A stretch of 64,000 nucleotides of DNA, taken from contig PRDH01000035.1 of assembly GCA_003345545.1 (NCBI GenBank), positions 1 to 64,000 on the forward strand, in the 5' to 3' direction. Below, in pieces: positions 1 through 64,000 of the stretch (within the stretch, counting starts at the first letter, position 1; each line of letters begins with the position of its first letter). A program made the position numbers and the translations under genes. This stretch comes from Candidatus Thorarchaeota archaeon (GTDB lineage Archaea; Asgardarchaeota; Thorarchaeia; Thorarchaeales; Thorarchaeaceae). Below the pieces are notes generated by a model that was not told the DNA's origin, did no database searches, and saw only the letters and a program-made list of their open reading frames with translations.

Positions 1-943
1 CACACGTGACCCCGATTTCAGCTTTTCGGCGTTTGCCGACAAAGTGAACACGGAGTTAGTTGGCACACTGGGGAACTTCGTCTACCGAACTCTCTACTTC
101 ACCAAGGAACACTATGATTCTGTTCCAGAGGGAAAGTTCGAGAAATCGTTGAAGACGGAAGTAGAGAAGTCCATTGCGACAATCATTGATGCAGTCAATG
201 AATACGAACTCAAGAAGGCATCAGATGAGATACTCCGCTTAGCGTCCATAGGCAATGAGTATTTCCAGTCGAATCGACCTTGGGTACTTGTTAAGGAAGA
301 CAAGGTGAAATGCGGAGAAGTCCTGTATAACTCGGTCGCTCTTGTCAAGGCCATTGCTGTGCTTGTTGAGCCCATTATGCCAAGTGCTGCAGAGAAAATC
401 TGGAAGCAGTTAGGCTTCAAAGGTCCTGACGTCCACACTGTGCGTATTGAAGCGGCACTCGAGCCTCCAAAGGTAGGGACCAGGATTGTCAATCCTCAGC
501 CTGTGATATCAAAGATAGACGATGCCCTTCTGGCGTCATTGACGACCATAATCGATAATCGAATAAAGGCGGCCGAGGCAGCTCAACGAGGTGAACCAAT
601 AGTGGAAGAGAAAGTAACCATTACATTTGATGAGTTCAAGAAGCTTGACTTGCGAGCAGGTAAGATATTGAAGTGCTCGCGGATACCCCAAAAAGACAAG
701 CTCTTGCTTCTTGAAGTAGATATTGGAACAGAAAAGAGGACGATTGTCACTGGACTTGCTGATCAGTATAAACCCGAAGAGCTAGTGGGAATGACTGCTC
801 TGTTTCTGGCTAATCTCGAACCCAAGAAAATAGGCGGCGTCGAAAGCAAGGGAATGATCATCGCAGTGGAGAAGGGCGACCAACCCGGTCGTTGGCTCCC
901 AGTGAGACTTGATGGCGTGCCTCCTGGAAGTAAGGCTGCATAA
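1..943 (+). CDS. metG: Methionyl-tRNA synthetase, C-terminal part (anticodon-binding and tRNA-binding OB domains); 5' truncated by the window edge
   Basis: The frame is open from the window start (DPDFSFSAFADKVNTELVGTLGNFVYR). Motifs include GNEYFQSNRPW, PIMPSAAEKIWKQLG, ITFDEFKKLDLRAGKI and NLEPKKIGGVESKGMI. Confidence 0.95.
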   Translation, partial: TRDPDFSFSAFADKVNTELVGTLGNFVYRTLYFTKEHYDSVPEGKFEKSLKTEVEKSIATIIDAVNEYELKKASDEILRLASIGNEYFQSNRPWVLVKEDKVKCGEVLYNSVALVKAIAVLVEPIMPSAAEKIWKQLGFKGPDVHTVRIEAALEPPKVGTRIVNPQPVISKIDDALLASLTTIIDNRIKAAEAAQRGEPIVEEKVTITFDEFKKLDLRAGKILKCSRIPQKDKLLLLEVDIGTEKRTIVTGLADQYKPEELVGMTALFLANLEPKKIGGVESKGMIIAVEKGDQPGRWLPVRLDGVPPGSKAA

Positions 944-1283
944 TCGAATCAATGTAGGGGCGGAGTTCTTCTGCCCCGCATCCTGTTTCCAATGGTTTGT
1001 CACGTGGCAGGGTTTCTTGGTTATTGCTGATGACCCTCTGTTAGGAATCATGTTCCAGATCTGTTCTTGACTCCTCCCGATTCGTATCTAGTTTCTTCAG
1101 CAACTCCTCAGTCGATTCGAGGTGGAATGAATGACCGCAATTAAGACATCTAACAGTACCCTCAGAAGAAATATCATGGGTTGGATATCTGTATGACTCT
1201 CCGCAGGCTGTGCATCTGCCTCGTGTACCCACAAATGATGGAGATCTTGGTCTTGCACGTGTTTGGCGGTAAGAGTCCTTTTC
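814..1283. repeat. Direct repeat copy 1 (470 bp): metG 3' end, hairpin and 3' end of the convergent Zn-ribbon gene
   Basis: Aligns to 2939..3408 at a constant offset of 2125. The stop codons at 941/3066 and 1041/3166 coincide. Confidence 0.92.
952..981. terminator. GC-rich hairpin between convergent genes (copy 1; copy 2 at 3077..3106)
   Basis: atgtaggggcggag-ttc-ttctgccccgcat, immediately after the metG stop. Confidence 0.6.
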
Positions 1284-2894
1284 AATGTCGCCAGGTAACT
1301 CTGTGTTTCTCTTTTCTCGTACTGTCACTACCTGATAGAGGACTCCAAGAACCAAGATACCAATTGGCAAACTGAGCAAGAACATTCCTACCCAGCCGGG
1401 CAGATAACCTATTGGCATGCCACCCCAAAAGATAAGACCCACAAGAGGCACAAGAACGAAGAGAAGAAGCAGAACTTGAACTTGAAAGAGTCGCCAGACT
1501 GCTATCTTGTACTTCAATCCGGAACTACGAATTCCTATGAATGACTTTCCGCTTGCGTGTAGTTTCTCGAGTTCGCTCATGAGAGCTGGAACAATGATAT
1601 TGAAGAGCGGAAAGAAACTCAGTAAAAGCATTCGATAGTCAGGCGAGAAGGGAGTCTGTCGAAACCCAAAGACAATGAAGAAATCGTTCTCATACAAGGA
1701 CAAAGCGCTTGTGTGACCAGCAACGATCATTCTATGTTCAGAATCAAATTCAATTCCGCAAGGTTGTGACATTTCTCCAAGGAGTAGAAAATCGTACCAC
1801 TCTAGTCCGCCGGAAGAATTGCAGCTCAATATGAGCGTTTGAGTGGCTTGGGGAGCCTCAAACCTAGCAGAAAAGATTCTAGTTACTGAAGAGCCAGATA
1901 TCCGGCTTTCCACTCTGCCAAAGCCAAGTATATGCTCGCTTCCATTCAGACAGAATCCTTGAATTGTAATTCGGTAGTATTCGCCAACATCTAGTTCAAA
2001 ACTGCTAATCCCTTCACTGTCATACTTGTAGTGAGAGACCTGATTGTATCCTTTCCATGATGCTGTTGCAGTCACATACTCATCTACATTAGTTTCGAGA
2101 CCTGTCCAGATGAGCGAGGACGTGCGATTCCATCGCGAAGTGCCATTGAAATCGAAAGCAGCAATGAAAAAATCGCTGTAGTAATCATCAAATCCGTTCG
2201 CTTCATAGATACCTCCTGAGACGATAATTCCTTCTTCGGAACTCAGCCACATTGTTGTTACGTCAGTGCCGTTTGAATTAGAAGGACCATCCCAAGTAGT
2301 TCGCCACAGCTCAGCTCCCGAGGAGTTTAGTGCCGCTATGAGGCTTTGATGACCTGCTACACTGAGACTTCCCGCCAAGTATATGTTGTCAGTTTCCCTG
2401 TCAATCTCGAGTCCAAAGTAGTCAGAGTAATCGGGCCACCAGTACCAGCTGTACTTTATTCCAGGAAACTCCACTTGCCAAATGAGTTCTCCTTCAGAAT
2501 CGAGTTTTATGATAAGTCCTGTCGTTTCATCCTGATTTGCCCCTGTGATGCCTGCGAGAACTATGTTGTCCAAAGAATCAACTTCGACTCCGACAAGCAT
2601 ATCATGGTAGGAGATATTCCATGTCTTTGTCCATACTTCCTGCCCAGAAGAGGAGGCCTTCACAATATGGAATTTCGATGATTCAAAGAGACCTTCCCAT
2701 CGACCTCCCACGATAATGATGTTCTCCTGACTATCCATTGCCATATCTCTGGAGATATCATTATCCTCAGATCTGAAGACTACTTCATTTTCACTCCGAG
2801 GAGGTGCAAATAGCAGTGGGAAGTCTGCTATAAGAAGAACACTAACGACAAGAAGAGCTGTAAGGAGTGACGTGTAGACAGCAGCCCGACCCAT
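1041..2894 (-). CDS. Membrane-anchored protein with an extracellular beta-propeller-like domain, about 3 TM helices and a C-terminal Zn ribbon
   Basis: Likely start is ATG 2894 (MGRAAVYTSLL, signal/TM). Repeats DSQENIIIVG, DSLDNIVLAG, DRETDNIYLAG and DSEHRMIVAG; C-terminal CTAC...VRCLNC. The ORF-track extension to 3104 is antisense of the metG duplicate. Confidence 0.8.
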   Translation of the reverse strand: MGRAAVYTSLLTALLVVSVLLIADFPLLFAPPRSENEVVFRSEDNDISRDMAMDSQENIIIVGGRWEGLFESSKFHIVKASSSGQEVWTKTWNISYHDMLVGVEVDSLDNIVLAGITGANQDETTGLIIKLDSEGELIWQVEFPGIKYSWYWWPDYSDYFGLEIDRETDNIYLAGSLSVAGHQSLIAALNSSGAELWRTTWDGPSNSNGTDVTTMWLSSEEGIIVSGGIYEANGFDDYYSDFFIAAFDFNGTSRWNRTSSLIWTGLETNVDEYVTATASWKGYNQVSHYKYDSEGISSFELDVGEYYRITIQGFCLNGSEHILGFGRVESRISGSSVTRIFSARFEAPQATQTLILSCNSSGGLEWYDFLLLGEMSQPCGIEFDSEHRMIVAGHTSALSLYENDFFIVFGFRQTPFSPDYRMLLLSFFPLFNIIVPALMSELEKLHASGKSFIGIRSSGLKYKIAVWRLFQVQVLLLLFVLVPLVGLIFWGGMPIGYLPGWVGMFLLSLPIGILVLGVLYQVVTVREKRNTELPGDIEKDSYRQTRARPRSPSFVGTRGRCTACGESYRYPTHDISSEGTVRCLNCGHSFHLESTEELLKKLDTNREESRTDLEHDS

Positions 2895-2938
2895 ATGAAT
2901 CCAATAGATAATGCGGTTCCTTCCATATGAATCATTGC

Positions 2939-3408
2939 TCTCGAACCGAAGAAGATCGGCGGCATCGAGAGTCACGGCATGATCATCGCAGGGGAGAAGG
3001 GCGACCGATCCGGTTGTTGGCTCCCAGTGAGACTCGATGGTGTGCCTCCCGGAGGCAAGCCTGCATAGTCGAATCAATGTAGGGGCGGAGCTCTTCTGCC
3101 CCACATCCTGTTTTCAATGATTCGCCAGGCGACAGAGCTTCTTGCCGATTCCTAGTTACTCTCTGCTAGGAGACAAGTCCTAGACCCCTCTCTGACTCCT
3201 CTCGATTCACATTGAGTTTCTTTTGTAGCTCTTCAGTCGGTTCGAGGTAGAATGTATGACCACAGTTGAAGCATTTGACTGTGCTCTCAGAAGAGAAATC
3301 ATGGGTTGAATATCTGTATGACTCTCCGCAAGATGGGCATCTGCCTCGTGTTTCCCTAATCATTGGAGAGCCTGGTTTCCTATGTGTTTGCTGGTAGGAA
3401 TCCTTCTC
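2939..3408. repeat. Direct repeat copy 2 (470 bp)
   Basis: Diverged copy of 814..1283 at the same offset at both ends. Confidence 0.92.
2940..3068 (+). pseudogene. metG: Orphan duplicate of the last 42 codons of metG
   Basis: Translates LEPKKIGGIESHGMIIAGEKGDRSGCWLPVRLDGVPPGGKPA*, versus LEPKKIGGVESKGMIIAVEKGDQPGRWLPVRLDGVPPGSKAA* in metG. Confidence 0.9.
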
Positions 3409-3843
3409 GGTGTACACTTTCGCTACTGCACGCCCAATGTACCCGAAGACAACCATATAACCAAGAACGCCAATCGCCGCAAGAAATACGAGCGGACCTG
3501 GGAGAGAATAGGATGATATTATGATGTCAGTGAACGGCATCAACAGGATTTGCGTTGGTATGAAAACAAGAAAGCCCTGAACAATCCAATTCTCTATATT
3601 GCTCTTGCAGTTGAGCGACCAAAGATACTCCGAGCTTGCCACGTTGATAATACCTATGACAATAAGCAGCAATAGAGAAAATGTGACGTTCAATATGAGG
3701 AGACTAGAGGAGGTCCAATATAATAGGCTCCCCTGAACCCAAAACAGTGTGCATGAGATGATGAGTAGCGTAGCTCCGTGCAGGATGTAACTTGCTAGAT
3801 CCGATGAGAAATCTCTGTTTTCTCCTTGACATATTGTCACCAC
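3166..3843 (-). CDS. Multi-pass membrane protein with a C-terminal Zn ribbon
   Basis: About 4 hydrophobic segments. The last 80 aa are paralogous to those of 1041..2894 (GRCPSCGESYRY...VKCFNCGHTF). Confidence 0.8.
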   Translation of the reverse strand: MVTICQGENRDFSSDLASYILHGATLLIISCTLFWVQGSLLYWTSSSLLILNVTFSLLLLIVIGIINVASSEYLWSLNCKSNIENWIVQGFLVFIPTQILLMPFTDIIISSYSLPGPLVFLAAIGVLGYMVVFGYIGRAVAKVYTEKDSYQQTHRKPGSPMIRETRGRCPSCGESYRYSTHDFSSESTVKCFNCGHTFYLEPTEELQKKLNVNREESERGLGLVS

Positions 3844-3965
3844 TGATTCCCCTCTCGTTTAGGACAAAAGCACGATGGACCGTGCAGACTTAACGATTTT
3901 GGTGTCTGTTACTGCCCCATCAACATAGATGCGAATCCTTTAGTGCAAGAAAACACACAGAAAAA

Positions 3966-4039
3966 CGGGCGTTGGTAAGATATCATGGTGACTGACTACC
4001 ATCGGTTACCACACCCAACTGATATCTTATTCTCGCCCG
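3966..4039 (+). other. Long imperfect hairpin in a divergent intergenic region (structured RNA or DNA element candidate)
   Basis: Nested stems cgggcg/cgcccg, taagatatca/tgatatctta and tggtgactga/tcggttacca, with a 6-nt loop and an 8-nt bulge. Confidence 0.55.
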
Positions 4040-4083
4040 CCTCTTTTGAAGTCATATATTCTTGATGACCAGATTCGCATACG

Positions 4084-4674
4084 GTGCGAATAGGACGTGA
4101 GGTGAAGGAGTCATTGTCAAACTCTGTCATTCTACTGAGGCATGCGGAAACTAGTATCAATCCTTCTCTTCCTGCTCATGAGTGGTCCATTACGGCGGAC
4201 GGAATCAGAAAGACGCGCGAGCTTGCGAAATCGGATATATTCACGAAGATTGATGGCATTGTCCACTCAAGCGAAAGGAAGGCGAGGCAGACCGCAGATA
4301 CATTTGCAGAGGCGCTTCGAGTAGACCTGTATGAGCTACCCGAATTCGATGAGTTGCGCCGTCCGGCTGGAATGCCTCTATCGAATCGCGAGTATCGCCT
4401 CCTTGTCAGGGAGGCCCTTACCAACTTGGGGCGTGGTCCTTCTGGGTGGGAGTCTGGAGCGCAGGCTTTGAAGAGATTCTCAGAGGCTATGAAACGAATC
4501 AACATCATGTTCTACGACAAGAACATACTTGTCGTTTCACATGGCATTATACTCACTCTGTACTTCTCTCAGTTGCGTAATCTTCAGTCAATCGCGTTTG
4601 AACGATGGACGCAGATGCCTTTCTTAGCATGGGGTCTTGTCCGAGATGGACGCGTGCTGATTGATATCATCTAG
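4084..4674 (+). CDS. Histidine phosphatase (phosphoglycerate mutase-like) family protein
   Basis: LLRHAET, SSERKARQTA, WESG and ILVVSHG motifs. Confidence 0.9.
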   Translation: MRIGREVKESLSNSVILLRHAETSINPSLPAHEWSITADGIRKTRELAKSDIFTKIDGIVHSSERKARQTADTFAEALRVDLYELPEFDELRRPAGMPLSNREYRLLVREALTNLGRGPSGWESGAQALKRFSEAMKRINIMFYDKNILVVSHGIILTLYFSQLRNLQSIAFERWTQMPFLAWGLVRDGRVLIDII

Positions 4675-4790
4675 GTTTCTTCGCAGCTGAAGCTGGCCCT
4701 TTCATGCTCCGGAGCGGCTCTGCTTTTGGGAAATCCTAAAAGCGCACAGGTCTAGTATATGCCAGTGACACGTTTCCCGGGGGCATCAAC

Positions 4791-5270
4791 ACGTCTGAAC
4801 CAGAGGATGATGATTCGGCAAGCGCTACTGATTCGGGCGACTCTATCAGGCACACAGAGAATGGGCATGAACTGGTCAGATACAGCTGGGAGGGCCTTGC
4901 AACATGGACCTCTCCCCGCTGGGCTCTAGGATCCCTGGGAGCGCTTGTTCTTCTGTTCGTGGTCCGTTCGTGGTTTTCTGCATTCGCGGCAGGGAGCGGC
5001 TCTCTCGAGTACGTGATATACGAACTTACAGACTGGCTCATGATATGCCTGGAGTTTCTATTGTTTGCCTATGTGGTGCAACATATACGCGGTTCGTTAC
5101 AAGAAGCGGAGCTTAGCCAAGAGAAACCTGTTCCTGGCAGAGTGAAGTGTCCTCATTGTTGTGCTCTCTACTTGTACCCGGATTCAAGTATTGATGTAGA
5201 TGATACAGTGGAATGTCAGAATTGCGCAACGAGGTTTGCTATGCCTAGGACGGCTCCCAGCGACTGGTAA
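4791..5270 (+). CDS. Two-TM membrane protein with a C-terminal Zn ribbon; start uncertain (ACG 4791 or GTG 4959)
   Basis: The frame is open from 4740. GTG 4959 lies inside the first TM segment (WALGSLGALVLLFVV). C-terminal VKCPHC...TVECQNC. Confidence 0.65.
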   Translation, partial: TSEPEDDDSASATDSGDSIRHTENGHELVRYSWEGLATWTSPRWALGSLGALVLLFVVRSWFSAFAAGSGSLEYVIYELTDWLMICLEFLLFAYVVQHIRGSLQEAELSQEKPVPGRVKCPHCCALYLYPDSSIDVDDTVECQNCATRFAMPRTAPSDW

Positions 5271-5491
5271 TGAGTGAGGCTTGGTTCCGGAGCAATGCGA
5301 ATCCTCCCCAGGGGAGGCTCAATCCTAATGTGAGTAGAAGAACGTTCCTTCTGAGGGACACAGGCGAGAACATGCTTATTCAGTCGACTGCACTCTTATC
5401 CGACATGCAGACAATAATGATGGACGGTGCACACTGGCTAACCACAGCTCAATCCTCACAGGTGTGAGTGGGCCCCTCAGAAGCGAAGTGT

Positions 5492-5992
5492 CTACCTTAT
5501 TGCCTGAAGGGTCTCTAGGAGGCGAGTCAAGTCAGGACAAGCTCCATGTTCTCCTGACAGGATCTCTATATGACGAATCGTCCCCTTCTTATCGATAACG
5601 AAGAGTGCCCGCTTGCCGTATCCTTCATTTGGCATAAAGCAGTCATACTTGAGGGTTACTCTTCCCAGTGGAGAATGGTCCGAGAGCAGCGGGAAGCCGA
5701 GCCCCCCGAGTTTCTGAGTCCATTGTTCGTTCATAGACACAGAGTCCATGTTCATCCCTAAGACCTGAGCATGCAGTGCACTGAAGTCCATCAGGTGCTC
5801 CTTGTAGAACAGGAGGTAGTTCTTACAGGAATCGTTGAGTTTCCCAGGATTCAATACAAGGACAACATTGGAGCCTCCTCGGTAGTCTGAGAGGCGGATA
5901 TTCTTTCCATCTTGATCAGGCAAGTCAAAGTCTGGAGCCTTTTCCCCAGCATTGAGACAGACGTTTTGTTCGACTAGTATCATTTTCTGCAC
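5492..5992 (-). CDS. Peroxiredoxin / AhpC-TSA (BCP/AhpE-like) protein
   Basis: GEKAPDFDLPDQDG, PGKLNDSC, FPLLSD and RALFVIDKKGTIR. Confidence 0.88.
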   Translation of the reverse strand: MQKMILVEQNVCLNAGEKAPDFDLPDQDGKNIRLSDYRGGSNVVLVLNPGKLNDSCKNYLLFYKEHLMDFSALHAQVLGMNMDSVSMNEQWTQKLGGLGFPLLSDHSPLGRVTLKYDCFMPNEGYGKRALFVIDKKGTIRHIEILSGEHGACPDLTRLLETLQAIR

Positions 5993-6046
5993 CCACCGAT
6001 AATTAGTTCACTATAGTTAAATATCTTTGGGAATGGCCTCGTGACA

Positions 6047-6104
6047 GTTACATCCAATATGTAACGGAAATGCTTATATTATGTAATGTATAATACCATT
6101 ACAT
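6047..6104. promoter_or_regulatory. Archaeal TATA-like box flanked by two inverted-repeat operator-like sites
   Basis: GTTACAT-ccaat-ATGTAAC (6047-6065), cttatatt (6073-6080) and ATGTAATG-N8-CATTACAT (6081-6104). Confidence 0.6.
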
Positions 6105-6360
6105 GCAATCTGCAATACATGGCGAAGGGTCTCAATGGTCCAAGAGGAGATGTTGGGGAATCACTGATGACGCAAAGAAGTCAGGGTCCTCGGAAGATCG
6201 CGGAATGGAGATTCGGGACTCAGAACGCTTGATCCCGCATAGTTCCGTTATGCAGTAAGAAACGAGGTAGTGCGGAGGTGAAGTGAAATGGAATCTATCC
6301 GGAATTCAAAGAGAGGCAATCAATGGCCTAAGAAGGCACCATGCTGCGACGCAATAGCTT

Positions 6361-6876
6361 ATGCTTATCAATACCGGCATTAGAGGTCGTAGCATCAGCC
6401 ACTCAGGTGACAAGAGAATACGCTGGTGGTTGCCACCAGTTTATTCTCAACTCTATTCTTCTTCCAGTATTGTTCAACGAACTCACGAAGCTCCCTGTGG
6501 CTTTTCTCGGGGATCTTATACTATCTCCATCCTACTAAGGACAATGGTGGCTCAAGTAAACATTCAGATGATGAACTATATTGTTCATGACACCCGAGGC
6601 CTACACGAGAATGATGTGGTTTACTATACTGCCGTTGAGATTGCAGATGAGATAATGAAAGGAATAGATCGATTGACATACTCAAATACAATAGACTTCG
6701 CAACACTATTCATCGCAAGCTCACGCGCCCAGCTCATCATTCTCGCAAGATCATTTGATGAAGAGCTGATAGCACCGGCATTTCGGAGCACGTTACGAGG
6801 CGTCAGTTTCGACACTGAATCTGGCTATCTTCAGAAGTGTGTGATACCCATGCTCGAAAACGAATCAGAGGCATGA
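6361..6876 (+). CDS. Hypothetical protein (N-terminus possibly disrupted)
   Basis: 171-aa ORF. A strong GGAGGTGA at 6274 precedes an out-of-frame ATG at 6288. Confidence 0.55.
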   Translation: MLINTGIRGRSISHSGDKRIRWWLPPVYSQLYSSSSIVQRTHEAPCGFSRGSYTISILLRTMVAQVNIQMMNYIVHDTRGLHENDVVYYTAVEIADEIMKGIDRLTYSNTIDFATLFIASSRAQLIILARSFDEELIAPAFRSTLRGVSFDTESGYLQKCVIPMLENESEA

Positions 6877-7043
6877 ATCGCCAATTCTTGGGTCTATGCT
6901 TCTCTGTGGAAGACACTAGGACTTCAGTCAATTGGTGGGCTGTTAAGTTAGCGTCATCTGGCTTTTCACCGTCCAGCAACATACTAAAATGCAGCTCGCA
7001 AAAAAGCAAAAATCAAAGAAATGCTAGAATTCAAAGTCCAAAT

Positions 7044-7631
<588 letters not shown>

Positions 7632-7639
7632 GCCTTCCT

Positions 7640-7714
7640 GTGTAGAACTCTTTGGCTTTCGGCATGTCGCTGACAGCCATATTGAAACATCATAAGTTTG
7701 TTGACTACTTGCAT
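7640..7714 (-). pseudogene. Frameshifted N-terminal fragment of a VOC/glyoxalase-like gene
   Basis: AAGGAG precedes the ATG. Removing one T gives MQVVNKLMMFNMAVSDMPKAKEFYT, matching the VOC motif VSDxxxAxxFY. Confidence 0.6.
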
Positions 7715-7766
7715 ATATGACTCCTTTTTAATGCAATTATCAGTGTTGTTACATAATCTAGATACC

Positions 7767-7917
7767 ATGACAGAGATGAATCCTAAGGTTGATGTACATT
7801 TAAGTAAAGCCAAAAAGTGGCAGGAGGAGTTGGGGAAATTTAGAACGATTATTCTTGACTGTCAGCTGACCGAAGAATTGAAGTGAGGTGTTCCTTGTTA
7901 CACGTTTCAGAAAAGTA
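7767..7917 (+). pseudogene. Truncated YdeI/DUF1801-family gene with a nonsense codon
   Basis: MNPKVDVHLSKAKKWQEELGKFRTIILDCQLTEELK*GVPCYTFQK. The TGA replaces the conserved Trp of KWGxPCY, and the fragment is cut at the direct repeat. Confidence 0.8.
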
Positions 7918-8023
7918 GTGGGCTGTTAAGTTAGCGTCGCTGACTTTACAGCTCATCAATTGGGTGAGTTCATAAGTTGGTGTTTAGCCCTTTTTTAATG
8001 AATAGCTTGAGGAGACAATCTCA

Positions 8024-9151
8024 GTGAACCTTGAACCCTTCAATCTTGAGCGTATACAGTCCGAATGGGAGCATTTTGTGGACTTCAATCTGAGCGAGAG
8101 CGGTGTTGAACCACTCAGGATAATAGACCTCCTTGAGACGACTGAGCTCAAGGATCAGTTCCTCAATATGCAGCTGGGATACTCCCAGACTAATGGCACT
8201 GTGCCATTGCGCGAAGCAATCGCCCAGTACTATCCTGGCTCCGGAGCTGAGAACATACTTGCTACGAATGGAGGGGCGGAGGCTAACTTTCTTGTCACTT
8301 GGTGGCTCTTCCATGAGAATCCCCTTCGTCGCGAACTTGTCTTCATGGTTCCGAACTACATGCAAATGAGCGGCATCTGGAAGGCCTTTGGAGGTAAGGT
8401 CAGGACATGCAAGCTTCAGATGGCAAAGAGAGGCTGGATTCCCGATATTGAATCACTGAAGGACGTCGTGACGGACGGGACTGCGGCTATCATGATCTGC
8501 AATCCAAACAATCCAACGGGCTCGATAATTGACACGAGCAGTCTGAAAGCAATTGTGGAGATTGCTGATGAGAAGGGGGTCTGGGTTGTTTCTGATGAGG
8601 TCTATAGGGGCGCAGAGATGAAGGAGGAGAAATCACCGTCGATGTTTGGTCGATATGACAAGACTATCGTCACTTCTAGCCTATCAAAGGTCTGTGCACT
8701 TCCAGGACTTCGGCTGGGATGGGCGGCCTGTCCTTCTCAAGAGGTGGCTACGCAACTCTGGAACTATTCTGACTACACGACCATTTGTCCCTCAAAGATG
8801 AGTGATTGGCTGGCAGTCCATGCGTTGAGGCCCGAATTCAGAGCCAAGATTGAGCAACGCACAAGGAAACTCATTCGAGAGAACTGGTCCATCACAAAGA
8901 AATGGCTGGACTCTTACTCCGCCCTGTTCGAGTATGTGCCCCCTTCTGCTTCCGCGATTTGTTTCATCAAGCAGAAGACAGGACTCTCATCCCTGGAACT
9001 AGTGATGCGGCTGCTGAAGGAGAAGAGTGTCCTTATCGCTCCAGGTGAATACTTCGAGGTGCCAGGATTCATTCGTATTGGATTTGGCGCAGATAGAGAG
9101 TATCTTGAGCGGGCTTTTGAGAGATTCTCTGAGTTCCTAGATGCGCTCTAG
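8024..9151 (+). CDS. PLP-dependent aminotransferase, class I/II
   Basis: NPNNPTG, SDEVYRG and SSLSKVCALPGLRLGW. Confidence 0.93.
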   Translation: MNLEPFNLERIQSEWEHFVDFNLSESGVEPLRIIDLLETTELKDQFLNMQLGYSQTNGTVPLREAIAQYYPGSGAENILATNGGAEANFLVTWWLFHENPLRRELVFMVPNYMQMSGIWKAFGGKVRTCKLQMAKRGWIPDIESLKDVVTDGTAAIMICNPNNPTGSIIDTSSLKAIVEIADEKGVWVVSDEVYRGAEMKEEKSPSMFGRYDKTIVTSSLSKVCALPGLRLGWAACPSQEVATQLWNYSDYTTICPSKMSDWLAVHALRPEFRAKIEQRTRKLIRENWSITKKWLDSYSALFEYVPPSASAICFIKQKTGLSSLELVMRLLKEKSVLIAPGEYFEVPGFIRIGFGADREYLERAFERFSEFLDAL

Positions 9152-9611
9152 CCTACTTCTCTGATGTTGACATCGGGATTCATCCGAGAAGTGCTTCACA
9201 GAGAGTTAGAGTGAAACTGAGCTGTGATTGCAGAACGGACACCTTCCAGCGGAGAAAAGGGATTATGAATCCTCGAAAATGCACGATGTGTGCATTGCGA
9301 GCCTCCTTGCCTGCACAAAATTGTCATATTCGCTCAAAGTGATTTTGTGATTGCAGTGGTCCATTTCTATCGGTTTCGAAAGAACCATTTTCCTATGAGC
9401 TTTCCCATATCATGCAGTTGTTTCCAAGTGAACCTGCTGCAGGATGCAAGATGAAGAATGATGATGCCTGGAAAAATGAAGAGCCGCATCTCATCGGCCA
9501 GAGACAAGAAGCCTCACAAATCTCCGACAGACACGATGTCAATATGCGAGTTCTCTCGTATATACTACAACGGTCCATGACAGCATGGGAAAATCATAGG
9601 AGGAAGAAGCG

Positions 9612-10190
9612 ATGTCCGGTTCTGATATCGAAGAACAGTATATACTGGGCCACCTTCAGGCCATGATGCAGATGGTCTCAATCTCTCTGCATAGACAGAA
9701 TGGTCTGCCAGATAATCTTCAAGGACTTGATCCTGAGTACGCCTGCTTGCGGTCAATGATGCTCGAACCACAGAATCCCACGATGTGGAATGCACTGGCG
9801 CTTGTGTACATGATGACCAATAGGTATGATGATGCAGCCGATGCAATAGAGCGGTCTCTCGAATTCGATACCAGCATCGCGTGGACCTGGTCTATCTGGG
9901 GGGACCTACTCGGCCTTATTGGCGATGAGGATGAATCAGAGCGCGCATACCGCATGGCTGTGGAACTGGGATCTGACGAGCCGCATGTTCTTTGGTATCT
10001 GATACGTTGTTACGTGATGCGTGGATATCATCCCGAAGCACTCGTGCTACTTGAGCAGCTTATACCGCAGTATCCCGAGAAGCAGTCACTGTGGGACATC
10101 TACACTGAGTGTTTCCATCGATTGAATCAATCTATCCATGAATCAGATACTGCCAAGGAATTGAAGTGCGTTTACCGTCAATGGGATTGA
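9612..10190 (+). CDS. TPR-repeat protein
   Basis: Helical repeats WNALALVY..A..A..., WSIWGDLLG...AYRMAVEL; SD ggagga upstream. Confidence 0.8.
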   Translation: MSGSDIEEQYILGHLQAMMQMVSISLHRQNGLPDNLQGLDPEYACLRSMMLEPQNPTMWNALALVYMMTNRYDDAADAIERSLEFDTSIAWTWSIWGDLLGLIGDEDESERAYRMAVELGSDEPHVLWYLIRCYVMRGYHPEALVLLEQLIPQYPEKQSLWDIYTECFHRLNQSIHESDTAKELKCVYRQWD

Positions 10191-10220
10191 GTTTGGCTGC
10201 ACGCGGTCACCTGACAACTG

Positions 10221-10688
10221 CTATAGAGTAATAGAGTCTGGCAACGCACAAGCATCAAACGGGAGCACACCCAGTTGTATGAACAGTCTATTCGTTGTTT
10301 CGACAAATCTTGTTTCATCAAATCCTGCCAGTCGGTTCTCTAGAGCGTCATCCAGACTCTGAGCAATGTACATGAAGTCTTCAAGACTCACTGAGTCATC
10401 AAAGACTCCAGAGCGCTTGAGAATCTTGAAGAGAGCTAGATCGTCGGAAGGGTCTTCACCCTCAGCGATCTTCAGGATTCGGCCAGACGTATTCGGAATT
10501 GAGAATATCTGCATTGAAGATGAGAGCGCATCATATATGGCAGCTATGGCGTCCCTAGTCCTTCCTTCTGAAAATCGAATCCAGCCTCCTCTGACATGAA
10601 GCCTCGCTCTCATCAGGAGTGCTTGCTCTTCCTCTAGTGACTCATCAATGGCTCCAAAGTGCGGCATATTCTCGATATTGTTAACCAT
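10221..10688 (-). CDS. Hypothetical protein (all-helical)
   Basis: ORF with protein-like composition filling the gap; no recognised motif. Confidence 0.6.
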   Translation of the reverse strand: MVNNIENMPHFGAIDESLEEEQALLMRARLHVRGGWIRFSEGRTRDAIAAIYDALSSSMQIFSIPNTSGRILKIAEGEDPSDDLALFKILKRSGVFDDSVSLEDFMYIAQSLDDALENRLAGFDETRFVETTNRLFIQLGVLPFDACALPDSITL

Positions 10689-10909
10689 AGTGAATATTAC
10701 TGGGTTGTGAAAGCGGCAAAAAGGAGTGTTCACTCACCATATACTAGAACACGCATGTTTCTGACCATGCCTAATAAAGTCACCAGACTATCGGGATGCC
10801 GGGCTGCGATTCATAGTAGTGAATTCTCTCTGGGTGCCGAAAATAGTCGCGCTCTTGTTTACGAACACTCTAGTTGTTCAGTGGGTCCTGAATTCATGAG
10901 GACTATAGA

Positions 10910-11665
10910 GTGCACCATGATGTGAGCTTTCAGACTGCAGACGCACTAGTGCATGCACGTGTAGGAAGCGGCGTTCCAGCTATTGATAGACTGCTTGAGG
11001 GCGGATACGAATGCGGACTTGTACATCTCTTCTACGGACACGCCTCGTTCTGTGAGGACTTGCTGCGTGCAGCGGTGTGGGCTCAGGTGCCAGAGGCACG
11101 AGATGGATTTGCTGGTCCAGTGATTATCATCGATAGTTCGAATATGATTGACACTCTCAAACTTGCGGACTATGCTTCGGAATACGAATTGAACGCTGAA
11201 GACGTGATGGACAACATCTTCATCTCGAGGGCATTCAACTCCTCTCAGACCTACGATCTTCTGGTCAATCATCTTGACGAATACATGGAACGCATCGCTG
11301 CGAAGATGCTCATAGTCCCTGGTCTGCCTGATCTCTTCACGAGTGAAGGTTTCGATGCTGAGAGGTCTCAGCAGATCGCCCATGCCTCTGCCCGGCTTAT
11401 GGCGAAGACTTTTGAGTATGGACTTGTCACTCTTGTTTCCACGGGCAACCATCAGTTCCCCAAAGGAATTCCGCCCGTTGGCAGGGCACTGGCAAGCAAC
11501 GCTCAAGTCCATATTCTTGTGGAGCGGACTCCGATGAGAACGCTCTACACACTGACCAAACATCCGTCACTTCCTGACCGTACTGAACACCGAACAAGAT
11601 TCTCTGACCACTATGCTGTGACCCTACCATTAGACTATTTCTTTGACGATGGATTGTCTGCTTGA
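10910..11665 (+). CDS. RecA/RadA-fold paralog with a degenerate Walker A
   Basis: SGVPAIDRLLEGGYECGLVHLFYG, VMDNIFISRAFN; no GKT/S. Confidence 0.82.
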   Translation: MHHDVSFQTADALVHARVGSGVPAIDRLLEGGYECGLVHLFYGHASFCEDLLRAAVWAQVPEARDGFAGPVIIIDSSNMIDTLKLADYASEYELNAEDVMDNIFISRAFNSSQTYDLLVNHLDEYMERIAAKMLIVPGLPDLFTSEGFDAERSQQIAHASARLMAKTFEYGLVTLVSTGNHQFPKGIPPVGRALASNAQVHILVERTPMRTLYTLTKHPSLPDRTEHRTRFSDHYAVTLPLDYFFDDGLSA

Positions 11666-11817
11666 GAGGTTCTCCGCACCTAGGATGAGACATCGGGCAA
11701 CAAATCAAGAGCAATCTGTCTGGTCGTGGAATGACATCTATTGCCTTCTTGATGCTCCTTTGGTTTAATAGACCTAATCTTCTGTCGTCATTCTACTTCT
11801 CCAAAAAGGATTGCTTA

Positions 11818-12672
11818 TTAGAATCGCCAGAGGTCGCGCTCAATCTCATCCAATACATTCCCAACTGGGACATCTTTTGAGAACTCGAGCGGAATCACTA
11901 CATCCGGATCTCGTCCGAGTGATACATCTAGGCTGACCTTCAGAATGTAAGAAACGGAAATAAGCTCTCCGCGGAATGGTAATTGGCAATCCAACGTTTT
12001 TCCGACCTGTACATCCTTCCAACTCTCGAAATCAGCAGGAGAAATAGGATAGAACTCAAAGGCCACCGTTTCATGGTTATTCACTACATGATGCTGACAG
12101 AGTGCTTCTTCTCTCTTGAGTATTTCAAACCTGACTCCTTTCACTCGACTCCTCTCACTCACCATGAACCTTACACGTATTCCTCTGTTCATCCATATAG
12201 CATTCGAATCGAGCTTGACATGCAGATGTCCTGATGTCTGATTCAGGCGACGAACATCAAAGATTTCGTGAGGACTAGGAGGTCCTTCCTGTAGGACATA
12301 GAATGATTCTTCCGACAGAGGGTCCGGAGCCCAATTGACCTCAACCACACTCCGGACTGAATACTCAATTGTCCCGTTTCTCCCATGATAGCTTGGCGGT
12401 AGACTGCTCGGCAGTCTGAAGGAAAATGGGAACTGAGATACACCTTCCGGGACGACACCTCCCTCGCTGATTGTGAACACCGTATTGATATGGTGCTTTT
12501 CCTCAACTACATTAGTTTCTCCAGCAGCACGTTCCGTTCTCTCTTTCCCTATTATCTTCAGAACAACCCGGTTGCATTCGTATGACTTGCTAGTTCGTAT
12601 GGTGACTTGACCTGAAAGTGTTTCTCCTGGTTGTAGCCTGTTCTTATCTAGATAGATGCCAGTGGCTCTCAA
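11818..12672 (-). CDS. Arrestin-fold (alpha-arrestin/SpoOM-like) protein
   Basis: PGETLSGQVTI, VLKIIGKERT, FPFSFRLPSSLPPSYHGRNGTIEYSVRS and LISVSYILKVSLD. Confidence 0.8.
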   Translation of the reverse strand: MRATGIYLDKNRLQPGETLSGQVTIRTSKSYECNRVVLKIIGKERTERAAGETNVVEEKHHINTVFTISEGGVVPEGVSQFPFSFRLPSSLPPSYHGRNGTIEYSVRSVVEVNWAPDPLSEESFYVLQEGPPSPHEIFDVRRLNQTSGHLHVKLDSNAIWMNRGIRVRFMVSERSRVKGVRFEILKREEALCQHHVVNNHETVAFEFYPISPADFESWKDVQVGKTLDCQLPFRGELISVSYILKVSLDVSLGRDPDVVIPLEFSKDVPVGNVLDEIERDLWRF

Positions 12673-12956
12673 TCCATCTTCCCTGTGCTATAGTAGAACT
12701 GGAATCAAATAGGTTTTCGCAGCCCACTGGAATAGTCCAGTTACTAGACTTCATCTTAAGAGCAGCATTGAGGAAGATCCTGGCAGTCTCACAGGAAAAG
12801 TAATAAGCTGCATCTCAAATCGTCTGTGAAGTCTAGAATTCGCGAGGAGTCCCAGCAAAAGGAGTGGAACGACTCTACTCCTTGGAAATAGTCCTTCCAC
12901 ACTATTAGTTTTACAGGCCAAAGCACCTCGTCAACAAAGGAGCTGAGGAATGAAGT

Positions 12957-14348
12957 ATGAGGGGGCCGTCCCTAGTCACCATGACCATCTTGTTCTTACT
13001 ACCGGCCATTTCTGGCATGCCAATGCTTGCACTAGTAGATGTTGATGATTCAGTTCGCAGTTCTGGGTCAGCTGGATTTGCAGATGGTTCCTTAGAGAAC
13101 ATAAGTGTACTAGAAGACACTAGTGTTCTCAATGGGTCATATGCTGATTACAACTTTGTTTCTGAACCGTATATGTACCTTGGAACAGGCTGGGATGGTT
13201 TTGAGTGGTTCATCGGCCGTTCTTGGTTCAAATTCAATCTCAGTGAGGTGAATACGCCATTCTTTCGGGCGACTATGTATGTGTACAATGACCTCGAGTG
13301 GGCCGAATCCTATGCTGATGAACCCATCGGGGTCTACTACTGTGGGAATGATTCTTGGAATGAGTCAACTTTGACATGGAACCTTCAGCCAGCGATTTCT
13401 TCAGGACCTTCAGATGTCATCAGTTCCCCGGCAAGCCCTGACATGTTTATCGAGAATAACTGGTATGGTTGGGAAGTCACGGATGATGTTCGCATGGCAT
13501 TGGCTGGTGATGAGATACTTACTGAGGTCCTCAGACAGACTGTAGAAATAGGGACAGAGAATGCGCTCGATCTTGTCGCTGAATCAAGCCACCAACCTCA
13601 GTATGCTGCATACATTGAAGTATCATTTACAAATCCGACTGTAGTTAATCTGACGACTAGTGGACGTTCAGGTCCGCCCTTGATCAATTACATTCAGGAT
13701 TCGACGCCAGCTTTTGGCTGGGAAATCACTGATCCTGACCTTGGCGATTACCAGAGTGGATACAATGTCGAGGTCTGGGATAATGAATACTATAATGAAA
13801 CACTGCTATGGATCGCCACGAGCGAGGAGGGATCCGGAACCTCAATCGATTATGCTGGTCCTCCACTGGTCAACAACACCACATACTACTGGCGGGTCAA
13901 ATCCTGTGACAGCTACGGTCTCTGGTCGGACTGGGCTGCACAGAGCTTCACTTACAGACCTCTCACTAGTGTTCCGAGCTATGAAGAGCCGATTGTCCGT
14001 CCGGAGATTGTGTATGTTGGAGATGAGGTGACAGCCTTCATAAACGTGACCTACTTCCTGGGAGTGAACGCTGTTGATATCCAGTTCGGGGGGAGCAATC
14101 ATTCAATGACTGCCAGCGGGGATACATACTCATACAGCTGGACTCCTACCGAAGCAGGCACACTGAACTATACTATCTACATGGTGAGTGCCATTGATAC
14201 ATTCACTTCGGTAGAAGGTAGTATAGAAGTGCTTGCCGTTGGTTTTGGCGGCGATACTGCAACCTTCTTAATAATCATCGGAGCGGCAGCTCTGGTCGGG
14301 GTCGTAGTAGCAGCCATATTGCGGAAGAGAAGTGTACCTGCAAAATGA
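12957..14348 (+). CDS. Cell-surface protein with a DNRLRE/CBM96-like domain, Ig/FN3-like domains and a C-terminal TM anchor
   Basis: Signal peptide; RSWFKFNLS, SWNESTLTWNLQP, TYYWRVKSCDSYGLWSDW; TM plus RKR tail. Confidence 0.78.
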   Translation: MRGPSLVTMTILFLLPAISGMPMLALVDVDDSVRSSGSAGFADGSLENISVLEDTSVLNGSYADYNFVSEPYMYLGTGWDGFEWFIGRSWFKFNLSEVNTPFFRATMYVYNDLEWAESYADEPIGVYYCGNDSWNESTLTWNLQPAISSGPSDVISSPASPDMFIENNWYGWEVTDDVRMALAGDEILTEVLRQTVEIGTENALDLVAESSHQPQYAAYIEVSFTNPTVVNLTTSGRSGPPLINYIQDSTPAFGWEITDPDLGDYQSGYNVEVWDNEYYNETLLWIATSEEGSGTSIDYAGPPLVNNTTYYWRVKSCDSYGLWSDWAAQSFTYRPLTSVPSYEEPIVRPEIVYVGDEVTAFINVTYFLGVNAVDIQFGGSNHSMTASGDTYSYSWTPTEAGTLNYTIYMVSAIDTFTSVEGSIEVLAVGFGGDTATFLIIIGAAALVGVVVAAILRKRSVPAK

Positions 14349-14402
14349 TACAAATGGACAACACGGAATGTCGGGGGTGGCCTATGCGCACCATCGGTCC
14401 AT

Positions 14403-15284
14403 CTACTTCTTTTCTATCTCAGGACTAGTCTTTCCTTGTTCTTGGTATTTGCTGAGTAGAATCACACCAATGATTCCGGATCCTAGACCAATCCCATAGA
14501 AGAGGGCGTTCGTTATTATCTGCCCGAAGATCATGATGCCGCCAAGAACCACAGCGAACATGCTGACGGTCCCAGTTATTGCATTGAATCTGGATGCTGG
14601 ATTTCGTTGGAGACCTATCGATACTGTGTAAATGGCTGCGATTGCAGTGAAGATGCCCAGCAGGACAAGAGGCAAGAAGGCGTTGATAAAGCCCTGAACA
14701 ATATCGGCAGTTCCGAACAGCTCCAACGTGAACCATTGGGTGAACTGCGCCGCCAAGGCCTGAAAGAATGAGGTAATCGGTGCCCATAGGATAGCGATTC
14801 GGCTTGTCCCACCCGCCATGAGCCCAATCCCCACGAGCATGGTCCCGGAATACAGGAGGATGCCAGTGAATTCTGTGAACATTGTCGGTTCGGTCACACC
14901 ACCAAACGCAATGAAGACAGGTGTGAGGATCATCAGCACAATCCCAATTGCCGCAGGCATGTCGAGCCTCTCCCCAAGGCGGCGAATCGAGAAGAACACA
15001 AGGGCAATGAGTCCCACATTCATAAGGGGTTGGATTACCACGATTCCTGCAAGATTCGTTGCAAGCATGTAGGTGAGTCCACCGATGAGTGCCAATCCGA
15101 ATCCGAGGACCCACCGAGGTTTTGAGAAGAGCTTTCGTGTGTGTTTCAGTGGGTTCTTGGCATCGATTTCCTCCATCTCTGCAAGGGCTTCCTTCTGCAC
15201 TATGGGTGCTATGTTCCAGAGTAGTGATGTTGTCAGTGCAAGGATGATGCCAAGGATATCGTTCGGAATGCCGAATAGCTGCAT
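14403..15284 (-). CDS. DMT-superfamily membrane transporter-like protein
   Basis: About 9 TM segments; QKEAL...LFSKPRW, VVIQPL and LGERL pattern. Confidence 0.75.
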   Translation of the reverse strand: MQLFGIPNDILGIILALTTSLLWNIAPIVQKEALAEMEEIDAKNPLKHTRKLFSKPRWVLGFGLALIGGLTYMLATNLAGIVVIQPLMNVGLIALVFFSIRRLGERLDMPAAIGIVLMILTPVFIAFGGVTEPTMFTEFTGILLYSGTMLVGIGLMAGGTSRIAILWAPITSFFQALAAQFTQWFTLELFGTADIVQGFINAFLPLVLLGIFTAIAAIYTVSIGLQRNPASRFNAITGTVSMFAVVLGGIMIFGQIITNALFYGIGLGSGIIGVILLSKYQEQGKTSPEIEKK

Positions 15285-15350
15285 TTTGATTCGCCTGCGC
15301 ACGGTGAGTTTGCCTAATAAGGAATATCATGGATTTCTTCTGATATCGAG

Positions 15351-16097
15351 TCATGCAACAAGTTCAGACTGAATTAAGCAGACCTTCCTGATTCGATTAG
15401 TGATGCTCTCAGCTGCTCTCTCTCCTCCCATGAAGACACGCAGTTTCGAGTCTTCGTACGCGATGGCAACACCGCCCAAGAAGGGCTCTCTATCATCCCT
15501 CGTGAGAGCTCTTCCGCTGAGTGCTCTCTTGGCAGACATCAGCGAGAGGTCGTGAGTCACATGGATATGCAGTTGATTCTCCTTGAGCGATACGAAACGC
15601 CTGAGGGTATCGTCCAACAACCTTGCCTGAAATCTATCGAAGGATTCTATACGACCTTCGAACTCCCCATCTGCCCATCGATTGACGAACTCAGTCACGT
15701 TGTTTCCATTTGGGTTCAGGTTCTTCCATACCTTGTCATCAGTGTATTCGGGTCTGGCCAATGTTGGAAGTGAATCCATATCGATGACCTCGCCGCCCGC
15801 CTGAATGAACCCCTGCGAAATTCCCTCTGCGGTCTCATAGCATCTGGGGACAATGCTGAAGAAGATGTGTGCTTTTCTCTGGACTGGAACCCGCCGTCCC
15901 ATCTCTACTGACATGGCCTTTCCCAGAGGAGTCAATCCAACACTCAGCATGTCACTATGGTGTCGCATAATCTCTCTGTGCGAGTGTCTGATTAGAATCA
16001 TGACAGGCTTCTCAGGATCAGCTTTGGCTATCCAGTGAATCAACTGCCTTGCTCTGGCCGTCCATTTCTTGTTCTTCCAGTCTTCTGCGCTAGTCAC
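15351..16097 (-). CDS. Histidine phosphatase family protein
   Basis: LIRHSHR, LTPLG, SIVPRCYETA and VTHD. Confidence 0.85.
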   Translation of the reverse strand: MTSAEDWKNKKWTARARQLIHWIAKADPEKPVMILIRHSHREIMRHHSDMLSVGLTPLGKAMSVEMGRRVPVQRKAHIFFSIVPRCYETAEGISQGFIQAGGEVIDMDSLPTLARPEYTDDKVWKNLNPNGNNVTEFVNRWADGEFEGRIESFDRFQARLLDDTLRRFVSLKENQLHIHVTHDLSLMSAKRALSGRALTRDDREPFLGGVAIAYEDSKLRVFMGGERAAESITNRIRKVCLIQSELVA

Positions 16098-16227
16098 GAC
16101 TCTTTCTCCTCGCTTGCATTATTCGCGGTAGCACCTCTATTTGAGTCTGTTCAAATAACGTACCTGCAACAGTGCAGGGTAATCCAGGGGCATGCACTCA
16201 AACGAATCCGGAATGTGAACGGGGCCT

Positions 16228-16527
16228 TCAGAGCTTGTTGTTTCTCGTCGTATCCTGACGGAACTGCACCCTGTAGCCTTCAGAAGTCACGCTGACCCTT
16301 GCCTCTAACCTGAAGGCTTCACAGAACTTGAGCGCTTGAAACACATCTTCATACTTGCTTGTGTCATAGAGAAGGATTGCCCATTCGTTCTTGGTGTGTC
16401 CTATTGCATTATCGATTGCCTGTATCTTCTGTTTACAGTAGCCATCGGGGCAGTCAGAGGTCATCAGTATTGTACTCCATCCTTCAGGTATGTCCAGGAG
16501 AGTCGGGGGCGCAGATTTCAATTCCAA
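16228..16527 (-). CDS. Hypothetical protein
   Basis: 99-aa ORF co-oriented with its neighbours. Confidence 0.5.
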   Translation of the reverse strand: MELKSAPPTLLDIPEGWSTILMTSDCPDGYCKQKIQAIDNAIGHTKNEWAILLYDTSKYEDVFQALKFCEAFRLEARVSVTSEGYRVQFRQDTTRNNKL

Positions 16528-16596
16528 TATAGCGGTTCCGGTCTGTGGTGCAATACTATAACGCAGAATGCCGCATCATGAATCAAGGAGATAGAA

Positions 16597-17517
16597 CTAA
16601 TCGGATGTTTCGCTCTCAGCAATCCTCTTTCTGAGGTAATGTTCACAAAGCCAAGGGAATTTCGACTCTGAGAGTCTCACGAGGGGTGTGGCTGTCTTGA
16701 TGAACTGATGCTTCTTCATGCTCCTCAGGATTTGTTCGATGTCTCTTAAATCATCGACAACGAATTCCACAAAGACTTCTGGAGATGTCGCGACAAAATA
16801 GGTGTCCCAGTACTCTCTAGGAAACGATTCTCTGAGCCATTTCGCTAGTTTATCGGCTGTTGTGGCTCTCTCATCATAGATCGTTCTCATGAAAAATTGA
16901 ATGCAGCCGCCCGCGACAAGATTCCACCGCGCAGCAGTCCATATGCAATCAGTCTCTGAGAAACGATCCAGAATTCTCTTGACACGTCGGGCAGTGAGTC
17001 CTGTCTTCTCTGAAATCTCTCTAATTGGCATCCGAGCATCATCGACTAGAACTTTGAGCACTCTGAGGTCCGCCTTCTTTAGCTCAGCCTTTCCCCCTCT
17101 CCGGTACAGAATCGGGTAAATCTCAAGACGGATTACTTCCTTGTTGCTCCGAATGAAGGATCCTATCTGATTAAGTCCTTCAGACTTGATGTACTGAGCA
17201 GCGAGATGATACACACCACCCTCTGTGCATGCGATCAGTCCCACAAAAATAGTCATTGGACTCTGACCAAGTTTCGTGATGAATTCCTCGGGGTCCTCTG
17301 TTCCATCAGTGTACACGAGCGCAAACATGATGTCAGCGTCAATCATCTCTGCGCTCAGGCTGACCATGAATCTATCAATAATACCGGCCTCCATCATCTT
17401 GAGAATTCTGCCTCGGATACCGTTTGCAGTGAGTCCGAACTTCCTTGCGAGCGCTTGGTATGAAATCCTGCAGTTCTCATGAAGCTCCCATATGATTCCT
17501 CTGTCAATCGTGTCCAC
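16597..17517 (-). CDS. Lrp/AsnC-type transcriptional regulator with two HTH modules
   Basis: MDTIDRGIIWELHENCRISYQALA and ADLRVLKVLVDDARMPIREISEKTG. Confidence 0.88.
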   Translation of the reverse strand: MDTIDRGIIWELHENCRISYQALARKFGLTANGIRGRILKMMEAGIIDRFMVSLSAEMIDADIMFALVYTDGTEDPEEFITKLGQSPMTIFVGLIACTEGGVYHLAAQYIKSEGLNQIGSFIRSNKEVIRLEIYPILYRRGGKAELKKADLRVLKVLVDDARMPIREISEKTGLTARRVKRILDRFSETDCIWTAARWNLVAGGCIQFFMRTIYDERATTADKLAKWLRESFPREYWDTYFVATSPEVFVEFVVDDLRDIEQILRSMKKHQFIKTATPLVRLSESKFPWLCEHYLRKRIAESETSD

Positions 17518-17884
17518 TTGATATCAACCAATCCACTTTGTTTCCACTTTCCATCTCTCGCAATTGGTATTGTTACAAATCAAACTGCCTTTTTTCGATT
17601 TCCATTCTTTTTCAGAAAGCGATTTAGTATTGGCATGATTCTTCTCGGAAGAACCGAGCTTCAAGGATTAGTAGCGGCTAAAACGCCGCACTATCGTCAC
17701 AAATGCTACTCGACTTAGTTTCGACCATCTCTCACGGTTGTCTGAGTTCTTTGAGGTGAACTATCTCGGGTCAGAAAACCCTAGTAGCGATGCCTGCCAC
17801 GAAGCTGTGTCGAGGCTTGGTAGGTACCGCAAAGGTTACTTATGGTCAGGCGTGTGCCATCCAGACTGAGCGAGGTTTGAGCAG

Positions 17885-19870
17885 ATGAGCGAGTTCAAAC
17901 TGGTTGCCCCTTTCAAGCCAACAGGCGACCAACCACAGGCAATTGCCAAGCTAGTGGAGGGTCTCGAGAGTGGACTTGAACATCAGACGCTTCTGGGAGT
18001 CACAGGTTCAGGCAAGACGTTCACCATGGCCAATGTCATAGAGGCTGTGCAGAAGCCCACTCTGGTCATCTCTCACAATAAAACTCTGGCAGCACAGCTC
18101 GCTTCTGAATACAAGCAGTTCTTTCCATCGAATGCAGTGGAGTACTTCGTCAGCTACTATGATTACTACCAGCCTGAGGCGTATGTTCCCTCAAAGGACA
18201 TGTACATCGAGAAAGAGACCGACATCAATGAAGAGATCGAACGACTCCGCCACTCAACGACTCACTCACTCCGTTCTCGAAAGGATGTCGTTGTGGTAGC
18301 ATCAGTGTCCTGCATCTATGGTGTGGGGGACCCCAGCGAGTACGATTACTTCAGGATGTACATCGAGCGCGGAAAGAAGGTCGACAGGAGAGAGATTCTG
18401 GAACGCCTTGTTGCCATGCAATACGAACGCAACGATATGGATGTCAAGCCGGGAGTCTTCAGGGTCAGAGGCGATGTCATCGATGTGTACCCGTCAGGGT
18501 CCGAAAATAGCATCCGGATAGAGCTTGACGGCGATGTTGTTGACAGGCTCACTCTTCTTGAACGCCTCACTGCCAGAAAGATTGGAAGTCCTGACTGGTT
18601 TGAACTCTACCCCGCCCGTCATCATATCGCACGATATGAGAAAGTTGTTGAGGTCCTCGATGAGATCGAGCAGGAGATGGAAGAGCGCGTTGAGTGGTTC
18701 AAGAAAGAGGGCAAATTAGTCGAGGCGGACCGCCTGAAGCGCAGAACCCTGTTCGATCTTGAGATGCTGAGAGAGACTGGCATGTGTCAGGGGATTGAGA
18801 ACTACTCACGATTCATTGATGGCCGTGCAAAGGGTGTGAAACCCTATACCCTGCTGGATTACTTCCCTGATGACTTCCTGATGATTCTTGATGAGAGTCA
18901 TATGACCATCCCCCAGTTACATGGGATGTACAATGGCGACCTTGCTCGGAAGCAGAACCTTGTTGATTATGGTTTCAGGTTGCCTTCCGCGATTGACAAC
19001 AGACCCCTGAAGTTCCACGAGTTTGAGAAGTACATGAGGCGCGTCATCTACACAACCGCGACACCTGGCCCGTTTGAAAAGAAGGTGAGTCAGCAGATAG
19101 TTGAGCAGCTGGTTCGACCAACCGGGCTCCTAGACCCTGAGGTCATCGTCAAGCCTGTAGTAGGTCAGGTGGACCATCTCCTTGGAGAGATCAAGAGGAC
19201 AGTCACTCTGGGTGACCGAATCCTAGTCACGACACTCACAAAGAAGACTGCTGAGATGCTGAGTGAGTATCTCGTAGACGCCGGTGTCAAGGCGCGATAT
19301 CTCCACTCCGATATAGGGACCGTCGAGCGAATTGAGATTGTTCGCGAACTTCGTCAGGGAAAGTTTGACGTCTTGGTCGGAATCAACCTCCTTCGAGAGG
19401 GACTTGACCTCCCAGAGGTCTCTTTGGTGGCAATTTTGGATGCTGATAAGGAAGGTTTCCTACGAACGGACTGGGCACTCATTCAGACGATGGGCCGAGC
19501 AGCAAGAAACGCTAATGGTCGTGTGGTTCTCTTTGGTGACCATGTTTCAGACGCGATGCAGAGTGCCATCGATGAAACCAACCGAAGACGTCGCTATCAG
19601 ACGAAATACAACGAGGAACATGGCATTCGACCGACGTCAATTGTGAAGGGCATTCAGGACATTGCACAGGGTATTGTCAAGCCTGAGAAAGAAGCTCAGA
19701 CAAAGCTAGAGGACTTTGACCCATTTGAGGTGGATGAACTTGCTGACTACATTATCGACTTGGAAGAACAAATGAAGGAGGCTGCCCGGAACCTTGAGTT
19801 CGAGAAGGCGGCGAAGCTCCGAGATCAGATTGCAGGATTACGGAAGAGGATAGAAGGAGTTCAAGAGTGA
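17885..19870 (+). CDS. uvrB: Excinuclease ABC subunit B
   Basis: GDQPQAI, GVTGSGKT, YYDYYQPEAY, DESH, GINLLREGLD, QTMGRAARN and a C-terminal UVR domain. Confidence 0.98.
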   Translation: MSEFKLVAPFKPTGDQPQAIAKLVEGLESGLEHQTLLGVTGSGKTFTMANVIEAVQKPTLVISHNKTLAAQLASEYKQFFPSNAVEYFVSYYDYYQPEAYVPSKDMYIEKETDINEEIERLRHSTTHSLRSRKDVVVVASVSCIYGVGDPSEYDYFRMYIERGKKVDRREILERLVAMQYERNDMDVKPGVFRVRGDVIDVYPSGSENSIRIELDGDVVDRLTLLERLTARKIGSPDWFELYPARHHIARYEKVVEVLDEIEQEMEERVEWFKKEGKLVEADRLKRRTLFDLEMLRETGMCQGIENYSRFIDGRAKGVKPYTLLDYFPDDFLMILDESHMTIPQLHGMYNGDLARKQNLVDYGFRLPSAIDNRPLKFHEFEKYMRRVIYTTATPGPFEKKVSQQIVEQLVRPTGLLDPEVIVKPVVGQVDHLLGEIKRTVTLGDRILVTTLTKKTAEMLSEYLVDAGVKARYLHSDIGTVERIEIVRELRQGKFDVLVGINLLREGLDLPEVSLVAILDADKEGFLRTDWALIQTMGRAARNANGRVVLFGDHVSDAMQSAIDETNRRRRYQTKYNEEHGIRPTSIVKGIQDIAQGIVKPEKEAQTKLEDFDPFEVDELADYIIDLEEQMKEAARNLEFEKAAKLRDQIAGLRKRIEGVQE

Positions 19871-22815
19871 CCACGGCGGACAAGAGGAAGAGCACTGGTG
19901 ACCTAGAGTCTGAGGAAGATATTCCTAGGTCAATCGTGGTCATAGGCGCCGCTGAGCACAATCTGAAACACATCGATGTCACTATTCCAAAGAATACTCT
20001 TACAGTGGTGACAGGTCTCTCGGGGTCAGGGAAGAGCTCCTTGGTCTTTGATACTATCTACAGCGAAGGCCAGAGGCGATTCATAGAGTCACTCTCACCG
20101 TATGCTCGGCAGTTTCTGGGAATGCTTGAGAAACCAAAGGTCGACCTAATGACAGGTCTCTCGCCATCAATATCAATCGACCAGAAGAGTGTCAGCCGAA
20201 ATCCAAGGTCGACGGTCGGGACCATTACAGAGATTTATGATTATCTGCGCCTTCTGTACGCTAGGGTTGGAGAGCCCCACTGCCCGAAATGCGGAAAGAA
20301 GGTCGAACCCCAGACATCTCAGCAGATTGTTGACCGCATCATGGATTTCAAAGAGGGCTCCCGAGTCATGATTCTGGCTCCTATTGTCCGGGGACGCAAG
20401 GGGGAGTATCGGAAGGAGTTCAAGGACCTGATGAAGAAGGGGTACGTGCGGGCGCGCGTTGACGGGAAACTCCTTGAGCTTGAGGAAAGTATGTCGCTTG
20501 ATAGGTACTTTGGGCACACGATAGAAGTGGTCATCGACCGTCTCACTGTGAAGGCGTCAGAGCGAGGGCGAATCTCAGAGGCTGTGGAAACCGCACTAAA
20601 GATGGCTGAGAGAGTGGTCACTATCATTGGTCCTGATGGAGACCTGACCTTGTCAGAGCAGTTCGCCTGTGTTGACTGTGGTATCAGTCTTCCAGAAATG
20701 GAACCACGTATCTTCAGTTGGAACACACCTCAAGGGGCATGTCCTCGCTGCACAGGCATCGGTGTCATCAGGCAGTTCGATCCTGATATGTTCATCACAG
20801 ATCCAAGCCGCTCTCTGAATGATGGCCTGTTCTCGACAGACGAGTGGAAAGTCAAACGTGACTTCACCAAGAAGATTATTGAGCACTACGGCTTTACCAT
20901 GGACACGCCATGGAAGGACATGACGGAGAAGCAGCGAAACCTACTTCTCTATGGTTCAGGTGACGAGAAGTTCGAGGCCACATGGGAAGCCGATAATCCA
21001 GAGTACGAGGTCCAATTCAAGGGGACATTCCAGAGGCCCTTTGAGGGCTGGGTAGAACGGGCGAAGAGGCTCTACAAGACTACAACATCTGAGTATGGTC
21101 TGAGTATTCTCGAGAAGCTCATGTCATCTCAGACGTGCCCCCTCTGCAACGGCAGGAGGCTGAGACCCGAGTCTCTGGCCGTGACATTCAACGGCAAGTC
21201 AGTCACCGACCTGAACAACATGTCAATCAAGGCTCTGAGGGAGTTCTTCGAGAAGGCAGAAGTTGTGCCTAGACTTCGACCGGTCTCAGACCCAATTATC
21301 CGTGAGATAATGGGGCGTATCGGGTTCCTTGAGGATGTAGGACTAGACTATCTCACTCTCGATAGGTCCGCTCCGAGTCTTGCGGGAGGCGAGGCTCAGA
21401 GAATTCGCCTTGCAAGCCAGATTGGCTCAAATCTTGTTGGTGTGACATACGTGTGTGATGAGCCCAGTATCGGGCTTCACAGTCGAGACAACGACAGGCT
21501 CCTGAAGTCACTCACTCATCTGCGAGACCTGGGCAACAATGTTCTCGTTGTCGAACATGATGAGGAGACCATTCGGAGAGCTGACTACATCGTCGACCTC
21601 GGCCCCGGAGCTGGTACCGAAGGCGGAGAAGTCGTCGTAGCCGGTACTCTCGATGATGTTCTCAAATGTGATAAGTCCATCACTGGCAAGTTCCTTCGGG
21701 GCGAGGACAGTATACCTGTTCCGAAGCGTAGAAGACACCCAAACGGTCGGTTCCTCGAAATGAGGGGTTGCCGACATAACAATCTGAAGAATCTGAATCT
21801 CCGGATTCCCCTTGGTCTGTTCATCGCAGTCACCGGAGTCTCAGGATCTGGCAAATCCTCTCTGATTGTGGAGACTCTCCAACGAGAACTTGCACGAAGG
21901 TTCCACAATGCAGAGGCGAAACCAGGCAAGTTTGATGAGATACTCGGTGTGGAGCAGCTTGACAAGGTAATAGTCATTGACCAGGGTCCCATAGGGAGAA
22001 CACCTAGGTCGAATCCTGCGACATACGTAGGTCTCTGGTCACCCTTGAGAGACCTCTTCTCAAGTCTTCCCGAGTCCCAGATAAGAGGATACAAACCCGG
22101 GCGTTTCAGCTTCAATGTCATGAGTGGCCGATGCGGGACCTGTAAGGGTGCTGGCGTTGAGATCATCGAAATGCAATTCCTTCCTCCAGTACAGGTTACC
22201 TGTAGTGAATGCAAGGGGCGGCGGTATAATAGAGAGACCCTACAGGTGCGGTTCAAGGGCAAGAACATCGCGGACATCTTGGACATGCGTATCGATGAGG
22301 CTGTCAAATTCCTCGAGGGCATTCCCACTGTCCACCGACGGCTTGAGACCCTCTGCGAAGTCGGTATGGGTTATGTGAAACTCGGGCAGCCTGCGACCAC
22401 GCTCTCGGGAGGTGAAGCGCAACGTATTAAGCTGAGCAAGTACCTCTCACGCCCTGCCACTGGGCAGACGCTGATATTGTTAGACGAGCCAACGACTGGG
22501 TTGCACTTTGCCGACATCAAGAAACTACTCGAAGTTCTCCATCGTCTTGTCGACTTGGGAAACACAGTTCTCGTGATTGAGCATCAGTTGGACGTAGCCA
22601 AGACCGCTGACTGGGTGATTGACCTCGGTCCTGAGGGCGGAGACGAGGGCGGCTATCTGATTGCAGAGGGAACTCCTGAAGATGTAGCTGCATGTGAGAG
22701 TTCGTTCACCGGCCACTACCTTCGCGGGCTACTGAAACCGATGAAGCAAGGGCGAGCAGTCCCTCTGAGGCAGTCAGTGCCCAAGAGGACACTGAAGCGG
22801 AGGTCAGCAAAGTGA
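19867..22815 (+). CDS. uvrA: Excinuclease ABC subunit A, paralog 1
   Basis: Two ABC NBDs (GLSGSGKS and GVSGSGKS; LAGGE and LSGGE), Zn modules, a UvrB-binding domain and PIGRTPRSNPATY. Confidence 0.97.
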   Translation: MTTADKRKSTGDLESEEDIPRSIVVIGAAEHNLKHIDVTIPKNTLTVVTGLSGSGKSSLVFDTIYSEGQRRFIESLSPYARQFLGMLEKPKVDLMTGLSPSISIDQKSVSRNPRSTVGTITEIYDYLRLLYARVGEPHCPKCGKKVEPQTSQQIVDRIMDFKEGSRVMILAPIVRGRKGEYRKEFKDLMKKGYVRARVDGKLLELEESMSLDRYFGHTIEVVIDRLTVKASERGRISEAVETALKMAERVVTIIGPDGDLTLSEQFACVDCGISLPEMEPRIFSWNTPQGACPRCTGIGVIRQFDPDMFITDPSRSLNDGLFSTDEWKVKRDFTKKIIEHYGFTMDTPWKDMTEKQRNLLLYGSGDEKFEATWEADNPEYEVQFKGTFQRPFEGWVERAKRLYKTTTSEYGLSILEKLMSSQTCPLCNGRRLRPESLAVTFNGKSVTDLNNMSIKALREFFEKAEVVPRLRPVSDPIIREIMGRIGFLEDVGLDYLTLDRSAPSLAGGEAQRIRLASQIGSNLVGVTYVCDEPSIGLHSRDNDRLLKSLTHLRDLGNNVLVVEHDEETIRRADYIVDLGPGAGTEGGEVVVAGTLDDVLKCDKSITGKFLRGEDSIPVPKRRRHPNGRFLEMRGCRHNNLKNLNLRIPLGLFIAVTGVSGSGKSSLIVETLQRELARRFHNAEAKPGKFDEILGVEQLDKVIVIDQGPIGRTPRSNPATYVGLWSPLRDLFSSLPESQIRGYKPGRFSFNVMSGRCGTCKGAGVEIIEMQFLPPVQVTCSECKGRRYNRETLQVRFKGKNIADILDMRIDEAVKFLEGIPTVHRRLETLCEVGMGYVKLGQPATTLSGGEAQRIKLSKYLSRPATGQTLILLDEPTTGLHFADIKKLLEVLHRLVDLGNTVLVIEHQLDVAKTADWVIDLGPEGGDEGGYLIAEGTPEDVAACESSFTGHYLRGLLKPMKQGRAVPLRQSVPKRTLKRRSAK

Positions 22816-25646
22816 CGGGCTACATCAAGGTACGCAAGGCTGAGGAACACAACCTCAAGTCAATTGATGTAGACATCCCCCGAGACAGTCTTGTTGTGGT
22901 CACGGGGCCAAGTGGTTCAGGCAAGTCAACCCTCGTACTTGACACGATCTTCGCGGAAGGCCAGAGGCGTTATGTGGAGAGCCTTAGCTCTTACGCTCGA
23001 AGATTTCTCGGAAGGCTCGATAGGCCGAAGGTCGAGAAGATTACGGGACTCCCACCTGCTATCTCCATTGAGCAGAAGGGTCGCACAAAGAATCCGCGAT
23101 CGACAGTTTCTACGAGTACAGAGATTCATGACTACCTCCGACTACTCTATGCAAATGTCGGAGTCGCTCACTGTGTTAAATGCGGTCTTCCCATGGAGCA
23201 ATTGACTGCTGAGTCAGCTGCACGACTACTTCTCGACGAGAACGGCGGACAGAGAATTCACGTCCTTGCCCCCATTGTCCGCGGCGAGACCGGAAAGCAT
23301 CAGGATGCTCTTGATGGACTCCACAAGAATGGATTCGCTCGTGTCCGTGTGGATGGAGATGTCATAGACATAGACCAAGTAGACTTGGATGCACGAAAGA
23401 AGCATGATATTGATGTTGTCGTTGACAGGCTCGAACTGAACCAGAAGCACCGTGAGCGGCTGATTGGCTCCCTGGAGACTGCTCTTGAAACTGGCGACGG
23501 TAGGGCAATCGTTTCTCGAGAAGGCGTGGAGGATCTTACCTTCGCTCAACAGCTAATGTGCCCGAAATGTGGCATTCAGTACGAGAAACTGGGTCCAAAA
23601 GCATTCTCCTTCAACAGGCCTGATGGGGCATGTCCTGTTTGCAACGGTCTTGGTGTGACAATGTCAATTGATCCTGAGCTCCTAGTGCCCGACAAGAACA
23701 TGACGGTTCATGAGATAAGTCGGCATATCAATGCAGGTGAACGAAACTGGTGGAATGACAGACTTGTCGCACTAGGCAAACTTCTCGGATTCACCTTGGA
23801 AACCCCGTTCAATGAGCTTAGCGAATCCCAGATAGAAGCCTTGGTCTGGGGTCGTCCTGAATATACTCTTCACTATACTCAGGAAGGTGAAACATCGACA
23901 TGGGAGATAACCAGAAAGTGGTATGGTCTTGTGAGATGGCTCGAACGTATCTTTGACCGAGGAAAGGCCAGCGATAAGTTGTACTACCGCTGGTGGGCTC
24001 AACGCATTGCTAACGAGTTCTCCAGGAAGACTGCCTGTGAAGCATGCAATGGCAGAAAGCTCAAGCCGGAGAGTCTGGCTGTCACTGTTGCGGGTAAGCC
24101 TATTGATGAGATCACGTCAATGACCATCGAGAAGGCGGCTGAATTCTTCAAGAACATCACGCTTACTGAACGAGAGTTCAAGATAGCACAACTGGTACTC
24201 AAGGAGATTCGAGCACGTCTTAACTTTCTGCTGGCCGTAGGACTCGAGTATCTGAGTCTTGACAGGGCGTCCATGACTCTATCAGGAGGTGAAAGCCAGA
24301 GAATCCGTCTTGCTACACAGATAGGGTCTGCCCTCACCGGAGTATTGTATTGCCTTGATGAGCCATCAATCGGGCTCCATCCTCGCGATGTGGGAAAGCT
24401 CATCGAAACATTCTATCACCTGAGATCTCTCGGGAATACTGTGGTGGTGATTGAACATGACCGCGATACCATTACAGCTGCTGATCATCTCATTGATCTT
24501 GGCCCTCTTGCCGGTGTGAACGGAGGTTATCTTGTGGCCGAGGGACCACCCTCTGAAGTTCTTGCTAATCCGAAGTCTCTCACTGCTCAATACCTAGCTG
24601 GAGTCAAGAGGATACCCATCCCCAAGGAACGACGGCGTGGTAATGGAAAGCAGATAGTCATTCATGGTGCTCGGGCTAACAACCTCAAGAAAATCGACGT
24701 TGGGTTTCCTCTTGGCACGATCATATGTGTCACTGGCGTTTCCGGGGCAGGAAAGAGTTCTCTGACCCATGAAACTCTCTACAAGGCACTAGCTCAGCGA
24801 CTCAACGGAACAAGTACTGTCCCAGGGAGCCATGACTCTATTGAGGGTGTCGAGAATATTGATAGAATGATTCTCGTTGACCAGTCTCCAATCGGTCGTA
24901 CTCCAAGAAGTAATCCTGCAACGTATACACAGACCTTCGGAGAGATTCGGGACCTCTTTGCAATGATGCCTGAGGCGAAAGCGAGAGGGTACGGACCTGG
25001 CCGTTTCAGTTTCAACACGAGAGACGGTCGGTGTGAGAAATGCAAAGGCAGTGGCGTCATTCAGGTCGAGATGCACTTCATGTCGGATGTCTTCATGACA
25101 TGCGATGTCTGCAAGGGCAACCGATTCGACAGAGAGACCTTGGAGGTCACTTACAAAGGAAAGAACATCACGCAAGTTCTCACATTGACCATAGAGGAGG
25201 CGCTGCAGCTGTTCGCCGACATACCGAAGATTGCAGAGAGATTGGGAACCCTGGTCGATGTTGGACTTGGCTATCTTCAGCTAGGCCAGCCCGCCACGAC
25301 ATTGAGCGGCGGTGAGGCTCAGCGTATGAAGCTGGCCGCTGAGCTATCCCGGAAGTCTACAGGGAACACACTCTACCTGATGGACGAACCCACGACTGGC
25401 CTCTCAGCCTCAGATGTGCACGTGCTTCTTGGAGTAGTGAACCGTCTCGTCGACGCAGGTAACACCGTGGTCATCGTTGAGCACAATCTCGAAGTTATAA
25501 AGACCGCAGATTGGGTGATAGATCTCGGCCCTGATGGCGGTGATGGTGGGGGGGAAGTCATCGCAGTCGGGACACCAGAAGATGTGATTAGAGTGAAGAA
25601 ATCTTATACTGGAAAACATCTGAAACCAGTCCTCTCCGCATCCTGA
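22812..25646 (+). CDS. uvrA: Excinuclease ABC subunit A, paralog 2
   Basis: Two ABC NBDs (GPSGSGKS and GVSGAGKS; LSGGE twice), Zn modules, a UvrB-binding domain and PIGRTPRSNPATY. Confidence 0.97.
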   Translation: MTGYIKVRKAEEHNLKSIDVDIPRDSLVVVTGPSGSGKSTLVLDTIFAEGQRRYVESLSSYARRFLGRLDRPKVEKITGLPPAISIEQKGRTKNPRSTVSTSTEIHDYLRLLYANVGVAHCVKCGLPMEQLTAESAARLLLDENGGQRIHVLAPIVRGETGKHQDALDGLHKNGFARVRVDGDVIDIDQVDLDARKKHDIDVVVDRLELNQKHRERLIGSLETALETGDGRAIVSREGVEDLTFAQQLMCPKCGIQYEKLGPKAFSFNRPDGACPVCNGLGVTMSIDPELLVPDKNMTVHEISRHINAGERNWWNDRLVALGKLLGFTLETPFNELSESQIEALVWGRPEYTLHYTQEGETSTWEITRKWYGLVRWLERIFDRGKASDKLYYRWWAQRIANEFSRKTACEACNGRKLKPESLAVTVAGKPIDEITSMTIEKAAEFFKNITLTEREFKIAQLVLKEIRARLNFLLAVGLEYLSLDRASMTLSGGESQRIRLATQIGSALTGVLYCLDEPSIGLHPRDVGKLIETFYHLRSLGNTVVVIEHDRDTITAADHLIDLGPLAGVNGGYLVAEGPPSEVLANPKSLTAQYLAGVKRIPIPKERRRGNGKQIVIHGARANNLKKIDVGFPLGTIICVTGVSGAGKSSLTHETLYKALAQRLNGTSTVPGSHDSIEGVENIDRMILVDQSPIGRTPRSNPATYTQTFGEIRDLFAMMPEAKARGYGPGRFSFNTRDGRCEKCKGSGVIQVEMHFMSDVFMTCDVCKGNRFDRETLEVTYKGKNITQVLTLTIEEALQLFADIPKIAERLGTLVDVGLGYLQLGQPATTLSGGEAQRMKLAAELSRKSTGNTLYLMDEPTTGLSASDVHVLLGVVNRLVDAGNTVVIVEHNLEVIKTADWVIDLGPDGGDGGGEVIAVGTPEDVIRVKKSYTGKHLKPVLSAS

Positions 25647-26091
25647 AGCTCTTCTAGAGTGATGCATCGCATCTGTTTCGAGTTTCCCATCGGATTCGAT
25701 TCACATAGGTCTCTTACATATAGTTCCAGCAAAGTGGGTCTACTGGTTGTCTAACATGAAGAAGCATTTGAGGTTGAAAAACGAAGAAGAAACAGAAGGG
25801 CGCCCTATGCTTTCGATTTGTCGTCTGGCTTTGCACATTATTCTCACGTGGAAGGACGTGAAGTCGTGCTATGATGTCTATAATACAAGATTGAAGCGAT
25901 TAGGACTCATTTTATGAATATTCTGGCAATCATAATATTGAATGGGTATCAAAAAGGACTCATAACCATTATAAGACCTGTCGGGTGGTAATACCTCACA
26001 CGTACACGTACCCTATATTAGCACTCCATGAGTATTCATTCCTGTTTGCATCGACAGAATCCTCATGATTCGTCCGCCGGGAGGACAACGC

Positions 26092-26607
26092 ATGACACAG
26101 CGAGAGGATGCCTCGAAGACTATACAATCGATTTCCAGCGACAGGCCTTCCACTGTGATAGAATCTGACCTCAGGATGCGGCTCAGGACATTTCCTCGGG
26201 ACGCACAGACCTGGTATGCTCTGGGTTCCTATCTCCATTCCTTCGGAAGACTTGATGAGGCAGAGGAGGCACTGCGGAAGGCCATCTCCCTAAACCCTGG
26301 TCCAGCACATTTTCTGGAAGAGCTAGCACGGATTCTCATGGATCTCGGGCGACTTGATGAGGCCTATCAGCTGTATGATAAGAGAGCCCCCTCCTCAATT
26401 GACGCCCTCAGAGGTGAGATTGACGTACTTCGTAGGATGGAGGCTGCTGCGGACGAAAACGCCGTTGCCATCTCCCCCTGCATAGATTGCTCTGACTATA
26501 CATATTACGGGTGTTCTAAAGATGGTGCCTGCGACTCCATTAATCGTTGGCGCACGAGAGTCAGACAGGTCGCCACTCAGAGAAGCCCTGATGGACACTC
26601 CAAGTAG
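26092..26607 (+). CDS. TPR protein with a C-terminal Cys4 motif (CX2CX7CX5C)
   Basis: SD ggagga before the ATG; WYALGSYLHSFGRLDEAEEALRKAISLNP; PCIDCSDYTYYGCSKDGAC. Confidence 0.78.
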   Translation: MTQREDASKTIQSISSDRPSTVIESDLRMRLRTFPRDAQTWYALGSYLHSFGRLDEAEEALRKAISLNPGPAHFLEELARILMDLGRLDEAYQLYDKRAPSSIDALRGEIDVLRRMEAAADENAVAISPCIDCSDYTYYGCSKDGACDSINRWRTRVRQVATQRSPDGHSK

Positions 26608-26684
26608 CTCGCTTGTACCCACCGAATCACTGATTTGGCACGGAGTTCAAAAGTGATTGGACTCACATTAAAGGATGATACGGA

Positions 26685-28496
26685 ATGTCAAATCTTTCAG
26701 CCTTAGTCAGTGACTTGCCTGACCAGCCAGGAGTCTACATCTGGAAGAATGACAAGGGCGACATTCTGTACATTGGCAAGGCAAAGATGCTGAAGCGTCG
26801 CGTCGGATCGTATATGCGAAAGACAGGTCTCTACCGCAGGACATGGGAGATGATGCAGGAGGCAGTTGACCTGGAAACCATCATCACGAATACAGAGCGG
26901 GAGGCACTGATTCTGGAGCAGACTCTCATCAAGAAGCACCAACCTCGGTATAACATAGCTCTAAAGGATGATCGGCGGCACGCGTGGGTGCGCGTGAACA
27001 AGAATGACCCTATTCCCACCTTTGAGGTCACTAGAGATGCTCAGAAGGATGGTGCGACCTATTTTGGTCCCTATGGAAGTACAAAGCGCTTGGATCGTTT
27101 TTTGGACACCATACGGAAGATTATCCCTGTTGCCACATGCAAGGAACCATGGAAAGTCAAGCGTGCCTGCATGGACTATCATCTTGAGCGATGCACGGCT
27201 CCCTGTGAGAAACACATCTCGAAGGAAGAGTACATGTCACTTGTTGAGCAGATGTGCATGTATCTCGATGGCAGGTCAGAGGAGCTGACCGAATCTATCG
27301 AAGAGCAGATGTTGAAGGCATCAAGGGAGATGAGATTTGAAGCTGCAGCTGAACTGCGTGATCGGCTCTCCGATATTGAGATCATCATGAGCCGACAGAA
27401 AGTCGTCGAGTTCGATGGTATCAATCGGGACATTCTCGGCATCTCGCGTACTGAGCAGGCTGCCCTCATTGAGATGCTAATCATTCGGAACGGGCGACTG
27501 ATTGGCCAGGACAACTTCTATTTTGAAATTGACCTAGAAGTAAAGGACTCAGATATACTCACTGCATATATCGAGCAGTTCTATTTTGGACTTCCAAGAC
27601 TGCCGAACGAGATAGTCTTGCCCTGTAAGATCCCCGATATGCAACAGCTCAGTGAGTGGCTTAGCGAAAGCAACGGACATGAGGTCAAAGTCACTGAGGC
27701 TCTTGATGCAAAAAGCCGGGAGCTCGTTGAGATGGCCAACAAGAATGCCCACCGTGCACTCAGAAAGATGCTCATACTTGGTTCCAGTGAAGATGAGATA
27801 GTGCATGACGGCGTCAAGGAGCTCAAAGAGGCTCTTGGACTCAGTCAGGCACCAATGCATATCGAAGGCTTTGACATTGCTAACATACAGGGCACGGATC
27901 CCACAGGCTCATGTGTTGTATTTCAGAATGGTGAACCAGACAACAAAATGTACCGTATGTTCCGAGTTCGGACCAAGGACACTCCTGACGACTACGCTAT
28001 GATGCGGGAAGTTGTCTTCAGGCGCTACACTGGCGTTCTCGAACGTGGTCATACCCTTCCTGACCTTATTCTGATTGATGGTGGGAAGGGGCAGCTGAAG
28101 GTAGCGCTTGATGCACTCAAGGAACTTGGGCTTGAGTACTTGCAGGTAGCTGCTGTCGCCAAGACGGAAGAGCGTATCTTCACTAGAGGCAATCTTGAGG
28201 GTGTCGTACTTGATTATGGTTCTGAAGGTCTGCACCTCATTCAGAATATCCGTGATGAAGCGCATCGATTCGCGCAGCGATATCATCACAAACTCCGCGA
28301 GAAACGCTTTACCGGCTCCATACTTGAGGAAGCCCCTGGAATTGGACCGAAGCGACGCAAGGCGCTCATTGATGCATTTGGAAGCTATGACGGTGTGAGG
28401 AAGGCAGCTGCTGATGAGCTAGCCAAAGTGGAAGGCATGTCTCAGTCTTCAGCTAAAGCACTATACGCATGGCTCCACACGGAAGAACAAGACTAG
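26685..28496 (+). CDS. uvrC: Excinuclease ABC subunit C
   Basis: GIY-YIG (PGVY..YIGKAK), Cys cluster, UVR, RNase H-like (EGFDIA, DDYAMM, IDGGKGQL, RDEAHRFA) and HhH. Confidence 0.98.
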   Translation: MSNLSALVSDLPDQPGVYIWKNDKGDILYIGKAKMLKRRVGSYMRKTGLYRRTWEMMQEAVDLETIITNTEREALILEQTLIKKHQPRYNIALKDDRRHAWVRVNKNDPIPTFEVTRDAQKDGATYFGPYGSTKRLDRFLDTIRKIIPVATCKEPWKVKRACMDYHLERCTAPCEKHISKEEYMSLVEQMCMYLDGRSEELTESIEEQMLKASREMRFEAAAELRDRLSDIEIIMSRQKVVEFDGINRDILGISRTEQAALIEMLIIRNGRLIGQDNFYFEIDLEVKDSDILTAYIEQFYFGLPRLPNEIVLPCKIPDMQQLSEWLSESNGHEVKVTEALDAKSRELVEMANKNAHRALRKMLILGSSEDEIVHDGVKELKEALGLSQAPMHIEGFDIANIQGTDPTGSCVVFQNGEPDNKMYRMFRVRTKDTPDDYAMMREVVFRRYTGVLERGHTLPDLILIDGGKGQLKVALDALKELGLEYLQVAAVAKTEERIFTRGNLEGVVLDYGSEGLHLIQNIRDEAHRFAQRYHHKLREKRFTGSILEEAPGIGPKRRKALIDAFGSYDGVRKAAADELAKVEGMSQSSAKALYAWLHTEEQD

Positions 28497-28653
28497 CCTA
28501 TCCATAATGCCCAGGCGAGAGAACACTCGATTAATAGTGCCAATCTGAGATAGTATCCTTTCATTCTTGATACGCCATACACTTAGGTTTAAATGGGCAG
28601 GTGTGGCGTTTCCGACGCTGGACTGGTATACTAGTCTAAACGAAGTGGTCGAA

Positions 28654-28836
28654 ATGATCTGGAAAGTAACTGACGCATGTACAGCGTGCGGAACTTGTGC
28701 TGATGTCTGTCCTGTTGACCCGTCTTTGTACGTGGTCAATGAGAAGTCTGTTTACCAAGTCGCCCGCGCAGATGAATGCACTGAATGCTTTGCCTGTGTT
28801 GATAGCTGCCCCGAGGCCGCTATTGAAGAGGCATAA
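28654..28836 (+). CDS. 2x[4Fe-4S] ferredoxin
   Basis: CTACGTCADVCP and CTECFACVDSCP. Confidence 0.92.
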   Translation: MIWKVTDACTACGTCADVCPVDPSLYVVNEKSVYQVARADECTECFACVDSCPEAAIEEA

Positions 28837-28935
28837 GACTAGCAATACTACTGGTCCTCACGTATTAGTGAGGACGAGTACGACAGGAGCACTTTCTCAA
28901 TCATTGAGAGTGTTCCTGTCATCGATCTCCTTACT

Positions 28936-29214
28936 CTAGTAGTCCATTCGGCGAGACTGTTTCACCAGGTACGGAACTCCGAGAACTGAATCAAAGAACT
29001 CTCTCAGCGAGTCATCGATGAGAATAACCCGAACATGCGCCATTTCATCGCTATTTGGATCGAAAGTACCTATGACTTTCTCAATCTGTGACTCATCTTC
29101 TAGCATCAGAATCGTACTTGCTTCGTCGATTTCCTCATGCATCGTAAACTTATCTCGTATCTGCTCCATGCAGCTCCTGTATTCACCAGGTCTGACTCTG
29201 TAGAATAGCTTCAT
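28936..29214 (-). CDS. Hypothetical protein
   Basis: 92-aa ORF with gaggt upstream of the ATG. Confidence 0.6.
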   Translation of the reverse strand: MKLFYRVRPGEYRSCMEQIRDKFTMHEEIDEASTILMLEDESQIEKVIGTFDPNSDEMAHVRVILIDDSLREFFDSVLGVPYLVKQSRRMDY

Positions 29215-29313
29215 CGTCTGTGACCTCGTTTTTGTCTTTCTCATAGACATGCAGGAAGGTATAAGTGATTTAGTCCTTCCACTCACAGCCACTGCATATC
29301 GGGAGTATTTGAC

Positions 29314-30951
29314 ATGACTAGTTACCGCCACAAGATGATAAGTGTTCTTCTGCTTTCATTAATGATCTCAGGTTTCATTCCTCTTGTTCTTTCTCCCATG
29401 GTTTCACTTGAAAGCTCTGAAAGAATCTATGCACCCTCGGCCTTCACGTGGCAGACCTTTAACAAGAACATGAATGTGACGACATTCGTATCACCTGATG
29501 GAAGTCGTAATGGTCTCTGGCATTTTCTCAATTCAGCTAAGGAGAGTATCTATGTTGAGATCTTTGGGATAAACAACCCCTACCTACTTGATCTCATTCA
29601 CGATCTTCACGCTACAAAACCTTCCCTTGAGATGAAGTTCCTAATAGGATGGAACAGCTTAGGCTACTATAGTCCCAATGATTATGTCGCCAATGATCTG
29701 ACAAATCTTGGCATTCCTGTGAAGTGGACCAGTGATACAGAATTCACCTATGCCCACCAGAAGTTCGTCATAATCGATAATATGACGACGATTGTGCATT
29801 CTGGTAATTGGGCAAAGACGAGTTTTCCCGAGGACGGCAAGATAGCTAACAGGGAGTGGAGTATTGCGATGACTGATACGGAGGTCACACAATACTATCG
29901 AAATGTCTTCGACTACGACTGGAGTAACGGTATCGACTATAATCCAGTTGCTCATGGAACCGGCACTCCACTTTCATATACTGAAACCGGTAGTAGCTAT
30001 CCTCGACCTTTTGCGACTCCCGGAACATTCAGTGGTGCGATGAAGGTCACACCAATCTTCAGTCCGGATACAAGCCTCCAGGGGATTCTCTATTGCATAA
30101 ACGCAGCTCAGGCGACGCTTGACATTCAAATTCCATATATCACAAACTTTGATGCTGGTAATGCAGTGACTCAAATCCTTAATGCAATCATCGCAGCGAA
30201 GAACCGTGGCGTGACAGTCCGGGTGATCACTGAGGAAGACTACGATTTCCTTGAGGTTGCTGCGCTCCTGCAGGGTCATAATATACCGGTAGTCTGGCAA
30301 GATGCAACTTGGTTCAGTACTGATCACAATAAGGGCATCATTGTTGATGGTCGAATAGTTCTCGTAAGCAGTATCAACTATAGCGATGGAAGTATTTCGG
30401 AGAACCGAGAGTCTGGAGTCATTATCGAGAACACACAGGTAGCACAGTGGTATCTAGATGTGTACGATTTTGACTGGGGAATTGGTGATTGCGATGTAAT
30501 GGATGAGGTCAATCTCTATTGGGATCCCAATATACCGACAAGCTCTTCACCAATCAGTGTTACAGTGTATGCTCACATGCTGAACGAAACACCTGTTGAC
30601 TCAGTTAGACTAGGTGTGCGGATTGGAACAGGCAGCTGGTCAAACTACACTATCACGAACAATATCTTCGAGTCAGCAGAAGGCGATTTAGAGAACTACT
30701 ACCATGTCATCCCTGCTCAGGCTGATGGCACAGACATCACTGTACAGGCAACTGTGGTAGCTGATGGAACATCGTATGTCGGCGAAGAGATGGTGATTCC
30801 AGTGCGGAACTCGATTGGGTCCATCACTACAACAACAACTACTCCGGACTCCTTGACCCAGCTGATAATTGAGCTCTCTCCCTACATAGCTCTAGCCATC
30901 ATTACGGGTATTGTCGCTCTCTGCGCAAAGAGCAGCAAGAAGAATCCGTAG
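29314..30951 (+). CDS. Secreted, C-terminally anchored phospholipase D-family protein
   Basis: Two HKD motifs (HQKFVIID...SGN and HNKGIIVD...SSIN), signal peptide, Thr linker and C-terminal TM. Confidence 0.9.
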   Translation: MTSYRHKMISVLLLSLMISGFIPLVLSPMVSLESSERIYAPSAFTWQTFNKNMNVTTFVSPDGSRNGLWHFLNSAKESIYVEIFGINNPYLLDLIHDLHATKPSLEMKFLIGWNSLGYYSPNDYVANDLTNLGIPVKWTSDTEFTYAHQKFVIIDNMTTIVHSGNWAKTSFPEDGKIANREWSIAMTDTEVTQYYRNVFDYDWSNGIDYNPVAHGTGTPLSYTETGSSYPRPFATPGTFSGAMKVTPIFSPDTSLQGILYCINAAQATLDIQIPYITNFDAGNAVTQILNAIIAAKNRGVTVRVITEEDYDFLEVAALLQGHNIPVVWQDATWFSTDHNKGIIVDGRIVLVSSINYSDGSISENRESGVIIENTQVAQWYLDVYDFDWGIGDCDVMDEVNLYWDPNIPTSSSPISVTVYAHMLNETPVDSVRLGVRIGTGSWSNYTITNNIFESAEGDLENYYHVIPAQADGTDITVQATVVADGTSYVGEEMVIPVRNSIGSITTTTTTPDSLTQLIIELSPYIALAIITGIVALCAKSSKKNP

Positions 30952-31014
30952 GACTGCATCGATACTCCGGGAACCTATGATGAATCCCGTTGTGGGTTTC
31001 TCTCTCTAGCAGAA

Positions 31015-31620
31015 CTAAGACTGTTCAGCCATCTGCGCAAATCTCAGACAACTCTCCGCATCCTGCATCTCTCCGCGTTTCTGGTGCAGGCTTGCAGCGA
31101 TTCTATATGCACGTGCAACAGCTGACCAGTTTTCCTGTGCATCCAAACAGAGAGCGAGGGCTTTCCATATCACAGGATCTCCCGAGTTGTATTTCAGAGC
31201 CTCGTTGTAAGCATCCACTGCCTCTTGGATTCTGAGAAGACTCTCAAGAGCTCTTGCTTTCTTGACCCAGAGATCTGCGCTGTCCGGAATGATTCTGAGT
31301 CCTGCGTCGGCGACTGCATTTGCTTCTTCAAATGCCCCGATTGTTATCAACGCCTCAGCCTTGTTTGAGTGTCCTCTATAGTCCTTTGGATCGATGTCGA
31401 TAGCAAGATCAAAAGCCACTCCCGCGTCGCTCTGCTCGCCTATGTTTATGTGTGTCAGTCCCAATTCATTCAGGACATCTATGTTGTCCGGGTCCAACTG
31501 GAGTGCTTGTCGATACATCTCAATAGCTTTCTTGTTCATTCCCTGTTGACGCAGGCTTCTTGCTTTGCTGATACATTGCTCTAGGGTCGTTCCATCGGGA
31601 GGCATGTGTTGTCTGTTCAC
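31015..31620 (-). CDS. TPR-repeat protein
   Basis: About 5 TPR units (AIEMYRQALQLDPDN...). Confidence 0.88.
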   Translation of the reverse strand: MNRQHMPPDGTTLEQCISKARSLRQQGMNKKAIEMYRQALQLDPDNIDVLNELGLTHINIGEQSDAGVAFDLAIDIDPKDYRGHSNKAEALITIGAFEEANAVADAGLRIIPDSADLWVKKARALESLLRIQEAVDAYNEALKYNSGDPVIWKALALCLDAQENWSAVARAYRIAASLHQKRGEMQDAESCLRFAQMAEQS

Positions 31621-31758
31621 CTTATTGTTTTAATCATTATTCCGGTAGACACTTCGAGCATCTACGGGAAGCATATGAATAGAGCAGTTCCATCCGACAA
31701 CAAGGATTTTAACGGGACCTTTCTCCAACCAATCCACTCGATTTGTGAGGAAAACCGA

Positions 31759-32328
31759 ATGAAGAGAGACGACGAAACATTCTTCGAAGATGACTCTAAC
31801 GAAGATGAAGAAGACACTGCTTTCCCCGATGAAGACGAAGAGGATGCTGAAGTCGAGGAAGTCGATGAAGAGGAATACGGGGAAATCGAAAAGGTGTTCT
31901 CTGATCGTGGCAGGGAAGGACTCACTGGATTGATGATGGATCCATGGCCGCGGGTTGTCTTCATCCTCACGCTGATTGGGCTGGGTGTTGTCTTCTTAAC
32001 GCCGCCTGCAATCTGGTCCGTCTGGAACTATTTCATCCTCGGCAATTACTTCCTCATTGTTTTTGTTGGTGTCGCGATAATTTTCTCCTTGGTGGTTTGG
32101 TCCAAAGCTGGAAGTCAGAGATTGCGATGGGCAGGGCCGACAAACGTGATTGTAGTCTTACTCTGTGGAGCCATAGGAACGCTGGATACTGCTAGTTGGA
32201 TGGTCTATGGAGCTGGTCTACTTGCTGGCATTGAAACTCCTCTGCTATCCTTGCTGATCATGATTGTGATTTTCTCACTGTATTCGCTGTGGCTGGTCCA
32301 GCGAAGTTTCGGTAAAGAACAACGTTAG
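31759..32328 (+). CDS. Membrane protein with a highly acidic N-terminal tail
   Basis: D/E-rich first 45 aa followed by 4 TM segments. Confidence 0.75.
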   Translation: MKRDDETFFEDDSNEDEEDTAFPDEDEEDAEVEEVDEEEYGEIEKVFSDRGREGLTGLMMDPWPRVVFILTLIGLGVVFLTPPAIWSVWNYFILGNYFLIVFVGVAIIFSLVVWSKAGSQRLRWAGPTNVIVVLLCGAIGTLDTASWMVYGAGLLAGIETPLLSLLIMIVIFSLYSLWLVQRSFGKEQR

Positions 32329-32334
32329 AAAGGA

Positions 32335-32715
32335 GTGAATCCGGTGGGAGAAACGCCGCACACCCTTACAGAGCTTTCAGAAATGATTCGCGAGTTCGTC
32401 ATAGAAAGAGATTGGGAGCAGTACAATCATCCCCTTGACTTGGCAATCTCGACTTCAATAGAAGCTGGCGAGCTGCTAGAGCTGTTCCAGTGGAAGACTA
32501 GAGCTGATGTGGATAAGGCTCTGAAGGATGATGAGTTTCGCAGAGCCCTCGCCTCTGAAGTCGCCGACGTTCTAATCTATCTCCTGAGAGTTGCAGATAC
32601 AGCCGGAATTGATCCCACACGAGCTATCATTGACAAGTTGAAAGTGAATCGAGAGAAATATCCAATTGGTTATTGGGAAGGTCGTGCACCAAGCAGATTC
32701 AATCGTCCGAAATGA
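32335..32715 (+). CDS. MazG-like all-alpha NTP pyrophosphohydrolase (dCTP pyrophosphatase-like)
   Basis: ERDWEQYNHP, EAGELLELFQW, EVADVLIYL and NREKYP. Confidence 0.9.
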   Translation: MNPVGETPHTLTELSEMIREFVIERDWEQYNHPLDLAISTSIEAGELLELFQWKTRADVDKALKDDEFRRALASEVADVLIYLLRVADTAGIDPTRAIIDKLKVNREKYPIGYWEGRAPSRFNRPK

Positions 32716-33514
32716 GCCTTCTGTACAGACTTGGGCGTCTATCTTCTAGGAGATCGTTCCTCTCTGTGATTGCCTTGTCATCAGCCAAGCTCGGGTCTAT
32801 GTCGACCCATGCTAGACCAGTTTCGTCGCGACCCATTTGAGTCAGTCTGCTGCCCTTGACGTCGGTGATCTGTGAGGCACCAGAGAATGTGAGCCCTCTC
32901 TCGATTCCAGTTCTGTTCGCCGTAGCTGTGTACACTCGATTCTCAATGGACCGTGTGACCATGGCATCCTGGCAGTATGGTAGAACAATATTCGCTGGAT
33001 GCAGGATGACCTGAGCTCCCTGTAGCGTGAGGACTCGCGCCACCTCCGGAAACGCCCAGTCAAAGCATACCATGACGCCAAATCGATACCCTCTGTATTC
33101 AATGACTGGAGGTTCCTCATCCCCTGGCAGAAACCAATCCTTCTCATCAAGGAAGAGGTGAATCTTGTGGTATGTTGTGATGTGCTCACCACTACCTACT
33201 ACTACAGCTGAGTTGAAGAATCCTTCAGAGGTCCTCTCGCAGATCCCTGCTACAACAAGTCTTCCTCCTCCTGACCAGGCGAGTAGCTCCTGCGACATAG
33301 GCCCCTCTGGGATTGGTTCTGCTGAAGCGCTCAGTTCACCTTTGTTCTTGAATGCGTATCCAGAGTTGCAGAGTTCGGGTAGTACGAGAACGTCGACGTC
33401 TACTTTCTCTGCTTTCTGAAGGATGTTACTTACTGTCATTAGGTTCTCATCAACATCTGCAATCAAGGGAGCCAACTGGCCAACAGCAATTCGCATAGCT
33501 GGATTCACCGTCAT
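32699..33514 (-). CDS. Carbon-nitrogen hydrolase (nitrilase superfamily)
   Basis: Catalytic E-K-C: LPELCNSGY, YHKIHLF, VCFDWAFPE. Confidence 0.93.
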   Translation of the reverse strand: MTVNPAMRIAVGQLAPLIADVDENLMTVSNILQKAEKVDVDVLVLPELCNSGYAFKNKGELSASAEPIPEGPMSQELLAWSGGGRLVVAGICERTSEGFFNSAVVVGSGEHITTYHKIHLFLDEKDWFLPGDEEPPVIEYRGYRFGVMVCFDWAFPEVARVLTLQGAQVILHPANIVLPYCQDAMVTRSIENRVYTATANRTGIERGLTFSGASQITDVKGSRLTQMGRDETGLAWVDIDPSLADDKAITERNDLLEDRRPSLYRRLISDD

Positions 33515-33551
33515 AGAGAGTGTGATTTCGTGCTTTGACTTCTTCGGTTTC

Positions 33552-34412
33552 CTAGAAGAGACCATGCTGCATTGCCGTCTGACAGTCACATCCGGCGTCC
33601 TTTGGGATACGGGCAATCATCTCGAAGGTCAGTTTCCTCACACGCTTCACATTCTTTGCCATAGTCTTGAGGACAAGCTCGTGTGTGACGACTTCATCAC
33701 CATGGACATCATAGTCTGTTGGCATGGAGATGTTGACGAAGCAGATTCCTGCTTCGCGGGCAAGAGCCGCTTCAGGGAATGCAGTCATTCCGATGACATC
33801 CCAACCCTGATTGTGGAAGAACATTGACTCGGCTCTCGTTGAGAATCGCGGGCCATTGATGCAGACATAGGTTCCCCTGTCATGAACCTTATACCCTATT
33901 TCATTCGCAGTTTCAGCCGCAATCCTCCTCAACTCAGGACAGAATGGCTCCGCAAAGGGAAGATGTGCAATGGTCCCTCCGTCGAAGAATGTGTCTTTCC
34001 GGACTCCATAAGTCCTATCGAAGAGTTGGTCTGCAATGACGAACTCACCCAGTTTGATCTTCTGTGGCTGGAGGCTACCGGCTGCCGCAGGGCTCAATAT
34101 CCTCTTCACACCCAGAGCCTTCATTGCCCAGATGTTCGCTCGGTAGTTGATTGCATGAGGTGGGATTGTGTGTGTGCGGCCATGTCTTGCCAAGAATGCG
34201 AAGGTGCGTTCTTTCACAGTACCAAGAACGAAGTTGTCTGACGGCGCCCCATAGGGTGTGAAGACTTTTACCTCTATTGGATTCTCTATGACCTTGGAAT
34301 CGTAGTTACCACTCCCACCGAACATTCCTATCTCTATAGGAAGAAGGTCATGCAGTGCCCCTGCCATGTTTCTGTCCACTGGTACAGCGGATAGCTTAAC
34401 TTCGAAAGCCAT
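33552..34412 (-). CDS. mtnP: 5'-methylthioadenosine / purine nucleoside phosphorylase
   Basis: IGMFGGSG, TPYGAPSD, RHGRTHTIPPH..NYRANIWA, GPRFSTRAES, IGMT and TDYD. Confidence 0.9.
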   Translation of the reverse strand: MAFEVKLSAVPVDRNMAGALHDLLPIEIGMFGGSGNYDSKVIENPIEVKVFTPYGAPSDNFVLGTVKERTFAFLARHGRTHTIPPHAINYRANIWAMKALGVKRILSPAAAGSLQPQKIKLGEFVIADQLFDRTYGVRKDTFFDGGTIAHLPFAEPFCPELRRIAAETANEIGYKVHDRGTYVCINGPRFSTRAESMFFHNQGWDVIGMTAFPEAALAREAGICFVNISMPTDYDVHGDEVVTHELVLKTMAKNVKRVRKLTFEMIARIPKDAGCDCQTAMQHGLF

Positions 34413-34424
34413 CGTCAATCCTCC

Positions 34425-35090
34425 TCACTTTTTCTTTCTCCACGCCTTGTCAAGTGGATACACGATTCTGTCGAGGTATCCCATATGTGCTTTGATTTTG
34501 GAGAGCTGGTCATCAGAGAGCACGATGTTGTTGTACTCTCTGAGATGCTTCTTCAGCTCCAGAGTGCTCATCTCGTTCACCTTCTCGCCCTCGAAGATCT
34601 TCATGATGAGTGAAGATAGGTCTTCATAGAAGTTCCATGGCCATATCTCCCATGCCCACGTAACCTCAACACCAAAATAATCTGGCACAAACTTGGAACC
34701 TGCAATATGCATGAGCGTTGCACTCTTCACCTCACGTGGTCCACAATCCTTCACGTGATTTACTGCCATCGTAAGGCTTTCTCCTGTATCTGTGATGTCA
34801 TCAACGACTAGAACCCTTTTTCCAGCAACATCTACAGTCAGAGGGCAGGTCAGTTTCGCCCGGCCATCTTTTGTCGCGGTGACTCCCCAGTGATCAATCT
34901 TTACCGAGTAGAGTTCCTTGACCCCTAGGAGATCACACGCAATCCTTGCATGAACCCAACCACCTCTGGCAATTCCGACAATGACATCAGGTTTCCATCC
35001 TGACGCCTTCACCTTTGTAGCGGTTTGGTATGCGTAGTCATAGATATCATCAAAATCGAGCACATAACAGAGTGGACCTTTCAGCTCCAT
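34425..35090 (-). CDS. Purine phosphoribosyltransferase (archaeal HGXPRT-like)
   Basis: VGIARGGW and VLVVDDITDTGESL; in an operon with mtnP. Confidence 0.9.
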   Translation of the reverse strand: MELKGPLCYVLDFDDIYDYAYQTATKVKASGWKPDVIVGIARGGWVHARIACDLLGVKELYSVKIDHWGVTATKDGRAKLTCPLTVDVAGKRVLVVDDITDTGESLTMAVNHVKDCGPREVKSATLMHIAGSKFVPDYFGVEVTWAWEIWPWNFYEDLSSLIMKIFEGEKVNEMSTLELKKHLREYNNIVLSDDQLSKIKAHMGYLDRIVYPLDKAWRKKK

Positions 35091-35205
35091 AGTGATTTGC
35101 CACCATATCCAGTCCTGATAGACTTCGATAAAAGTGTGACTCTTTCCGCGTACGACGCCTCAATAACAATAATAGGGCTCTTTTCCATACTAGGAAACGA
35201 TTCAG

Positions 35206-35520
35206 ATGGCACACAAAGAGAAGTGTATCGGAAAAGAACCGCGTAAGGTAACAGCACGTGTCATAAGTCAGCAGGGTCATTGCGCAATTGGCCACGAGGT
35301 CGGTGATATCATTGAGTTTGACCACTATGGCGTTAGGGGCGACATTTGCATCAATGCGCTCTTCACCATGCTTCCAGTTGTTTATGCAATGATGCATAAT
35401 GCTTACTTTCCTTGGTCGCAAGACCACTGCAAGGAACTTCATGCATGTCCTGACCCCAAGAACCCTGTAGTCTTTGAACTGGACAGGTCTCAACCGATGG
35501 AACGCAAGGCGACAGGATAG
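35206..35520 (+). CDS. TIGR04076-like Cys-containing protein
   Basis: GHCAIGHEVGD, ICINAL and ACPDPKNPVVFEL. Confidence 0.78.
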   Translation: MAHKEKCIGKEPRKVTARVISQQGHCAIGHEVGDIIEFDHYGVRGDICINALFTMLPVVYAMMHNAYFPWSQDHCKELHACPDPKNPVVFELDRSQPMERKATG

Positions 35521-35522
35521 AC

Positions 35523-36359
35523 CTAGTGAGTCTGCAGCAAAAGTGAGTCGTATTCACCAGGTCTGAATTCAACTCTTAGACTGAGAGTCTGCCCAGCTTT
35601 CATGTCAACAGGTTTGGGCAGCGGCAGGAACAGCTCTCTCCACCCATCGTCCATGGTCAGAACAATCTCGCTGTGCAGTCTACACTCGAACATGCCAAGG
35701 AGTCCATGTACGATTCCAGTCTGTACAATCTTGAAATCGAGTGTCTTGTCTACTTTCGCATCGGGATTCGGTATCGTCAGATCAAAACACGCGAGCTCCA
35801 TTAGGTCTGCAAGGTCCACACTCTGCCCCCGTTCTACTGTTTGGGGCACCCTTGGAAAGGACAAATCATCGATCTGAAACCTATTCCATTGAATCTCATT
35901 CTGAACTGGGACTGCGAATATGCGGACCTCCTCTGGAATAATATGCCCCGAGGGCTTCAGAAGGTTTTCAACTGCATAACTACTTGCAGATACTTGCTGC
36001 TCAATGAGCATCATTGAAGAGAGCATCTCACAAATGACAACGTCTGCTCGCCTGCCAATTGAGAAGTCTACAAAGTGGGAATGCACGAATTCAATCCTGT
36101 CTGCTACGCCATTCTGTCCTGCCGCCTCTCTAGCATATGCCAATGAGTCCTGGTTCACATCGACTGCGGTGACCCTTGCTCCTTGTTTTGCAGCTAGGAT
36201 GGCAAGGATGCCACTTCCTGTACCAAGGTCAACAACATGATCGTTGGTCTTGACGACCCTCCGTATCGCCTCTCGGAATTTTCGTATACGTGATGTGTGA
36301 CTTAGCAGACTCGCGGCATGGAGCATCGGGAATGGTGTGGCATATTCCTTTCCTTTCAT
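35523..36359 (-). CDS. SAM-dependent methyltransferase of PRMT-like architecture
   Basis: VVDLGTGSGIL, ADVVICEMLSSMMLIE, LLKPSGHIIP and a C-terminal beta-barrel-like region (VHGLLGMF...WRELFLPL). Confidence 0.85.
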   Translation of the reverse strand: MKGKEYATPFPMLHAASLLSHTSRIRKFREAIRRVVKTNDHVVDLGTGSGILAILAAKQGARVTAVDVNQDSLAYAREAAGQNGVADRIEFVHSHFVDFSIGRRADVVICEMLSSMMLIEQQVSASSYAVENLLKPSGHIIPEEVRIFAVPVQNEIQWNRFQIDDLSFPRVPQTVERGQSVDLADLMELACFDLTIPNPDAKVDKTLDFKIVQTGIVHGLLGMFECRLHSEIVLTMDDGWRELFLPLPKPVDMKAGQTLSLRVEFRPGEYDSLLLQTH

Positions 36360-36416
36360 AGTTTTTCCCCTATCAATGTCTACTTATAATAAAATGCCGG
36401 CACTCTTGCACGCCAA

Positions 36417-37601
36417 ATGGCAATGAGGAAGCATCAAGTCGTGTCTGAAAAGGTTCTCGAATCTGCAAAACGGGCTCTGGAGGAGTGTCGACCGAAAGAT
36501 GCCATTACTGCATTAGAGCCCCTGGTTGAATACGATGATGAAGATGTCGATGCACTTGTCTATCTTGGAATCGCATATGTGCAGGCTGAGATGCCTGAGA
36601 AAGCTGTAGAGGTACTCTATCGCGCTGATGAGCTCGTCGAACAACACTATGTTGTTGAACTGTTTCTTGGCAGAGCTCTCTGGGCTTTGGGCAAGGTGAC
36701 ATCGGCAGAAGAGCACATCCAGGAGGCCTTACGACTTGATTCGACTCAGCCAGAGCCATGGATAGACATTGGGCGAATCTATCTCCAGAAACGTGAGTAT
36801 CGTCAGGCACTAGAGCATTTGGAAGTAGCTATTGCGAAGTTTCCTGATGATATCAGTGCCATTTTCCTGCATGCCTTAACACTGTATCGCCTTGGGGACT
36901 TCACAGCTGCGACGAAGGAGTGGGCTCGAGTCCACGCTCTTGAGCCGAAACTCATGACAGCAGTTTCAAATTACGCATACGTATTATTGCTTCAAGAACG
37001 TTCATTCGAAGCAGCTCCCTTCGTGGGCTATGCGAACACCATGAGTTCTGACGACTATAGGTCTCTGATTCTCTTGGGCGAACTCCGATTCCAATCAGGT
37101 GATCACGAAGGCGCGCTTGAATGCTTCAGAAAAGTGCTAGATAGAGATCCGAAGAACATTGAAGCTCTTTCTAGGATTGCTGTAATTGCTCACAGCTCAC
37201 GTGATGACAAGGTGTGCAGGGAGCATCTCAGTCGTGCTGAAATGGAATTAGGCAATGATCCGGAGTCGTGGAGAGGGCTCTGCGGTGCATATCCCTACCT
37301 TGGGAAGTGGGATGAATACCTAGACTGTCTAATCCGTTGGACTAATGCTGACAAGAATGCTGCAGCTCCTTGGGTCACTCTAGCAAAAGAATACGACCGC
37401 AGAGGAGAGCTTGAGCACGCCCGGAATGCATGGAGGAGAGTCTTTGAACTGAGGGGTTACGTGAAAACTAGATGTCCAAGCTGCAAGACTGAGACACGAC
37501 TGCCGTATAGTACTCCCTCAGGATTCGACATCTGTGCAGACAAGTTCTGCGAAACCTGCGGCTCGGTAGTCTATATGCCAGCTGGCCTGCCTTATGACTG
37601 A
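36417..37601 (+). CDS. TPR-repeat protein with a C-terminal Zn ribbon
   Basis: Multiple TPRs; CPSC...CETC. Confidence 0.85.
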   Translation: MAMRKHQVVSEKVLESAKRALEECRPKDAITALEPLVEYDDEDVDALVYLGIAYVQAEMPEKAVEVLYRADELVEQHYVVELFLGRALWALGKVTSAEEHIQEALRLDSTQPEPWIDIGRIYLQKREYRQALEHLEVAIAKFPDDISAIFLHALTLYRLGDFTAATKEWARVHALEPKLMTAVSNYAYVLLLQERSFEAAPFVGYANTMSSDDYRSLILLGELRFQSGDHEGALECFRKVLDRDPKNIEALSRIAVIAHSSRDDKVCREHLSRAEMELGNDPESWRGLCGAYPYLGKWDEYLDCLIRWTNADKNAAAPWVTLAKEYDRRGELEHARNAWRRVFELRGYVKTRCPSCKTETRLPYSTPSGFDICADKFCETCGSVVYMPAGLPYD

Positions 37602-37616
37602 TGAGATGAATGAGAT

Positions 37617-38105
37617 ATGAGTGACCGAAGGTACCCCTCTCATCCCATTCCCGGAGTAGGTGCAGTCGTTATTGGTTCTCAGGGCGTTCTCTTGGCTCGA
37701 AGAGACAAAGCCCCCGGGAAAGGGCTCTGGAGCATCCCTGGTGGTGGTGTGGAGCTTGGTGAGACACAGATTGAATCCATAAGAAGAGAGGTCGAAGAGG
37801 AGACTGGAGTCAAGTGCGAGGTTCTCGAGCTCATAGGTACTTTCGATCTCATAACCAAGGATGACAAGGGAACTATCGAGTTTCATTTCCTATTGAACCA
37901 CTACGTCGCTCATGCTGTCACCGAAACAACGAGACCTGAGTATTCTGATGGTGAGGTTGGATGGTTTCATCCTGACAGATTGCCTCCAGATATGGCTAGC
38001 TCAGGGATTGAGGCACTCATCAAGTCTCAGCGATCGAGGATTTTGTCGCTCATGAAACATAACAAAACACCGAATGTCATCCCTTCAGATTGCCAAGGAA
38101 TATAA
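37617..38105 (+). CDS. Nudix hydrolase (ADP-ribose pyrophosphatase-like)
   Basis: Nudix box WSIPGGGVELGETQIESIRREVEEETG. Confidence 0.93.
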   Translation: MSDRRYPSHPIPGVGAVVIGSQGVLLARRDKAPGKGLWSIPGGGVELGETQIESIRREVEEETGVKCEVLELIGTFDLITKDDKGTIEFHFLLNHYVAHAVTETTRPEYSDGEVGWFHPDRLPPDMASSGIEALIKSQRSRILSLMKHNKTPNVIPSDCQGI

Positions 38106-38167
38106 GAATCCCCGTGCTGCTATTTGATACAGTATCTAATCTTCCGCAAAAGGACGTGTTGAATACA

Positions 38168-38629
38168 ATGTTTCGAACCATTACTGCACTGTTGATTGCT
38201 CTAGTGACAGCGATCTTGATTGGAGCCTTTCAGATATTGAACCTAGATCTTGCAACCATCCAGGCTATCATTGGTAGTGGCGACATTACTGGCGACCTGA
38301 GGGTCATGGGCGGCACTCTGTTTGCCTCACTCCTATTCCCGTACACGACAGCTCAGGCTGGAGTCTATGCCCCGCTTGTTGCCCTAGGTGTAGCCGGGTT
38401 CATTGCAGGATTGATCTCAAAGAGCGGTGTAAGAATGCTCGTTGTATCGATCATTGCGATGGTGCTCTTCTTCTTGGGCTTCTACATCCTGACATATCTA
38501 GGCGATCCGGCCAACTTCGCCGAGATGTTCAATGTGGCGCGTAACAACATTATCGACCTTGGCGTCAGCTTCGGTCTGCTTTTCATACCCGGGATTATCG
38601 GCGCATCACTGACTGCAGAAGACTATTAG
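38168..38629 (+). CDS. Hypothetical membrane protein (4-5 TM)
   Basis: Strongly hydrophobic ORF. Confidence 0.75.
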   Translation: MFRTITALLIALVTAILIGAFQILNLDLATIQAIIGSGDITGDLRVMGGTLFASLLFPYTTAQAGVYAPLVALGVAGFIAGLISKSGVRMLVVSIIAMVLFFLGFYILTYLGDPANFAEMFNVARNNIIDLGVSFGLLFIPGIIGASLTAEDY

Positions 38630-38645
38630 TCGCAGAATCACGACT

Positions 38646-38677
38646 TGGATTGGGGGTAATCCCCATTATCCATTTTT
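38646..38677. terminator. Hairpin and T-tract between convergent genes
   Basis: tggattgggggtaatccccattatccattttt. Confidence 0.55.
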
Positions 38678-38683
38678 GTTGCT

Positions 38684-40180
38684 TCAGTTGTTCAGAACCT
38701 TAGCCATATGTTGAGAGGAGAGTTTCAGAAACTCGTCGACATGGTCTTTGTGAATGAATGCTCCTGCCGCCATCGGATGACCTCCCGCCTCTGCTACGAG
38801 GATTCCGTATTTCTTATTCATGTTCTCTGCGACTGACACGAAAGTTTCCTTGAGATTCAACCCTCGCTTGATCAGGCTCCTATGAGCACGTCCTGACAGC
38901 TTGACAAGAGGACTGTCATTTGACGAGTCTGAGCTGACGCCGATGACGGGTTTATCAATAGGGATTATTCGTGAGCTTTGCGCCATACCGATAACAACGC
39001 CAATGATAGTATCCGGAATCTCAGGATCATTCACCAGATAAAAGCCCGGCATGGTCACAAATCCTCCATCCTCCAGAAGCCTCAGAGACTGCGCCAGATT
39101 CTGTCTGTGCTGCTGCAGCAAGTATCTCCCGTTAGCGACTGCTTCAGAGTCCCCCAAACAAACTTTGACACCTACTTCCGGTTGCTTGTTCCGACCGCAG
39201 GCATTCAACAGCGTTGAGAATTCCTTTGCACTGCGCATCTCAGTTTTCTCAGGTCGTTGCGTAAGAATCACAACATCACCAACAAGTCCAGTAGCGACTA
39301 TGGGGTCATTGTAGGAATCGATAACCACTTGGATTAGTCTTTGGATGATTCGCTGCTTCTCATCAGATTCCAGATCAACCCATGTCCGCCATTCATCATT
39401 TCCATCTTTCAACGGAATTCCAAGTTCCTCAAAGAACATGAAGCATGCCGTTTCGTCACCGGTGATTCCTGGAAGATACGGGTCGGTTGCATATTGCAGG
39501 AGATAGGGCAAAGGGCGCGTATTGACTCCGAAGAAAGTTAGGTCTTTCGTGACTCTTAGGTACCCTGCATCTTCCCCCAATTCAAGTATTTTCTTATTGA
39601 TTCCCGAGAACCCTTTTCCATAATAATCCTGCAGGTCTCCTGTGGCTCCCACAATGGCCAGTTCAGCGAGGTCGACGTTCTCTGTTGATAAGGACAGAGC
39701 CAGAAGAAAGGCCACGCCTGCTCCAGATATATCGTAGCTGCCATTCATGCCATGATGAGATGGATTAATCTCTATCAGCCTATCACTTGTGAATGACTGT
39801 GTCTGCCGCGATTCCTCGTCTTGTGGCAGATGGTGATCGAGTACAATCGCGTGTTCAACGTAATCTAGGTCAGCAACTAGGTTTCTCACAAGCTCGATCT
39901 GCCCTGTTCCAAAATCACTGAATACGACTAAGTCAGGCTGGTAGTTCTCGACCTCATCACGAATTTCGACAATTGTTTCGGAGTTGATCTGATGGATATT
40001 CCTCCATTCTACTTGTAGCTTTTCACGGTTAAGGGCCATGACCACAATTGCTAGAGCTGATATGCCATCGGCATCGATGTGCGAGAAAGCCATTGTCTTC
40101 CGTGATTGCCTCACAGCCTGTACTGCCTTGTTGAGCATTTGAGTCATAGATTTCGGGATTGATTCAAGAAGTGTGTCCAT
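38684..40180 (-). CDS. RecJ/Cdc45-like DHH phosphoesterase
   Basis: SHIDADG, SDFG, LDHH, ISGAG, GATGDLQ, EFSTLLNACGR and GGHPMAAGA. Confidence 0.93.
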   Translation of the reverse strand: MDTLLESIPKSMTQMLNKAVQAVRQSRKTMAFSHIDADGISALAIVVMALNREKLQVEWRNIHQINSETIVEIRDEVENYQPDLVVFSDFGTGQIELVRNLVADLDYVEHAIVLDHHLPQDEESRQTQSFTSDRLIEINPSHHGMNGSYDISGAGVAFLLALSLSTENVDLAELAIVGATGDLQDYYGKGFSGINKKILELGEDAGYLRVTKDLTFFGVNTRPLPYLLQYATDPYLPGITGDETACFMFFEELGIPLKDGNDEWRTWVDLESDEKQRIIQRLIQVVIDSYNDPIVATGLVGDVVILTQRPEKTEMRSAKEFSTLLNACGRNKQPEVGVKVCLGDSEAVANGRYLLQQHRQNLAQSLRLLEDGGFVTMPGFYLVNDPEIPDTIIGVVIGMAQSSRIIPIDKPVIGVSSDSSNDSPLVKLSGRAHRSLIKRGLNLKETFVSVAENMNKKYGILVAEAGGHPMAAGAFIHKDHVDEFLKLSSQHMAKVLNN

Positions 40181-40254
40181 TTTCTTCGGGTGTTAGTGGT
40201 TTTTCCATGATATAAGTTGACTTCTCTGATGAGCCGAGAGTCTATGTTTGTCAG

Positions 40255-40593
40255 CTAGTCAGTCACACGGAACACCCTGGATATTGCCAAGAAAACGATG
40301 AGAAAGACACTTGCGACTGCAGCAAGTCCTTTTGCCACCTTCTGCCACGTCTTCAGAGGAACTTCGAGTTCTCTGAGTTCATTCTTGACTCGCTTCAAGA
40401 AGACTCGCCTCTCCGTAAACAAGGCGATCTGGTCGTCAAATCTGGACGAGAACTCAGCCCAACTTACATAGAGCGGGCTTTCAGGATTAGTATTCACCCA
40501 TTCGTCCCACATGTCCAGTACTTCACTTCGGTGTGGTTCAGGGAATTCCTCAATTTTCTTCTGTACGGATTCTATAATCTCGTCAACTGTCAT
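40255..40593 (-). CDS. Small tail-anchored membrane protein
   Basis: Helical N-terminal domain and a single C-terminal TM. Confidence 0.65.
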   Translation of the reverse strand: MTVDEIIESVQKKIEEFPEPHRSEVLDMWDEWVNTNPESPLYVSWAEFSSRFDDQIALFTERRVFLKRVKNELRELEVPLKTWQKVAKGLAAVASVFLIVFLAISRVFRVTD

Positions 40594-40782
40594 TGGTCCG
40601 TGCACCCCTTGTATCCCGGCAGAGGTTAGACGTGCGTCGCATTGCATTCTAATAAATGTTGACTGAATTGATTCGAACGATTACTATATCGCGCGGAATC
40701 CAAGCTACCAATACATCTTGTGCTAATTGGCTATAAGCGGAGCGAATAGGGCAAGCGTTGTGCCATGCTCGATACAAAAGAG

Positions 40783-41307
40783 CTATCTCATTTTCGAGAG
40801 TTCGCGACCCCATTCCTTGATATCAACACGGAGTTTCTGGAGGTCCGCTGGACTAATGGTGTCGACTCTGCCATAGGTCCTCAGGATTCGTGTCCATCTC
40901 TGCATCTTTACGATGAGCGCCTCTGCTACTCCTTTGCTCTCCAGCATACCTGCAGCCTCGCTAATCTTCTGCGAGAGGTCGCTAGCAATAGCTCCTTCTC
41001 GAACTTGTGTTTCAAGGGTATCTAGGACTGCTTGATTGGTTGAAACTGCGCCTTTCTGAGCTACGCCTGCACTGCTTGCAGCCTGCGTTGCTGGTCCTCC
41101 ACGCTTGATGCTTTTCACAGTTTCAAGGATCTCGTCAAGTTTCTCTGAGTTTGCAGTCACTGCAAGAGCGATTTCTGACTGAGTCTCCTGAATCTCAGTG
41201 ACCTTCGAGATGACATCGATCATCCTATTCAACATCTGAGTGAGTCTCTCAATAGCTCCATTTATCTCAGTCAACTTTGCTCTCAGATATGTGTCTTCTT
41301 CACTCAT
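40783..41307 (-). CDS. Hypothetical coiled-coil protein
   Basis: Heptad-like N-terminal 65 aa, a Gly/Ala/Ser linker and a helical C-terminal domain. Confidence 0.72.
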   Translation of the reverse strand: MSEEDTYLRAKLTEINGAIERLTQMLNRMIDVISKVTEIQETQSEIALAVTANSEKLDEILETVKSIKRGGPATQAASSAGVAQKGAVSTNQAVLDTLETQVREGAIASDLSQKISEAAGMLESKGVAEALIVKMQRWTRILRTYGRVDTISPADLQKLRVDIKEWGRELSKMR

Positions 41308-41509
41308 GCTTATCCCACTCTTGAGGACCGTATCTGATATCCACAATCTCTCGGACGCAGTTAGTTCTCACGAAGATTAAGCTTTCTGTGGCATTCTCCT
41401 TAGTAGCGCAAGAATGACGTCCATAACCGAATATCTATATTACGCAACAGGAGTTTCCTCGAGCAGCATGTTGACGCAACTATAGATATCTGTGAGGAGA
41501 AGTCTACTC

Positions 41510-41857
41510 ATGTACGTCGTAAACTATCATGAACGAGATGCTATCGAAGTTGATATGGCCGGGGCCAAGGGCGCAACCGTGCGCTGGCTTGTGGCCAAGC
41601 GAACAGGAGCTCTGAACTTTGCGATGCGTCTGTTCGAGATTGCACCTGGTGGCATCATTCCGTTGCATGCACATGAAGAGGAACACGAGATCTTCGTGCT
41701 CAATGGTAAAGTCAAATTGATTGGCGATGTTGAAGGCTATGCGAAGAAGGACGATATCGTGTTCGTCCCGCCGAACGTGCAGCATGGCTACGACAACACT
41801 GAAGGCAGCGAGATCTTCCGCTTCATCTGTGTAATTCCTCTTTTGGACAAAGAGTAG
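41510..41857 (+). CDS. Cupin domain protein
   Basis: FAMRLFEIAPGG..PLHAHEEEHEIFVL and VPPNVQHGY. Confidence 0.92.
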   Translation: MYVVNYHERDAIEVDMAGAKGATVRWLVAKRTGALNFAMRLFEIAPGGIIPLHAHEEEHEIFVLNGKVKLIGDVEGYAKKDDIVFVPPNVQHGYDNTEGSEIFRFICVIPLLDKE

Positions 41858-41904
41858 GTATATTTTTCTCTTCGAACTGAATGCTAATTGGGGGAGCTGG
41901 TCAT

Positions 41905-42711
41905 ATGGACCTTAGCAGAAAGAAACTCTGGGTCTTTGATGTCGATAACACACTAATTCTCGATGTGGAACATCCTACTCCCTTTAAAGATGCCCTGACG
42001 CTATGGAGTTCACTTGAAGAGAAAGGTTGCACACTTGCTATTCTAACGAATGTGGGACGGCTCTCAAGCAGACAAGTACATCAAGCGGTTGAGAGAGCCG
42101 GATTTCATCTTCCCGTCGAGAGAGTCTACACTGCTGGTGCAGCAGCGGCAGCCTATATTCACAATAGGTCTCCCGGGGCACGCTGTTTCGTAATCGGCGA
42201 AGGCGGAGCCCAGGAAGACTTCATTGCACGGGGGCTTGATGTGGCGAACAATCCGCCAATCGATTTTGTTGCAGTGGCTGCCGATAGGGGAATGACATTT
42301 GATGAACTCAATTTTGCCACCAAGATGGTCAAGCAGGGTGCGGGCCTGGTATGTGTCAGTGGCAGCCGTGACTACTCTGGGAAATATCTTGGACAGGATG
42401 ATGTCTACATTGGTGAACGTTCAATAGTGGCGGCAATAGAGCATGCCACTGGCGTTGTCGCAGTCACAGTCGGCAAACCACTCCCTGAAATTGTCACGGA
42501 AACTGTGAAGACCATTGGATTCAAGTTGACTAATGCAGTCATTATTGGTGACAATCCCAATTCAGATATCGCCGGCGGCAATGCCGCTGGAGTCACAACA
42601 ATCCTAGTGAAACGAGATCCCCACAATATAGTCGCCTTTGAATCAGGTGGCCTGGATACGAAACCGACACTCACTGTGAAATCGCTGGAAGATGTGATTG
42701 ATCTTCTCTAG
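41905..42711 (+). CDS. HAD-IIA (NagD-like) hydrolase
   Basis: FDVDNTL, LTN, VGKP and IGDNPNSDIAGG. Confidence 0.92.
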   Translation: MDLSRKKLWVFDVDNTLILDVEHPTPFKDALTLWSSLEEKGCTLAILTNVGRLSSRQVHQAVERAGFHLPVERVYTAGAAAAAYIHNRSPGARCFVIGEGGAQEDFIARGLDVANNPPIDFVAVAADRGMTFDELNFATKMVKQGAGLVCVSGSRDYSGKYLGQDDVYIGERSIVAAIEHATGVVAVTVGKPLPEIVTETVKTIGFKLTNAVIIGDNPNSDIAGGNAAGVTTILVKRDPHNIVAFESGGLDTKPTLTVKSLEDVIDLL

Positions 42712-43445
42712 TGACATCTCTCAAAACCCTCAAAGCCCCCGATTGTATCATTTCAACTGTGTTGTCCTCGAAGTCTGTCGTGTTTGAAACTGGGCCTCCG
42801 GGTACCAGCGTGACCGTTGCAGTGCTAGATGATCTGAAATTGGGCAAGTCCAGCTCCGAATTCGAGGAATATGAATCTTCACTCTTCGAAACAATCAGGT
42901 CCAACAACGATCTTGAAAGTCTACGGCATGACCCGCTGATCCGGTCGTATCGCGCACTTCACTGGTCCTACTCAATGGATCCAACCAAGACTCGAGTTTC
43001 AAGCGAGGCTGTTCTGCGCCGGGTATTGCAGGGCGAGAATCTGTGGCGCATCTCTAATCTCGTTGATGTTGTGAATCTTGCCTCTGCATATCACAAGATA
43101 CCAATAGGGCTAGTTGATGTCTCCAAGATTCAAGGTCAGTTGACGGTTCGAAAGGCTAGAAAGGGCGAGGTCTTCAGGAGAATAGGAGGCGAGGGAGTCG
43201 AGTGCAGGGGCAGAGAGCTTGTTCTCAGCGATGACAGTGGAATTGTCTGCTATGGTTTTGCGGTTCATGACTCTGAACGGACAAAAATCACGCGTAGCAC
43301 CAGATGTGCTCTTCTATTACTCTATGGTGCCCCTTATGCGACAGAGGATATAATGAATGACGCCACTTTCTTCACTCTAGGTGCTATCAAACGGTGGGTT
43401 GACTGCATGATCTCGAAACCTGTCCGGTATGCGGCTCCGGCCTAG
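42711..43445 (+). CDS. B3/B4 (PheRS-beta editing-like) domain protein
   Basis: DPTKTRVSSEAVLRR and ISNLVDVVNLAS...PIGLVD. Confidence 0.88.
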   Translation: MTSLKTLKAPDCIISTVLSSKSVVFETGPPGTSVTVAVLDDLKLGKSSSEFEEYESSLFETIRSNNDLESLRHDPLIRSYRALHWSYSMDPTKTRVSSEAVLRRVLQGENLWRISNLVDVVNLASAYHKIPIGLVDVSKIQGQLTVRKARKGEVFRRIGGEGVECRGRELVLSDDSGIVCYGFAVHDSERTKITRSTRCALLLLYGAPYATEDIMNDATFFTLGAIKRWVDCMISKPVRYAAPA

Positions 43446-45367
43446 AATTCCAGAAAGGGCTCACCCAAGACAATGCGCTCAAGGAAGTTGTTTCTATTAG
43501 CTTTCATGACCAGCTGTTCGAATCTCTTTTTCAGTCGTTCCTCATCAACATATTCCGGTTCCTTCACGCCCATGCTTTCAATTACCTTCAGTAGCATGAA
43601 GTTGAAGTCGTAAGCCAGGAACTCCTCCTTCGCTGTTTTGCCCTTCTTTTGTATCTCCTTAATGATCCTCTTGGCAAGACCCTGTTTCTGCGCTTCGCGA
43701 GTTTCTGTCAAGTAATAGGACATGGACTTCTCATAATGGAGTTCTCCTCGTTGGACAAGTTCCCTCAGAAACTCAAGGCCGAAAGTTGTTCTTGCGATGG
43801 CCTCGATTCTCGCAATGAAGGCATTGATGAGGTCATCATAGGAGACCATGCCTGCCTGCCCATGAGTATCAAAGACCTTGGCTGTATCCGGAGCTGATTC
43901 GAACTTCTGTTTCTTATCCAGTAGCAATCGTTCCTGTTCCAGTCGAGCGGCCTCCTCTGCTTTCAGGCGTTCCTCTTCAAGTCTGAGTTTCTCTGTGGCC
44001 GCCATCTCGTCCGACTTTCGTTTCTCAAGAGCCAATCTCTCTTCTTCAAGCTTCTTGAGAACCTTGTCCTGCTCCGCAACAAGCTTCTGCATGTGCATCT
44101 GAACGTCTTTTTCAGTGAGTGTCACGTGGTTGGTGAGCAGCCAACGGACGCTGATATGATTGACCTTTGGTTTGAGGTCTACAGATGAGAAAATGAAGCT
44201 TGCAGGTTCCTGCCCTGGCAATTGGGTTATGATATCTTCAGACTCCTTCTCTCCAGCAATGGGTTCGAGAATCCTCTCAAGGACCTTCAGAGATTGTTCA
44301 CTACTGATACGTCCAGTGGAGATGGTATTGAATTGCTCGAAAGCCTTGTAGTCTACATCCTTCGGGCTCTGAGTTGCTATAAGACACTCAACGCCATACT
44401 TCCTTGCTTGTCTGAACAGAAGCAAGTATGTTTCCTTTGGACCAGGTGAGAGCATTCCTGCAGGAATGAAGGGCGCAGCCTCGTCCTGGAATACCATCAT
44501 TCGCGGCTTCTCCGTGAAGCCCTGTCTTAACATCCACGAATACAACTGGTTCAAGACGATAGCGATGAAGAAATGCTTCTCTTCCTCGCTTCTAAGCGTT
44601 TTGAGGAATATAACATTGATCGGAGTTTTTCCCTTGACTGGTCTTGTTAGCTCATCGAAGTCGATCTCGCCCTCTTCCTTGAACAGGAGCTGTGAGGAAC
44701 CCACGGTCAGACTACGTATACGAGTCGCAAGGGTCAGTCGCTCTGAAAGCTTCATGAATGGTTCGAGGTCCACACCAACCGTCTTTGCATCTCCAGTGAG
44801 CATATCAGCCAGTTCTTTGAGCCCCTTAATCTCCGTTTTCTCGTTTTCCCAAATCGTTCTCAATAGCTCATAGATGGCAGCGAAGGCTTTGCCTTCCCAC
44901 GACCTCGTCAATCCGGCAACTTTCACAAGGACTTTCACGAGAGTCCGCGCACAGTTGTCAAGGAGCCGGATGATATCATCTTGGTCTGCCATTCTATCTG
45001 GTAGTTTCAGCGGATTGATTGATATTGCGAGACCCTTGCTGCTGGCAGGCGTATACACGCGTACAATGACCCTATCCATGTACTCCTTCAATCTCTCTGG
45101 AGGAACACCCTTTTCGGCAAGTTGCTTTGGATCTCCTGGCAACATCAAGGATGCAATATCACCCTGAGGGTCGAGGGCGAGAATCGGAATTCCCTGCATT
45201 GCAGCCTCCTCTAGGATACATTTTGATAGAACAGTCTTTCCGGAACCTGTAGATCCGAAGACTCCTCCATGCTTTCGAAGAAGGTCCACACTTATCTCGA
45301 AATTCTCCCCAGTTCGATTTCCTTCTTTGTCGAGCTTGTATCCAATCCAGAGTTTTCCGTCTCCCAT
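43442..45367 (-). CDS. HerA/FtsK-superfamily (DUF87/DUF853-like) ATPase with a charged coiled-coil region
   Basis: HGGVFGSTGSGKT, LDPQGD, VFQDEA and QARKYGV..ATQSP; E/K/R-rich helix. Confidence 0.88.
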   Translation of the reverse strand: MGDGKLWIGYKLDKEGNRTGENFEISVDLLRKHGGVFGSTGSGKTVLSKCILEEAAMQGIPILALDPQGDIASLMLPGDPKQLAEKGVPPERLKEYMDRVIVRVYTPASSKGLAISINPLKLPDRMADQDDIIRLLDNCARTLVKVLVKVAGLTRSWEGKAFAAIYELLRTIWENEKTEIKGLKELADMLTGDAKTVGVDLEPFMKLSERLTLATRIRSLTVGSSQLLFKEEGEIDFDELTRPVKGKTPINVIFLKTLRSEEEKHFFIAIVLNQLYSWMLRQGFTEKPRMMVFQDEAAPFIPAGMLSPGPKETYLLLFRQARKYGVECLIATQSPKDVDYKAFEQFNTISTGRISSEQSLKVLERILEPIAGEKESEDIITQLPGQEPASFIFSSVDLKPKVNHISVRWLLTNHVTLTEKDVQMHMQKLVAEQDKVLKKLEEERLALEKRKSDEMAATEKLRLEEERLKAEEAARLEQERLLLDKKQKFESAPDTAKVFDTHGQAGMVSYDDLINAFIARIEAIARTTFGLEFLRELVQRGELHYEKSMSYYLTETREAQKQGLAKRIIKEIQKKGKTAKEEFLAYDFNFMLLKVIESMGVKEPEYVDEERLKKRFEQLVMKANRNNFLERIVLGEPFLEF

Positions 45368-45462
45368 GTCTAACACCAGACAGCTGTCAGATTAACTATG
45401 AGTGTTAAGAGCCTTTCCACCATAAGTCATTCTACTATACCGATTTCTTGGATGGAAAATGA

Positions 45463-45484
45463 TGGATGGAGATGACTCCATCCA
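45463..45484. terminator. Hairpin downstream of the membrane protein gene
   Basis: tggatggag-atga-ctccatcca. Confidence 0.5.
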
Positions 45485-45496
45485 AATCATCCTAGA

Positions 45497-46120
45497 TTAC
45501 TTGCCTACTGGTTCGTATTTTCTTCCCATATAGAGCACCATTAGTAGGACCAGCGCGACTGCGAAAACCATGAGCACCGCCGCTGCCCATCCGTACGAAA
45601 ATGTGCCGTATATGATGTTGAGAAACAGGTGTGCACCTGCCATGGCCACACCTAGAATGAGCGAAACAAGCATGAACCTTGATGTCATTTCCTTTACTTG
45701 TCCCTCTTCTGCACCCTTTGCGATTTTTCCACCAAAGAATACAAAGACGAACAGGAAGATGTACGCGATCACAATCATTGTTCCCATATTGAAGAGGTAC
45801 CCCTGAATGGTTATGTCCACTCCTTGCAGCAATCCACAGACAAGAAGAGTTCCCAATGCCATTACGTAAACCAACATGTTGGAATACATCTTATCATCAG
45901 GATGGACAAAGCCAGTCATCTCAGTGAAGGTGTTTATCACACCTATGACCACCACAATTGCGAGTATCCCCAACGCGATGAGCCAGACGTAAAATGGATA
46001 CAGAAGCTGATCTGGCGTGGCAGAAAGTGAGTCAAGAATGAACTTAAGGAAGATAGTAACTGCGAGCAGAGTCAAACCAATGCCCGAAAAGACATTACCA
46101 GTTGTTGTAAGCCTGACCAT
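45497..46120 (-). CDS. Hypothetical 6-TM membrane protein
   Basis: Six hydrophobic segments; SD ggagag upstream. Confidence 0.8.
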   Translation of the reverse strand: MVRLTTTGNVFSGIGLTLLAVTIFLKFILDSLSATPDQLLYPFYVWLIALGILAIVVVIGVINTFTEMTGFVHPDDKMYSNMLVYVMALGTLLVCGLLQGVDITIQGYLFNMGTMIVIAYIFLFVFVFFGGKIAKGAEEGQVKEMTSRFMLVSLILGVAMAGAHLFLNIIYGTFSYGWAAAVLMVFAVALVLLMVLYMGRKYEPVGK

Positions 46121-46299
46121 AATTCTCTCTCCTTTGAGGTAGAGTAACTGAAAGGTTTCAAGCCGAGGTTTCTATTAACTCTTGCCATGATTCTCATATT
46201 AGTGCCCGTTTCAGCTGCGATGCGCTGTATTCCCAAGCTCATTTCTTCAGCTTCATCCCTCAAAGAAGGAGCTTTATATCTCTTCGAGCAGAACTTACT

Positions 46300-46992
46300 G
46301 TGAGGGTCGCTTCTACGTCTGAGCCAAGCTCTGATAGAATCCTCGTGAAGAAGGATAATCTTGCCAGATGCGCCTGGTGTGGTACTCCGGAGAGTGATGA
46401 GTGGATCACCAGAGGCCGGAATGAGATATTTTGTTCATCTGAATGCCAAGCCGCAAAGTATTCAACAGGAGCTGATCTCGCTGGATATATATTCACGTGC
46501 CTTGGCGGGGGAATACTGGTTCTGTTCTTCTTTGCTTCTCTCGCTCCTAACATCCTCGGTGATCCTAGGGCTGTTGCAGAGGTTGTAGTATATGGACTCT
46601 TCTTCCTCATCGTCGGCGTCGGAACAGTGATTGGTGCTAACAGGGGAAAAAAGTACCAGGATAGGAAAGACAAGTACCGGGATGTCACCCTCCTTGTGTG
46701 CGAGTATTGTACGCAGGCAAATCCTCCAAGCATCACACGATGCAGGCATTGTGGCGCATCCCTGACTAAAGCCGTGTTCTCATACGAAACGACTCCTCCT
46801 TGGATTCAAAAAAGGCGGCTCAATCGATTCAGATGCCCCCGCTGTAATGCTGTCTACTCCTATAATCTGCTAAATCTTCAAAGTGGCGGGACAGTCAAAT
46901 GCCAGAACTGCGACAGGCCGTTTGTCCTCTCCCGTCCGCTCGTCCTTGTAGATGACTCGATTGCCGCACGTTCCCTGTATCCGGATGTTTGA
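46300..46992 (+). CDS. Membrane protein with a TRASH/FCS-like Zn finger, 2 TM and two Zn ribbons (paralog A; start GTG 46300 or ACG 46315)
   Basis: CAWC...FCSSEC; CEYC..CRHC; CPRC...VKCQNC. Confidence 0.8.
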   Translation: MRVASTSEPSSDRILVKKDNLARCAWCGTPESDEWITRGRNEIFCSSECQAAKYSTGADLAGYIFTCLGGGILVLFFFASLAPNILGDPRAVAEVVVYGLFFLIVGVGTVIGANRGKKYQDRKDKYRDVTLLVCEYCTQANPPSITRCRHCGASLTKAVFSYETTPPWIQKRRLNRFRCPRCNAVYSYNLLNLQSGGTVKCQNCDRPFVLSRPLVLVDDSIAARSLYPDV

Positions 46993-47104
46993 TTCCGCGT
47001 GCGACCCGATTGCACTCTATTCCCTAGCTCATTTCATTATTATCATTATTCAAAAAAGGAGCTTTATATCTCTTCGAGAAGAAGTCACTCGGACGGTCAA
47101 GTCT

Positions 47105-47794
47105 ATGTCTGAGCCAGACTATGATAGAATTCTCGTGAAGAAGGACAATCTTGCCAGATGCGCTTGGTGTGGGACGCCAGAGAGTGACGAATGGATAACC
47201 ACTGAGAGGAATGAAATCTTTTGCTCATCTGAATGTCAAGCCGCGATGTACTCTGTTGGAGCTGTGGGATCTACTGGGGCTGGATTTGCATGCTCCTGCC
47301 TTGGTGGCATAATGCTATTGGCTCTGGTTTTCTCTGCTTCTCTCAATCCTGGCATGTCCAGTATGCGTAATGTCGCCGCAGATCTTCTTGTAATTGGAAT
47401 CCTGTTCCTGCTTACTGGTGGTCTGATAATGTTCGGAGGCAACGAGGGAAAGAACTATCAGGATAGGAAGGACAAGTACAGGAATGTCAGCCTCCTCGTG
47501 TGCGAGTACTGTACACAGACAAACCCTCCGAGTGTCACACGATGCACATATTGTGGTGCATCCCTGACAAGAGCCATGTTCTCATATGAGACAACTCCTC
47601 CTTGGATTCAGAAAAGGCGGGTCAATAGATTCAGATGTCCTCGCTGTAAAGCTGTCTATTCTTATGATCCGTCAAGCCTACAAAGGGACGGAACAGTCAA
47701 GTGCCAGAACTGTGATATGCCGTTTGTACCCTCTCGTCCACTTACCCCGACAGATGAATCCAATACCGCATATTCTCCATGTTCGGGTGTCTGA
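47105..47794 (+). CDS. Membrane protein with a TRASH/FCS-like Zn finger, 2 TM and two Zn ribbons (paralog B)
   Basis: ATG 47105 (MSEPDYDRILVKKDNLARCAWC); same Cys pattern as paralog A. Confidence 0.85.
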   Translation: MSEPDYDRILVKKDNLARCAWCGTPESDEWITTERNEIFCSSECQAAMYSVGAVGSTGAGFACSCLGGIMLLALVFSASLNPGMSSMRNVAADLLVIGILFLLTGGLIMFGGNEGKNYQDRKDKYRNVSLLVCEYCTQTNPPSVTRCTYCGASLTRAMFSYETTPPWIQKRRVNRFRCPRCKAVYSYDPSSLQRDGTVKCQNCDMPFVPSRPLTPTDESNTAYSPCSGV

Positions 47795-47889
47795 CATATC
47801 ATCCGCTTCAACATCTTTTCGATTCTCAATGCAGTCCTGAAAGCATGTTACTGGGTCAATGTGAATTCCTTCAGCAATCAGTCGAAGTT

Positions 47890-49179
47890 TCATTCGATTT
47901 CAGGGGTCTGCCTTGCAGCAGCGACCTCGTGACTCCCTTGAGGGGCGGCTTCCTTAAGGAAGTATGTTCCGATGCATGCCACTGAGATTAGGATTATGAC
48001 CAGGATGGCCAGACCCGGGAAGAGACCTCCCAATGAATAGGCAAACTCAGCAGCGAGTGGACCGATGATCATTCCAGACCCGAAGAAGATGCTGTATACG
48101 CCCATTGTACTGCCTCGCGCTTCTGCACTAGATATGTCCGTGAGATATGCCATTGCTGCAGGTGGAAATGAGCCTGCAATAAAACCGAGCGCAGGCAACA
48201 GAGGCCATAGTCCCGAGGTCCAGAGAGTATCGAAAGACTCAGCATTGGCGACAAGCAGGTAGGCCAGGGCGCCAAAGCCTATGAGGCCAAACACGATGAA
48301 CGGTCTTCTCTTCATAACTCGGTCTGATAGATGTCCCATGATGACTATGCCAAGAAACAATGACACTCCAAGCATCGCAAAGAGAAGAACCATATCAGCA
48401 GCAGTTATATCGAAGTAGACCTCGATGATTTGTTTCGTCTTCGATATCACCAGGCCATACAATGAGATAATGGGCACATAGACTGGAAGCATTAGTTGGA
48501 CTCGCCTATCAGCGGCAACCTTTTTGAGGAGTGCTATGACGCTGACATCCCTGCGTGATACGACTCGTGTTTCCTTGATTAGAAACAACGTCACTAGTCC
48601 TGTCACAGCACATGCTCCAGCGGCAGCAAACAGAAGAAGTGTCGGAGTGATGACAATTTCAAGAATGAACGTCCCGATATTCAGACTGATGGTCCCGACC
48701 TCCAGCAGAATGATACCGAGACCGAAGCCGCCTGCAAGTCCAGCCAGAGTAGAGAGATCGAAGTAGCCCATCAGTCTAGCTCTGTTCTCCTCCGAAGAGC
48801 AGTCCGCAATAATGGAGAGTGTAGTGGTCACTTGAGAGGCAGCGCCAATCCCAAAGAAACCGGCTAGGATGAGTGCAAGGACTCCCATGGTGGCAACACC
48901 GAATAGGAATGAGGCTAGTCCTGTGATGAAGAGACTTGCGACAAGAATCGGTTTCCTCCCAATCTTATCGCTGTATGATCCAAAGAATGAAACCGTGCTC
49001 AGTTCTGTCAGGGGATAAATTGCCAGCACCGCTGCGACACCCCAACCCGTCAATGCTCCTCCCATGTACACACTACTGGAGATAACAGCAATTGTGACAT
49101 AGAATGATGCGCGCATGATCAATGTCACAAGATAGAGCAGAATCAGAGTCATTGCATGACCGGATTTTCGTAGTCCCAT
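47890..49179 (-). CDS. MFS transporter
   Basis: GSYSDKIGRK and GHLSDRVMKRR motif A; about 12 TM. Confidence 0.93.
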   Translation of the reverse strand: MGLRKSGHAMTLILLYLVTLIMRASFYVTIAVISSSVYMGGALTGWGVAAVLAIYPLTELSTVSFFGSYSDKIGRKPILVASLFITGLASFLFGVATMGVLALILAGFFGIGAASQVTTTLSIIADCSSEENRARLMGYFDLSTLAGLAGGFGLGIILLEVGTISLNIGTFILEIVITPTLLLFAAAGACAVTGLVTLFLIKETRVVSRRDVSVIALLKKVAADRRVQLMLPVYVPIISLYGLVISKTKQIIEVYFDITAADMVLLFAMLGVSLFLGIVIMGHLSDRVMKRRPFIVFGLIGFGALAYLLVANAESFDTLWTSGLWPLLPALGFIAGSFPPAAMAYLTDISSAEARGSTMGVYSIFFGSGMIIGPLAAEFAYSLGGLFPGLAILVIILISVACIGTYFLKEAAPQGSHEVAAARQTPEIE

Positions 49180-49380
49180 CTAGATGCACTCCGTGTTTGT
49201 CGTGGCTCAACCTGTGTATCCTCTTTTATAAGCTATGCAGGTGCAAGGGACGTACTATGACATCTGGTAGAGTTCCCGAGGAAGTTGGTGCTTCCACGAC
49301 TTGCTGTTTTCTAGTACAGATGTCAATATCACGAAGAGTTTAAATCGCACCTTCATCGGTTGCTCTGTGAGGTCAATAGG

Positions 49381-50151
49381 GTGAGCTGGGTCGCCAAGAT
49401 AATCAAGGGAACTCCTGACGAGTTTGTTCATGCAAAATTAGTCAAGTATGGACTAGGGTCTCATCCAGGTCCAAGAGCACGGATAACCCTGAGCAAGCCG
49501 AGCATCAAGTTCAAGGCTGACCTCGACCAAGAGAAAGCGTTTTTGAAATGTTACGTGTTGGGTGCTCCTTCTGGTCAACATAAGATCAAAGGTACTATCA
49601 TAACTTACTCGGATAGAAGACCCCAGTTTGGAAAAATGATGATGCCGATTTCTTGGGACAAATCGAAGGGCAAGGGCACACCTGTCTTTAGGGCAAAAGT
49701 CGATGAGTCTGCTCCTCTGGAGGACATCAAGGCTCTCTTCAGCATCGACGATCCGACGACTTTCTACCTTCTCTCGCTCAATCCCAAAGATGGCACGAAA
49801 CCTTGGAAGATACAGACTAAGACATCATTCCCGAAGGGTGGCCCTGCAGAAGAAGATGAGGAATCCGTATCAAAAGATCCTGTATTCTCCACTGGGTCAC
49901 TTGGAAACAGCCCCGTAACTCTTGACTTCATCATGGACAGCTACATACCAGATCTGCGTGGCAAGATTGGACCCAAGACCAAGGATATCTGGATTAGGAA
50001 CAGCTTTGAAATCCGGGAAATCAAGATTCCCGATGACCCGAAACTGTCTTTTACTGAACAACGCAGGTTCGCCAAAAAGCGTGGGAAGTTGATTCGTGAA
50101 GTGACAATCGATGGAGAGGACTTTGTAACGGAGTATGAATTCCTTGCATGA
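49381..50151 (+). CDS. Hypothetical basic protein
   Basis: Long ORF preceded by a TATA-like tttaaat; Lys-rich. Confidence 0.7.
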   Translation: MSWVAKIIKGTPDEFVHAKLVKYGLGSHPGPRARITLSKPSIKFKADLDQEKAFLKCYVLGAPSGQHKIKGTIITYSDRRPQFGKMMMPISWDKSKGKGTPVFRAKVDESAPLEDIKALFSIDDPTTFYLLSLNPKDGTKPWKIQTKTSFPKGGPAEEDEESVSKDPVFSTGSLGNSPVTLDFIMDSYIPDLRGKIGPKTKDIWIRNSFEIREIKIPDDPKLSFTEQRRFAKKRGKLIREVTIDGEDFVTEYEFLA

Positions 50152-50217
50152 TAACTTGACCGAGCACTTTAAATTACTCATCAAAGCGACCCCTGTAGAA
50201 ACAACGAGGCGATAGAC

Positions 50218-50418
50218 ATGCTCCAGAACTTTGAAAGCACGATTTTTCTCTTTTCGTTAGTATTCCTGTTCTTCGGGATATTCGCCTTTGGCTGGCTTGT
50301 CGTCCACATTGAGCGTGGTCGCCACTTCTCGCGGCTCAGGGTCCTCTCTGCCCTATGCCTCGGTGCAATCCTAGTTGGCTTCGGAATACATTTCCTGCTG
50401 CTGTCCATGGGAATATAG
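50218..50418 (+). CDS. Small 2-TM membrane protein
   Basis: gaggcg before the ATG; two hydrophobic helices. Confidence 0.7.
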   Translation: MLQNFESTIFLFSLVFLFFGIFAFGWLVVHIERGRHFSRLRVLSALCLGAILVGFGIHFLLLSMGI

Positions 50419-50549
50419 AAAGGCAACCCTTGCAGGAGAATTCGACCCGGAACCTATGCACAAACAATTGTTATTTAGACACTTGATATTTTGAGTGCTG
50501 TTAGTCGTAGTGGACAGCAGACACGATTTGTATGTGAGGAATTCCTACC

Positions 50550-51740
50550 ATGTTGCCTGAGATCGACATTCAGAAGCTCGCAATGGAGAGTCGCCAAAGG
50601 CTAATAGAGGAATTCACAGATACCTATGCCAATCTAAGAGAGCGCGTAAAGCGTGTTCCTGAAGCAGAAGCACGAAAGATCTCTGAGGGGCTCTCTTGCC
50701 CTCTTGAGGTCGCCATGGTTGCCTACCTCATCAATATGGATGGAATCATAGGTCTCCGCTCTGCAGTGGATCTCTTCACCACAGAATTAGGACGTCGCGC
50801 CAGTGTTGCTGAAGATGTACCAAACTTGCCTGGTAACGTGATGGAGTTCGCACTTAGTGAGGGTAGATGGATTTCGCACCTCTATGGACGATTTTCTAGG
50901 CAGCTGGAGTTGCAGGGTCGAAGTCTAGCGAATCTTGAAGATGTGATTGATTCAAAGAACATGGAAGTTGAAAAAGCGCTCTCAATCATTGCTGAACGTA
51001 CCAAACTTGCAGAAACTATCATTTCACCCATTCTCGAAGAGTGGATCAAAGAGCATCCAAAGTCTATCAGCGTCGATGCATTGACAGCATTCGGACAAGC
51101 AATTACGAAGTGGAATCGAGCCACTCTCAATGGGAAGTTCAAACAGGTCCTTCGACGGAATCAGGCTCACTTTCGATTGATACGAGAGTCATTGATAGGA
51201 GTCACGGACTCATTCACTATTGACGCATCATTGGCACGTCTCGACGCTCTTATTGATGAACTCGGACAACCGCTTGAGAGACTTCCACTCAGGGCAGTGG
51301 CACATTTCCTCATTCATCTCATACCCCGTCCCATAAGCGGACGGGGTGACCGGTCACCCTTTGTGGATGTCGGTGTCAGTTCGACCAGAGGCAATAAGGC
51401 TGAACCTGATTTGGTGTCTCCTTTTGATTTTCTGGAACGCGACGTGAAGCTCGCCAGAAGAAGAAAGGGCGACGAACGAGCAGAATACTTGTCGGAGCAA
51501 ATTGGTCGTGTTATTAGAGTCCTGAAATATCAAGGTAATGACTTAACGGCTTGTGTTGAGAAATGCCTCAATGAGATCAAAGGACGATTCAAACTCGAAG
51601 ATGTTCCTCTCGACAATGTGATCTCCTCTGCAAAAGTACAGATATCCGAAGCTCCACTATCCGAACGCGATACGCTCACCATCAAGATAGTGCATGATTT
51701 CGTCGACGCCCACATATATGAGGAGGATTCAATGCATTGA
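50550..51740 (+). CDS. Hypothetical helical protein
   Basis: 396-aa ORF with SD gagga; overlaps the next gene by 4 bp. Confidence 0.8.
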   Translation: MLPEIDIQKLAMESRQRLIEEFTDTYANLRERVKRVPEAEARKISEGLSCPLEVAMVAYLINMDGIIGLRSAVDLFTTELGRRASVAEDVPNLPGNVMEFALSEGRWISHLYGRFSRQLELQGRSLANLEDVIDSKNMEVEKALSIIAERTKLAETIISPILEEWIKEHPKSISVDALTAFGQAITKWNRATLNGKFKQVLRRNQAHFRLIRESLIGVTDSFTIDASLARLDALIDELGQPLERLPLRAVAHFLIHLIPRPISGRGDRSPFVDVGVSSTRGNKAEPDLVSPFDFLERDVKLARRRKGDERAEYLSEQIGRVIRVLKYQGNDLTACVEKCLNEIKGRFKLEDVPLDNVISSAKVQISEAPLSERDTLTIKIVHDFVDAHIYEEDSMH

Positions 51741-52510
51741 AGGAGAAGACTCCTCTCTATTGGCTAATCAATATCGAGACGTACGACTTCAGTGTAGATG
51801 CATTTCGTGGTGCTGACCTATCTGGTACTGCACTTATCCTCTCAACACAGTTATGGTCCATAATACGTGAAACGGAAGTCTACTCGGTCTTGATTGGACC
51901 TGGCATTTTCCTGGGCACCGCGAGAAAAGGAAACATCAATATTGCAGTACAGGAATTCATCTCTGCTCTCATGTTCGATCCAACACAACTTCGGCTTGAT
52001 GAGCCTCTCCCTCAGGTAGACATAGTGACGCCTGAGGTCATCGACCCTTTAGGGACGGGAAGACAAGATGAGATTGTCACTCTGATTCGAAATCTCGTAA
52101 TTGAGCGAGGAAATGTTCTTGCAGGAGATGCGCTTGCAAAAATCAGAGTCGAGGCAGGCATACCTCAAACTCTGTACTATCAGGAGATGTTCAAGCGCAT
52201 TAAGGTCTCTCATGTATCCGGCGAACAACGTGCAAGATTCATTCTTGGTGGTACGAGCGGCCATATCTATCGCCCCTTCATTGAGAATTTTCCCCGACTC
52301 CGACAGCAGCGTACTGAACTCTCAAAGGTGTTTGCAGCTCCGTTTCATCGATTTGCAGGCTTCTCCGATATCGAGGTCATGACTGACTGGATGATTGTTG
52401 AGAAGGCCGGCGAGGACTCCAAGACTGGCATGGACGCCTTTGCGGATGAATACCGAGACACGCTTGACCTAGTTGAGAAGAATAAAGAGAAGTTCATTTT
52501 CGAATTGTGA
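51737..52510 (+). CDS. Hypothetical protein
   Basis: 257-aa ORF with SD gaggagg; coupled to the upstream gene. Confidence 0.78.
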   Translation: MKEKTPLYWLINIETYDFSVDAFRGADLSGTALILSTQLWSIIRETEVYSVLIGPGIFLGTARKGNINIAVQEFISALMFDPTQLRLDEPLPQVDIVTPEVIDPLGTGRQDEIVTLIRNLVIERGNVLAGDALAKIRVEAGIPQTLYYQEMFKRIKVSHVSGEQRARFILGGTSGHIYRPFIENFPRLRQQRTELSKVFAAPFHRFAGFSDIEVMTDWMIVEKAGEDSKTGMDAFADEYRDTLDLVEKNKEKFIFEL

Positions 52511-52561
52511 GAACCACAAGTGTCTTCTAGGTTAGAGATTTCTCAATCCTGAGGTAGTTGA

Positions 52562-55198
52562 TTGGAAGTAGCTGATGCTGACGTTCAAAAACGGCTCTTG
52601 AAACCCTATGTGCTTGTCTTTAGGGCCGCTAAGCAAGACATGGCGACCAGAGTCGATGTGTTCTCGGATGAGCTAAGGGACCGTCAGCGTTCAGTATTAG
52701 GTGGCATGATAGAATTCGGATACCGAGCTTCCGAGATGCTGGAGGTTAATCGATTCTGGTTTATCAAATACAACAAACCTCTCTACTATCAACCCAAAGA
52801 AGCCAATGAGATTCTGAGAAAGGCAAAGAGTATAATCATTCCAAAGGAGCTGACACCTGGATTCCTTGGAGACCTGAAGACTTTTCTTGAGCGGATTGGC
52901 GCATCGAATGCGAGAGTCGTTCCAACCTGCCAACATTGCCTGCGCGATGACAAGCTCACAATTCTGACTAGAAGAAATGTTGTGAAGCTGACTGCAGAAC
53001 AGGTGACCTGTTTGTCGTGCGCTCAAGCTGATCTCAAGACTGAGTTGAAGACTCTTGGCATCAATATGTCTCGGGCAATGATGAATCAGTTGGAACGGCA
53101 AGTATCACGCGTAAAATCCATTCCTCGTCTTCTAGAGATGCTGACACCTGGATTCGATCCAACCGCAGAACCTGACCTCACACTCATTGACACAGTCGTT
53201 GCTCAGGATGTAGGCACAAAGAAAGACATCGAGGAACTCCCAATCCCGGACGAATTCAAGAAGGTACTCAGAGAAGCTGGATTGGAAGTACTTCTACCCA
53301 TTCAGCGGAAGACTGTTGACTCAGGTCTCTTGAAAAACGCCTCACTCCTGATCGTGTCCTCCACGTCATCGGGAAAGACCCTCTTGGGTGAACTTGCAGG
53401 AATTCCCAAGGCCATGCAGGGCAAGAGGATGGTGTACATGTCGCCCCTTGTTGCATTGACAAACGAGAAGTATGAGCTATTCAGAAAGAGATATCGTACG
53501 CTTGGCCTGCGCACAGGTATCAAAGTTGGTATGTCACGTCTTGATGTGGGAAACGAGGGGAAACCAATTGTCGATACTGACATCAGCAAGGCCGATATCA
53601 TCTGTGCTACATATGAAGCATTGGACTTGCTCTTTCGTTCTGGAAGTACGAGCGATCTTGGTAACGTGGGCACCGTAATCATTGATGAGATTCAGAACCT
53701 TGCAGATCCTGAGCGGGGCCCTGAACTCGATGGCCTTCTCACGCGGATGCGCTTGCACTACCCTAGGGCACAATACATCGCGCTCTCAGCTACAGTCGGC
53801 TCACCAGCAGCATTGGCAAAGGAACTTGGCTTCAAGCTTGTTAACTTTGAAGGACGCCCAGTTCCTTTGGAGAAGCATCTTATCTTCGCGAGAAGTGATG
53901 AAGACAAGTGGTCTATCATCCGTCGTCTTGTCAGCCATGAGTTCAAACACACAAGTACATTCGGAAACAAGGGACAGTCCATTATATTCACATACTCGCG
54001 ACGGCGTGCTCAGAATCTGAATGATTGGCTCCGTGAACAACACGTATCGTCTACTGTCTATCACGGAGGACTTCCATACAACCAGAGGAGAGGAATCGAA
54101 AGAGCATATGACAGACAGAAGTTCGCATGTGTTGTTACAACAGCGGCTCTGGGAGCTGGCGTGGACCTACCTGCATCTCTGGTGATCTTTGAAACCCTCG
54201 CAATGGGCGCGGATTGGCTGTCAAATGCCGAATTTGAACAGATGTTGGGTCGTGCCGGCCGTCTCGGCAAACATGACCGCGGCAAGGTATATGTTATAGT
54301 TCAGCCTGAGCGGAAATATCATAGTGGACAAGATGGCACCGAGGATGAAGTAGCGGTGCGTCTACTCAATGGAATAATCGAGGACGTTGAGCCATTTGCT
54401 GATAAGGAAGCGAGTGCCGAACAGATTCTAGCGACCATATGCTCTACCGGTCTGGTGGACTTGAAGTCAATTGCACGAGCGTACAAGAGCATGCTTTCGA
54501 TGTCCGTGCCTCCATCTGACGCTCTGAAGCATCTAGTCAAGACCCACATGATTCGAGTGAAGGAAGGAGGCGCATATCCGACAGAGCTTGGTCGTGCAAC
54601 TTCACTCTCCTTCTTGACCCCAAGCATGGGTCTGGAGGTCACGAAACTCACGGCCTCGTATGATGTCTTAGATATCGCGTTGATGCTCGAACCGTTTGAG
54701 AACATTTACCTGAGTAACAAACTGCAGGAAGAGATTAACTCCGCCTTCAGGACACACATGCCCACTCGACTGTTCTCAGGTGTATTTGGAGAGATAAGCA
54801 GTCTGACCAAACCGGGCAGCGGAGCAGGAAGACTGCCTCAGTGGGTCTTTGAGGTCTTCAGCAAATGGACCATTGCATTCTTCAATTGTGGCTGTCGCGA
54901 TTTTCCGGAGTGTGACCACGGGAAGGTAAAATTGGGACGCTGGCTAGTTGAGAGGAGACATGAGGGCTACAATCCATCCGGACTGGCTGACAGACTTGAA
55001 AGGGAATTTGAACTATGGGCATACCCCGGTGATCTTTTTTCCTGGCTTGACTCGCTTATTCATAGTCTGAAGGCAGTACAGCGGATTGCTGACGTCGCTG
55101 GCAAGACCGATCTCAGTGAGGAGATTGATAGCCAGATTGCGAGAATCGAACGACCTCTAGAGCATCAAGAGGTCGAGCAGAAGACAACTACGACGTAA
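52562..55198 (+). CDS. Archaeal Ski2-like DEAD/DEAH helicase (ASH-Ski2/DUF5814 type)
   Basis: N-terminal CQHC..CLSC, STSSGKT, DEIQ, LSAT, QMLGRAGR and C-terminal FFNCGCRDFPECDH..YPGD. Confidence 0.88.
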   Translation: MEVADADVQKRLLKPYVLVFRAAKQDMATRVDVFSDELRDRQRSVLGGMIEFGYRASEMLEVNRFWFIKYNKPLYYQPKEANEILRKAKSIIIPKELTPGFLGDLKTFLERIGASNARVVPTCQHCLRDDKLTILTRRNVVKLTAEQVTCLSCAQADLKTELKTLGINMSRAMMNQLERQVSRVKSIPRLLEMLTPGFDPTAEPDLTLIDTVVAQDVGTKKDIEELPIPDEFKKVLREAGLEVLLPIQRKTVDSGLLKNASLLIVSSTSSGKTLLGELAGIPKAMQGKRMVYMSPLVALTNEKYELFRKRYRTLGLRTGIKVGMSRLDVGNEGKPIVDTDISKADIICATYEALDLLFRSGSTSDLGNVGTVIIDEIQNLADPERGPELDGLLTRMRLHYPRAQYIALSATVGSPAALAKELGFKLVNFEGRPVPLEKHLIFARSDEDKWSIIRRLVSHEFKHTSTFGNKGQSIIFTYSRRRAQNLNDWLREQHVSSTVYHGGLPYNQRRGIERAYDRQKFACVVTTAALGAGVDLPASLVIFETLAMGADWLSNAEFEQMLGRAGRLGKHDRGKVYVIVQPERKYHSGQDGTEDEVAVRLLNGIIEDVEPFADKEASAEQILATICSTGLVDLKSIARAYKSMLSMSVPPSDALKHLVKTHMIRVKEGGAYPTELGRATSLSFLTPSMGLEVTKLTASYDVLDIALMLEPFENIYLSNKLQEEINSAFRTHMPTRLFSGVFGEISSLTKPGSGAGRLPQWVFEVFSKWTIAFFNCGCRDFPECDHGKVKLGRWLVERRHEGYNPSGLADRLEREFELWAYPGDLFSWLDSLIHSLKAVQRIADVAGKTDLSEEIDSQIARIERPLEHQEVEQKTTTT

Positions 55199-55448
55199 GG
55201 TTGTCTTTCTCTACCTCGAAGAGAACTCTGATATTGCCCACAAGTTCGGGGGGCATAGAATCAATGTTGAGGTCTATCCATTTGTGAAGGTCTCGTCTGA
55301 TTGACTCTTTGTCTTCCAGAGGTATAGGCAGTTCAGAACGGTCCTCTGATACCAACTGAAAATGCGAACATCCGCAACTACATTCGCCGTCAAGGACCAT
55401 ATCGATATCTACCGTGCTCTTGCCACAATTCCTGCAGATGAAGATCAT
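55188..55448 (-). CDS. Small Zn-ribbon protein (DUF2072/OapC-like N-terminus)
   Basis: MIFICRNCG...LDGECSCGCSHFQL. Confidence 0.7.
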   Translation of the reverse strand: MIFICRNCGKSTVDIDMVLDGECSCGCSHFQLVSEDRSELPIPLEDKESIRRDLHKWIDLNIDSMPPELVGNIRVLFEVEKDNLTS

Positions 55449-55576
55449 ATCTGATAGTCTCCTCAAGCTATGTGATTTCATGAGTCTATGAGCCTTGGTA
55501 TCGCTTGTGTATTACTAGCATACGTAGAGCTAGACTTATTTGGTCAGTATCATGGCAGCATGTCAGGGCCACAAGT

Positions 55577-55834
55577 ATGCCAAAGTCGTGCACAGTCTGT
55601 CGAGAGAAGGCAAAGATTCGCTGTGATAGGTGTCACAACGAGTTTTGTTCAGACCACGCCGTCAAATGCTCTTCTTGCGGAACCATAACCTGTATCCGCG
55701 ACCTTAATCGAAAGGCTCTGTGTCCGACATGCGGCAAGCGTATCGGGCTCTGTCCAGAATGCCTCCTGAATGGCAAGATTGTAAGAATTGTTAAAGGAAG
55801 CAACTATTGCCCGGAATGTGGCTGGAATGGCTAG
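55577..55834 (+). CDS. Small multi-Zn-finger protein
   Basis: Six CxxC pairs plus CxxH in 85 aa (CTVC, CDRC..FCSDH, CSSC, CPTC, CPEC, CPEC). Confidence 0.75.
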   Translation: MPKSCTVCREKAKIRCDRCHNEFCSDHAVKCSSCGTITCIRDLNRKALCPTCGKRIGLCPECLLNGKIVRIVKGSNYCPECGWNG

Positions 55835-56079
55835 AGAAAGAACAGCAGCCAGAGAAGACATAGTATCATCCCGACAATTCCTGCGACCAACCACCCTTTT
55901 CTCCCATAGCCCCATACAATCGGTATTGGTCCCAACAATACAACGCCTCTGCTCTCCATCTTTGGCTCCTCACCCGACTCTGATTTCATCACCGCCAGAA
56001 CAAGTGCGATAATGACACAGAGAATGCCCAGTATGAGGAGAATCCAACCAAGGGCCTGAATGAACCACATCGCCTGCAC
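55831..56079 (-). CDS. DUF131 / TIGR00304 membrane protein
   Basis: Signature GVVLLGPIPIVWG between TM helices. Confidence 0.88.
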   Translation of the reverse strand: MQAMWFIQALGWILLILGILCVIIALVLAVMKSESGEEPKMESRGVVLLGPIPIVWGYGRKGWLVAGIVGMILCLLWLLFFL

Positions 56080-56085
56080 TGTGGT

Positions 56086-56649
56086 TCACCGTCTATCCAA
56101 GGTATTTCCTGGGAGGTTGAACATCATCCTCTCGTATCCGCCTACATCCTCGCCTTCCATCGCCCATAGACTGAGAATGTCTCCATAGATCTCGTATTCG
56201 AGGATAGTTTCAATTTCGGTAATCCTTGTCCCCACGGGAAACCTCCATAGGATCTCGAAATCGTAGGGCGCAGTCTCTTCCTCTACCCAAGTTTCAATCT
56301 TATTCGACCCTTTGTGAAGATGCCCAGCGAAATCAATCAAATATACTACTGCAACCACGTCGGTCGTTCCCTTCAGAAATATGTCACAGTAGTTTACTTT
56401 TGACTTGACATCCATTCCATTGATCTCGACTCGCTCTTTGTCCAGAAAGAACTGCAGGTTCCCTGCAAGTTTCTCTACCTCATCCCCCAGAAGCCTTTCA
56501 TCACGAAGCACCTTCGAATAGTAACGATCCATGTCAAGGTATTCGAAGCACAGTCGTTCGTGGATTTCTCCTGCCGATGAAACTGAGTAGAACGAATCTG
56601 CATGCACCGGCTCTACCATATCGGAACTATCTTCGTTCAGCCCTACCAC
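56086..56649 (-). CDS. Hypothetical acidic protein
   Basis: 187-aa ORF abutting the upstream nuclease gene. Confidence 0.7.
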   Translation of the reverse strand: MVGLNEDSSDMVEPVHADSFYSVSSAGEIHERLCFEYLDMDRYYSKVLRDERLLGDEVEKLAGNLQFFLDKERVEINGMDVKSKVNYCDIFLKGTTDVVAVVYLIDFAGHLHKGSNKIETWVEEETAPYDFEILWRFPVGTRITEIETILEYEIYGDILSLWAMEGEDVGGYERMMFNLPGNTLDRR

Positions 56650-57654
56650 CTACTCTAGCGCTACCGCATTGATACCAGAATCTGACAAATGCTTCGAAAA
56701 CACTCCCGCCCTATCGGTGAATACATACGCCACTCTTGGGTCGACTGACTTGGCAAAATCAAGTAGGCCTTGGAAGTCTGAATGAGCACTCAATGGGAAC
56801 CCTCGCTCTGCAAATTTCGCAAGGGTCCAGCCTGAGAGATTAAACGTGTCTGTGTTTTGCTCAAGTCTATCAATCGATTTCTTGTCGAGCTGGTGTCTTG
56901 CTGTGGCCAAGGTATTGCGAAGTGATGACGTGACCACTACGGCCCCTGACTCCAGGGCTTCAGGCACATTGACAGACTTCATGGTGTAGTGTTTGAGACT
57001 CACGCCATGATTTCCATACACCTTGCAGACCTTGTCAATACTTGTGTTGCCACTTATTACCCTGAATCCTCCGCTCTGCAAGAGAGCGATTGCTTCCTGT
57101 GATTTTCCAAGGGAGTATGCACTGAATACCGGAGTACGCCCCTCAGCTATGGTTTCTGATGCCGCCTGCAGAATACTATCATACACCTTTCTTCTATCTG
57201 GGAAGATCCATGTGGGCTCACCGTAGGTTGCTTCAGTGATGAGGACATCAGCTGCCACGGGTTTCGCTGCTCTGTGAACGAGACTATCGACATTGTTGAA
57301 GTCGCCGGTATAGAGCACTGTGAGTCCATCATTGAACTCTAAGTAGAACATGGCTGAGCCAAGGACATGTCCTGCATTCAACGGAGTTATGTTGACTCCT
57401 ATCTGTCCAAACATGTCATCGATATCTAACACCGTCTTTTTGGCTACTGGCTCAGTACCTCTAGCACTCCATGTATCAAACGTCGCTTGAGTTGCAATGA
57501 TGTCATGTGCGAACCTTAGTCCCCCGATATGATCCGAATGCGGATGTGACAGAAGAGTGGTTTCTCCCTTTATGCCAGTGTCAAATGCCAATCTGACATC
57601 CCCATATCGGAGAAAAACCCCTGATCCGATTTTCTTCACATCGAGTGTTGACAT
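56650..57654 (-). CDS. MBL-fold beta-CASP nuclease
   Basis: SHPHSDH, NAGHVLGS, YTGDF, EATYG, YSLGKSQE and LSAHSDF. Likely start MSTLDVKK. Confidence 0.9.
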   Translation of the reverse strand: MSTLDVKKIGSGVFLRYGDVRLAFDTGIKGETTLLSHPHSDHIGGLRFAHDIIATQATFDTWSARGTEPVAKKTVLDIDDMFGQIGVNITPLNAGHVLGSAMFYLEFNDGLTVLYTGDFNNVDSLVHRAAKPVAADVLITEATYGEPTWIFPDRRKVYDSILQAASETIAEGRTPVFSAYSLGKSQEAIALLQSGGFRVISGNTSIDKVCKVYGNHGVSLKHYTMKSVNVPEALESGAVVVTSSLRNTLATARHQLDKKSIDRLEQNTDTFNLSGWTLAKFAERGFPLSAHSDFQGLLDFAKSVDPRVAYVFTDRAGVFSKHLSDSGINAVALE

Positions 57655-57888
57655 GGGACGACCACTTTTGATAGAACAGTGCGACACAAAAGGGTTTCCG
57701 CCTGTCTTGGCAGATGGCTGTTCTCTGATCAGTGTCATTAGCTGTCTCTTAAGAGACCCACTCATTTGCGTATGAGCGTCTGATGATTCGATGGAGTAAT
57801 CATTGTTGTGTCCGGTATTGCAGGTGTTGCTGTTGTCCTCAGTGTTGTTTCGAGAAGAAGGCATTGACACAATGGAAAACGAACTCTC

Positions 57889-58782
57889 CTACAGGTGTTT
57901 TCTCAGTAATGTTAGTGCCTGTTTCTTCGGAGATGCGCCTAGTCGATCAGCTAGTGACCCTACAAGACTAGCCAGCTCACCACTAATGAGCGGAAGATGA
58001 ACCTTCATCGTCTGTTCTCTGCATAATTCAGAAACAATGCAGTCCACCGCAGATGATTCGGAACAATCAGGCCCAACCACTATCAGCCCTACAGCAGCTG
58101 TATCATTGAGCCTCTCGATACTAGTGGCAATCCTTGCTGTTCCATTGACCGAATAGGTCTTGAGCGTCCTTCTACTGCATGCAAAATCAAAGGCATTCCA
58201 TACAAGAGAATTAGACTGCCCTATCGCTTCTCTCTGTGCCCAGATCAACTGCTTTGTTCCCTCCATGTTCGGCTCTTTGTCCCACTTCGCCTCATTTGGC
58301 TGAATCACGTTGCTTTCGCCGCACTCGAGAACATAACTCCGCATTGCCCCAATGGGCTCAAAATTCATGCTTGCTAGAGTTCTCATTGTCCATGAGTCTA
58401 GCGCTAGACTCACTGGAAAGCCTATTCCTGTCCGTTGTGGCCCGTCTGCCACGAGGGCATCGACATCCCGTATGGCAACGGTTCTCAAGAAGGGAAGAGA
58501 GGTTTTGATAATGTGAAATGCACTGGTTTTTCTGAATTTCTTCAGCACTGCCGCTGAACTCAGAACCATTCCCAAGCGATTCCTGTCTCGATATATTGCG
58601 GTTCCACCAATAACCTCATCATTAATGCTTGAAACGAATGCAATCGTATCAGGAAGTCCAAGGTAGCTCACAGCAAGGCTCCGATTTGCATAGCCGTGTT
58701 CGGTAGTTTGATTGACAAGGTCTAGCCATGTGTCAGTTTCATCTCTGCGAAGCCGTCTGTTGAACATGACTGGTGCGCTCAT
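57889..58782 (-). CDS. Hypothetical protein, possibly GNAT-like fold
   Basis: 297-aa ORF with SD gaggc. The FVSSINDEVIGG segment is only weakly suggestive of GNAT. Confidence 0.65.
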   Translation of the reverse strand: MSAPVMFNRRLRRDETDTWLDLVNQTTEHGYANRSLAVSYLGLPDTIAFVSSINDEVIGGTAIYRDRNRLGMVLSSAAVLKKFRKTSAFHIIKTSLPFLRTVAIRDVDALVADGPQRTGIGFPVSLALDSWTMRTLASMNFEPIGAMRSYVLECGESNVIQPNEAKWDKEPNMEGTKQLIWAQREAIGQSNSLVWNAFDFACSRRTLKTYSVNGTARIATSIERLNDTAAVGLIVVGPDCSESSAVDCIVSELCREQTMKVHLPLISGELASLVGSLADRLGASPKKQALTLLRKHL

Positions 58783-59008
58783 TGGCTGCTCCTCTTCTCT
58801 TACTGCTCATACGTCTAAAGTATGGGTTATTCCATCTCGGACTTACTTCACGACGACTGTTCTGTCCGGTTTGAAAGGCGTATTGGCTGTAAGTTCGGTC
58901 ATGCTCAACTATAGGCTCTTCCACTTAAGTCATACTCCAACCGAACATCTTATCTTGTTGTTTTTGTAGAAGGGTTTATTCATCTCTAATACGAAGAGGG
59001 AGGGCCCT

Positions 59009-59998
59009 ATGCAATCACTAGTATTGACCTCAGACGGTTTGCAGATTGCTGACACGCCAATTCCTGCCCTCATGCCTGGCGATGTGAGAATAGAAGTTCG
59101 CTCCGTGGGCATTTGCGAAACTGATTTGGCAATCTGGAAGGGTGATTATGAAACGAGTCTCCCGGTTATCCTTGGACATGAGATTGCAGGAGTTGTTCAC
59201 GAGAGTTCTTCTCCTGACTTTGAAGCAGGGACTCCTGTGACAACTGAGATTGACATCCCTTGCGGCAGATGTTGGTTCTGCAGGAGTGGGCACAGACACC
59301 TATGTGCATCCAAGGAGGTAATCGGCCTCACATGCGATGGAGGGCTCTCTGAATATCTCTGTGTGCCCGTTGACTTGCTGCATGTATTGCCGGGAGAGGT
59401 GGACGCCACATCAGCTACATTTGTTGAGCCCTTGGCCTCTGCGATTGCCACGGAGCGACAGGCACATGCAGAGGTGAATGAACCTGTAGTCATATTCGGA
59501 AGCGGAAAGCTTGCTCTCCTACTTGCACAGGTCTACGATATATGCGGCGCTGATGTCCATATTGTCGGCCATAATCGATGGCAGTTAGGCCTAGCGAAAC
59601 AACTTGGCCTTCGGAATACGCATGATACTGATTCCGGGAATTGGCGCAATGATATTCTCAAAGCAACAAATGGAATCGGGCCGAGAATAGCAATCGAGGC
59701 GACAGGCAATACTGATGGCATCAATATGGCGCTGGGCATTGTGAGAAATGGCGGCATTGTAGCCTTGAAGAGCATGCATGGATGTGAGTATCCAATCAAC
59801 CCATCTGACATTGTCAACAGAGAGCTGACAGTCTTTGGGACCAGCCGAGGGCCGTTCGAGAAAGCAATCGAATACCTCGCACAGGGTCGTATCGAGGTCA
59901 AGCGCCTTGTTTCAAAAGAGTTCAAACTTGAGGATGGCAACAAGGCATTTGAGTTCGCATCTCAACCATCTGTGACGAAGGTAGTCATCAACCTCTGA
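59009..59998 (+). CDS. Zn-dependent medium-chain alcohol dehydrogenase
   Basis: GICETD, GHEIAG, CGRCWFCRSG..LC, EPLA and GSGKLA. Confidence 0.93.
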   Translation: MQSLVLTSDGLQIADTPIPALMPGDVRIEVRSVGICETDLAIWKGDYETSLPVILGHEIAGVVHESSSPDFEAGTPVTTEIDIPCGRCWFCRSGHRHLCASKEVIGLTCDGGLSEYLCVPVDLLHVLPGEVDATSATFVEPLASAIATERQAHAEVNEPVVIFGSGKLALLLAQVYDICGADVHIVGHNRWQLGLAKQLGLRNTHDTDSGNWRNDILKATNGIGPRIAIEATGNTDGINMALGIVRNGGIVALKSMHGCEYPINPSDIVNRELTVFGTSRGPFEKAIEYLAQGRIEVKRLVSKEFKLEDGNKAFEFASQPSVTKVVINL

Positions 59999-60009
59999 GG
60001 ATATCAGTC

Positions 60010-61287
60010 ATGCCTCTCTTTGATGCGGATCTCCATATACACTCTCTTCACTCCATCGGCGTAAGCAACGCTATGACTGTTCCTCGAATCGCCCAAGGAG
60101 CGAAGGAGAAGGGGCTTCATCTGCTGGGAACGGGGGACGCAACGCAGCCTCAGTGGTTGAAGCATCTTCGAACTCACCTGAAGCAAGAGGGTGATGTCTA
60201 CACGTTTGATGCCATTGCGTTTGTTCCTACAGTTGAGATTGAGGATTTCGAGTCAATCCATCATGTGGTCATTCTGCCCAACTTCGATGCAGTAGAGAAT
60301 CTACGAATAGCGACTAAGCCACATTCGCCCAATCTCAACACTGAATGGGGAGGGAGACCCCGAGTGAATCTGGGCGGTGCTGAACTAGCTGGGCTCGTAC
60401 GAGACGCTGAGGGAATGATAGGACCTGCTCATGCCTTCACGCCTTTCAAGTCCATATTTCGGGAGAGTAGGCACTCGACTCTACAGACCTGCTATGGTGA
60501 CGAAGCAAGCAACATACACTTCATTGAGTTAGGTCTCTCTGCTGACTCTGAGATTGCTGATTGCATCCCTGAACTGCGGGGTCTCACATATTTGACCTCG
60601 AGCGATGCGCACTCTCCGGGTCCTGATAAGTTGGGAAGAGAGTTCACACGATTCGAGATGGAGTCATGTTCATTCGAAGAACTTCGATATGCGATAAGAC
60701 GTGAAAGAGGCCGAAAGGCTGTTCTGAATGTTGGCTTAAATCCGCGTCTTGGCAAGTATTACTTGTCGTTCTGTTCCAAGTGCCGCCGAACACTTGTGAT
60801 TAATGAGGGCGATGGAGCCCCCAAGTTCGACGATCTCAATATCTATGTTAATTGTGCCGACAATGCAGAGAAGGATAGAATCCTTCATGATATTCATCTG
60901 CGAAAGGTGCGCTGTCCAGCTGATGGCAGACCTCTTCGATTGGGAGTGCGAGACCGTGCCCTAGAAATTGGTGAGGGAGTTTCGAAATCTCCCGATCACC
61001 GTCCTCGCTATCTCCATATCGCTCCGTTGCTCGATATTATAGCATACGCCCTTGAAATCAAGTCCTCCTCCTCAAGAGCCGCAGGCACGTTATACTACAA
61101 GATGAGAACGAGTTTTGGATCCGAAACCTCTGTTCTCACAAATACTCCTATAGAAAGTCTACGAGAAGTCAGTGACAGAGTTGCACAGATGATACAAGCA
61201 TACCGCGATGGCACTGCCTGTTATATGGCCGGAGGCGGTGGTCGATATGGCAGACTCATCCCTCCATGGGAGTGTGAAGCTGAATGA
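60010..61287 (+). CDS. Endonuclease Q family (TIGR00375, PHP domain plus Zn ribbon)
   Basis: DADLHIHS, GTGD, GPAHAFTP, ELGLSAD, SDAHS...KLGREF, LGKY..CSKC...LGVRDR and GGGGRYG. Confidence 0.92.
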   Translation: MPLFDADLHIHSLHSIGVSNAMTVPRIAQGAKEKGLHLLGTGDATQPQWLKHLRTHLKQEGDVYTFDAIAFVPTVEIEDFESIHHVVILPNFDAVENLRIATKPHSPNLNTEWGGRPRVNLGGAELAGLVRDAEGMIGPAHAFTPFKSIFRESRHSTLQTCYGDEASNIHFIELGLSADSEIADCIPELRGLTYLTSSDAHSPGPDKLGREFTRFEMESCSFEELRYAIRRERGRKAVLNVGLNPRLGKYYLSFCSKCRRTLVINEGDGAPKFDDLNIYVNCADNAEKDRILHDIHLRKVRCPADGRPLRLGVRDRALEIGEGVSKSPDHRPRYLHIAPLLDIIAYALEIKSSSSRAAGTLYYKMRTSFGSETSVLTNTPIESLREVSDRVAQMIQAYRDGTACYMAGGGGRYGRLIPPWECEAE

Positions 61288-61592
61288 CGGTCATCAAAGG
61301 TGTGATACGTGAAATCGGACGTAGTCATACGACTCGTGTAAGTTCTCAGCAATGGTACGGTTCGACTGATATTGTGGTCCAGGATGAGTCTACAGGGAAG
61401 ACCTATACCGTACGCATTTCAGCAAGCGTAATGGACAAGCATCGATTTCTTCCCCGAGTGGGCATGAAGGTAGTGGTTCACGGCTATGTGGAAAAAGCAG
61501 AATTTGGTCTGTCCGACTTTATGGTCACAAGGGTCACAGACATCCACCACGAGGGCGCTGGAATCAAGAGAATCTACAAACTGGATGAGTAG
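61284..61592 (+). CDS. Single OB-fold protein
   Basis: IKGVI...VVQDESTG...VGMKVVVHGYV pattern; ATGA overlap with the EndoQ gene. Confidence 0.72.
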   Translation: MTVIKGVIREIGRSHTTRVSSQQWYGSTDIVVQDESTGKTYTVRISASVMDKHRFLPRVGMKVVVHGYVEKAEFGLSDFMVTRVTDIHHEGAGIKRIYKLDE

Positions 61593-61595
61593 CTG

Positions 61596-61895
61596 TCATC
61601 TCTTGTTTCTGATTAGAAATGAAGGAGCAAGAATCCATTCCGATTTGCATCTTGGGCATTTGGTCGGCGCTTTTGCCGAGCCCTTTACCTTGAATACGTA
61701 TTGACACTTGCCACAGCTTGCTGGCTTGACAAGGACTTCCTTGCCCTGATTCTTTACTGAACGTGCGATATGATCGATGTCATCATAGACAATTGATCTC
61801 TTTTCCAGATCCAATATGTCGCGGATTTCCTGAGCAGTCATTGGCTGTTCTGCGGACTCCAGAAGTCTGGTGATCTCTTCCCTTCTCGTGAGCAT
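61596..61895 (-). CDS. HTH and Zn-ribbon transcriptional regulator (COG3357-like)
   Basis: TRREEI..LL, VYDDIDHIARS, PASCGKCQYVF and KCPRCKSEWI. Confidence 0.9.
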   Translation of the reverse strand: MLTRREEITRLLESAEQPMTAQEIRDILDLEKRSIVYDDIDHIARSVKNQGKEVLVKPASCGKCQYVFKVKGSAKAPTKCPRCKSEWILAPSFLIRNKR

Positions 61896-61915
61896 GATAT
61901 AGAGGGAGTTGCTGT

Positions 61916-62002
61916 TGTACATCAAATACTTTCTTGTTAGTATACCAACGACACTGTACAAGTCATTGTACAGGCTGTACAAAACGTAGAGTCATATGTA
62001 TA
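61916..62002. promoter_or_regulatory. Cluster of TGTACA palindromes in a divergent promoter region
   Basis: TGTACA at 61916, 61955, 61967 and 61976; TGTATA at 61997. Confidence 0.5.
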
Positions 62003-62031
62003 CGGGTAACATACATACTGAGGCAAAATAA

Positions 62032-62760
62032 TTGAAGAGCTACGAAACTGGGCTATCAAGCAAAGTTCTTGCCTCGGTGTTGGTTGCAGTCATCATCACT
62101 ACTGGCGTTTTCATTATTGCAGTGAATCTTCCTGGCAATGGTGGTAATAACACAACGACCACGCCGACAAATCCCGTTGCAGGACTTGGTTCGAAAGCTG
62201 CACTGTACCTCAATTCGATGAGGGATAATGTTGTCTTCTATTGGATGTGTAACTCAACCCTTGTGAACATGAATCTCTCAGACTACTATGATGCGGTTCA
62301 TCCTGGAGCATTTGTCGACGCAGTCTACATGACCGATAATGAAACGGGCGGCGAGATCACCGTCCTATTCTCGCCATTCTTTGACAACATTGTGGGTAGG
62401 GGAGTACTCACTGAAACCGAGTGGAATGCCCTAAGTGGTACAATTATTGATGATGGAATTGGTCAGATGGAGCAGGCAACTAGTTTCCCAACTGGTTATT
62501 ATCCACACACTTGGCCCATTGATTTCTATATGACTGCCTACTTCAATGATGATACGTGCTTTACTGTTGGATTTACCAGATCTGACGGATTCGTGTACAT
62601 CGTAAACGGCACGTGGAGCGGCGACTTTGAAGATAGAATTGTTCCACCAGTGCTTTCGTGGGGGACTGGCTATTGGCTTGATGACAATGGCCATTTCGCT
62701 GTACCGCTTCAGAATCTCTACACTGCGATTACAACGACAGTGCCTTATCCGGGCGCATGA
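62032..62760 (+). CDS. N-terminally anchored extracellular protein
   Basis: TM helix, Gly/Asn/Thr linker and an acidic aromatic-rich domain. Confidence 0.78.
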   Translation: MKSYETGLSSKVLASVLVAVIITTGVFIIAVNLPGNGGNNTTTTPTNPVAGLGSKAALYLNSMRDNVVFYWMCNSTLVNMNLSDYYDAVHPGAFVDAVYMTDNETGGEITVLFSPFFDNIVGRGVLTETEWNALSGTIIDDGIGQMEQATSFPTGYYPHTWPIDFYMTAYFNDDTCFTVGFTRSDGFVYIVNGTWSGDFEDRIVPPVLSWGTGYWLDDNGHFAVPLQNLYTAITTTVPYPGA

Positions 62761-62761
62761 T

Positions 62762-62792
62762 GATGGGCTTTTGCGCCCATCTACTTTATTTT
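62762..62792 (+). terminator. Hairpin and T-rich tract
   Basis: gatgggc-ttttgc-gcccatc-tactttatttt directly after the stop. Confidence 0.6.
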
Positions 62793-62844
62793 ATGTCGAG
62801 TTACATACAGGAGGACAGAACAGATATTTCGTGGTGGTTAGATT

Positions 62845-63291
62845 GTGAGCGCAGAATCTGACAAGGACATTGTAGACAAGCTCCTGAAGGGACGAACGAT
62901 GAGCGTCTACGCCCTTCTTCTCTCTCAAGGACAGATGGGTGTCCGAGACATTCAGAGGGCTCTCGGATTCTCCAGTCCCAGTCTGGCTCTTCACCATCTC
63001 ACAAAACTCTCAGAACTTGATCTTGTCAAGAAGGACGAGTCTGGTAACTATTCCATCTCCAAGACTATTCGTGTGGGCTCTCTCTCTCTGTTCGTCAAGT
63101 TAGGAACTAGGCTTGTTCCGAGGTTCTTGTTCCTAGGAACACTGTTCGTAGCCATGCTCATTCTCTACGGAGTATTCTTCTTCTCGTGGCCACCCAGCGG
63201 GAAAGATTTCATGTATATCGCTTTGAGTGTGATTGCCATCCTAGTGCTATTCCACGAGACTAGGCGAATTTGGCTTCTCAAGCCATTCTAA
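62845..63291 (+). CDS. Winged-HTH regulator with two C-terminal TM helices
   Basis: LKGRTMSVY..LL, GVRDIQRALGFSSPSLALHHLTKL; two TM segments. Confidence 0.85.
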   Translation: MSAESDKDIVDKLLKGRTMSVYALLLSQGQMGVRDIQRALGFSSPSLALHHLTKLSELDLVKKDESGNYSISKTIRVGSLSLFVKLGTRLVPRFLFLGTLFVAMLILYGVFFFSWPPSGKDFMYIALSVIAILVLFHETRRIWLLKPF

Positions 63292-63387
63292 ACACTCGGC
63301 AGCTGTGAGAGATAGATATAGCTCCAAATCCTTAGAAGGATATGTTACAGTTCCCATGTTGATAAAGGCGCTCTCAGTTGATCTCCA

Positions 63388-64000
63388 ATGCCTCAGACAA
63401 AGCTAGTTCCTACATCGGAAGTTCCAATGCAGGCATCCTATGATGAGCGGGTGTGCTCGAGGTGTATGGGGCACAGAGCGCTTTGTGGTGTCCGACCCTG
63501 CCCTTTGCTGATGCGTGCGAAGGCTCTTGCTCAGATTGATGATGCCTTCAAAGGAAACGAACTAGTCGGCGCTTCACCTCCTTCTCTATTCATAGGTGAA
63601 ACTGGTTATCCCAAGGTGCTGGCAGGGCCGCTAGTTCCTCCTGTGCGGGTTGATGAGGCTCCACTCATGGAGCGACCTGATCTGTGGCTCGACAGGACCA
63701 TTGATGAGATTCTGGCACTCCGATTCAGTCTTGTACGAACGAAGAAACTCATGCCTGTGGATGCTGCAGTGGATCCTCCTCGAGACCTCGCAGAAACACA
63801 GACTCTTGCGCTGTCGGAGACCGCTCTTAATTCTGAGGCAACACTGTTGAAGAAGCCATCCTTCACGACAGTCTTTTCTGACAGGACTCTGCCCATCGGC
63901 CCTTCAGCGCCACTTGATATCTTCAGGCTTGAGGATGAACCTAGAGTGCCAAGGGTAGTAGATAAGGTCACATCAGATACAGATCTTAAGGCCGTAGGCG
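63388..64000 (+). CDS. nreA: Nre family DNA repair protein, 3' truncated by the window edge (absent from the ORF track)
   Basis: Manual translation: CSRCMGHRALCGVRPCPL, GASPPSLFIGETGYPKVLAGPLVPP, ERPDLW and PIGPSAPL. Confidence 0.9.
   Translation, partial: MPQTKLVPTSEVPMQASYDERVCSRCMGHRALCGVRPCPLLMRAKALAQIDDAFKGNELVGASPPSLFIGETGYPKVLAGPLVPPVRVDEAPLMERPDLWLDRTIDEILALRFSLVRTKKLMPVDAAVDPPRDLAETQTLALSETALNSEATLLKKPSFTTVFSDRTLPIGPSAPLDIFRLEDEPRVPRVVDKVTSDTDLKAVG

Follow-up and report, generated by a model that had tools for sequence, protein, structure and literature searches.

Organization of the Locus

The window (the whole stretch of DNA that was analyzed, 64,000 nucleotides long) contains a nucleotide excision repair (NER) locus in which two full-length uvrA genes lie between uvrB and uvrC, all on one strand. 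We refer to the products of the two uvrA genes as A-1 and A-2. The features are as follows.

17885..19870, + strand: uvrB, 661 aa, with Pfam UvrB_inter, UvrB and UVR domains
19867..19870, + strand: uvrB/uvrA-1 junction, GTGA; the uvrB stop overlaps the uvrA-1 start by 4 bp
19867..22815, + strand: uvrA-1 (alpha unit, the more canonical paralog), 982 aa, GTG start
22812..22815, + strand: uvrA-1/uvrA-2 junction, GTGA; the uvrA-1 stop overlaps the uvrA-2 start by 4 bp
22812..25646, + strand: uvrA-2 (beta unit, diverged yet intact paralog), 944 aa, GTG start
25647..26064, no strand: spacer of 418 bp 3' of uvrA-2, missing from most genera
26065..26607, + strand: TPR/Cys gene, 180 aa, with matches to Pfam TPR families and a C-terminal CxxC..C..C tail; lineage-restricted insert
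26685..28496, + strand: uvrC, 603 aa, with GIY-YIG, UvrC RNase H and HhH domains

An ORF check of the window reproduced the coordinates and both 4-bp GTGA overlaps given in the initial annotation. The two uvrA genes are in different frames, and the TGA stop sits inside the GTGA overlap. UvrB scores 1003 bits against TIGR00631 (cut-off 750) and 1013 bits against NF003673, and UvrC scores 546.8 bits against TIGR00194 (cut-off 285). Both genes are single-copy genome-wide and A-1 and A-2 are the sole UvrAs of the genome; the UvrABC set is complete.

The TPR/Cys gene had initially been counted as a component of the locus, but it does not belong to the locus throughout the class. It is a lineage-specific insert, whose homologs (47–94% identical) occur only 3' of uvrA-2, within this genus and in a single genome belonging to a second genus. 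The gap between uvrA-2 and uvrC is 29–95 bp in nine of the 12 other genera that have uvrC in the locus, and 331, 716, and 1003 bp in the remaining three. An upstream Lrp/AsnC-like gene was considered as a conserved regulator and rejected because it is not beside the operon in other genera. A scan of the locus for bacterial promoters and terminators, which is unsuited to archaea, gave fewer matches than shuffled sequence. Contigs from wetland DNA runs (n = 4) bridged both junctions in one run only; this run may be the source sample, so the bridging adds no independent support. A look-up of RNA runs containing the locus gave none.

Both Paralogs Have the Features of Class I UvrA

A-1 and A-2 are full length and 49% identical to one another. 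Both score above the cut-offs of the UvrA equivalog profile NF001503 (cut-off 1147; 1373.5 bits for A-1 and 1325.7 for A-2) and of TIGR00630 (cut-off 729.8; 1307.8 and 1268.1 bits). Each carries the Walker A, Walker B, signature, and H-loop motifs in duplicate, together with six CxxC pairs (three zinc modules) at equivalent positions. The first signature of A-1 reads LAGGE. The UvrB-binding domain (PF17760, UvrA_inter) is recognized with 129 bits in A-1 and 102 bits in A-2, and the insertion domain (PF17755, UvrA_DNA-bind) with 70 and 53 bits. The motifs, CxxC pairs, and Pfam domains thus bear out the original observation that the nucleotide-binding domains, zinc modules, and UvrB-binding domain are retained in both copies. 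R216 and E222, which are UvrB-contact residues in E. coli UvrA (PMC3025350), are kept in 15/15 A-2 sequences; they are also kept in 15/15 A-1 sequences if a single D is accepted in place of E. The best match in the PDB is Ct-UvrA (1198 bits, full length), and A-1 is 53–58% identical to UvrAs of Bacillota, Armatimonadota, and Chloroflexota. By motif and domain content, both paralogs are class I UvrAs, with every feature that a self-sufficient homodimeric UvrA needs.

The Pair Is Conserved across Thorarchaeia

The source names of orthologs that are 67–90% identical place the organism among the Thorarchaeota, an Asgard group. An adjacent uvrA pair in the same order was found in 53 of 87 Thorarchaeia genomes, representing 17 of 17 genera. 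This recurrence excludes a recent duplication or an assembly artifact, both of which had been discounted at the outset. A comparison of synteny and phylogeny had been proposed as a check of the pair, and its outcome was favorable: the pair is syntenic, and the two copies fall into separate stable clades (100% support for each) that occur together in all 17 sampled genera. On Thorarchaeia contigs extending far enough, one copy was never seen without the other. The 4-bp overlap between the two uvrA genes is present in 11 of 15 Thorarchaeia loci (one per genus), and the uvrB/uvrA-1 gap is −4 here and in seven of the 14 loci from other Thorarchaeia genera.

The frames are open and full length, identity within the two UvrA clades is 74% and 71%, and purifying selection acts similarly on A-1 and A-2; decay of either copy, which the initial annotation had named as grounds for refuting its proposal, is not seen. 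Public data hold at least 116 A-2 orthologs (67–100% identical). The stem branch of the A-2 clade (0.39–0.48) is longer than that of the A-1 clade (0.15–0.22). Double UvrA is the normal NER state of one Asgard class, with the split form in Thorarchaeia, and, in fused form, of two among seven sampled Heimdall families.

A-2 Carries Fixed Substitutions at Otherwise Invariant Sites

A-1 and A-2 differ most in the insertion domain, where they share 24% identity, and in the UvrB-binding domain, where they share 37%; these are the two domains whose behavior is asymmetric in the UvrA2-UvrB1 complex of M. tuberculosis (PMC11985968). Individual sites were compared in the 15-genus Thorarchaeia set, with 32 single-copy UvrAs as the reference for invariance; interface segments were mapped onto Ct-UvrA residues 51–89, with contacts taken from PMC12796330. 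The segments concerned are as follows.

20068..20184, + strand: uvrA-1 dimer-interface and wedge segment, aa 68-106, GQRRF..YARQF..GLSPSISIDQ
22959..23075, + strand: uvrA-2 dimer-interface and wedge segment, aa 50-88, with Q65R and S82P (Ct-UvrA numbering)
23280..23306, + strand: uvrA-2 UvrB-binding-domain patch RGETGKHQD, which replaces canonical RGRKGEY(K/R)K
25068..25091, + strand: uvrA-2 Zn-finger β-hairpin tip EMHFMSDV; the canonical form is MHFLPDV

Q65 and S82 are invariant in 32/32 single-copy UvrAs sampled, and A-2 orthologs have R65 (111/111) and P82 (113/113) in their place. S82 is also freed in fused double UvrAs. In A-1, positions Y55 and A84 (Ct-UvrA numbering) are F and S, respectively, both fixed in 15/15 genera. 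A compensatory interface pair formed by F55 of A-1 and P82 of A-2 was rejected as a general rule, since Y55 occurs together with P82 in both halves of many fused doubles.

The UvrB-binding domain of A-2 has lost an invariant basic patch and, through D219G, the acidic residue at E. coli position 219. Within the patch, E. coli K159 is invariant in the 32 single-copy proteins and in A-1 and absent from 15/15 A-2 sequences, and R158 is replaced by E in 15/15 A-2 sequences and in 4/4 C-terminal halves of fused UvrAs from Heimdall family f5. At the hairpin tip, A-2 has L756M and P757S/T, each in 15/15 genera, and the resulting HFM(S/T)D tip is found in 114 of 116 A-2 orthologs; the F755 hairpin tips stack across the UvrA dimer (PMC12796330). 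The fixed changes of A-2 at sites invariant in single-copy UvrAs lie in the wedge and interface at the dimer center, in the UvrB-binding domain, and at the hairpin tip. The published dimer-center residues were not significantly enriched in fixed changes (3/16 versus 24/346, p 0.09).

Relationship to Fused Double-Length UvrA

Paired or fused UvrAs are not limited to this archaeon. Fused double-length UvrA forms more than 100 clusters, which include Chloroflexota, Planctomycetes, and, from the seven Heimdall families sampled, f5 and f19. In Planctomycetes, a fused pair of uvrA genes is known and its protein has been detected (PMC8567305). The Heimdall and bacterial fusions demonstrate that two UvrA units, though diverged, function within a single molecule (PMC8567305). 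The fused-UvrA profile NF001885, which describes a single chain of about 1800–2000 aa with two UvrA units, has a cut-off of 3054 bits, and the UvrAs of this locus, at 677 and 676 bits, fall below it.

In two reduced trees, A-1 grouped with the N-terminal halves of the fused proteins (SH-aLRT 95–97) and A-2 with the C-terminal halves (93–95). One of these trees and an AU test were based on a 73-row subset of a 117-row alignment. In the tree of all 117 rows, A-1 grouped with Heimdall single UvrAs rather than with N-terminal halves, and the AU test on the 73-row subset did not reject A-1 and A-2 as mutual closest relatives (p 0.47), the arrangement expected of a Thorarchaeia-specific duplication. 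No indels shared by A-2 and the fused C-terminal halves were found; a 1-aa insertion common to the C-terminal halves is missing in A-2. Given the 117-row placement and the lack of such indels, this Rosetta-stone link may be due to convergence or to long-branch attraction, and orthology of A-1 and A-2 with the fused halves is at most moderately supported. The C-terminal tail of A-1 was rejected as a remnant of a fusion linker, because the tails are short, variable, and unlike the Heimdall linkers.

A Putative Asymmetric UvrA Heterodimer

The best reading of the locus is that A-1 and A-2 form an asymmetric heterodimer, the unfused form of double UvrA; we place its probability at about 0.5. The genes uvrB, uvrA-1, and uvrA-2 are probably co-transcribed, and the start/stop overlaps would couple translation, yielding similar amounts of A-1 and A-2. 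The heterodimer would most likely replace the canonical UvrA2 homodimer, and its fused equivalent in Heimdall archaea, Chloroflexota, and Planctomycetes would be the double-length UvrA. The heterodimer would scan DNA and probe it by means of an asymmetric central wedge, with Q65 from A-1 and R65 from A-2. Each UvrB touches both UvrA protomers (PMC12796330), and the one UvrB of the system would be loaded through two non-equivalent sites, one combining the UvrB-binding domain of A-1 with signature II of A-2 and the other the reverse; UvrC would incise after UvrB loading. In the homodimer, the division of labor (recognition-ID versus support-ID, with one protomer binding UvrB first) is gained only on a lesion, whereas in the heterodimer it would be hard-wired.

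A more specific version of this proposal is tentative. A-1 and A-2 may belong to an obligate UvrA-α/UvrA-β heterodimer of an old double-UvrA lineage that was repeatedly fused and split, and exchanged between bacteria and Asgard archaea. The β subunit (R65 wedge and altered hairpin tip, UvrB-binding domain, and insertion domain) and the near-canonical α subunit would then be fixed in the recognition and support roles, which homodimer protomers assume only transiently on a lesion. Literature searches on tandem or heterodimeric UvrA and on UvrA class schemes yielded nothing on unfused full-length pairs.

Alternatively, A-1 and A-2 might each homodimerize, giving two sensors with different lesion or DNA-structure preferences that are expressed together from one operon and share UvrB and UvrC. 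We regard this as rather unlikely, although much of the sequence would accommodate it: both proteins have the complete class I set of intact ATPase sites, Zn modules, and UvrB-binding domain, including R216 and E222; the dyad self-contacts F66, F755, and Y/F55 permit self-pairing in both; and the changes in the A-2 wedge (Q65R), hairpin tip, and insertion domain could retune lesion probing. The AU test also allows a lineage-specific duplication followed by subfunctionalization. Independent sensors, however, need neither a retained 4-bp overlap nor class-wide adjacency in a fixed order, and known second UvrAs, which are of class II, have no UvrB-binding domain and are located elsewhere (PMC9328131). 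Related lineages, moreover, fuse the two units in one chain, where they are forced to act in one molecule.

An improbable variant is a mixed, exchanging population of three sensor species, or an A-2 that modulates A-1 (for example, in UvrB loading or turnover) instead of being an equal partner. The small dimer interface is remodeled according to nucleotide state, from about 900 to 500 square angstroms (PMC12796330), and most of its residues are identical in A-1 and A-2, so there is no obvious block to any A-1/A-2 combination. This variant would also fit the absence of the invariant basic patch and of the acidic residue at position 219 from the UvrB-binding domain of A-2, but the equal constraint on both proteins and the intact ATPase sites of A-2 argue against a purely regulatory function. 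Redundancy or decay of the second copy, or its recent arrival as a foreign insertion, is very improbable: one relative has frameshifts in uvrA-2, but these look like assembly errors because its uvrB is also affected, and both clades occur in all genera with 100% support, full-length frames, and 71–74% within-clade identity, in a locus whose GC content (0.49–0.53) is close to that of the remainder of the window (0.44–0.50).

How the symmetry of UvrA2 is broken, in choosing the damaged strand and handing the lesion over to a single UvrB, is an open question (PMC11985968, PMC12796330). With two separable and individually mutable subunits, the ATPase sites, wedge, insertion domain, and UvrB-binding domain could be tested protomer by protomer, which is hard in a homodimer or a fused chain. 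The pair also supplies candidate residues (Q65R, S82P, L756M/P757S, R158E/K159x, and D219G), and double UvrA is available in a split form in Thorarchaeia and a fused form in two of seven sampled Heimdall families.

Comparison with Known Systems

Both Thorarchaeia paralogs share their architecture, motifs, uvrB/uvrC context, and the R216/E222 pair with the canonical class I UvrA homodimer (E. coli; G. stearothermophilus, 2R6F/3UWX; T. maritima, 3PIH; M. tuberculosis, 3ZQJ; C. thermocellum, 9GXK). The canonical homodimer is the product of one gene, whereas this locus has two diverged genes (49% identical) with a coupling overlap, and A-2 differs through Q65R, S82P, L756M, and loss of K159 at sites invariant in the sampled single-copy proteins. 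A parallel is offered by the MutS homodimer and eukaryotic MSH2-MSH6, where a symmetric ABC-type sensor that becomes asymmetric on the lesion was replaced by two paralogs that fix the asymmetry. MSH2-MSH6 belongs to another protein family, and its heterodimer is proven, whereas that of the Thorarchaeia UvrAs is putative.

Class II UvrAs (D. radiodurans UvrA2, 2VF7; DrrC; Ecm16, 7SH1) are likewise second UvrA-family proteins in a genome. In class II proteins, however, the first Zn module and the UvrB-binding domain are missing; they function independently of UvrB and UvrC, and their genes lie elsewhere (PMC9328131), whereas A-1 and A-2 both have PF17760 and all CxxC pairs and so fall outside class II.

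The fused double UvrA (NF001885/PRK00635) likewise has two diverged full-length units in a fixed order within one NER system. The Thorarchaeia units differ in being separate polypeptides, joined by a stop/start overlap with a change of frame. The C-terminal halves of the fused UvrA of Heimdall family f5 have R158E, as does A-2; the N-terminal halves lack R216 and E222, whereas both Thorarchaeia units keep them.

Organization of the locus

The initial annotation had described a uvrB–uvrA–uvrA'–(TPR/Cys)–uvrC order with GTGA junctions, and two full-length, strongly diverged UvrA proteins with nucleotide-binding domains, Zn modules and a UvrB-binding domain. The ORF map agrees exactly with that order.

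Features of the excision repair locus (window coordinates)
17885–19870, +, uvrB (ORF map; NCBIfam equivalog model, 1013 bits)
19867–22815, +, uvrA-1, 982 aa, GTG start (NCBIfam equivalog 1373.5 bits, cut-off 1147)
22812–25646, +, uvrA-2, 944 aa, GTG start (NCBIfam equivalog 1325.7 bits, cut-off 1147)
26065–26607, +, TPR/Cys-rich ORF (ORF map)
26685–28496, +, uvrC (ORF map; NCBIfam equivalog model, 547 bits)

The uvrB/uvrA-1 and uvrA-1/uvrA-2 boundaries are both 4-bp GTGA overlaps. The account of the proteins also holds: Pfam places a UvrB-interaction domain and a DNA-binding insertion domain in UvrA-1 and in UvrA-2, each has the Walker A, Walker B, signature and H-loop motifs in two copies together with six CxxC pairs, and the two are 49% identical end to end. 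The source assembly (2.69 Mb, 82 contigs, 93% complete) has one copy each of uvrB and uvrC, and no UvrA beyond UvrA-1 and UvrA-2 was found in it. UvrA-2 orthologues at 67–90% identity are labelled "Candidatus Thorarchaeota archaeon" by their sources.

Shortly 3' of uvrC lies a 131-aa ORF (28936–29331, −), accompanied by a protein of 545 aa that carries two PLD-like (PLDc_2) domains (29314–30951, +); at least seven other Thorarchaeia genera have these two genes in syntenic position after the operon. On the other side, 367 bp from uvrB and divergent from it, is a gene for a 306-aa protein whose two winged-helix domains are of the AsnC/Lrp type (16597–17517, −); it was not found next to the operon in other genera. 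Elsewhere the window encodes a DEAD/Helicase_C protein of 878 aa that ends in a DUF5814 domain (52562–55198, +).

Conservation across Thorarchaeia

A TIGR00630 search of 87 genomes of the class detected UvrA in 75, covering 17 of 17 genera. Two full-length matches are adjacent on one contig in 53 genomes; the remaining cases are fragmentary, and no contig in the survey carried one copy and was long enough to exclude its partner. Gene order (uvrB, UvrA-1 type, UvrA-2 type) is invariable in 14 further genera and the sister family, with uvrC next in 12 of the 14. Of 15 loci sampled, one per genus, 11 have the two uvrA genes overlapping by 4 bp. Only the source genus and one other were found to have the TPR/Cys gene with its preceding 418-bp spacer; among the 12 other genera in which uvrC was located, 9 have it 29–95 bp after uvrA-2. 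Members of a clade share on average 74% identity for UvrA-1 and 71% for UvrA-2, which indicates similar constraint on both. One relative (G063:C4:341500–352000, locus L073, on a 416-kb contig) has frameshifts in uvrB and uvrA-2, probably assembly indel errors and not decay.

Phylogeny

The synteny and phylogeny comparison suggested in the initial annotation yielded, besides this stable order, two co-occurring clades, each with 100% support and each containing every sampled genus. The split is therefore older than the sampled Thorarchaeia. UvrA-1 is 53–58% identical to UvrAs of Bacillota, Armatimonadota and Chloroflexota, exceeding its identity to UvrA-2.

Trees of a 73-row set under LG+G4 and LG+C20 (PMSF) both placed UvrA-1 with the N-halves (SH-aLRT 95–97) and UvrA-2 with the C-halves (SH-aLRT 93–95) of fused, double-length UvrAs, all doubles forming one clade (SH-aLRT 90–91). 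In a 117-row tree, by contrast, UvrA-1 fell beside Heimdall single UvrAs. A clade uniting UvrA-1 and UvrA-2 was not rejected by an AU test (delta lnL 2.8, p 0.47). A 1-aa insertion common to the C-halves is missing from UvrA-2, and the long C-half branches make long-branch attraction possible. Judged from these alignments, shared descent of the Thorarchaeia pair and the fused doubles is plausible but unproven. For four doubles (P0142, P0143, P0148 and P0149) placement of the halves shifts with data set and model: the halves fall into separate alpha-like and beta-like clades under LG+G4 in one analysis and are sisters in two others, a hint that the fusions arose independently or that the order of the units was rearranged.

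Sites that differ between UvrA-1 and UvrA-2

Positions at least 90% conserved among 32 single-copy UvrAs were scanned for fixed changes, and the sequences were mapped onto C. thermocellum UvrA and the contact lists of a 2025 cryo-EM study (PMC12796330). The changes are few and mostly conservative. In UvrA-2, Q65R falls within the DNA "wedge" (residues Y62, Q65 and F66) at the dimer centre (PMC12796330), S82P lies in the ATP-binding-I dimer interface, and L756M and P757S adjoin F755 in the Zn-finger hairpin tip; UvrA-1 has Y55F, A84S, F269W and D758P. R65, P82 and a hairpin tip reading HFM(S/T)D are each present in 111–114 of 116 UvrA-2 orthologues. All 32 single-copy proteins keep Q65, S82, F269 and L756; S82 is also variable among fused doubles. 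Enrichment of fixed changes at published dimer-centre residues was not significant (3/16 vs 24/346, p 0.09).

The paralogues are least alike in the insertion domain, at 24% identity, and in the UvrB-binding domain, at 37%. In the latter (E. coli numbering), K159 is invariant in the single-copy proteins and UvrA-1 but missing from UvrA-2, R158 is E in all UvrA-2 proteins and in the C-halves of Heimdall family f5, and the acidic residue at 219 is replaced by G in UvrA-2. R216 and E222, which were mutated experimentally to disrupt the UvrB surface (PMC3025350), are retained in both.

Discussion

We favor a UvrA-1/UvrA-2 heterodimer as the best-supported reading, with a probability of about 0.5, because of the conserved coupling, strict co-occurrence, single uvrB and uvrC, fused relatives and an argument from asymmetry. 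The M. tuberculosis UvrA homodimer on damaged DNA shows a "division of labour" between a recognition and a support insertion domain, and it is the protomer holding the support domain that receives the first UvrB (PMC11985968). Such asymmetry would become permanent in a heterodimer with differences located precisely at the insertion domain, UvrB-binding domain, wedge and hairpin tip. The main rival, two homodimers of different specificity, is fully compatible with two intact proteins and with the AU result; we regard it as the less likely of the two readings. A mixed population, or UvrA-2 acting as a modulator, seems improbable, and decay or redundancy of the second copy is contradicted by the conservation data.

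Class II paralogues and fused doubles have been described before; we found nothing in the literature on full-length UvrA pairs that are coupled but unfused, nor on a UvrA heterodimer. What the Thorarchaeia pair chiefly offers is a natural system of two subunits in which UvrA symmetry breaking can be tested.

Many Thorarchaeia and Heimdall genomes, not including the source genome, carry a third full-length UvrA type apart from the operon (Thorarchaeia G018:C54, L037; G004:C45, L068; G058, L069 and L070; G049, L071; Heimdall L063–L065). It is 42–45% identical to UvrA-1 and to UvrA-2, forms its own clade (100% support) and has an altered wedge (Q65 to T/S, F66 to R/M). Several genomes of both groups, again not the source genome, have open frames of ~1630–1650 aa (e.g., G004:C6:43446–47522 and G013:C5:58940–63016) with two UvrA units, each without the N-terminal 250–400 residues; these look like fused class II-like doubles.

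When UvrA-1 was searched against 1.8 billion representative proteins, double-length UvrAs made up the top matches, in more than 100 clusters (1700–2340 aa, two full or near-full units each), with named examples from Chloroflexota and Heimdallarchaeota; NCBIfam holds a 1809-position model for such proteins (NF001885). Heimdall families f5 and f19 encode two UvrA units in single open frames of 1917–1975 aa, and the other five Heimdall families have single UvrAs. Two diverged UvrA units working within one molecule is thus an established, if barely studied, layout, of which the Thorarchaeia pair would be, at least functionally, the unfused form. In the f5 fusions (L053, L056, L057) the N-half has R216 changed to S and E222 to T/D/S, whereas the C-half retains both; in contrast to the Thorarchaeia pair, UvrB may be bound by one unit only.
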